The notes under the pieces were generated by a model that was not told the origin of the DNA, searched no databases, and saw only the letters and a program-made list of their open reading frames with translations. DNA of 30,953 nt from a virus. Lineage: Duplodnaviria; Caudoviricetes. Each line of letters begins with the position of its first letter. Positions within the stretch are counted from its first letter, which is position 1. Shown piece after piece: positions 1 through 30,953 of the stretch. The DNA is taken from IMG/VR virus record IMGVR_UViG_3300034411_000505, positions 1 through 30,953 of that record. The stretch is one strand, 5' to 3'. Made by a program: the position numbers and the translations under genes.

Positions 1-48
1 AATGGCAACAGTGCCAACTAAGGCGCGTAATATGTTTGTTTTGTTCAT
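1..48 (-). CDS. 5' end of a gene running off the window (MNKTNILRALVGTVAI...), hydrophobic/signal-like N-terminus, possibly lysis-related
   Basis: ATG at 48 follows an A-rich leader after the tailspike stop; only 16 codons are visible. Confidence 0.4.
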   Translation of the reverse strand, partial: MNKTNILRALVGTVAI

Positions 49-73
49 TGTTTTTTTTTGTTTGTTTAGATTT

Positions 74-2038
74 TTAGAACCCTCTGTTTGTGCCGCCGTT
101 TATTGTTCCAGTTCCCGCGTCAGCCAAACCAGAGCCGCTGCCTTTTTTGGTGTTGTGGTCTATCATCGTATCTACCGCGCCCGTTTTAATGTCTAAGTGT
201 TGGTAGTTGGTGTCCTGAAATGTGTTACCAATAATGTTGGCTTGAGACCCATAGACCCTTGCACCTTGGTTTCCGCCTTTGGTGCGGTTATTAGTAACCA
301 TGTTATGGTCACCATATACACGCACACAGGAGCCGGTGGATGTTCCTGCGTCGATGTAATTTGCGCTGATTAGGTTGTCGTCTGCTCCCGCTTGGCTCTG
401 TATGACCGACCCTGAAGATGATGATGTTGTTGTAATATGGTTGTTGGCAACTGTGTTTCTTGACCCTGTGAGCTTGACTGCATACGAGGATGAGCCGCCC
501 GCTTTGGTTATCTTGTTGCTTGTAAACACACCATCATCACCGTCAATTTCCAAAGCCGATGTGCTGCTTGATGTTTGGTTTATAGAGTTGCCTGTGCATA
601 TTACAGACAGCACCGTAGAATTTGATTTTATTTTATTTGCTGCATTCCCTGTGACTACAAAATTGCACAAGTCAAGGTTGAGTGTAGTAATCAAGTTGTC
701 ACTCAGTAACACATTAGCATCACCGCTATGCCCCGCGTAAAATTTAATAGATCCAGATAAAAAACTATTCCCCTCAATTGTTGTCTTTTCGTTTGGCGTT
801 ATTGCCAACGCCCATTTTTGGGTCGCATTGGTGCATTCTTTTATGTAGTTGCCGCGAACTACGGAAGCACCCACTATATCCAGCCCCTTGTCGCAACTGT
901 CGAGGCATTGGTTTCTTACATATGTGTTTTCTCCGTAGTTTGTTGAGCCGTCGCCAAGTTGCCGTATAAATGTGTTCGTGGTGTCTCCGTAAAGCCTATT
1001 ACCTTCAACAACCATGCCATCCATTGTGTTATCGTTCATGGCTGCGGTGGGGTGGTATTGTGTAACTATTGCCGCCTGATCAAGCCCGTTTTCGCCAGTC
1101 ACTGCAACAGGTTTAATTGCGTTGTTTAATATTGTTGTGTAGTTAGCCCAGTTGTTAAGGATAGTATTACCGAAGCACTCGCATTCATTTTCTGAAAAGT
1201 TAAAAAAGAACCCGTCTTGCGTCCCTCCCCCGCTCTTAACGAAGGGCTTAACCATGAAAGCATTTCTTGTTCGCAGGAAGTGGTTGTTCCTTACCGAGAT
1301 GTTCTTGCCGCCCCTTGCTTCCACTCCAGCATCTACACAGTCAAGGATGTAGCACCCCGTAACGGATGAGTCGTTGCACCCCTTAAACTCTATCGCGTCT
1401 TGCTCCCAGTCTCTTATAGTCGCGTCTTTGATGTGGACGTTGTTCGCCCATGCTATCTGTATTGCATCCGTTGTGCCATATGTTGACCAGTCGCCGGCAG
1501 GCCTCACCCCCACATACTCGCCGCCGTTTATCCTTATGTTTTCCGCTGGTGTTGATTCCGTCCCGTATATCTGAAATATACCGCTCTGGCTGTTTTCGGG
1601 TGATGCAACCCAATTGCTCGGATTGCTTCCGCCGAAGTCAAACCTGCAACCGTAGGCATGGATGATTATATTGCTAGGTATTTTTATGTTTTTGCACAGA
1701 TAAACGCTTCCCGGCTTAAAGGCTGCCACAGACCCCGCGTCTAAACCAGCTAGGAAGTCATGGATTTCATCGGAGCTTGACGATGCGCCGGTGGGGTCTC
1801 CCTCGTCGAAATACGTAAGTGATAGATCCACTCCCTGCTTGTCATCCAGCGCCGCCTGTGTCGCCGTTGAAATTGGCTTGTCTGCATCGCTGGTGTTATC
1901 TACTGAGCCTAGACCGATGCTGGCCGCCGTTACGGGCACGTCTTGAGCGTCCCACGATGTCCCGTTAAAGATCCACGTTATCGCGTTCTCGGTGTGAGTG
2001 TCGTTTGTGCTTGGTGATGCTGGAAAGTTTATTGCCAT
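74..2038 (-). CDS. Tailspike / receptor-binding protein with right-handed parallel beta-helix (pectate lyase-like), putative polysaccharide depolymerase
   Basis: 654 aa with repeated N-x-I/V-x-x-N stacks. N-terminal phage fibre motifs MAINFPASPSTND..W.FNGTSW and GLGSVDNTSDADKPISTATQAALDDK. Last gene of the tail module. Confidence 0.8.
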   Translation of the reverse strand: MAINFPASPSTNDTHTENAITWIFNGTSWDAQDVPVTAASIGLGSVDNTSDADKPISTATQAALDDKQGVDLSLTYFDEGDPTGASSSSDEIHDFLAGLDAGSVAAFKPGSVYLCKNIKIPSNIIIHAYGCRFDFGGSNPSNWVASPENSQSGIFQIYGTESTPAENIRINGGEYVGVRPAGDWSTYGTTDAIQIAWANNVHIKDATIRDWEQDAIEFKGCNDSSVTGCYILDCVDAGVEARGGKNISVRNNHFLRTRNAFMVKPFVKSGGGTQDGFFFNFSENECECFGNTILNNWANYTTILNNAIKPVAVTGENGLDQAAIVTQYHPTAAMNDNTMDGMVVEGNRLYGDTTNTFIRQLGDGSTNYGENTYVRNQCLDSCDKGLDIVGASVVRGNYIKECTNATQKWALAITPNEKTTIEGNSFLSGSIKFYAGHSGDANVLLSDNLITTLNLDLCNFVVTGNAANKIKSNSTVLSVICTGNSINQTSSSTSALEIDGDDGVFTSNKITKAGGSSSYAVKLTGSRNTVANNHITTTSSSSGSVIQSQAGADDNLISANYIDAGTSTGSCVRVYGDHNMVTNNRTKGGNQGARVYGSQANIIGNTFQDTNYQHLDIKTGAVDTMIDHNTKKGSGSGLADAGTGTINGGTNRGF

Positions 2039-2046
2039 GGTTAAAA

Positions 2047-3324
2047 TTATGTTGGTATGTCGCTGACGATGTTTGCGGATGTCATGTTGTACATCACAAA
2101 GTCACAGTTCGCAGAGGATCCGCTATCTTGAAGTGTTGGATATGTGTCGCCGTCGCCCATTCTCCACCAGTGCAGAGGCGGGTTGGTTAGCTCTGAAAGG
2201 TCAAAAGGTGTGCCGCTGTTGTAGATGCTGGAGACGTTTGTTGTCTCGTCACTATTCCAGATTGCCACCTCGTCTATCTTCTCCCCTTTTAGGGTGTTGC
2301 CAGATACCAGCTTGCCGAGCCTCAGATTCTGCCCGCTGATGGCGCTTGAATACCCGTAGTTTGAGTGGCTGTTGCTGGTTGTTTGCGATACCGAGTCAAT
2401 GAAGATTTCAAACCTTCCGTAATAGTCGCTTAATGATCCGCTAGCCGCTCCTGTCGTGCCGCCGTCATAAGTAATGATAACGTGTTGCCATGTGTCCACC
2501 GTTAAGGCTGATGGCGTTTGTAGTCTGACGTGGTTGTTGTTGCTTCCGTATTGCAGGCGCAGCTTGTTGGTGCTGGTTATTCTCAGCTCGACAATGCCGC
2601 CGTTCGCGGTGTCATTGCTTCCATAATAGAAAACGACACGCCCGTTGTTTGAGTTGGTGGGCTTGATGAAAAAGGAAATTGTCCAAGCGTCGCTAGATCC
2701 ACCGCCGTTGCCTGTGCGTCCCAGCGTTGAATCAAGAAGCGCCGCATTTGCTCCTGCGTAATCTTGATTATCAAACTGAATGCTTTTAGTGTTCGAGAAA
2801 GGAGGTGTTGAAACGGTTAGAACGATGGTCTCGCTATCCTCCCCGTTGTAGTTGATCGCCTTCACTGGGATGTTGTATGTCCCTACAGCAAGGCTTGAAC
2901 CACCAATGATCTTGCGCTGATTCTCCTGCACGGTATTTACTCCGCTCACGTTTGAAAGATCCCACTCGTATGACACGCCGTGCGTGGCGGTCAGTTCATA
3001 GTTTATGCTCTCGCCCTCAACCAGTGCAATTGTCAGCGGGCTTGTAATGGTGGGTAAAGACGCGGTGGGTGTTCCAGAGTTTTGGAATAGTGCGTTCAGA
3101 GCGTCGCAAACCTCTGTCGACGTGTTGCCGTATACTGCATCATTCTCGTCAACGAAGTCGCCATAAGGTGTGTCAGATACCAATTCAATATTCTTGGCTA
3201 GATCAGTAATACTACAAGCCCCGTTATCAACACTAGCTTGTAAGCTGTTTAGGAATTGCACCCCGTTTGCATCCTCGATGAAGATGGCATGAGCGCCGCT
3301 GTGTCTGTAAATTTTAACTGCCAT
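2047..3324 (-). CDS. Virion protein with Ig-like segment and C-terminal LamG / concanavalin A-like lectin domain
   Basis: Motifs WTISFFIKP, WQHVIITYDG, GEKIDEVAIWNS and PLHWWRMGDGD are typical of Laminin_G_3 domains in phage tail proteins. Confidence 0.8.
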   Translation of the reverse strand: MAVKIYRHSGAHAIFIEDANGVQFLNSLQASVDNGACSITDLAKNIELVSDTPYGDFVDENDAVYGNTSTEVCDALNALFQNSGTPTASLPTITSPLTIALVEGESINYELTATHGVSYEWDLSNVSGVNTVQENQRKIIGGSSLAVGTYNIPVKAINYNGEDSETIVLTVSTPPFSNTKSIQFDNQDYAGANAALLDSTLGRTGNGGGSSDAWTISFFIKPTNSNNGRVVFYYGSNDTANGGIVELRITSTNKLRLQYGSNNNHVRLQTPSALTVDTWQHVIITYDGGTTGAASGSLSDYYGRFEIFIDSVSQTTSNSHSNYGYSSAISGQNLRLGKLVSGNTLKGEKIDEVAIWNSDETTNVSSIYNSGTPFDLSELTNPPLHWWRMGDGDTYPTLQDSGSSANCDFVMYNMTSANIVSDIPT

Positions 3325-3326
3325 TA

Positions 3327-4613
3327 TTAAAAGAGTTGAATAGATGCATACACTCCTGCGTTCTGGATTGTGCCAGGAGTTGACAGGCGAGCTTGTAGCT
3401 TGCCCGCGTTGTTCTTCGTGTTGGTGTCGCCCATGTAGATTGGAAAGGTTGTGACCCGCTGGTATGCGACGCCCGAGCCGCTGTCTAGTCTTTCAGATAG
3501 GAAGTTGAGAGCATATTCACCCGCGCCCGTTCCTAATACATACCTCAATTCAAACAGAGCGTTGTTTGTGTTCGGTGTAACCGTTATGTCATTACGCAGA
3601 CTTATCTCACTACCTAAAGGCAAATCAGAGAAATCAAGATACCCTGTTGAATCATCAAGCACGTCTGTTACTGCGGCGGGTTTGTAAGCCTTGTTTGTAA
3701 ATGATCCTGCGCCGTCGTTTGGAACGTCCGTCCATGTGTCGGCAGAGATTGAAAAAGAACCCGTGGAATCATTGTAATCCATCCAGCCCGTTTTTGAACT
3801 AGGCGTTGAGACTCCAGAATTGACGCTCACCCACTGGCTAGAGTCTCCGTCGTTGTAATATGTGTAAAGCTTGGCTTGTGTGCTGTCTAGCCATAGGTCG
3901 CCTGCGTCTGGTGATGACGGCGCTGTGTCTGATACGGTTAAAGCGTCCTGCTTGCCATTGATCGCTGTTTGGTTCGATGTTATCGCTGCGCGTTCTGCCG
4001 CAGTCAATATCTTGGCGTCTGCACCTTCGGCCATATTATCCATGTCGAAAGCATCACCCTCTACGCCTGCGGGGTCGTAAGTTGCCGCGAGCATGTCGCC
4101 TACGCTACCGCCAGCCTGCAAATATCTTGCATCTGCCTGTTCTAGCGTTATAGACGTGCCCGGGTTTGATGGCGGGTTGCCTGCTGTGTTGTTCCGGTCG
4201 TTGTAAAGATTAAAGCACCCAGCCGCCAGGGTTCTTTCAGCGCCGTCGTTCATTATTGCCGTAAATACCATCCAGTATTCAACAAGGTCCGAACCCATAG
4301 CAACATTAGTTTCTGAGTTGGTAAAGCTGAAAGTTACATGCTGTTTGCTCTCGTCCTGCCAGCTTGAGCTGTCTAGTGTGTTGTCTATGTCCGCGCTTAC
4401 AACGGTCTTAGTCATGGCAATACCCGATTGTGTCTGATTCCGAACAATACAGGTAATGCTGGAAACATCGGACAAATCTTGCACCGTCGCCCCGTCAAAG
4501 ACCCCCAGCTCTAAATCGAATGCGTTCCCGCGCCATGATTCAAGCGTGAATGATGTCGGGAGTTGTGCCGATACGTCAGCCGCTAGTCGCGCCGTTCTTG
4601 TTGATAAACTCAT
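3327..4613 (-). CDS. Tail fibre / baseplate-associated protein
   Basis: 428 aa. BppU-like beta-rich N-terminus, fibre motif SDTAPSSPDAGDLWLDS..LYTYYNDGDSSQWV, tail-module position. Confidence 0.65.
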   Translation of the reverse strand: MSLSTRTARLAADVSAQLPTSFTLESWRGNAFDLELGVFDGATVQDLSDVSSITCIVRNQTQSGIAMTKTVVSADIDNTLDSSSWQDESKQHVTFSFTNSETNVAMGSDLVEYWMVFTAIMNDGAERTLAAGCFNLYNDRNNTAGNPPSNPGTSITLEQADARYLQAGGSVGDMLAATYDPAGVEGDAFDMDNMAEGADAKILTAAERAAITSNQTAINGKQDALTVSDTAPSSPDAGDLWLDSTQAKLYTYYNDGDSSQWVSVNSGVSTPSSKTGWMDYNDSTGSFSISADTWTDVPNDGAGSFTNKAYKPAAVTDVLDDSTGYLDFSDLPLGSEISLRNDITVTPNTNNALFELRYVLGTGAGEYALNFLSERLDSGSGVAYQRVTTFPIYMGDTNTKNNAGKLQARLSTPGTIQNAGVYASIQLF

Positions 4614-4616
4614 TTT

Positions 4617-5672
4617 TTAGATGATGTCCTGTTTACAGGTGATGTTACCTTGGAATACAGTGTCTGACTTCGTGCCTGCAGTGGTGTATCTCACAACCTC
4701 AAGCGTTGCATCTTTGCTTTTCTGCCCGTCGAGGAAATAAAGAAGATCGTCTGTATCAAAATCAATTTCGCCTTTTTTGCCTGTTGGTGACGTGAGGTTG
4801 GTCAAGTCTGCTGTGATTGCCCCAACGTCACCTAGTGACTTGTCAAACTCAACTGTATAATCCAGTCCTGATCCTGTGACCGTTACGTTGTCAGCACCTA
4901 TGGATGTAAGGCTCTCAAGAGCAGTCTTGATGCTGTCGCTTGAGCTGTCCACCTCTAGGTTACTGGACTCCTCAGAAGCCACTGTAAGCGTGTATGTGCC
5001 TGCGTATGGGTCTCCGTCAATCGTCACCCGCTGAATCTCTGATGTGGTATCAGTAACGCCTGTTCTGACTTCCGTTATGGTTGCCGCCGGTGCGTCAAGG
5101 TCGGTGGTAAGCTCCACATATGCCGCGGCTTCCTGCTCGAAAGTAACTGACTGCACCTCTGCCGATACGCTGGTAACACCGTCATTTAATATGATGACAT
5201 TGGCTGCCGATGATGGCGTAAGCAAGGATGTATCAACAACCATTTCTGCGTCGTTACCCTCGTATGGATACGTTATAGTGTATCCGCCCCCGATCTCCTC
5301 AACTTCAAACTCGCCTGTAGAGATTGTGGGATCTGTCGGCATGGTTAGCGCGTCCAGCGCCGTTTTTAGATCCTCGGCAGACGCTCCGTATGGTATAGCC
5401 GCCGTGGTTTCGCTGTTGATGGTGAGGGTGAACGTGCCTCCGATTGGCTCTGCACCAGGACTGCCGACGCCAACTCGGATTGTCTGACCTGTAAGGTCTA
5501 AATTTTTCCAAGGCTGATCCGCGTTGTTGTTATTTTGCTCAACCAAACGGACAGAGACGGGTTGCGTGTCGCCAAGAATAACGGGCGGCGCCCCTTCTGA
5601 TCTCGTGGATAAGAAGCTGCTGACGAGCCTGTTGTTCCCGACGTCTACGATTAAATCATTAAAGTTACCCAT
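4617..5672 (-). CDS. Tail structural protein with two internal repeats
   Basis: Repeats GGTFTLTINSETTAAIPYGASAEDLKTALDAL and AGTYTLTVASEESSNLEVDSSSDSIKTALESL; acidic and Thr-rich; tail module. Confidence 0.6.
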   Translation of the reverse strand: MGNFNDLIVDVGNNRLVSSFLSTRSEGAPPVILGDTQPVSVRLVEQNNNNADQPWKNLDLTGQTIRVGVGSPGAEPIGGTFTLTINSETTAAIPYGASAEDLKTALDALTMPTDPTISTGEFEVEEIGGGYTITYPYEGNDAEMVVDTSLLTPSSAANVIILNDGVTSVSAEVQSVTFEQEAAAYVELTTDLDAPAATITEVRTGVTDTTSEIQRVTIDGDPYAGTYTLTVASEESSNLEVDSSSDSIKTALESLTSIGADNVTVTGSGLDYTVEFDKSLGDVGAITADLTNLTSPTGKKGEIDFDTDDLLYFLDGQKSKDATLEVVRYTTAGTKSDTVFQGNITCKQDII

Positions 5673-5678
5673 CTCGTC

Positions 5679-5695
5679 ATTGTGGCGAATTCAAC
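5679..5695 (-). promoter_or_regulatory. GTTGAATTC-N4-CAAT motif copy (putative late promoter/activator site)
   Basis: Intergenic, just upstream of ATG 5672; same motif at 10739, 14023 and 16411. Confidence 0.5.
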
Positions 5696-5698
5696 CAA

Positions 5699-6910
5699 TT
5701 AATGATATACCCACGGCGCCCCGTGGTAGCATTGTGATCGTTTTAACAGAACATCTATCTCGCCTTGTTCGTCTGGCGCCAACGTTTCCAGCCATTCAGA
5801 TTTCCAAGATTCGTGCCTGTCATATTTTTCTTGGTCTGTAAGTGAGTCAAATAAGTCGTAGTTAATAACATCCCCTGGGCCGCTCCACTCTAAAGCCTCG
5901 TTACTCTCCTCTGGTTGGGGTGACCCCGTGTCGAGTGGGTCGTGGTCTTCTGGCGTATATGTCTCTAAAATATCCGCCTTGTGCCATGTCCCGTGCCATC
6001 TTTGGTCGTATGATTCGAGTATTGCGTCGCCGTCCTCCCAGTTATCTGGAAGTGGCGGTGGGTCAAATCCGTGTGGCACAACAAGCCTGTTCCTAACATG
6101 CTTTAACTCAAGGGTATCAACCGCCACTGTGTCAACAGGTGGGGCTTGTGTGTAGTCCTGTATGTATTCAGTATCATACAAAGCAACGCCACCGCTGGTG
6201 TTATCAGTCCAATCACCGTTATCTAGACAATCCTCCAGTAAGCCCTTCAGGTCTGCCTCCGTCCACTCACCTGAGAGCGTGGACGACTCAAAGGACGTGC
6301 CTTGCGGGTAGGTGTTTAGTTCCGTTCTCAGTTTGTGCCCATAGGTAAACAAGAAAGACGTTTTATTTATGCCTATGAGAAAGAAGCCCCTGCCAACAGC
6401 CCCAAAGCCGTCGTAATCAGTTGTCACGGTCGTGTTTCCGTTTTGCGTCACGGTCTTTGTCTCTAGCCATTCGTGTTCATGCCCAGGCACGCTCGACGCG
6501 GTCCAAACTCTGCTCTCGTTGTATATCTCAACAGGTGGGACGGAGTGATCAACGGTAACTTTAGTGTATGTTGATGACCCCCCAGATTTAAGCGACTGCA
6601 CAAATTCACATTCTACATCGTCCCACTCGTATTCGGTTGTAAGGTAAAAGGTGCCCGCCTCCGTTTGTGTGGTTCTTCCTGATACTTCATTCCCCGTAAC
6701 GGTTCTTGAATCTACTCTTTTCCTGTATTTATAGCTTGCTTCTGGCTGTATGTCTGCGAGTGCGACGAAGTTGGGGTTTAGGTCGTCTCTGTTTTCGTAT
6801 CGAGTAAACGCAATGTGACCTTCCGGTGTTATTGTTCCGCTCTTTTCCTGCGCTTCCAAACTTGGAACAGGACACGACGGGTAGCAGCAGCCTCATGTAT
6901 ATCCCCCCAT
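5699..6910 (-). CDS. Tail protein; probable true start ATG 6910 with an in-frame TGA at 6893-6895 (MGGYT*GCCYPSCPVPSLEAQE...); the ORF track starts it at TTG 6859
   Basis: ATG 6910 lies 1 nt after the upstream stop (6912-6914) and is in frame with the 386 aa ORF; Cys-rich N-terminus. Confidence 0.6.
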
Positions 6911-6911
6911 A

Positions 6912-7502
6912 TTAGCCCCTTTCTATTGAAAAAACCCTTGGACAAAATCCGATTGTAAACGACCCGCACCCTTCCCTAATCCATGCCAAGTCATCATTCC
7001 ACGCCCCTATTGGCGCATATAGAGTCCCTGTTAAGCTGTCAACGTGCGGCACTACGTTGTCGGGAATTGTCGAGCCTGTAGAAATGGTGTGTGTTCCTAG
7101 CTCTCCTCCAGCCTCCAGCACGTTGTCGCTGTTGATTGTTGCCGTCCACGGGCATTCAATCCAAACCTTGTGCCCCGCTGTCGGTGTCATCGGAGACGGT
7201 TCTAGCAGCACAGATTTATTTGGAGCATGTAACCATCCCGGGCTTATAATCACCTTGGTTTCGTCGTCTGGGTCGGTGGTGTATTCACCTAGTATGCATA
7301 CCCCAGAAGACCGAGACCTCACCCTTGGAGCTTCCAGAAACACCCCGTTGTGTAGCTGTTTACTGCCCGCCGTCATGCTTTGACGTGGCGTCCTTGCCCC
7401 GACTTGGTGCGATAGTTTAGACAGTGCAGACTCAACACCTCTGGATGCGTCGATCTTTGACCGCCCTAGAGGAAGATTGCCGTTCTTGGATTTGCTCGCC
7501 AT
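6912..7502 (-). CDS. Tail (tip/baseplate region) protein
   Basis: 196 aa, tightly packed, two genes downstream of the tape measure; no specific motif recognised. Confidence 0.55.
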   Translation of the reverse strand: MASKSKNGNLPLGRSKIDASRGVESALSKLSHQVGARTPRQSMTAGSKQLHNGVFLEAPRVRSRSSGVCILGEYTTDPDDETKVIISPGWLHAPNKSVLLEPSPMTPTAGHKVWIECPWTATINSDNVLEAGGELGTHTISTGSTIPDNVVPHVDSLTGTLYAPIGAWNDDLAWIREGCGSFTIGFCPRVFSIERG

Positions 7503-7506
7503 GGTG

Positions 7507-8196
7507 CTAGTCTGGATATATTACTTGGTTTATTCCGTTTGGACCAGAGCCAATGTATTGTTCAGTTACTTGGTAGAAACTGCCTACTTGCCTGTATGGA
7601 GTATCAACAAGCAGAAAATCCTTCATGTCGTCTGGCTTCTTGAAGCCTTCAACGCTACCGTGCACAGACATTCTATTCTTAAGGGTTGGGACTTTATCAG
7701 TCCAGTATGAGAGCGTTATCAGCGACGACGGGGTAAGGTAGTATTGTGTGCCCCTGAAATTAGGTTGACCTGCGCTTGCCGAATCAAAGAAACCGATAAA
7801 TTCCTCACTTTCAGCATCAAATTTTGCCCCGTTTAGAGGTGCCGATGGTGTCCCCGCGAAGCTCTCGAAGTCTGGGTGCGTGTCAATTGGGTCGTTATTT
7901 TGTCCGCCGCTATATGAAATTTCTGGCTCTGTCTCGCTCGCAACAAGCCCGAAGAATGAGCCGGTCATTTCTACTATGCCGTTACTCTGGTGGACCGTGC
8001 TTGATTGATACATCTCCAGCCTGACATCGTCTGGATGTGTGGCGCCAATTTCAGGCAGTGCATACTTCTTGCTCTTATCGCATCGCATGACAACTGAACC
8101 CTCTAGTGTCCCATCATTCTTTTCTGTAATGCTCCTGTCTGGCTGTATAGCGTAATCTCCTACAGACTCGAATCCGCCCTTGGTAATTAATGACAT
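7507..8196 (-). CDS. Putative distal tail / hub protein
   Basis: 229 aa directly after the tape measure; call rests on synteny. Confidence 0.55.
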   Translation of the reverse strand: MSLITKGGFESVGDYAIQPDRSITEKNDGTLEGSVVMRCDKSKKYALPEIGATHPDDVRLEMYQSSTVHQSNGIVEMTGSFFGLVASETEPEISYSGGQNNDPIDTHPDFESFAGTPSAPLNGAKFDAESEEFIGFFDSASAGQPNFRGTQYYLTPSSLITLSYWTDKVPTLKNRMSVHGSVEGFKKPDDMKDFLLVDTPYRQVGSFYQVTEQYIGSGPNGINQVIYPD

Positions 8197-8200
8197 TGTT

Positions 8201-9712
8201 TTATAGTTCTGGTGTTGATTTAACTCCGCCCGCAGGCTGTAAGCTCGTCTTAATATCCTCTAATAGTTGGCTTTGCTTCTTAGCCTCGCTCAGTGCAGGG
8301 TCGGCGGTGAACGCTGAGACGTTGCCGCCTAGTCCAGACGCCGCCAAAGATGAAACGCTCATTGATGTTTCCCGCAGATTCTTGATTCTTAGTTGTTCCT
8401 TTTCTTTTTCCTCCTGTTTACTCGCAGCCTCCTCTTTGCGCCTCCTCGCGTCCTCCTCCGCTTCTGCGTTGACCTTCTCTTGGTAGTCTTTGGACTTCTT
8501 CAGTGCCGCGTCTTTCTCTGCTTTTTCCTGTTCGTCTAGCTGTCTTTTGAGTGCTGAGAATTTTGTATATGCTTTTTCTGCATCAAGTATTGACTGCGCT
8601 TCTGCAGTTTTCTCCTCCTCTGTTGCATCCGGTCCTGCTCCGCTCTCGAAAGCCTTTTCCTGCAGCTTCTGCCACTCCTCTCTCGCCTTCGCTGTTTTCT
8701 CTTGTAGTGTTCTGGTCGCGTCTGCCTGTCTCTCGATTTCGTCAGCAATTTCCCTTTCTATTTTGAGCCGCTTTTCCTGCTGGGTTGTGCCTGGATCTTT
8801 ACCAGGATCCTCTCCGGGGATGTCGCCACCGCCGCCTCCACCGCTTGGTTCATCATTAATGAAGTCGTCCTTTGCTTTTTTAATTCTATCCATTGCGCCG
8901 TTAACATCCCTTCCTAGCTGCCTGGCGTGCCTCGCGGCGCTTTTGAAGTTGCCTGTAACAACGTCGCCTAGTATCTTGCCCGTTCCGCTGAAATAGTTTG
9001 TGATTTCAAGCGCGGCCTGCGTCCCGACTGTCACAAGTAACTGAAAACCCCTTACAAAGTGAGCGACAAACACACCAACTACACCTGTTATTTGTGTCTT
9101 GTATCTATTTAATGCGTCATTGGCTGCCGCAAATGATGCCACTTGATCGTTGGTGAGAGTTGTAATGTCCTCGCTCAACTTCTTCATTTCCTCGCTTCCG
9201 AGCTTCAGTAATGGCACAAGTTCTAGTGCGCTACGTCCTAAAATTTGCTGTGCAGCCGCAAGCGCTTGGTTTTTGTTTGTGGCGCTTCTGTATGCGTCCG
9301 CAATTGCATACATTTGTTCTTCCTGGTTGAGGTTCTTAAACTCCTCAACGTTTATATTTAGCGCATCAAAAGCCCTTGTGTATGTCTTGAGACCGTTTGC
9401 CGCTTCCTGTGCTGACCTGTTGCCCTGCGCCATAGCCTTCGCCATGGTTTCCATGCTGGCGCCGTTTTGCTCTGCCGCGAATCCTAGGCGCTGGATTGAC
9501 TCAGCACTAGCACCAAATCTGATCGAAAGCTTGTGTATCCTGTCAAACTTATCTGCAATCCTTTTGAGACCAGCCACCACAGCGGTTAGAGCAAACGCGC
9601 CGCCCAGCATACCCTTGACGCCGCTTGCAAATCGCTTGGTCTCTTGTCGCATGTTCTCCAGCCCGCGCTTGTAGCCGCTGCCGTCTGCCTTGAATTGGAA
9701 AGATAAAGCCAT
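8201..9712 (-). CDS. Tail tape measure protein
   Basis: N-terminus FKADGSGYKRGL, Ala-rich helical body, hydrophobic segments, motif SAESIQRLGFAAEQNGAS, coiled-coil C-terminus; follows tube and chaperone genes. Confidence 0.85.
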   Translation of the reverse strand: MALSFQFKADGSGYKRGLENMRQETKRFASGVKGMLGGAFALTAVVAGLKRIADKFDRIHKLSIRFGASAESIQRLGFAAEQNGASMETMAKAMAQGNRSAQEAANGLKTYTRAFDALNINVEEFKNLNQEEQMYAIADAYRSATNKNQALAAAQQILGRSALELVPLLKLGSEEMKKLSEDITTLTNDQVASFAAANDALNRYKTQITGVVGVFVAHFVRGFQLLVTVGTQAALEITNYFSGTGKILGDVVTGNFKSAARHARQLGRDVNGAMDRIKKAKDDFINDEPSGGGGGGDIPGEDPGKDPGTTQQEKRLKIEREIADEIERQADATRTLQEKTAKAREEWQKLQEKAFESGAGPDATEEEKTAEAQSILDAEKAYTKFSALKRQLDEQEKAEKDAALKKSKDYQEKVNAEAEEDARRRKEEAASKQEEKEKEQLRIKNLRETSMSVSSLAASGLGGNVSAFTADPALSEAKKQSQLLEDIKTSLQPAGGVKSTPEL

Positions 9713-10362
9713 TAGTTCTTAATATTGTTTTGTTTTCTGGCTCTTAACCACCCCTCAAAGCTACTTTTCGATAGCGTCTTTTTGGCTTCTGCTATGATTT
9801 CCTTCTCGCTCAACTCTGGAAGCGTTGCCGCTGGTTGGTCTTCGTTTTCGTATGCAAATCTTATAGGATTTCCGTTCAATTCTGAAAGAGTAAGGTCACA
9901 CCATCGGGCTTCTGACAGCCTCATGTTCCATGTTTCTTTTAGTGTGGTTCCTGCTTTGCTTATCAAGTTCATCACTAGCGCCAGCATTGCAGGACTCTTT
10001 ACCTCTCGCGTGCTTGCTCCCTCTGCCTGTTTCACGTCCCACAGGATAGGCGAGCATGTCTGCACATCCATCCACAACCTGAGCTTCTCTGTGTTCCTCT
10101 TGAAAGGTTTCTTCCTGTTTGTCAAGATATATCTGAACACATCCCGAAGCCGTGGTTTCAGGTCTGGAGTGTTTGGATATTGGCATGAAACAACCTTGCA
10201 GAACACAAGCAGATCATGAGGCAGGACGCGTCCCGTCTCTTTTATTACAGGGCTGTCAATTGCGGTTAAAATAACCACGTGCCAAGGTGTAAGATTCGTG
10301 AGCTTATACCCGCAAATCTTAACCTCGCAACCGATCACCCCGTTAAAGAATCGGTCATCCAT
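9712..10362 (-). CDS. Putative tail assembly chaperone
   Basis: Lies between tail tube and tape measure; TAATG overlap with the tape measure start. Confidence 0.55.
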   Translation of the reverse strand: MDDRFFNGVIGCEVKICGYKLTNLTPWHVVILTAIDSPVIKETGRVLPHDLLVFCKVVSCQYPNTPDLKPRLRDVFRYILTNRKKPFKRNTEKLRLWMDVQTCSPILWDVKQAEGASTREVKSPAMLALVMNLISKAGTTLKETWNMRLSEARWCDLTLSELNGNPIRFAYENEDQPAATLPELSEKEIIAEAKKTLSKSSFEGWLRARKQNNIKN

Positions 10363-10366
10363 TAGA

Positions 10367-10717
10367 CTAGGTTAGTGTAATGTATTCGCTGGTTTTGAAG
10401 TTGTAGGAATACTCAGCGTAGCCGTCGTGGCTTAGTGTGAGAGTGCGCCCGGTAAGGTAGTATGTTACTGAATCATAGTCAAACTGCGCCCCCATAGCTT
10501 CGGGTGTGTGGCCCGTGTCTTTAAAATTAAGAGTCACGCTACCTGTAGTGTGGATGTCGTCCATGCGCTCCTCGATCACGTTACCGCTCTCGTTCTTGAT
10601 TTCCGCAGTGTTGTTAAACTCATCTCCAAAGTTAATAGATGTGACAACAGCCGCCGTGAATGTTCCTGTGTTGATTCCGTATACGTGGACGTCTGCTCCT
10701 TTTGTAATTGATGCCAT
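10367..10717 (-). CDS. Putative major tail tube protein
   Basis: 116 aa, beta-rich, Thr-rich and acidic; canonical position; preceded by the GTTGAATTC motif. Confidence 0.6.
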   Translation of the reverse strand: MASITKGADVHVYGINTGTFTAAVVTSINFGDEFNNTAEIKNESGNVIEERMDDIHTTGSVTLNFKDTGHTPEAMGAQFDYDSVTYYLTGRTLTLSHDGYAEYSYNFKTSEYITLT

Positions 10718-10738
10718 AATTTAAAATTTTGATTCAGT

Positions 10739-10755
10739 ATTGCGACGAATTCAAC
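10739..10755 (-). promoter_or_regulatory. GTTGAATTC-N4-CAAT motif copy
   Basis: Overlaps the stop of 10751..11227 and lies upstream of tail tube ATG 10717. Confidence 0.5.
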
Positions 10756-11227
10756 CAACTATCTGGACTAGCGCTGTGCATGAAGCTGTAAACCTCCATT
10801 CCGTGCCTTCTGTTTCAAGGTCAATCTTTGTGTCCCCGATGTAGTGCAGGTGCAATCCTTTGACCTTCCTTGTGTCTCGCTTGGCTTTAGGCTTGTTTAT
10901 CTCTGACTGCATACCAGCTAGGTCATCGAGCCTACACTCTAGCTCTATAGCCAGCCCTTCAAGCGTTGCTTTGTTTGTCTCCTCTGAGTCTGCGTAGATC
11001 GTCACCGATACCTCGGCGTCTCTGGAATTCATACTAGCCGCCGTGTCGCTCGTCCTTGATATGCTATCGCATCCAACAACCATACAAGGCAAGCTCTCTG
11101 GTGCCTCGTTTGCGCTGCTTTGCTCTATTACTCCGCAACCCTTAAACGATCCCGTTCTTACAAGGTAATTTTTAATTGCCAATTCTAGCTTGTAGCCTGC
11201 TGGCTTCTGTGTCTTTTTCGGTTTCAT
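10751..11227 (-). CDS. Putative tail terminator / completion protein
   Basis: 158 aa, motif ESLPCMVV, position just before the tail tube; ATGA coupling. Confidence 0.55.
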   Translation of the reverse strand: MKPKKTQKPAGYKLELAIKNYLVRTGSFKGCGVIEQSSANEAPESLPCMVVGCDSISRTSDTAASMNSRDAEVSVTIYADSEETNKATLEGLAIELECRLDDLAGMQSEINKPKAKRDTRKVKGLHLHYIGDTKIDLETEGTEWRFTASCTALVQIVG

Positions 11228-11985
11228 GTTCTTCTGATTCTTTTTCTTGCTCTGCTTTTAATCATTCTTTCAACTAGCTTCTCGACCTTGCCGAGCCTTA
11301 GCCGCCACAGGTAACTTGTGGATGTTGTTTTGAATACGTATTTAGATCTATTGGTTACCGTCACTGATGCTTTACTGTTTTTACCCTCAACGATGCCCAG
11401 ACCTTTCGTCCTGTGTGTATTCTTTTTAGCCCATGCTGGAATGCCCCTAGTTCCTCCCAGTTGAGCTGCTGCTTTAGCCCAGCCGCTCTTACCCTCACCT
11501 ACACGCTTCATCGCAGCGCGGGCGTATTGATTAACTGCTGGAAACCCTTTTGTTACATACAGCTTATTCCATGACTTACCAGAAAGCCTCCTCTTGTGCA
11601 TCCTGCCGCCGTCAAACAAACCAATCTCAAACGATCCTCCTAGTATTGCAGATGCTAGCTGTTTAGCCTTCGAGAAATCACCTCGCCTAACATACTTCGC
11701 AAACCTAGCCGCCGCGCCACCTCCAGCCTTTCGGCTTACGGCGACCTTCAAATCCTCGGCTTTCTTGTATGTGCTGAATATTGTCTTTTCTACTTTGCGC
11801 TTTGTGTCGTCTCCGTCTGACTTCTTGTCTCCAAATGGCGCTGTAAACTTGGCAGCGTCAACTGCAAACAGCCGCCCCTGCGCCCTTAGTATATCCTCGA
11901 CAGGCTCACCAGACAGCGCTACGAGCTTCTGTATAGCCTTCCTAAATCGCGCCTCGTCGCGCTTGGACATCTTGGCGCTTATCAT
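11224..11985 (-). CDS. Basic neck / tail-completion protein (lambda gpZ / HK97 gp10-like position)
   Basis: Very K/R-rich; likely start MISAKMSKR at 11985 via TAATG overlap (the ORF track starts at 12063). Confidence 0.55.
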   Translation of the reverse strand: MISAKMSKRDEARFRKAIQKLVALSGEPVEDILRAQGRLFAVDAAKFTAPFGDKKSDGDDTKRKVEKTIFSTYKKAEDLKVAVSRKAGGGAAARFAKYVRRGDFSKAKQLASAILGGSFEIGLFDGGRMHKRRLSGKSWNKLYVTKGFPAVNQYARAAMKRVGEGKSGWAKAAAQLGGTRGIPAWAKKNTHRTKGLGIVEGKNSKASVTVTNRSKYVFKTTSTSYLWRLRLGKVEKLVERMIKSRARKRIRRT

Positions 11986-12293
11986 TACTCTTGAATCCTG
12001 TTTGGCTCTATTAGCGATATTGTCGTCATCGCTCTTCCCTGTCTGAAATTCTCCACCTTCCACTTCTTTCCGCAGGCATTAACAGCCGCGCCCTTTCTCA
12101 GTTTAATGTTGTCATCAGTGGGGAATTGGTAGTCAACGTCTCTGTTCTCCCTGCTTCCTCCCATCATATCCCTGTCGGTGTCTACTTCCGCAGGGATGGC
12201 GTAGATAGTTTGCCCGTCTATCTCTATCTTCTCAGCGCCTAGCGATCCCATCTGGCGAGATAAAACTGATTTAACTTTTTGCTGTATATTCAT
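11985..12293 (-). CDS. Putative head-closure / head-tail joining protein (gpFII-like)
   Basis: 102 aa, beta-rich, ends GKKWKVENF..MTTISL; synteny. Confidence 0.55.
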   Translation of the reverse strand: MNIQQKVKSVLSRQMGSLGAEKIEIDGQTIYAIPAEVDTDRDMMGGSRENRDVDYQFPTDDNIKLRKGAAVNACGKKWKVENFRQGRAMTTISLIEPNRIQE

Positions 12294-12298
12294 GATAT

Positions 12299-12330
12299 AA
12301 AAAAAGCCCCTCCCCGCGAAAGGGAGAGGC
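12299..12330 (-). terminator. Rho-independent terminator after the capsid genes
   Basis: Minus strand GCCTCTCCC-TTTCGC-GGGGAGGGGC followed by TTTTTTT. Confidence 0.85.
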
Positions 12331-12366
12331 TAAGTTGTGTTAATTGCAACGCAAATTTAATTGTAT

Positions 12367-12597
12367 TTACTTGGATTTTGTTGCCTTTTTAACTGATTTT
12401 TTAGGTGCTGGTTTTGCAACCTTGGCAAATCTCTTGTGTCGGGTTCTGCCCTGGTGCTTGTCAACAACCTCAACAACCTCGAAGCCGTCTTCGGCTGTCA
12501 TGGTTTTAAACTTTCTGCGGATATCCACAGGCTGACCGTCTTCGATCAGCTCCCGCTTTCCGGACTTAGTGCCGATTAGTAATGCGTAGTTCGCCAT
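12367..12597 (-). CDS. Small basic protein downstream of the capsid gene
   Basis: 76 aa with Lys-rich tail; lies between capsid and terminator. Confidence 0.6.
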   Translation of the reverse strand: MANYALLIGTKSGKRELIEDGQPVDIRRKFKTMTAEDGFEVVEVVDKHQGRTRHKRFAKVAKPAPKKSVKKATKSK

Positions 12598-12615
12598 TTT
12601 TTCGAGTTGTTAAAA

Positions 12616-13509
12616 TTAAGCGGAAACTAGTCGCTTGATGCCAGTGCTGATGCCTGTCTCGTATCCGTAAACGGACTCGATGAGGCTCTTGCGAACACCG
12701 CTGTCCTCAGAATACCAGTCACGGAAACCAAGGGTGATACCGCCTTCGCCGACAAGGGCTTCAGCACGGTTATACTTGTGCCCCTCTTGAGGAGCAAGGT
12801 AGCGGAAAGCGGAAGCGATTCCGTTGCCGTCGGTAGCGAATCCTACAAGGTTCTCACCGTTGGCAGGGATTGCGTTGGACATGATGACCTTGAAGCCGTG
12901 AAGCATTGGGATGTCACCGTTCTGGATGGCGTTGTAGCCGTATCCGCTGGTGTCCTTGATTGCACCACTCTTGCGAAGTGCGGCGATGTATGAAGGGGAA
13001 AGAACCAGATAACGATCGTCTTGTGCCCAGTCTGCGCTGTCGCAGTCTTCTGCAACGTCTGCAACATCGTCCTCATCAAATGTTCCAGCAGCGCCGGTGA
13101 AGGAAGCCGCGCCGAAGTTGGCGTTGGTTACTTCGCTGAGAATGTCCTGCATGACGGTCTTGGCGAGCAGGTTACCTTTACGGCGGCCAAACTTCTCCAT
13201 GCTCAATACTGAGCTGTTAGCGATCTCGCTGTCGTCAAGTCCCCAAGAAACGTATTTAGGTTGTCCCATTGTGACCTCTACAGCGTCTGAGTCTGCATCC
13301 TGCACAGCGTATGCGCCGTGGCTGGTCTTGTCGAGTGCCGCGTCGATTGCTGAGTTATCACGCATAATGCTGACCTTCTCCCCGCGCCTTACGGCATCGG
13401 ATGAAAAGTCGGCGGTAAGTGCGGACAACGGCGCAATAGCGGTTGTGTATCCTTCTAGAACCGAACGAGAGATGATGTCGTCGTTAATTCCTGTAATTGA
13501 ATTAGCCAT
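12616..13509 (-). CDS. Major capsid protein (HK97 fold)
   Basis: 297 aa directly after protease/scaffold. Pattern RGEKVSI..., YLVLSPSYIAALRK, G.IPMLHGFKVIMSN.IP; followed by a strong terminator. Confidence 0.85.
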   Translation of the reverse strand: MANSITGINDDIISRSVLEGYTTAIAPLSALTADFSSDAVRRGEKVSIMRDNSAIDAALDKTSHGAYAVQDADSDAVEVTMGQPKYVSWGLDDSEIANSSVLSMEKFGRRKGNLLAKTVMQDILSEVTNANFGAASFTGAAGTFDEDDVADVAEDCDSADWAQDDRYLVLSPSYIAALRKSGAIKDTSGYGYNAIQNGDIPMLHGFKVIMSNAIPANGENLVGFATDGNGIASAFRYLAPQEGHKYNRAEALVGEGGITLGFRDWYSEDSGVRKSLIESVYGYETGISTGIKRLVSA

Positions 13510-13543
13510 TATTTTATTTTGGTTTTATTGTTGTTTGTAGTGA

Positions 13544-13999
13544 TTAGCCCGCAAGTAGTGCGGCCTTGTTCTCCTGCCAGAAAGCGGATGCTTTCGACGG
13601 GTTAGATTGTTGTAGTTCGCGATATTCAGCAAGAAGTTGTCCTGCGTCCATTGTTGCCTCCTCCTCGACAGCCTCGACTGGCTCAGAAACTCCAAGCTCT
13701 GCCATTTTAGCTGATGCTGCGGCGGATACTTTAGCGTCAAAGTCGCTCTGGTTTTCCTCGGTCTCTTTAAGGTGGTTTGAGATTTCCTCGTTCTGCTCGC
13801 CTGCTACCTTGAGCTGTGTTTCAAGCTCGTCTAGCTTTGCAGTGATTTCTTCAATCTTGGCGCTTGCCTCTGAAAGGTCTTGAGCCAATCCTTTAGCCTC
13901 TGCTTCGCGTGAGTTAGCCAACTCTACCAGCTCAACATTTTCAGCTTCTGCTGTTGCGAGTCTATCCTTGATTTCGTTATCTTTTGAGAAAATAGCCAT
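13544..13999 (-). CDS. Putative nested in-frame scaffold protein (MAIFSKDN..., 151 aa)
   Basis: Internal ATG after a low-complexity linker with an A-rich leader and the GTTGAATTC-N4-CAAT motif at 14023-14039; analogous to lambda C/Nu3. Confidence 0.55.
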   Translation of the reverse strand: MAIFSKDNEIKDRLATAEAENVELVELANSREAEAKGLAQDLSEASAKIEEITAKLDELETQLKVAGEQNEEISNHLKETEENQSDFDAKVSAAASAKMAELGVSEPVEAVEEEATMDAGQLLAEYRELQQSNPSKASAFWQENKAALLAG

Positions 14000-14656
14000 G
14001 TCTGTGTTATTAGTAATTGTAGATTGTTGTGAATTCAACTGATTCTGTGCTTCATCGTCTTGTTGATCTAATCCATCCTTAATGATTGTATCAATAAAAC
14101 CGTTTTCTTTAGCCTGCTCTGCGTCCATCCATGTTTCTTTCTTCATCATGGCTCGCATGTCTTCTGCATCCTTGCCCGATCTCTCAGCGTAAAGTGTTGC
14201 GATTTCTGCGCTGATGCTTTCAAGAAGTTCTGATTGCGTTTTTAATTGCGCGGCGTCTCCGTGTGCAAGTGTGCTTGCTTCATGGATCATTACCCTGCTT
14301 CCTTGTGTCATTTTGCGGTTGTCTCCAGCCATCAAGATAACACTTCCCATAGATGCCGCTAGTCCCGATACGGTTGTCGTAACCTCTACGCCGCGAGACG
14401 AGATGCCGCTGAGTGCGTTGTATATGCGCTGACCCTCCATGACTGATCCGCCAGGCGAGTTGATCTCTACGTTCACGGATTCCAGAGCGTTGTCAGCACT
14501 GCATACAACGTCTCCAATCTTCATGTTCTCAACGACTGCCGCGCTACCATAAAGACGCTCTAGCTCGTCGATTAGATCGTCCGCTGAGTCCTTGTGGACA
14601 ACCTCGTTCAGTTTAACTGTTGCCGCCCTGTTTTCTATGTTTAAATATTTATTCAT
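13544..14656 (-). CDS. ClpP-type prohead maturation protease with C-terminal coiled-coil scaffold domain
   Basis: S14 motifs INSPGGSV, GLAASMGS, MIHEAS and ETWMDAEQAKENGFID. Likely start MNKYLNIEN at 14656, overlapping the portal end. Confidence 0.9.
   Translation of the reverse strand: MNKYLNIENRAATVKLNEVVHKDSADDLIDELERLYGSAAVVENMKIGDVVCSADNALESVNVEINSPGGSVMEGQRIYNALSGISSRGVEVTTTVSGLAASMGSVILMAGDNRKMTQGSRVMIHEASTLAHGDAAQLKTQSELLESISAEIATLYAERSGKDAEDMRAMMKKETWMDAEQAKENGFIDTIIKDGLDQQDDEAQNQLNSQQSTITNNTDMAIFSKDNEIKDRLATAEAENVELVELANSREAEAKGLAQDLSEASAKIEEITAKLDELETQLKVAGEQNEEISNHLKETEENQSDFDAKVSAAASAKMAELGVSEPVEAVEEEATMDAGQLLAEYRELQQSNPSKASAFWQENKAALLAG
14023..14039 (-). promoter_or_regulatory. 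GTTGAATTC-N4-CAAT motif copy, internal to the protease gene
   Basis: Lies upstream of internal ATG 13999. Confidence 0.45.
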
Positions 14657-16124
14657 CTGTTGTTTGTTCTTGTTCGTTTGATTGCTCTCCCATCTCGTTA
14701 GGTGTGAGCATCTGCAATTCTCTATCGTCAATTTTTGTATTTGTTCTGGCTTCCACTTCTGCTTTTATCGCCTTGCGTTCTGCGATCTCCTCGCATCGCT
14801 CGCGGATGTGTTCTGCGTGTGTCTTGCCCTTCTCCTGCAACAAGCCGGTCATGTTTAATGCTCCGATCTTGTATTCGTCGATCTGGGTTTTCGAATCGTT
14901 CCTTGGATCAATTGAAACTTTCGGCGGCATTGTGAAGTCCCACTTATACCAATCGTCTGATGCTGGAAGGATTCCCATTTTCACCGCTTTAGCAATAGCC
15001 CAGCTAATGATGCGTTTTGCAGGCTTCCGTAATACGTCCTGCCTCGCCTCAACACTAGCTCTGGCTCTGGCTTGTATGTTTCTGATGGTCGTTCCGTTTG
15101 CTCCGTCTGACTTCCAGACAAGCTCTGACGGCCACGGTATGCCTGCAAGCGCCTGTCTAATAATGCGATCTTGGAATGAATCCCACATGTCACCAGGTCT
15201 ATTGTGCGAGATGCTCTCTATCTTGCTTCCACTGTTGCTTTTAAAGTGTCTTACCATGCCGCCAGAGTAAGTATTGACAGCGAGCCTGTCGTCGTCTCCA
15301 GCCTGCCCCGTGAGCAGTGTTGTAGGGTCGTCTAGGTCTACGCCTCCTGTCTCGTTGTATTCAACAAGCGCATGCGCTGATAGCATCATCTGTGCCATTA
15401 GCTCAAACTCCTCTGATGTTTTAGATTTACGCAGCTCGGTTATTGCGTGGGTCAAGCTGGGTATGCCCCTTGATTGACCATGCCACGATGGATCAGCGAT
15501 ATGGACGATGTCGCGGGCATCGATGTATTGATCCTCTGACTCATCCGCGCCTAGCAAGCAATAGGCAGCAGGTGCGCCAGCTTTGTTTTCAACTACGCCG
15601 TTTCTTATCTTCAAGCCTTTATATGTTCCGCGCTCTACTCTATCTACTCCGTTTCGAGTGCCGACCCTGTGAGCTGGTATGTGTTGAATCTGTGGGTATC
15701 CCGTCTTAGTTTGCGTCAGCAATACGAACACGTCTCCATCCCTATCTACTGCCGCCGAGTCAAGCCACAGGTTTGTTTTGAAGTCGTAAAGGTTGCCTTT
15801 AACATCGCAAACACTGAACCATGATTTAAGAAATTCTTTAGCTTGGTTTCCGAAGTCCGTGTCCTTTCCTTTGAACTCTGGCTCCCATGCCCTGCCGACC
15901 ACACCGTCCGCCTTCTGGAATATTGCCCCACGTGGTACTCCAAAGTTTGAGAATATTAGTCGTGATTGTGAGACTGTAGACCTCCAGTCGTTCTGGCTAA
16001 ATAAATCATCAAGATCTCGCGAAAAGTCTGGTATCCAAGGATTTCCCCTGTCGCTTCTATCAGTAGCTGCAACGAGTTTGCGCGGTCCAGTCGTCGTGGG
16101 GTTTCCGTTTGAGTCTAGTATCAT
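14649..16124 (-). CDS. Portal protein, lambda family
   Basis: 491 aa. ILDSNGNP start, DRDGDVFV, DIVHI.D...GQSRGIP, IDPRND; lies between terminase and protease. Confidence 0.9.
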   Translation of the reverse strand: MILDSNGNPTTTGPRKLVAATDRSDRGNPWIPDFSRDLDDLFSQNDWRSTVSQSRLIFSNFGVPRGAIFQKADGVVGRAWEPEFKGKDTDFGNQAKEFLKSWFSVCDVKGNLYDFKTNLWLDSAAVDRDGDVFVLLTQTKTGYPQIQHIPAHRVGTRNGVDRVERGTYKGLKIRNGVVENKAGAPAAYCLLGADESEDQYIDARDIVHIADPSWHGQSRGIPSLTHAITELRKSKTSEEFELMAQMMLSAHALVEYNETGGVDLDDPTTLLTGQAGDDDRLAVNTYSGGMVRHFKSNSGSKIESISHNRPGDMWDSFQDRIIRQALAGIPWPSELVWKSDGANGTTIRNIQARARASVEARQDVLRKPAKRIISWAIAKAVKMGILPASDDWYKWDFTMPPKVSIDPRNDSKTQIDEYKIGALNMTGLLQEKGKTHAEHIRERCEEIAERKAIKAEVEARTNTKIDDRELQMLTPNEMGEQSNEQEQTTDE

Positions 16125-16128
16125 AAGA

Positions 16129-16404
16129 TTATCCTATTTGCCCCCAGCTCTTAGAGGTGGTTTTAACTCCGCATTCAATCATGTGTAGCGCCTTGTCTAG
16201 TGCTGATGCCCACTCTGCATTGGTCATCGTCGCTATCTGTGAGAACGAAGCGCCGTTAGCAGACGCCCCGACTAGATGCCCGCCGTTATTATCAGCAATT
16301 TCCTCGATAGCTGCGTCGAGCCACTTCTCTAGCTTCTTTTTGTTTGCACTGCTCCTTGCGCCGTAGCGTCTAAGCGTGCCAATGAATCCCGATGCAATAG
16401 CCAT
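16129..16404 (-). CDS. Small head-completion protein (lambda gpW position)
   Basis: 91 aa between terminase large subunit and portal. Confidence 0.55.
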   Translation of the reverse strand: MAIASGFIGTLRRYGARSSANKKKLEKWLDAAIEEIADNNGGHLVGASANGASFSQIATMTNAEWASALDKALHMIECGVKTTSKSWGQIG

Positions 16405-16410
16405 TACTAA

Positions 16411-16427
16411 TCTGTTTTGAATTCAAC
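16411..16427 (-). promoter_or_regulatory. GTTGAATTC-N4-CAGA motif copy
   Basis: In the 31 nt gap between the terminase stop and ATG 16404. Confidence 0.5.
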
Positions 16428-16435
16428 CGACATTA

Positions 16436-18181
16436 TTAAACCTCCTCCTCCGTGTTGAATACGCCGTAAATCGACGCCGCGACTATCTGCATTGTCTCGC
16501 AGTCCCAGAGGTGGTTCCCGACCCATTTCTTTTTGACGACATAGCGCCACCGACCCGGCGACACCTCCACCTTTTTCTCGTTCTGAATTTGTTTTTTATA
16601 CTCCGCTGAGTAGTCGCTTCCAATGTGCCACCCTGCGCCTTCTCCGCGCATCAGTGCCGCCAGCGTATCCTTGGCGAGTAGGTTTGAAAACTTCACATAC
16701 CGCCACCGCAGACCCTTAGTAGTTCGCGCTCTTTTGATTGTTGAGAACGGCCTCGTTACCTGCTTGTTATTAACCTTGATTGCATAGCCGTTTGACTCCT
16801 CGCCAAGTAAACAATTCCACGTGGCTGGGTCGTCTTTTGTTGCCGCTCTGCTACACTCTAGCGCGACTGTCTCAGGTCTGTATCCACGGTCGACAAATAC
16901 AAACCTGTTCTCCACTTTCATTTTTTCTTGAAGTATCCTCAGACCTTCCCACTCGTTCGTTCTGCCCTCATACATTAGACAGCTCTCACCCTCTCCGCTC
17001 CAAGCCCTAATAACAACAAAGAAACAGTCTTGCTGCACGTCAACGGTCATAAATCTGACAATCTCCTTCTCCCATTTTGCGCCGTCGTGATACTTGTTCA
17101 GTCTGTATATTTCTGTTGATCCTTTTAGTGTAATCGTCTCTTGCGGCTCTTCCCAGCTCTGAGCTAGCCGCTTCTGGATGAACTGCCTGAATGGCGCCAT
17201 GTTTAGTTTTTTACGGGCGTCCTGTGCTGATACCCACTCACCTACTAGCTTCTTCCACTCGATCCACCACACAGCCATTGCTGGGTATGTCATTGAAACT
17301 CTGCCGGGCTTGTGGTTGTTGTTCCTGCTAACGTATCTCCCAGATTTAGACAGTCCCCTGCGGACGTCTGGCTTGTCTTTGAATTTCTTTTTGCACTTCT
17401 TATTCGCGCACTCGTAATAAACGGACTTTCCTATTTTGTCCCAGTCCCAGTCTCCGGCTTTAGTTTTGTGGTGTTTGTATTTTACTTGCTTCCACTCCCA
17501 CGGCTGAACGGTCTTACATGTAGGACACTCAAAACAGAAATCGTGAATGTTGCCATCCTTGAATGCCACGTCCAACTGGTCTCCATCGCTTCCACCTTGA
17601 GAGACTAGAACTACTCTGCTGTTCCATCGGTCATGTGTTCTGCGCCGTGCCTCCTCCAGCATGCCATCTTTCCAAATCCAAACCTCATCCCCGTATACCC
17701 ACCTGATAGACTTGGACTGCAAATTACTAATATTAGCACCACCCATAAACAGCGGCATGTGTGGGAATAAGATTTCATTCTTTCTAAAATTGCCTCGATG
17801 TTTTCCTGTCGGGATCAGTGGCTTGACCTTTTCGTTCAGCTTGAGCGATGGGTGAAACCTTGTATCTACCCAGTCCCTCGCGTCGTTGTCTGTTTGGAAT
17901 GTTACCAGCGTAGGCCCTGGTTCTTCTGATATAATCCAAGGAAGCAAGCCCTCGAGCATCGTCGTTTTCCCTGATCCAACTGGAGCAATGAGGACGACTT
18001 CTCTGTTTTCGTCGTCTGCAATCTGCATCATCGGAAACCTTAGCCAGGGCGTCGAGTCAATGTCAAATTGTGGAGACCTCGCGGACTGTGGTAGCTTGAC
18101 ATATTTACACGCCCATTCGACCACTGACAGGTCACTCGGCGGCTTCATCGCTTTGGCAAATTGTGTAAGTGCTAATCCCAT
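16436..18181 (-). CDS. Terminase large subunit, lambda GpA family
   Basis: Walker A-like APVGSGKT, Walker B WVYGDEV, CPTC...YECANKKC zinc motif, nuclease motifs MTVDVQ, FVDRGY and NHLWDCE. Confidence 0.93.
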   Translation of the reverse strand: MGLALTQFAKAMKPPSDLSVVEWACKYVKLPQSARSPQFDIDSTPWLRFPMMQIADDENREVVLIAPVGSGKTTMLEGLLPWIISEEPGPTLVTFQTDNDARDWVDTRFHPSLKLNEKVKPLIPTGKHRGNFRKNEILFPHMPLFMGGANISNLQSKSIRWVYGDEVWIWKDGMLEEARRRTHDRWNSRVVLVSQGGSDGDQLDVAFKDGNIHDFCFECPTCKTVQPWEWKQVKYKHHKTKAGDWDWDKIGKSVYYECANKKCKKKFKDKPDVRRGLSKSGRYVSRNNNHKPGRVSMTYPAMAVWWIEWKKLVGEWVSAQDARKKLNMAPFRQFIQKRLAQSWEEPQETITLKGSTEIYRLNKYHDGAKWEKEIVRFMTVDVQQDCFFVVIRAWSGEGESCLMYEGRTNEWEGLRILQEKMKVENRFVFVDRGYRPETVALECSRAATKDDPATWNCLLGEESNGYAIKVNNKQVTRPFSTIKRARTTKGLRWRYVKFSNLLAKDTLAALMRGEGAGWHIGSDYSAEYKKQIQNEKKVEVSPGRWRYVVKKKWVGNHLWDCETMQIVAASIYGVFNTEEEV

Positions 18182-18714
18182 TCTTGTGTGTTGTATAGCT
18201 TATCCATCTCGTCGCTTAGCTGAGTGTCGATCTTGATCATGTATTCTTTAATCTTTGCCTTCATCTCTGGCGCTGAGAGACCTTCCAGCATTGCTGGTAA
18301 ATCTGCCGAGCATTTCTTGTGCGCTGCTTGGTTGGCTCTAGCGATACGTTCCATGTCGTTTATCACGTCTTCCCTGTGGACGTATTCCGCCTCTAGGATG
18401 GCAATCTGTCTTAGCTTGTGCTTTGCGTCGATTTGGGTTTTGAGCGTTCTTGATCCGTTGTAGTCATCCTGTGCCATCTGGTCCAGCTCTTTGAACAGGT
18501 CACGCTCCCCGCTTTGCTTTGGCTTTTCTTTCTCTGGCTCATCCTCCCACGGTGGACCTTTAATCCATGCCTTGGGTTGTGTTCGCCTAGACATGATCTC
18601 CTTAGCCACAGCTTCCTTGTCGTATATGTCCACGCCCTGTTCGTTGAGCTTACACACCACGTATGGCGACAGTTGATACTCTGCGGCTAATTGTCTTTGG
18701 CTCGGTTTGCTCAT
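18172..18714 (-). CDS. Terminase small subunit (Nu1-like)
   Basis: N-terminal HTH-like SQRQLAAEYQLS, helical body; overlaps the GpA start. Confidence 0.7.
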   Translation of the reverse strand: MSKPSQRQLAAEYQLSPYVVCKLNEQGVDIYDKEAVAKEIMSRRTQPKAWIKGPPWEDEPEKEKPKQSGERDLFKELDQMAQDDYNGSRTLKTQIDAKHKLRQIAILEAEYVHREDVINDMERIARANQAAHKKCSADLPAMLEGLSAPEMKAKIKEYMIKIDTQLSDEMDKLYNTQEWD

Positions 18715-18871
18715 TGATTGATTATCGGTTGATTATCGGTTGAAATGGTTTTGCGTGTTTGAGTTGGATTTGAAAAAAATGGCGTTTTTTAACAAAGGAT
18801 GCATGATGACCTCATTTAACGATTTTTTTTAAAAAGATTCCTTGCGGGGGGTGGGTTTTTTTAAAATAATA
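18715..18871. other. Non-coding region upstream of terS; candidate cos/pac packaging site
   Basis: 11-bp tandem repeat TTGATTATCGG (18718-18743), A/T homopolymer tracts and a GCGGGGGGTGGG block; same position as lambda cos. Confidence 0.4.
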
Positions 18872-19462
18872 CTAAAGATTCAACTCCTTGTGTAGATCAA
18901 CGATCGGCTTTAACACGTCCTGCATCTGCTCGCGCTCCTGCTTGGTCCACTCGTTGAGTGGTCGTTTGCAAACCTCCTTATTGATCCTGCGTAGAAATCT
19001 GGATACACCAGATATAAATGTCGGTTGTGGTTTGCTCCTTGCTGGTCTTGGCTCTTGCTCACCTAATAGCTCACACCATTGCAATTGCTGCTTGTCTGAT
19101 AACGTGGGGCGCTTCTGTGCGGCATCGTGCAGGCTTAGGTAGTTCTTCACTTCGTCTCCTGTCATCACGCCAGACAGGTAGCCGCGCAGGTCTTGCTTGT
19201 GTAGCCTGGACGCCTTCTCTATTAACGCAGCCGCCTTCAGTCTCTTGTTCACAGCGTCAACCATTGACCCCTTAGCATCATGTGTTGACTTATTAGCTTC
19301 TGTGTGTGCCTCTTTGATGGCACCTATCATTTGCTCATGTATGCTCAATGTATTAGCCCTTGGTTCCTTGTTTGTAAAGATCCTGTCGTATTGCTCTCGT
19401 GCATCCTGCGACCAATGTCTTGCGCTTATCCTGTCTCCTGTAATGTCGTTCTTTGCGCTCAT
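18872..19462 (-). CDS. Hypothetical protein
   Basis: Likely start MSAKNDITGD at 19462 via ATGA overlap. Confidence 0.6.
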   Translation of the reverse strand: MSAKNDITGDRISARHWSQDAREQYDRIFTNKEPRANTLSIHEQMIGAIKEAHTEANKSTHDAKGSMVDAVNKRLKAAALIEKASRLHKQDLRGYLSGVMTGDEVKNYLSLHDAAQKRPTLSDKQQLQWCELLGEQEPRPARSKPQPTFISGVSRFLRRINKEVCKRPLNEWTKQEREQMQDVLKPIVDLHKELNL

Positions 19463-19779
19463 TTCTGCTTGTAACAATATGTTGACTTGGGCAGACCTGC
19501 TGACAGTCTGAATTCCTCAATTTGCTTGGATAGCGCCTGCGCCGATATGCCGAGCTTTGCCGCCCTGTCTGATATGCTCACACCCTCACACACCGCAAGA
19601 CCTACCGCATACGCTACAGCCCATGTAGCGACCGTCTGAGATGATGACGATAGAACAAAGTCACATTGTAGGTTGAGCAGTCGCAAGAAGTGTCTGCTAG
19701 CTTCGCGGTATTCGTTGTCTGGTCCTGTGTCTTCCTCGTCTGGATAAACAAAGTTAACGCTTGGTTCTGTTGTAGTCAT
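19459..19779 (-). CDS. Helix-turn-helix protein, candidate late-gene regulator
   Basis: C-terminal HTH-like SISDRAAKLGISAQALSKQI; located just ahead of the packaging module. Confidence 0.55.
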   Translation of the reverse strand: MTTTEPSVNFVYPDEEDTGPDNEYREASRHFLRLLNLQCDFVLSSSSQTVATWAVAYAVGLAVCEGVSISDRAAKLGISAQALSKQIEEFRLSAGLPKSTYCYKQK

Positions 19780-19788
19780 TGTGTTGGT

Positions 19789-19816
19789 ATTATTAATAAT
19801 TTGTGTTAAATGTCAA
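19789..19816 (-). promoter_or_regulatory. Putative sigma70 promoter
   Basis: TTGACA (19816-19811), 16 nt, AATAAT in an AT-rich gap before ATG 19779. Confidence 0.45.
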
Positions 19817-19823
19817 GCTGATT

Positions 19824-20528
19824 TTACTTGCTCCTGCTCACTGTTCCTATCTTCATTGGCTCGCATATAGCTGTTACACCATTAAGCACGACACCGCATC
19901 CGAGTATGGGCTTGCGGTTGTATTTCTTGCCGTATGCCATTGCCTCTAGCTTATAATCAACTCCGCATCCTACCTGCATCCCGAACACTCTATTTGCCTT
20001 GTTTGCGTGGTATAGGACACCAAATTGCGCGTGTAGATGACCTTGAACAACCGATGCGTGTTCCTCTTGTGCGTTGAGATAAGCCGCGCATATTTGCCCA
20101 CCCTTGCCTCTGTCGCCGTGCTGGTAGATAACGCCGTCGATAGTAACTGACTCATAGCGGGGAACAACTTCCCATCCGTCTAGTCCCCAAAGATCTTTAT
20201 ATCCCTTTAGGACTGATAACGGCAAGCCTAAATCGGCAGCTTTGCGCTCTGTGAGTGAGTCGTGGTTGCCAACACACCAGGTAGCCCTTGGGAATGCCTT
20301 GTGTAGTCTCTGAACCTGCTTCTGTGCCTTCCGAAACTCCTTCTCCGAGTCCATCAACGATGGCGCTTTTGGATGGTAGCTAATAGATGCCCAGTCGACA
20401 AGATCGCCGATATGAACAACCTTATTGCAATTGTATTTCTTTTGAATGCTCTTAAGAAAAGGGATGTAGTCCCTGTGCATCGCCGGGGCGTGTGTGTCGC
20501 CGATTACTAATACTCGATTTCGTTTCAT
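19824..20528 (-). CDS. Calcineurin-like metallophosphoesterase
   Basis: All five motifs present: GDTH, GDLVD, GNHD, HGD, GHLH. Confidence 0.9.
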   Translation of the reverse strand: MKRNRVLVIGDTHAPAMHRDYIPFLKSIQKKYNCNKVVHIGDLVDWASISYHPKAPSLMDSEKEFRKAQKQVQRLHKAFPRATWCVGNHDSLTERKAADLGLPLSVLKGYKDLWGLDGWEVVPRYESVTIDGVIYQHGDRGKGGQICAAYLNAQEEHASVVQGHLHAQFGVLYHANKANRVFGMQVGCGVDYKLEAMAYGKKYNRKPILGCGVVLNGVTAICEPMKIGTVSRSK

Positions 20529-20543
20529 GTTGTTGATTGTTTG

Positions 20544-20732
20544 TTATTCGTCGTCAAATGTGATCTTAGCCAATGCTGTCTCGCTGTATCCTAGCGCGGC
20601 CAGTGCTGGCAGTAAGAGCTCGTCGAGAATTACTCTTGGATGCGGCTCATCTGTTCTTATTTCTATGGATACTGTTTTGGCAGGTCTCGTCTTTGCTTGG
20701 TGGAGCAATGTTTCTTCTAATGTTATTTTCAT
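20544..20732 (-). CDS. Hypothetical protein
   Basis: Likely start MKITLEE at 20732 after an A-rich leader. Confidence 0.55.
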   Translation of the reverse strand: MKITLEETLLHQAKTRPAKTVSIEIRTDEPHPRVILDELLLPALAALGYSETALAKITFDDE

Positions 20733-20752
20733 GTTGTTTTGAATTTTGTTTA

Positions 20753-20807
20753 TTTTAACCTTCGCGGATATCAACGGCTAGTGCCGTGGCTTCGCTTGCT
20801 GTTATGG
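20753..20807 (+). repeat. attC-like site 1 (terminal variant, 55 bp)
   Basis: TTTTAAC-CTTCG-CGGATATC-AACGGC-TAGT-GCCGT-GGCTTCG-CTTGCT-GTTATGG; left arm identical to site 5. Confidence 0.7.
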
Positions 20808-20956
20808 AATGGAATTGATGCCTTGTGTCGCTGCTTGTCGCGGTTCGTCTGCCCATCACAGGCCCACGGTTCGTCGGGTGAGTTCCCGCCGCGTAGATCT
20901 CCCCTCACAAGTGGGGTGCTGATTAGGCTCTTTAGCTGGCACATCAAAATTTCCAT
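20771..20956 (-). CDS. Hypothetical cassette ORF
   Basis: 61 aa spanning sites 2 to 1; ATG lies inside the R'' box of site 2 and the stop inside site 1. Confidence 0.4.
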   Translation of the reverse strand: MEILMCQLKSLISTPLVRGDLRGGNSPDEPWACDGQTNRDKQRHKASIPFHNSKRSHGTSR

Positions 20957-21015
20957 AACAAGTCGCTGCTGTTCAATCTCCGCTTCGCTCCGATGACAGA
21001 GCTTTGCCGTTCGCT
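20953..21015 (+). repeat. attC-like site 2 (63 bp)
   Basis: CCATAAC-AAGTC-GCTGCTGT...ACAGAGC-TTTGCC-GTTCGCT; TTCCATAAC is the exact reverse complement of GTTATGGAA at 20801. Confidence 0.85.
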
Positions 21016-21221
21016 CTAAGATTCCATTTAGTTACGGCGTCTTGCTCGGTCTCTCCCATCATGTGGACATCGCACGGGATACAGCGGACAAAGTAGATAT
21101 TACCCTCCCATGGATCCCCGTCTCGGTCGATGTGAAGCATGTCTAGCCTCCCGCAAAACGGACAGGCGAACAAGCCGTTGGAATCAACCTCGGGAACGCT
21201 GGTCTTGTTTTCGATACTCAT
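20973..21221 (-). CDS. Lar-like (restriction alleviation) zinc-ribbon protein, cassette-borne
   Basis: CPFCG...VRCIPC...AVTKWNLR pattern. Confidence 0.7.
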   Translation of the reverse strand: MSIENKTSVPEVDSNGLFACPFCGRLDMLHIDRDGDPWEGNIYFVRCIPCDVHMMGETEQDAVTKWNLRANGKALSSERSGD

Positions 21222-21251
21222 TGGCTCGGTGATTCAACTTTGACGTTATCT
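21165..21251 (+). repeat. attC-like site 3 (87 bp)
   Basis: GGCGAAC-AAGCC-GTTG(G)AATCA(A)CC...GGTGATTCAAC-TTTGAC-GTTATCT; two extrahelical bases. Confidence 0.85.
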
Positions 21252-21437
21252 AAAGAAACAGTCGAAAATGAACACTGACATCCCTAACCCGACAGTCAGC
21301 ACCCCACACATAATGAAAAGCCACCCTATGAGGTAATCATGCCAGCCACCATTTCGCTGAGATATTGAGCTAATAAATCGCTGGACTCGACCGCTGGGGC
21401 GTTCGTGGCTGGTTTTTGGTTTAGTGTCTGCTTTCAT
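21246..21437 (-). CDS. Small membrane protein, cassette-borne
   Basis: 63 aa with C-terminal hydrophobic helix; stop TAA is the TTA of the site 3 R' box. Confidence 0.6.
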   Translation of the reverse strand: MKADTKPKTSHERPSGRVQRFISSISQRNGGWHDYLIGWLFIMCGVLTVGLGMSVFIFDCFFR

Positions 21438-21476
21438 GTTGTTATTTGGCAGGATGTGTCGATTTGGTCGTTACCT
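21368..21476 (+). repeat. Degenerate attC-like site 4
   Basis: AGCTAAT-AAATC-GCTGGACTCGACCGC...ATGTGTCGATTTGGTC-GTTACCT; AAC mutated to AAT and L' eroded. Confidence 0.55.
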
Positions 21477-21569
21477 CAAATGAATGAGGGTTAGCGTTAG
21501 AGCGAACAGCGCCACCACAAACGCGGCGATTGCGAGGCGCAGCTTCCATCCTATTTCGGTTCCGTGCAT
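21471..21569 (-). CDS. 32 aa membrane mini-protein (MHGTEIGWKLRLAIAAFVVALFALTLTLIHLR), not in the ORF track
   Basis: Single hydrophobic helix; stop coincides with the R' box of site 4. Confidence 0.5.
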   Translation of the reverse strand: MHGTEIGWKLRLAIAAFVVALFALTLTLIHLR

Positions 21570-21586
21570 TTTAGTCGTTAAGATTT

Positions 21587-21614
21587 GCCAGCCGCCCAGC
21601 TAAGGACGACCGGC
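21587..21614 (-). other. GC-rich hairpin downstream of the SSB-like gene
   Basis: GCCGGTCGTCC-TTAGCT-GGGCGGCTGGC, 11 bp with G:U pairs; no clear U-tract. Confidence 0.4.
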
Positions 21615-21629
21615 TATTGTGGGGGATTG

Positions 21630-21956
21630 TTAAAAAGGGATGTCGTCACCATCTGCCGCCGCTGTTGCCGCTCCTTGTGGCATTGGGTGTCCTGCCTGCT
21701 GGTGGTTGCTTGCTTGGGCTTGTGGCTTGTCGTCAAACGTGCCGAGGATCTTGACGTTGCCAAGGATGTTACCTTTGACGCCTGCCTCTCGCTCGTCCTT
21801 GGACACGCTCTGGGTGATCATGCCGTTGTCACCATATTGACCTTCTTCGTCGTTTACGAATACGATAGCGTCTAGGTATTGACCTTTGGCGCCTTGAAAC
21901 AGTCGTTCTTTGTCGATCTTGGTTACGTCAATTTTAATTGCTAGTAATTTACTCAT
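21630..21956 (-). CDS. Putative phage single-stranded DNA-binding protein
   Basis: IKIDVTKIDK..GKxG.YLD N-domain, flexible linker, acidic C-terminal tip DGDDIPF. Confidence 0.7.
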   Translation of the reverse strand: MSKLLAIKIDVTKIDKERLFQGAKGQYLDAIVFVNDEEGQYGDNGMITQSVSKDEREAGVKGNILGNVKILGTFDDKPQAQASNHQQAGHPMPQGAATAAADGDDIPF

Positions 21957-21957
21957 G

Positions 21958-22281
21958 TTATTGTTGTTGTTGTTTTGTGGAGATTTGCTGGATCACGCCT
22001 TTCAAAACGTCACTCACTTTGTGGTTGGTTTGTGCGTGCTTGCTTACATTCTTAATGCTGTGAATGGCTGTTGCGTGTGATCGGTTAAAGTGTCGCCCGA
22101 TCTCTGGAAATGACATCTCTGCAACCTCTCGGCATAGCGTCATTGCAACCTGGCGGGCGAATGCTAGCGGCTGCTCTCTTGAGCCTCCCTTGATCTCGTC
22201 AAGTGTTACGCCCCAAGTATCACACACGGCATCTGTGACTGCCTCGGCGGTTTGGAGTTTTTGTTTTAGTGGTAGAATCAT
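21958..22281 (-). CDS. Stand-alone DnaA C-terminal (domain IV) helix-turn-helix protein
   Basis: ARQVAMTLCRE..MSFPEIGRHFNRSHATAIHS matches Bac_DnaA_C; start at 22281 follows an AAGGA RBS. Confidence 0.85.
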   Translation of the reverse strand: MILPLKQKLQTAEAVTDAVCDTWGVTLDEIKGGSREQPLAFARQVAMTLCREVAEMSFPEIGRHFNRSHATAIHSIKNVSKHAQTNHKVSDVLKGVIQQISTKQQQQ

Positions 22282-22332
22282 AATGTTTTCCTTGGTGGGT
22301 GTGCAAAATATCAGAAATGGAGTGCATGTCAA
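22278..22332 (-). promoter_or_regulatory. Promoter + leader/RBS module, copy B
   Basis: TTGACA-16 nt-(TGn)TATTTT, then 30 bp TTTGCACACCCACCAAGGAAAACATTATGA identical to 25723-25752. Confidence 0.8.
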
Positions 22333-22338
22333 TATTTA

Positions 22339-22392
22339 TTTTAACCTTCGCGGATATCAACGGCTTTGCCGTGACATCGCTAGCTGTTAGCT
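22339..22392 (+). repeat. attC-like site 5 (terminal variant, 54 bp)
   Basis: TTTTAAC-CTTCG-CG(G)ATATC(A)ACGGC-TTT-GCCGT-GACATCG-CTAGCT-GTTAGCT; canonical 5/6 nt spacers. Confidence 0.8.
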
Positions 22393-22601
22393 GTGGGGCG
22401 AACCATCTTTAGGTTTCTAGCAATCGCGGGCGATGTAACGCCCATTTTGGATGCCACTTCTTTCTGTGTAAACCCCTCACGGATTAATTTGTCTGCAATA
22501 GCCCCTTTCAGTAGGGCTGGCATTGGATGCCATTCCCCGTCCAGATGCCGGATCGCATGATCCCGTTGCGCTTTAGCTTTGTGTAATTGTTCTTCGGTCA
22601 T
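22380..22601 (-). CDS. Small helix-turn-helix protein
   Basis: GFTQKEVASKMGVTSPAIAR; reads through the R' box of site 5 and stops in its spacer. Confidence 0.7.
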   Translation of the reverse strand: MTEEQLHKAKAQRDHAIRHLDGEWHPMPALLKGAIADKLIREGFTQKEVASKMGVTSPAIARNLKMVRPTANS

Positions 22602-22657
22602 GTCTAGTTTTATTAGTCGTTAGGGTTAGAATGGCACGTTTTGTGTATTCATGGTCA

Positions 22658-22694
22658 TTGGTTCGGTGGTCATGAGTCAGCTTTGGCGTTATGC
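22658..22694 (+). repeat. attC right-arm remnant (site 6)
   Basis: 33 bp TTGGTTCGGTGGTCATGAGTCAGCTTTGGCGTT identical to 24274-24306; R' GTTATGC; no left arm found. Confidence 0.7.
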
Positions 22695-23024
22695 AATAGA
22701 GCTATTACCTTTAAGCCACCCCAAAAAGTAGTGACGCTGCCTGTTTGGTGCTGGAGATATGCTGAAAGATGATCCCAGCACAGCCTCGTCAATTTCATCG
22801 AAGCTCATATCCTCAAAAGTTTCCTCATGATAATCATGAACGCATTGCCATACTTGATCGAACGTCCACGCAGCTCCTTGCCACCTGTCTTTTATTTGAT
22901 CTAGCCCTAGCTGATCTGTCGCCCTTTCTATTTCAGAATGAGCATAACAAGTCGCTGCACCCGATGCAGAACCGCTCTCTAGTTTGTTTTTAGTCTCTTG
23001 GTTGTCTTCGTTTTGTGTGTTCAT
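22689..23024 (-). CDS. Hypothetical cassette protein
   Basis: 111 aa; start inside the site 7 loop, stop in the R' box of site 6. Confidence 0.7.
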   Translation of the reverse strand: MNTQNEDNQETKNKLESGSASGAATCYAHSEIERATDQLGLDQIKDRWQGAAWTFDQVWQCVHDYHEETFEDMSFDEIDEAVLGSSFSISPAPNRQRHYFLGWLKGNSSIA

Positions 23025-23070
23025 ATCGTTATTTGGTTATTGTTCTGCACTGGTGAGCTTTACGTTAGCT
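22942..23070 (+). repeat. attC-like site 7 (129 bp)
   Basis: GCATAAC-AAGTC-GCT(G)CACCCG(A)TGCAGAAC...GTTCTGCACTGGTGAGC-TTTAC-GTTAGCT; R'' is the reverse complement of GTTATGC at 22688. Confidence 0.9.
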
Positions 23071-23359
23071 AAAATAAGTCAGCGATGGTGGCAGCTATGT
23101 TGTCTGAGTTGTTGGCGAGATGTTCGATATATTCACATGCGTTAAGAATGGCTGTATTCTCCCAGCCGTCCTTTAGCATCTGTCTCTCTTGCTTTCGGAC
23201 CTCTGCGGCTGTTAAGCACTTAATGCCATGCCTGATGCTCGGATCGTCTACATTGCGAGGTGAGTAAACAAAAATGAAAGCTAACAAGTCGCTGCACCTC
23301 GACTCGCTACCGTCCTGCACTCCGTTTTCGTTGCTAGGTTTATCTGTATTTTTTTCCAT
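23069..23359 (-). CDS. Hypothetical cassette protein
   Basis: 96 aa; start inside the site 8 loop, stop at the edge of the site 7 R' box. Confidence 0.7.
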   Translation of the reverse strand: MEKNTDKPSNENGVQDGSESRCSDLLAFIFVYSPRNVDDPSIRHGIKCLTAAEVRKQERQMLKDGWENTAILNACEYIEHLANNSDNIAATIADLF

Positions 23360-23407
23360 CGTTTAGTTGTTCAGTCTTTGCGCTCGCCGTTGAGCTTTAC
23401 GTTCGGC
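23279..23407 (+). repeat. attC-like site 8 (129 bp)
   Basis: AGCTAAC-AAGTC-GCTGCACC...CGTTGAGC-TTTAC-GTTCGGC; R'' is the reverse complement of GTTAGCT at 23064. Confidence 0.85.
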
Positions 23408-24216
23408 AAATAAGAATCCACGGACATCATGCATCGGAGGATTTCAGCGACGACTTGCGGTACGATGGCGTTTCCGAGTCCTCTAAGTCTGTCCACCCTG
23501 CGGGATACCCCATCAACCACTCTATCCATTCTGGGTTCAAGTGCCCACTGGTTTTTCCATCCGCCTTCTGTGCTTCTTGTGTTGCCCCGTATAGGTTCCC
23601 CGTTTGGGTGTCCCCCGCTTCCCTCATCTTTTGCCGTCTCGCGTCCACGTTTAGCCATGATTCGCTGCTCTCGCTCGCTCGCGGAGTGCGCCACCAACCA
23701 CACCCTGTCTCTTTGGTGGGGCGCACCTGCGGCGCAAGCTGGAATAACAATCGACCTTGTGGTGTAGCCTTCGTTTTCCAAATCACAGCATACGGCGTCG
23801 AGTCCCATTGTGACATGACCAGCAACGTTTTCAGCAAGCACCCAAGAGGGTCGCGACCGCTTAATAACGCTAAACATTTGCGGCCAGAGATGGCGGCTAT
23901 CTTCCTTCCCCTTTTTCTTTCCGATGCTGCTGAAAGGTTGGCAAGGGTATCCGCCGGTAATAAGGTCAATTGGTCCATAGTTTTTTGGGTCTAGTGTTTT
24001 TATATCGCCGTGAATCGGCACATTGGGAAAGTTTTTGTTGAGCACCTTTTGCGCCCACGGTTCGATTTCACAGAATCCCACGGTTTCGATGCCTCCCACC
24101 CACTGAGCGGCCAGTGCAAAGCCACCGATTCCGCTAAACAAATCAAGATGCCGAACAAGTCGCTGCGTCCGACCGCTAACCGTTCCTGAGTCTATTTCGT
24201 TTTCTGGTGTGTCCAT
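23371..24216 (-). CDS. dcm: DNA (cytosine-5) methyltransferase, alpha chain, copy 1
   Basis: Motif I DLFSGIGG, IV GGYPCQ, VI ENV, VIII HQRDRVW and X LGNAIVP; motif IX not seen in this frame. Confidence 0.92.
   Translation of the reverse strand: MDTPENEIDSGTVSGRTQRLVRHLDLFSGIGGFALAAQWVGGIETVGFCEIEPWAQKVLNKNFPNVPIHGDIKTLDPKNYGPIDLITGGYPCQPFSSIGKKKGKEDSRHLWPQMFSVIKRSRPSWVLAENVAGHVTMGLDAVCCDLENEGYTTRSIVIPACAAGAPHQRDRVWLVAHSASEREQRIMAKRGRETAKDEGSGGHPNGEPIRGNTRSTEGGWKNQWALEPRMDRVVDGVSRRVDRLRGLGNAIVPQVVAEILRCMMSVDSYLPNVKLNGERKD
23427..23978 (-). CDS. Nested alternative-frame beta chain of C5 methyltransferase copy 1
   Basis: 183 aa wholly inside dcm in another frame; carries motif IX-like LNPEWIEWLMGYPAGWTD; conserved in copy 2. 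Confidence 0.75.
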   Translation of the reverse strand: MDQLTLLPADTLANLSAASERKRGRKIAAISGRKCLALLSGRDPLGCLLKTLLVMSQWDSTPYAVIWKTKATPQGRLLFQLAPQVRPTKETGCGWWRTPRASESSESWLNVDARRQKMREAGDTQTGNLYGATQEAQKADGKTSGHLNPEWIEWLMGYPAGWTDLEDSETPSYRKSSLKSSDA

Positions 24217-24268
24217 AAGTTATTGATTTGTGCTGTCACTCGGGCGGCCGTTGAGCTTTACGTTCTGC
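24150..24268 (+). repeat. attC-like site 9 (119 bp)
   Basis: GCCGAAC-AAGTC-GCTGCGTCCGACCGC...GCGGCCGTTGAGC-TTTAC-GTTCTGC; TGCCGAAC is the reverse complement of GTTCGGCA at 23401. Confidence 0.85.
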
Positions 24269-24273
24269 ATTAT

Positions 24274-24310
24274 TTGGTTCGGTGGTCATGAGTCAGCTTT
24301 GGCGTTCGCT
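24274..24310 (+). repeat. attC right-arm remnant (site 10)
   Basis: Lies 5 bp after site 9; 33 bp identical to site 6; R' GTTCGCT. Confidence 0.7.
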
Positions 24311-24492
24311 AAAAATTCCTTGAGGTGCTTCTTGCATAGCCTAATTCCCTTAATTTCTGCATTTATTCTTGCCTTTGGGATCGAGTGTTGTCCTGAAGCA
24401 TTCAGCTTTAGCTGACTTATTTTGTCGTCCCATTTATTAAACAACTCAGCGAACAAATCGCTGGAGATCAATTTCGTTCGTTCCTCACTCAT
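24286..24492 (-). CDS. Hypothetical cassette protein
   Basis: 68 aa; ATGA-coupled to dcm copy 2 inside site 11; stop inside site 10. Confidence 0.65.
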   Translation of the reverse strand: MSEERTKLISSDLFAELFNKWDDKISQLKLNASGQHSIPKARINAEIKGIRLCKKHLKEFLANAKADS

Positions 24493-24513
24493 GACTCAGC
24501 TGGGTCGTTCGCA
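24448..24513 (+). repeat. attC-like site 11 (66 bp)
   Basis: AGCGAAC-AAATC-GCTG(G)AG(A)TCA...TGACTCAGC-TGGGTC-GTTCGCA; R'' is the reverse complement of GTTCGCT at 24304. Confidence 0.9.
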
Positions 24514-25250
24514 AGAGAAATTGCCCTCATAAGTTCGTAGGCTACTTGTGGCACGATGGCATTTCCAAGTGCTCGCAATCGGTGTGATTGATTGGGTATC
24601 CCATAAACCATTCGAGCCACTGCGGGTTCACTATTCCAGTAGCCATTTTCGCCAACCCCCAACTCTGCAACTTCTTTCGATTCCCCGCTCCACCACCTAG
24701 GACTGTCGGTCCTCCCGTTGTCGTTACGCTCGCAGTGGGCCACAATCCAGTATCTGGATCGCTTGTGCCATGCCCCGACGCCGCAAGCTGGAATATCGTA
24801 TGTCCGGCAGGCGAAGCCTTCCGCTTCCAGTTCAGCGATGATCTTGTCGAGTGCCAGCGTTCGGATGTTAGGAGAGTTTTCTCCAATGATCCAAGTAGGC
24901 TTTGACTCCTTGATGATTCGGAGCATTTGAGGCCACAAGTCCCGCTCATCTTCATCTCCTCTTTGCTTCCCCGCGACCGAGTAGGGCTGACAAGGGAATC
25001 CTCCCGTAAGGACATCGCATTCGACTCCTCGCATTTTTCTGATGTCTCCGTGGTTTGGTACATTCGGCCATTTACTTTCCAAAACTCTTTCTGCATAATC
25101 TTCTATTTCACTGAATCCAATCGTTTCCCATCCCGCCCATTGTGCAGCTAGAGCGAATCCGCCTATCCCACTGAATAAATCAAGATGGCGAACAAGACGG
25201 TGCTGACCAACGCCCTCGCTCGTTCCTCGCTCTGTCGTGGCAGACCTCAT
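24489..25250 (-). CDS. dcm: DNA (cytosine-5) methyltransferase, alpha chain, copy 2
   Basis: DLFSGIGG, GGFPCQ, ENS (variant of ENV), HKRSRYW, LGNAIVP. Confidence 0.9.
   Translation of the reverse strand: MRSATTERGTSEGVGQHRLVRHLDLFSGIGGFALAAQWAGWETIGFSEIEDYAERVLESKWPNVPNHGDIRKMRGVECDVLTGGFPCQPYSVAGKQRGDEDERDLWPQMLRIIKESKPTWIIGENSPNIRTLALDKIIAELEAEGFACRTYDIPACGVGAWHKRSRYWIVAHCERNDNGRTDSPRWWSGESKEVAELGVGENGYWNSEPAVARMVYGIPNQSHRLRALGNAIVPQVAYELMRAISLANDPAES
24542..25096 (-). CDS. Nested alternative-frame beta chain of C5 methyltransferase copy 2 (start uncertain)
   Basis: Motifs SG.CGLKC, WK.KA.P.G..IFQLA, LWPT and VNPQWLEWFMGYPINHTD parallel the copy 1 beta chain. Confidence 0.7.
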   Translation of the reverse strand: MQKEFWKVNGRMYQTTETSEKCEESNAMSLREDSLVSPTRSRGSKEEMKMSGTCGLKCSESSRSQSLLGSLEKTLLTSERWHSTRSSLNWKRKASPAGHTIFQLAASGHGTSDPDTGLWPTASVTTTGGPTVLGGGAGNRKKLQSWGLAKMATGIVNPQWLEWFMGYPINHTDCEHLEMPSCHK

Positions 25251-25259
25251 GCGTTCGAC
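25187..25259 (+). repeat. attC-like site 12 (73 bp)
   Basis: GGCGAAC-AAGAC-GGT(G)CTG(A)CCA(A)CG...CGTGGCAGACC-TCATGC-GTTCGAC; R'' is 6/7 complementary to GTTCGCA at 24507. Confidence 0.85.
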
Positions 25260-25726
25260 TCGTATGGGTCGGGTTCATACTTGTTGAGTAAGTCGATCAC
25301 CTGCTGCGACTTCGCTTTTAGCTGTTTAACCCAAACTCCCGAATGGGATATTTGGTCTAGAATTTCCTGCTCTTGCTGCTTCACCTTGATCCTCAGATCG
25401 CGGTTCTCTCGTAGTAGTTCTTCCTCTCTTTTTGTGTCTTCTGTTTTACCCATAGTGTCGTTGTTTATCTGCCCTCGATAAAGCTTCATGTGGTTGACCA
25501 GCTCAATTTGCTTGGTGGTCATCTCGTTAATTTCCCGCTCAAGCTCTTCGGCGTGGCTCTTCATTTCGTGATAAGCCATATTCCAGTCGTACAGCCTCGT
25601 TGAGCTGAGATCGCATTGGATGCGGGTTTCTTCGTCGTCAGTTCTTGGTGTATCGGTATCCATAGTATTTTTGATGTTTGTCTTGCAACTATTAAGCATC
25701 TGTTTAGAGTTGGCGTCTTCGCTCAT
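25247..25726 (-). CDS. Hypothetical coiled-coil protein (DTPRTD...HAEELERE motif)
   Basis: Likely start at 25726 after the duplicated promoter/RBS (an ATGA-coupled start at 25801 is also in frame); ends via ATGA inside site 12. Confidence 0.65.
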   Translation of the reverse strand: MSEDANSKQMLNSCKTNIKNTMDTDTPRTDDEETRIQCDLSSTRLYDWNMAYHEMKSHAEELEREINEMTTKQIELVNHMKLYRGQINNDTMGKTEDTKREEELLRENRDLRIKVKQQEQEILDQISHSGVWVKQLKAKSQQVIDLLNKYEPDPYESNA

Positions 25727-25777
25727 AATGTTTTCCTTGGTGGGTGTGCAAACTAGCATAAACTGGGAGCGTGTCAA
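25723..25777 (-). promoter_or_regulatory. Promoter + leader/RBS module, copy A
   Basis: TTGACA-16 nt-(TGn)TAGTTT, then the 30 bp block identical to 22278-22307. Confidence 0.8.
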
Positions 25778-25797
25778 TAATTGTTTTGTATTTGTTT

Positions 25798-27057
25798 TCA
25801 ATCATACTCCTCGAATCGCTGATACTGCCCGTTCATGCGCAGATTCAGCACAACGCCTCTTTCGCCTTCTCGGTCCTTACTGATAACAACCTTTTCATCC
25901 TCCGGGTCGATGGTGAGCAATACATCAGCATCATTGACGATGGCTCGGCTCTCTCTGGTGCGCCCTTCCTCGTTGAGTTGTGACGCACTGATAACAGGAC
26001 ATCCATGCTGTTTTGCCATCTTCTTCAGCCCGCGTGATATTTCGGCGACTTCCTGCTCCCTGCTCTTACCTTGACCCATGACCGAGACCAACTGAATATA
26101 GTCAACCACGATTAGGTCAATATCGAATCCGAGCTTCTTTCGCTGTGCGGCACTCGCCATCATTGATTCAAGTGTGAGGTCGTAATTATCACAGATTGTC
26201 AGGTTGTTCGCTTGGTTCATCTCGCTTATTCCTGTTTTGATCCTGCCAATGTCGCTTTTAGTGAGCTTCTCTCCCTTCTTAGCGAGAAGTGCATTACCTC
26301 TGATATTCATCCCGTTGGCTAGTGATCTAATACCAAGCTTGCCGGCGCTAGTCTCAAACGAGTAAGCCAGGACGCTTTTTCCTTGGTTGAGAAACGACTG
26401 AGCAACCTGCATCATCAGCATGGTTTTTCCGCATGATGACGGAGCGGCGATAACCCACAGCTGTTCCTTGTCAAGCCCTCCTGTGTGGTGGTCTATTGAG
26501 TGTATGCCAGATGGGACGCCTGTTTGCAGTTCTGGGCGGTTGGCTGTCTCGATAATATTTACCATCTCTTCCGTGATTTCCTCCGTAGTTTTCCACGGCT
26601 TTGAGGATTTGAGCTGCAACAAGGCATCGTTTAGCTTGTCCTGTAGCCCTGCAATTACGGTCTCTGCCTCTGCTCCCTGCTCTATGCTGGCAATGGCGGC
26701 TGTAGATGCCTCACGGGTGATCCTTGTTGCTTTATACGCCTTGACGGTCTCAACGTGTTGTTTGATGTGTGAAAGACCTAGGCACTTGTCGCGCAGTCTC
26801 CAGATGGTTGCAGCTAGTTCCTTGCCATCATGCGATCCGAGGACGTCTGGCTCTATGTCCATGACTTCGACGCTGTGGACACGTCCATCATCATAAAGAC
26901 GGTTCGCCATAGTCCAGATGCGCTGGTTGTCCTTGGTCGTGAACGATGCCTGATCTATGCCGTCTCCGCGCAGGGTCATGATGACTGATTCTGGATCTAG
27001 GAGTAATGCGCCGAGGAGGTATTCCTCGCTTAGTATGTTAGTGTAAGTATTTTTCAT
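25798..27057 (-). CDS. dnaB: DnaB-like replicative helicase
   Basis: Walker A AAPSSCGKT, IVVDYIQL, REQEVAEISRGLK, SQLNE..RES.AI..DAD; N-terminal EEYLLGALL. Confidence 0.93.
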   Translation of the reverse strand: MKNTYTNILSEEYLLGALLLDPESVIMTLRGDGIDQASFTTKDNQRIWTMANRLYDDGRVHSVEVMDIEPDVLGSHDGKELAATIWRLRDKCLGLSHIKQHVETVKAYKATRITREASTAAIASIEQGAEAETVIAGLQDKLNDALLQLKSSKPWKTTEEITEEMVNIIETANRPELQTGVPSGIHSIDHHTGGLDKEQLWVIAAPSSCGKTMLMMQVAQSFLNQGKSVLAYSFETSAGKLGIRSLANGMNIRGNALLAKKGEKLTKSDIGRIKTGISEMNQANNLTICDNYDLTLESMMASAAQRKKLGFDIDLIVVDYIQLVSVMGQGKSREQEVAEISRGLKKMAKQHGCPVISASQLNEEGRTRESRAIVNDADVLLTIDPEDEKVVISKDREGERGVVLNLRMNGQYQRFEEYD

Positions 27058-27070
27058 TGGTTTTGATTGG

Positions 27071-28012
27071 TTAAAATTGGAATCCTGGCGTAACGTGTGT
27101 GCGCTCGTTAATTATGTCTACATAGTCTGGATTAAGCTCGATTAGCTCGGCGCTACGCCCAAGCTCCAACGCCACCATGCCGGTCGTGCCACTGCCTCCG
27201 AACGGATCAAGAACTGTGCCTCCTGTTGGACATCCTGCGAGGATGCACGGCTTGATTAAATCGGGCGGGAACGTGGCGAAGTGTGCGCCGCTGAATGGCT
27301 TGGTGGTGACCTCCCAGACTGAGCGTTTGTTGACCATCCCATCAGCGCCCCATACTTTTTTCATTTGGTCGGCGTCGTTTCTCATAGAATCAACCTTATT
27401 GTTTCCTGGTGCATGTGGCTTGGTCGCAGCGTTATCCTTGATCGCATCCGCATCATAATAATACTTCGGCTTCTTACTCAGCAGGAAGATATACTCATGA
27501 GCCTTCGTGCATCGGTCGGTCACGCTCTCTGGCATCGGGTTCGGCTTGCTCCAGATGATGTCCTGTCTCAGATACCAGCCGTCAGCTTGCAGGGCTAGTG
27601 CCACACGCCAAGGTATGCCGATGAGGTCTTTGGGTTTGAGTCCGATGTCCCTTGCTTTCTGGATAGGCTTGATGCCTTCGGTTGTCCCTTTGTGCGTGCC
27701 TTGCTTGCCCTCTAATGATGAAGGATGAACCGAGCCGTCAGGATTGCTTCCTTTGCCGCTTCCGGCATAACTATCCCCAAGGTTCAGCCAAAGCGTGCCG
27801 TCATCGGCAAGCACCCGCTTTACCTCACGGAACACGTTGACCATGCTCTCTACAAATGCCTCTGGTGTTTCCTCAAGTCCTATCTGCTCGTCGTTTCCGT
27901 AGTCACGTAGTCCGAAGTAAGGTGGTGATGTGACGCAGCAATTAACGCTCCCCGCTTCCATCGTTGGCAGTATGTCGAGGCAATTTCCTGTTTGGGTGTT
28001 TATTTTATTCAT
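27071..28012 (-). CDS. DNA N4-cytosine/N6-adenine methyltransferase (beta class)
   Basis: Catalytic TSPPY precedes SAM-binding LDPFGGSGTT; HFATFP. Confidence 0.92.
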   Translation of the reverse strand: MNKINTQTGNCLDILPTMEAGSVNCCVTSPPYFGLRDYGNDEQIGLEETPEAFVESMVNVFREVKRVLADDGTLWLNLGDSYAGSGKGSNPDGSVHPSSLEGKQGTHKGTTEGIKPIQKARDIGLKPKDLIGIPWRVALALQADGWYLRQDIIWSKPNPMPESVTDRCTKAHEYIFLLSKKPKYYYDADAIKDNAATKPHAPGNNKVDSMRNDADQMKKVWGADGMVNKRSVWEVTTKPFSGAHFATFPPDLIKPCILAGCPTGGTVLDPFGGSGTTGMVALELGRSAELIELNPDYVDIINERTHVTPGFQF

Positions 28013-28227
28013 TGGTTTTTATTGGTTAAAATTGTATTTTTCGTTGCGTTCTGTGTGGCTTTTACAGCAACTGACATTCCAGTCAAGAAAATTGCTTGCC
28101 CTTGTTTGATTTTTGTTTCGTCGTTTTGCTCAATCCCTTCATTTGCAAGGGATAAGCCTCTGTTGTATCTGGTCTCGATTGTGTTATCGGTCTTGGTTTT
28201 TAGTTCCTGGTCTGTCATGTTTTGCAT
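28009..28227 (-). CDS. Hypothetical protein
   Basis: 72 aa; ATGA overlap with the methyltransferase start. Confidence 0.55.
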   Translation of the reverse strand: MQNMTDQELKTKTDNTIETRYNRGLSLANEGIEQNDETKIKQGQAIFLTGMSVAVKATQNATKNTILTNKNQ

Positions 28228-28369
28228 TTTTTGTGTATGCCCTGTTTGGCTCTGTGTTTCGTTCTGATGCGTCCAAATTGTTTTTCGTCATAGGTTGTCC
28301 GATTTTACATTGAAACGTCTCACCGTGGAGTTATTTGCAATTGGCGGCATGTTTGATGTTGTGGCGTGA

Positions 28370-29089
28370 TTACCATAGCATGTTTTTAATGTTCTTGCGG
28401 TAGATCTCTTTTTTCGCCTCTGCGTTGATCTCGGCAAATGATTTCTGCTGTGGTCTGCTCGCTGTCGTCTGTTGCCGTGATAGCCAGTTAGTAATGAACT
28501 TTCTCCAGAGCTTCTTTTTCGCTTTGGATGGATTTGAGATTAGCCATTGGTTCATGGCTTCGATTTGTTGAGTAACATGAGCGTTCGGATATGCTACCTC
28601 CCACTGCTTGATGTCGTCCGCTGAAATGTTTTGCCAGCCACCTGCCGATGACCACGAAATTTCGTGAGTCTCGGCGTCAGCTAATGTATTCTTCTTTTCA
28701 TTCTTCTTATTCTTATTCTTCTTGTTACTGGTCGCTTGTTGGTCGCTCGTTGGTCGCTCGTTGGTCGCTTCGCTGGTCGTGTCTTGGAACTTATCGTAGT
28801 TAACTACCTCAACCACAGTGCCTTGGCGTGATGTTTTGATGGTCAATTCGTTGGTCGATTTTAGCTTAGTTAGTGCAGTCCTCACTTGGCGAACACTTAA
28901 GCCAGTCTCTGCTGCAAGAAGGTCACGACCAGTAAGGAACTTGCCGCGCTCGACTACCGCGCCTCTATACTTTTTATCCTTATGATTCGCCATCAGAAGG
29001 CAGTGCAGAAACACTCGCATTACGTTCACGTCATCATACCATTCCCAGTCCAGGAGTGACCGGTGTAGTTTGATCCAGCCGCTCTTCAT
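28370..29089 (-). CDS. Phage replication initiator / replisome organiser (lambda O-like role)
   Basis: GWIKLHRSLLDWEW, winged HTH LAAETGLSVRQVRTALTKL, internal iterons; upstream of DnaB. Confidence 0.85.
   Translation of the reverse strand: MKSGWIKLHRSLLDWEWYDDVNVMRVFLHCLLMANHKDKKYRGAVVERGKFLTGRDLLAAETGLSVRQVRTALTKLKSTNELTIKTSRQGTVVEVVNYDKFQDTTSEATNERPTSDQQATSNKKNKNKKNEKKNTLADAETHEISWSSAGGWQNISADDIKQWEVAYPNAHVTQQIEAMNQWLISNPSKAKKKLWRKFITNWLSRQQTTASRPQQKSFAEINAEAKKEIYRKNIKNMLW
28689..28780. repeat. Putative replication origin: ~11-bp iterons TGGTCGCTCGT (4 copies plus a partial) next to a purine/AT-rich tract
   Basis: Tandem copies at 28729, 28740, 28751, 28762 and 28774, adjoining an AAGAAGAATAAGAATAAG tract inside the initiator gene. 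Confidence 0.7.
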
Positions 29090-29196
29090 TCGCCGTCCTC
29101 CTCTCTGAATACTTCAAGCATCATTTCCCTTGCTTCGTCGCTTAGTGCCTCATAGAGAGACGCTAGAACGTTGTTTACTGTTTCGGCATTGCTCAT
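29086..29196 (-). CDS. 36 aa mini-protein (MSNAETVNNVLASLYEALSDEAREMMLEVFREEDGE), not in the ORF track
   Basis: ATGA-coupled to the initiator; its 3' end provides the GAGGAGG RBS. Confidence 0.55.
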   Translation of the reverse strand: MSNAETVNNVLASLYEALSDEAREMMLEVFREEDGE

Positions 29197-29230
29197 AATT
29201 TTAATTGTTGCGCCCCGGAGGGGCTGGTTG

Positions 29231-29455
29231 TTAGTTGATATAAGTAACTGACGGTTCACAGTGTCCGTAAATGGTCATCTTGGTATTAGGTGGGACATTA
29301 TAAGATAGCTTTAGCCATTCGATAACCTCCTCTACCGTAGAACCGGCGCATCCTGCAATGTAATATCTGCCTATGTAACACTGATATACACCTCTAGTTA
29401 ATCTTAGTCTTGCTGTTATTTTTCCTTTCGGCATGTCGCTTTTCATTGTTTTCAT
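29231..29455 (-). CDS. Hypothetical protein
   Basis: Likely start MKTMKSD after an A/C-rich leader. Confidence 0.5.
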   Translation of the reverse strand: MKTMKSDMPKGKITARLRLTRGVYQCYIGRYYIAGCAGSTVEEVIEWLKLSYNVPPNTKMTIYGHCEPSVTYIN

Positions 29456-29548
29456 TGTTTTTGTTGTTTTTAGTGGTGTTTGTTGTTGTTCCTCTCGGTG
29501 GACGCATAATGCGCACAAAGCTCACAAGGTGTCGATAACTTTCTGTAA

Positions 29549-29599
29549 TAAAAAACACAAGCAAGCCCCGAACCCTTATAAAACAAAGGATTCGAGGCT
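29549..29599 (-). terminator. Putative terminator hairpin after the VRR-NUC gene
   Basis: AGCCTCGAATCCTT-TGTTTTAT-AAGGGTTCGGGGCT followed by TGCTTGTGTTTTTT. Confidence 0.55.
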
Positions 29600-29620
29600 A
29601 AACTTTTTTTGCGGTTTTTT

Positions 29621-29923
29621 CTATTTCGTCTCAATTCTGAGGATAGTAGCGCATATTTCAGCGGCTGTTAGGCAGACGTTTATTTGCCCTTGCCATGATG
29701 AGTGCATCTTTCTTTGCGCCTCCGTCAGTTGTCGCCGGCTTGCTGTTTTAGTTGGGTCTTTCACTTCGATTAGGTAGTTCTTACCCTGCCAGCCGATCAC
29801 AAGGTCAGGGAATCCTCGCCCTGCTCCCGATGCGTCAAATATGGTTGCCTCTGGTAGTGCGTCGCGTAGCTCTTCGACTAGGCACTTGTGGTTGTCGTCT
29901 GTTCTTTTTGCGTATCTTGGCAT
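29621..29923 (-). CDS. VRR-NUC / PD-(D/E)XK nuclease (putative Holliday junction resolvase)
   Basis: GFPDLVIG...YLIEVKD...LTEAQ...W.G. Confidence 0.85.
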   Translation of the reverse strand: MPRYAKRTDDNHKCLVEELRDALPEATIFDASGAGRGFPDLVIGWQGKNYLIEVKDPTKTASRRQLTEAQRKMHSSWQGQINVCLTAAEICATILRIETK

Positions 29924-29924
29924 G

Positions 29925-30188
29925 TTATTTTATCTGGTTGTTAATTCTTTGTTTTTGCTTGTCTCTGTTTGGTTTGCTCATGCTCTTGGTCATAACGCAC
30001 GCGTTCCAAATCCGCATCGCCTGTTTAGGTTGCCACTCTGGCAACGTGTCGAATTGTCCGCATTTGCATGTTGTTATTGTGCATCCTGGCTCGTAGCTAA
30101 TATCTGGTCGCGTCTTGCATTCGAGGCACATGGCGCAGAGTAACCGCGCCTCTGTGATCTCGTTTGCAATGCTTTCATGGTTACACAT
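29925..30188 (-). CDS. Small zinc-ribbon protein (Lar-like pattern)
   Basis: CLECK...CKCG...AMRIWN; likely start ATG 30188 overlapping the upstream stop. Confidence 0.55.
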   Translation of the reverse strand: MCNHESIANEITEARLLCAMCLECKTRPDISYEPGCTITTCKCGQFDTLPEWQPKQAMRIWNACVMTKSMSKPNRDKQKQRINNQIK

Positions 30189-30953
30189 CTGGAGAGCCTG
30201 TGTGACCTTCCATTTCTGCCTCCTCGTCATAGACCGAGAACGACGCACGACCTAAGAGAGCAGGCTTAGGGAATAACGGCGCCCAGTAGTCAGACTCTGC
30301 CGCCTTGATGATACGCCCTAGAAGGTGATCGAATATCATTTGTCCATCCATAATGTCAACCTTGGGTATCTCTGTTACCGCCACCTCATACGGCGCAGAT
30401 GATTGCTGCCAGATGATTAGAAATCGGTCGCGCTGGTCGTCTGGGTTTTGGAGGTTGTGCATCTGTAGGTAATGGGCGGCCTGTGCATGATAGCCAAACT
30501 TGCCGATTGTCTTGGCGAATCCTGTAGCCGTAAAGTCTGCGGTCGTCTTTAGATCAGCGAGATAGTCAGTTCCCTCTGGCACAAAGTCGGCGAGAGCTTT
30601 TAGTCCTACGGGCTTTTCAGAGTGCGGAGTCATCACGCGGTTAAGCATGACAACCTGCGACGCGCTGCGCTCGATGATTTCGGCGGACGGCTTGAACTTG
30701 CTGGTTAATATCTCAGCGGCTTTTCTCGCGCTTGCTAGGTCTTCCGTCTTGATGATAGACACACCGCGCTCTTCTTCCTGTGCTTTCCATTCACGAGCTT
30801 CCTTCGTGCGGTAGCTGTCAAACTCCGACATTGTAAACTGACTGTCGAAGTCCTCCGGGCTGGTCACTAAACAATCTACAAGAGATCCCCAGCGCATAGC
30901 GCCGGTGCTGTATTGTTTTGGATGGTATCGCCAACGGTAGAGGCTGGATTTGA
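30181..30953 (-). CDS. RecE / exonuclease VIII-like PD-(D/E)XK protein (DUF3799-like), 5'-truncated by the window edge
   Basis: AMRWGSLVD, LKALADF..LADLKTT, GYHAQAAHY, APYEV; frame stays open to the end of the window. Confidence 0.85.
   Translation of the reverse strand, partial: KSSLYRWRYHPKQYSTGAMRWGSLVDCLVTSPEDFDSQFTMSEFDSYRTKEAREWKAQEEERGVSIIKTEDLASARKAAEILTSKFKPSAEIIERSASQVVMLNRVMTPHSEKPVGLKALADFVPEGTDYLADLKTTADFTATGFAKTIGKFGYHAQAAHYLQMHNLQNPDDQRDRFLIIWQQSSAPYEVAVTEIPKVDIMDGQMIFDHLLGRIIKAAESDYWAPLFPKPALLGRASFSVYDEEAEMEGHTGSPDV

Follow-up and report, generated by a model that had tools for sequence, protein, structure and literature searches.

Several attC sites that share a strand and lie no more than 4 kb apart, with no integron integrase nearby, are classed as a CALIN (PMC4889954, PMC9892861). 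According to Qi et al. (2023), 17 CALINs occur in 10,705 phages, including TJE1, PH101 and P12002L, and IntI1 recombined 5 of the 6 phage attC sites put to the test (PMC9892861); attC clusters in phages are thus already published, a point that the first-pass annotation of the present DNA had left open. In bacteria, exposure of the lagging-strand template favours cassette excision, and the origin of new cassettes has been described as largely unknown (PMC5371416).

The window, i.e. the whole stretch of DNA analysed here, comprises 30,953 bases of a marine phage record (IMG/VR IMGVR_UViG_3300034411_000505). The first-pass annotation had listed 12 attC-like elements between 20753 and 25259 and had proposed covariance-model support, bottom-strand folding and breakpoints at G^TT in relatives as checks. 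All 12 elements are present, all on the + strand (Table 1), and, as in a CALIN, several sites of attC type follow one another on one strand at spacings below 4 kb. The list was incomplete, a thirteenth crossover having been overlooked at G21577, where no intact attC stands ahead of the G in the window and a full attC is found in relative L239. A structure scanner, devised once the sites had been seen, returned seven sites within 20701-25300 and none across the remaining window on either strand; among 200 shuffles it returned no site in 179, one in 20 and two in 1. Support also came from a covariance model (R1) trained on bacterial sites only, namely 29 verrucomicrobial chromosomal attC sites, 1 of 30 (without family arms) having been removed prior to modelling. 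Strong matches (E <= 2.6e-6), all on the + strand, were obtained for 5 of the 10 full sites: 22942 (E 4.4e-11), 21165 (E 1.5e-7), 25187 (E 2.6e-6), 23279 and 24150. Weak matches were seen at 20953 (E 0.027) and 24448 (E 0.2) and a partial one at 21368 (E 1.1), with no match for 20753, 22339 or the half sites 22658 and 24274; the best match off the array had E 0.029, and Rfam gave 0 matches over 19000-30953.

Sites of the attC type normally have a 5-nt spacer between R'' and L''. Here that spacer is present in 8 of 10 full sites, and the short sites 20753 and 22339 have 4 nt instead of the 5 nt noted earlier. The AAC of R'' pairs with the GTT of R' in 9 of 10; the exception is 21368, which has AAT in the window, and contigs of 4/4 sequencing runs have C at 21374, giving AAC. 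All 9 sites tested have complementary first three L''/L' pairs, and the stems are bulged on the + strand by extra L'' bases. Upon folding of the bottom strand, the full attC fold is the lowest-energy form in about 3 of 10 sites but not in the remainder, z-scores being mostly not significant; the hairpins are weak, and lowest-energy folding by itself fails to set most sites apart from shuffles. With pairs forced, folding probabilities lie in a usable range; the bottom strand exceeds the top, by small margins, at 7 of 9 sites in the window and at 28 of 40 in the lineage. The median probability is 0.048 for phage sites versus 0.33 for bacterial sites, and native arms perform better than swapped arms in 15 of 19 phage versus 29 of 29 bacterial sites.

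Of 41 loci, L238 and L247 (chance hits) and four redundant ones were dropped before block ends, flank pairs, frames, folding and left contexts were counted. Block ends, flank pairs, indels and frames place the crossover at G^TT and attC at the cassette 3' end, the mobile unit in related phage DNA being TT-gene-attC-G. Contigs L235 and L251, with flanks identical at 705/706 and 974/974 positions, differ by the presence of one 320-bp cassette between unlike attC sites. L246 is without exactly 23402-24262, the first methyltransferase cassette; this deletion could be due to homology, since it falls within an arm with 19 nt of identity. In contig X14, G25253 is joined to TT21010. Cassette 20802-21009 is present with other neighbours in an unrelated large phage-like contig (G190:C260), which was ruled out as host chromosome by its phage-like content. 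Among flank pairs, a shared left flank is accompanied by the same attC in 39/40 and by a different right flank in 28/40; where the right flank is shared but the left one differs, attC differs as well in 6/6. Homology blocks have 107 distinct ends in array spans: the G^TT zone, with 4.5% of bases, takes 41 of them and the AAC zone, with 5.9%, takes 5. These pairs and ends are not independent events, and the loci had been retrieved by attC pattern. From such comparison of variants, a gene and the attC to its right were shown to travel together.

Some breaks lie elsewhere. Among 29 distinct positions listed, loose ends in the array are found at G^TT (9), at the AAC end (5), in loops (4) and elsewhere (11); the same body runs on into different attC at 20953 and 23294, and the joint 20960-21244 is off G^TT. 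Ordinary recombination therefore acts too. The breakpoints looked for in relatives were found at G^TT as precise indels, with exceptions. Natural variants support accessory-gene shuffling at G^TT; that the phage does this by itself is not supported, no tyrosine recombinase or attI having been found. Region 21578-22386 is edged by G^TT and attC in relatives, which weakens the idea of two separate arrays split by backbone. Two genes and a promoter lie in it, and a gene of normal size is missing from 24263-24304; elsewhere the one gene per interval noticed earlier was found, both methyltransferase intervals having one gene each plus an overlapping second frame. An exonuclease VIII gene is also encoded by the phage.

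All window genes lie on the - strand, antisense to attC polarity, and overlap the sites; the first-pass annotation had recognised the sites and overlooked that antisense genes start and stop inside them. Lineage cassette bodies (n=28) are antisense in 16 cases, sense in 1 and tied in 11; bacterial array bodies are sense in 17 of 19. Promoterless genes in the sense of attC polarity and read from Pc, as in a complete integron, were not found in the window. Most cassette genes have their start codon within their own attC, and their stops lie at the R' box or are borrowed in one frame from the adjoining attC: 35 of 36 read-through genes run into the adjoining attC in a single frame, and that site supplies the stop. 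The frame is fixed at G^TT (35/36) and even at AAC (7, 8, 6). A mirror reading, with crossover at AAC and sense genes, was ruled out because the AAC frames are even and attC goes with the left flank. Neither an antisense layout with translation through attC nor phage-encoded integrons with antisense cassettes were found in the literature searched.

Table 1 Features along the array (window positions; attC sites are given with the G of their crossover).
Feature	Position	Strand	Remarks
Small backbone gene	20544..20732	-	Joined to first attC; present without attC in L002, L003
Short lineage-type attC	20753..20807	+	4-nt first spacer; G20801; joint at 20801 in contigs, to two different foreign right arms
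Cassette gene, 61 aa, no family	20771..20956	-	Tail and stop supplied by 20753 site; 97-98% in L013 and phage-like G190:C260
attC	20953..21015	+	G21009
Lar-like restriction alleviation gene	20973..21221	-	Start within 21165 site, stop within 20953 site; whole cassette moved in L232
attC	21165..21251	+	G21245
Cassette gene, 63 aa, no family	21246..21437	-	Stop overlaps R' box
Degenerate attC	21368..21476	+	G21470; AAT for AAC
Short unit	21471..21577		32-codon ORF on - (21471-21569); ends at extra crossover G21577; attC lost here; joints to 21578
Two-gene unit and promoter	21578..22338	-	21630-21956 no named family; 21958-22281 DnaA C-terminal-like; attC sites absent from the L002 copy
Promoter-leader repeat, copy 1	22278..22342	-	Sigma-70-like, 10/12 matches, extended -10
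Short lineage-type attC	22339..22392	+	G22386; 4-nt first spacer
HTH transcriptional regulator cassette gene	22380..22601	-	Stop within 22339 site
Half site, right arm alone	22658..22694	+	G22688; 3 runs have a break at 22687
Cassette gene, 111 aa, no family	22689..23024	-	Start within 22942 site
attC	22942..23070	+	G23064; breaks at 23065/23066
Cassette gene, 96 aa, no family	23069..23359	-	Start within 23279 site
attC, arms match poorly	23279..23407	+	G23401
DNA cytosine methyltransferase 1	23371..24216	-	Overlapping second frame 23427-23978; cassette 23402-24262 missing from L246
attC nearest verrucomicrobial chromosomal sites	24150..24268	+	G24262; 82% over 114 nt to G142 site
Half site, right arm alone	24274..24310	+	G24304; same as 22658-22690 up to GTT
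Cassette gene, 68 aa, no family	24286..24492	-	
attC	24448..24513	+	G24507
DNA cytosine methyltransferase 2	24489..25250	-	Overlapping second frame 24542-25096; N-terminus is nearly whole 25187 site; joints at both borders
attC	25187..25259	+	G25253
First ORF of operon	25247..25801	-	Likely start 25726; stop in 25187 site, overlapping next start
Promoter-leader repeat, copy 2	25723..25787	-	Short attC next in L256, L258, L259, not in window

The host is likely verrucomicrobial. IntI was found above the cut-off in 4/5 and 3/3 genomes in which this attC family or DNA matching the array occurs, and the chromosomal integron of G142 holds at least four antisense phage-type cassettes by inspection, a count used in place of a noisy automatic one (15 antisense, 82 sense and 36 unclear of 133). 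Weighing against a host assignment, terminase matches in 13 of 301 family genomes reach only 32-39% identity and the short lineage attC occurs in none of 401; the best terminases among phage records reach about 25%. The right-arm pattern gave 0 matches in the genome contigs collection. No cultured relative was found, and of 69 phage records matching the array the 20 listed match the methyltransferases alone. In the 30,953-base record, which extends more than 5 kb on each side of the array, no IntI or tyrosine recombinase was found, nor was a tyrosine recombinase found in any of four related virus records (that of L258 being left out). The recombining enzyme is likely the IntI of the host, since IntI is encoded by genomes that share the attC family, a chromosomal integron holds phage-type antisense cassettes, and the phage record, about 90% complete, yielded no integrase.

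We consider it probable that the region is an integrase-less attC cluster (CALIN) in an operon of predicted phage early genes that all point the same way, in which G^TT units with antisense genes are gained, lost and reordered, the likely enzyme being the integron integrase of the host, itself likely verrucomicrobial. Each unit spans one G^TT to the next with its gene on the opposite strand; the - strand would be the recombining bottom strand. IntI may be supplied in trans, either by the infected host or by a second phage that co-infects it. Transcription would run leftward from the two promoter repeats, so that the phage would need no Pc or attI. The bottom strand, as the coding strand, would be the lagging-strand template, and exposed, if replication is codirectional with transcription. 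A second process, illegitimate or homologous, may yield the half sites and mismatched arms, damage sites and fix genes in place.

The same cassette logic might instead be served by a phage-encoded recombinase, an IntI or small Xer-like enzyme lying in the missing part of the genome or carried by a helper phage of the same host. The window record is linear and about 90% complete, and L153/L427, L428, L429 and L430 are phages with a full IntI, an attI-like site and antisense cassettes of related attC type; these four (TIGR02249, 347 bits for L153) form one well-supported clade, and their intI directly adjoins the array at the operon's downstream end. That position, however, is complete here down to the terminase and holds no recombinase or attI-like motif. 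An IntI query against 266 loci and the window matched L153 and L131 only and none of the marine anchor-bearing loci, and 80 IntI-bearing viral loci gave only three short matches, of 67-75% identity, to the window's group; we judge a phage-borne enzyme unlikely. The attI-like motif seen beside phage intI genes was not found in the array, attI being so diverse that a different type may have escaped notice. A recombinase could sit in the roughly 10% of the genome that is missing; G407 was rejected as a stand-in for this part because its replication module differs.

Mosaic phages have boundary or linker sequences at which exchange requires a shared stretch and may fall anywhere in it, and the sites could be host-derived repeats that now serve as such linkers for homologous or microhomology recombination by an exonuclease VIII-type system, without integrase. 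Arms common to and swapped among sites, frequent half sites, the recurrence of gene-start and promoter repeats, the exonuclease VIII gene and the L246 deletion in 19 nt of identity agree with this. Homology predicts symmetric crossovers, whereas the data are polar (28 right-side GTT block ends versus 1 AAC block start); no pair with the same attC and right flank has a different left flank, 4 nt are common at the L235/L251 joint, and at 20801, 24304 and 21577 no base ahead of the G is common to the two sides of the joint, making this quite an improbable account overall, although it suits some of the events. We find it very hard to believe that the array is a dead relic, integron-built long ago and now decaying with its sites kept as encoders of protein ends: degenerate sites, half sites, their weak folding and the constraint that coding puts on them would fit, but a whole-cassette indel between contigs differing at 1/1680 flanking bases and the sharing of a cassette at 97% identity with an unrelated phage point to recent movement.

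Beyond the host-enzyme CALIN preferred here, it is conceivable, though doubtful, that marine verrucomicrobial phages have a common pool of antisense cassettes, shuffled by host IntI and traded with the host chromosomal integron, new cassettes being minted by a promoter-plus-short-attC module that would make a cassette of any gene landing behind it. The short attC adjoins 14 different left contexts among 42 sites, and genes bearing it in the window are without it in L002 and L003; with such alleles side by side, the question of cassette origin becomes testable. If true, phages would be an observable place of cassette genesis.

The array offers a site-specific account for part of phage genome mosaicism, which is usually ascribed to illegitimate recombination. 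Our results suggest that a host gene-capture enzyme may let a phage swap methyltransferases and an anti-restriction gene, and the recombination site, being also protein-coding sequence, provides genes with interchangeable C-terminal tails. Phage-encoded integrons of the L153/L427-L430 type share the inverted layout, the starts within attC and the frame-0 tails, but have IntI and an attI-like site beside the array, neither of which was found in the window. Sedentary Verrucomicrobiales integrons (Persicirhabdus sediminis L332; Akkermansiaceae G002, G003, G142) share the attC family and G^TT polarity; they differ in having intI, sense genes and better-pairing arms, and no copy of the phage's 54-55-nt short site turned up in 401 family genomes. 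Insertion at GWT (attG-type) sites and SALINs show how IntI can bring cassettes into attI-less DNA, as would be required here, but concern bacterial chromosomes and not phage operons, antisense cargo not being addressed (10.1101/2022.09.11.507474). The CALINs of Qi et al. are similar as integrase-less attC clusters in phages with methyltransferase cargo, but TJE1 and PH101 were called typical of bacterial arrays, and the accessible part of that text reports no systematic antisense genes, translation through sites or natural shuffling (PMC9892861). Measured against the literature searched, phage attC clusters are known, and it is the antisense layout, translated through its recombination sites, that appears to be new.

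The array is a genuine CALIN with inverted, translated-through cassettes, not a complete integron. All 12 attC-like elements listed by the first-pass annotation are present, on the + strand. A structure scanner (R''-spacer-L''-loop-L'-spacer-R'), composed after the array sites were known, returned 7 sites in 20701-25300, at most 2 in each of 200 shuffles, and 0 in the rest of the window. For the attC covariance model, 30 sites were collected from four verrucomicrobial genomes, 1 was dropped and 29 were used; the model support that the annotation had called for was obtained for five window sites (E <= 2.6e-6) and weakly for two, and the short pair (20753, 22339), degenerate 21368 and the half sites (22658, 24274) were missed or part-matched. 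Short sites are penalised because the model sites are long (118-129 nt); half sites are frequent among relatives of the phage. Site 24150 has 82% identity over 114 nt with a site of a chromosomal integron, and both its arms are nearly identical to those of a Persicirhabdus site. Folding strength in the window is modest: median bottom-strand fold probability with six pairs forced, 0.18 (9 window sites), 0.048 (40 lineage sites), 0.33 (29 bacterial sites); this constraint differs from that in PMC5371416, and the values are only loosely comparable.

To define the unit of movement, the short lineage attC (54-55 nt) was followed through 36 metagenome loci and 4 viral ones, plus locus L013 and the window (35 of 41 kept). 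Downstream of the short site, from GTT onward, many unlike sequences follow. Where pairs have a common left flank, the attC is common in 39 of 40 (the single exception has an apparently mis-called end) and the right side unlike in 28 of 40; where only the right flank is common, the attC is unlike in 6 of 6. Breakpoints in relatives had been predicted at G^TT: the G^TT zone has 41 of 107 homology-block ends in array spans, other ends lying in the AAC zone (5), loops (5) and elsewhere (56, taking in backbone and undetected half sites); pairs and block ends are related by ancestry and are not independent counts. A 320-bp cassette is present in L235 and absent from L251 (joint overlap 4 nt; flank identity 1679/1680 bases), and the first methyltransferase cassette is precisely missing from L246, the deletion lying inside a 19-nt shared arm. 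L002 is without both cassette runs; L003 is without the first and has a different cassette after the same short site. The Lar cassette is also found elsewhere with other neighbours, and cassette 20802-21009 in a large phage-like contig, with unlike neighbours and next to a sense cassette. Contigs from 8 runs break at 20801, 22687, 23065/23066, 24304 and other positions; joint 24505-25252 occurs in 2 runs, with an unread stretch between its ends, and G25253 is joined directly to TT21010 in 1 contig (depth 3.3). These natural variants are direct evidence of G^TT shuffling.

G^TT recombination is not the only process. Among the loose-end positions listed for the array (29 distinct; hand tally), 9 lie at G^TT and 5 at the AAC end, loops account for 4, and 11 fall in other places; two cassette bodies run on into a different attC (at 20953 and 23294), and joint 20960-21244 deletes the interior of a site. 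Off-G^TT breaks, swapped attC, interior deletion and the frequent half sites together show that a second, non-specific recombination process is also active on the array.

Gene direction, on which the annotation was silent, is antisense to attC polarity in the window array. Among 19 bacterial bodies, the longest open frame between adjacent sites runs sense in 17, with 1 antisense and 1 tied; the 28 bodies from the window and anchor-bearing relatives (loci with the short site) split into 1 sense, 16 antisense and 11 tied. Where a long ORF lies to the left of a distinct non-anchor attC, the site contains an in-frame ATG in 21 of 29 cases; of 10 short anchor sites, none does. Over 49 distinct G^TT junctions, the gene ends at the R' box or earlier in 13; in the other 36 it continues into the neighbour's attC, 35 times with AAC in frame; one gene has different C-terminal tails in the window and L013. 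The AAC-in-frame reading is the frame with the earliest stop in phage and bacterial sites alike (median codon 7); the phage therefore likely exploits a stop property already in the attC family.

What lies directly to the left of the short attC varies: its 42 sites sort into 14 context clusters, one of which, of promoter type, takes in 19 of them. Promoter-less versions keep the last ~15 bases of the promoter type, joined straight to the start codon, and look as if derived by promoter deletion between short repeats; the change may be a gain or a loss. The same promoter-plus-short-attC module was observed in phages L237, L245 and L262, whose backbones are unlike the window.

The window record (linear, whole virus record, ~90% complete) and 4 related virus records yielded no tyrosine recombinase, and the window array yielded no motif like the attI-like one beside phage intI genes. 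IntI scored above cut-off in 4 of 5 genomes chosen for the window attC family and 3 of 3 chosen for DNA matches; intI and attC sites co-occur in L387. Other phages encode their own IntI beside antisense arrays: 80 IntI-bearing viral loci comprise 9 antisense, 4 sense and 67 tied or with too few sites, with no close relative of the window phage among them. Loci L153, L428, L429, L430 and L432 carry a full IntI (truncated in L432), antisense cassettes reading toward intI, and a common attI-like motif immediately before it; a terminase-like gene follows intI in L153. In an IntI tree of 23 selected rows, four L153-like enzymes group with 100/100 support and bacterial rows are unresolved.

Features of the window and of related loci (window coordinates unless a locus is named)
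Feature	Location	Description
Lar-like restriction alleviation gene	20973-21221	in Lar cassette
First methyltransferase cassette	23402-24262	
Overlapping ORFs, one cytosine methyltransferase	23371-24216 / 23427-23978	second ORF in other frame
Overlapping ORFs, other cytosine methyltransferase	24489-25250 / 24542-25096	second ORF in other frame
Third DNA methyltransferase gene	27071-28012	outside array; no attC detected there
Sigma-70-like promoter	19789-19816 (-)	strong (11/12 matches); ahead of genes leading to terminase
Small protein	21958-22281	resembles DnaA C-terminal DNA-binding domain
Phage intI locus	L153:2758-6900	
Akkermansiaceae chromosomal integron	G142:C4:558969-629499 (L527, L532-L534)	>130 cassettes; at least 4 antisense phage-type, e.g. 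L527:13001-13858
Large phage-like contig binned in bacterial genome	G190:C260:23481-26691 (L513)	array mixes antisense and sense cassettes
Other phage or prophage	G190:C186:20897-21725 (L526)	methyltransferase 1 homolog, match starting at G^TT border; Lar-like gene

The array lies between replication and packaging genes; the tailed-phage genes (terminase, major head, DnaB, DnaD-like loader, exonuclease VIII) are all on the - strand, and runs containing the stretch are mostly marine. Both second-frame ORFs also match a methyltransferase family (phrog_363 plus phrog_1008). Two-chain methyltransferases with overlapping genes exist, and the window pairs look similar. The DnaA-like protein could compete for host origin boxes. 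The candidate host, verrucomicrobial, is drawn from the attC family only. In the Akkermansiaceae integron, 133 cassettes were scored, inspection showing at least 4 of them to be antisense; of these, one carries a PAPS-reductase-like phage gene with its start inside its own attC, another resembles a gene of L235, and such phage-like cassettes suggest an exchange between the cassette pools of host and phage.

With transcription running leftward from two promoter-leader repeats, the cassettes would all be read as a single operon; a promoter scan picked up only the first repeat copy, and cassette-gene stops often overlap the next gene's start. IntI acting in trans would cut units out and put them in at G^TT, and reordered cassettes would still keep genes intact because the start stays in its own attC and the stop is taken from any neighbour in one frame. 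No published account of antisense, translated-through attC arrays in phages was found in a search without most subscription journals; related integron literature was compared (PMC9892861, PMC5371416, PMC8946536, PMC4889954, 10.1101/2022.09.11.507474). The bottom strand would be the coding strand, and the lagging-strand template if replication runs with transcription; GC skew of the + strand is negative, which fits but is indistinguishable from coding bias. In bacteria, this orientation of the bottom strand gives higher excision (PMC5371416).
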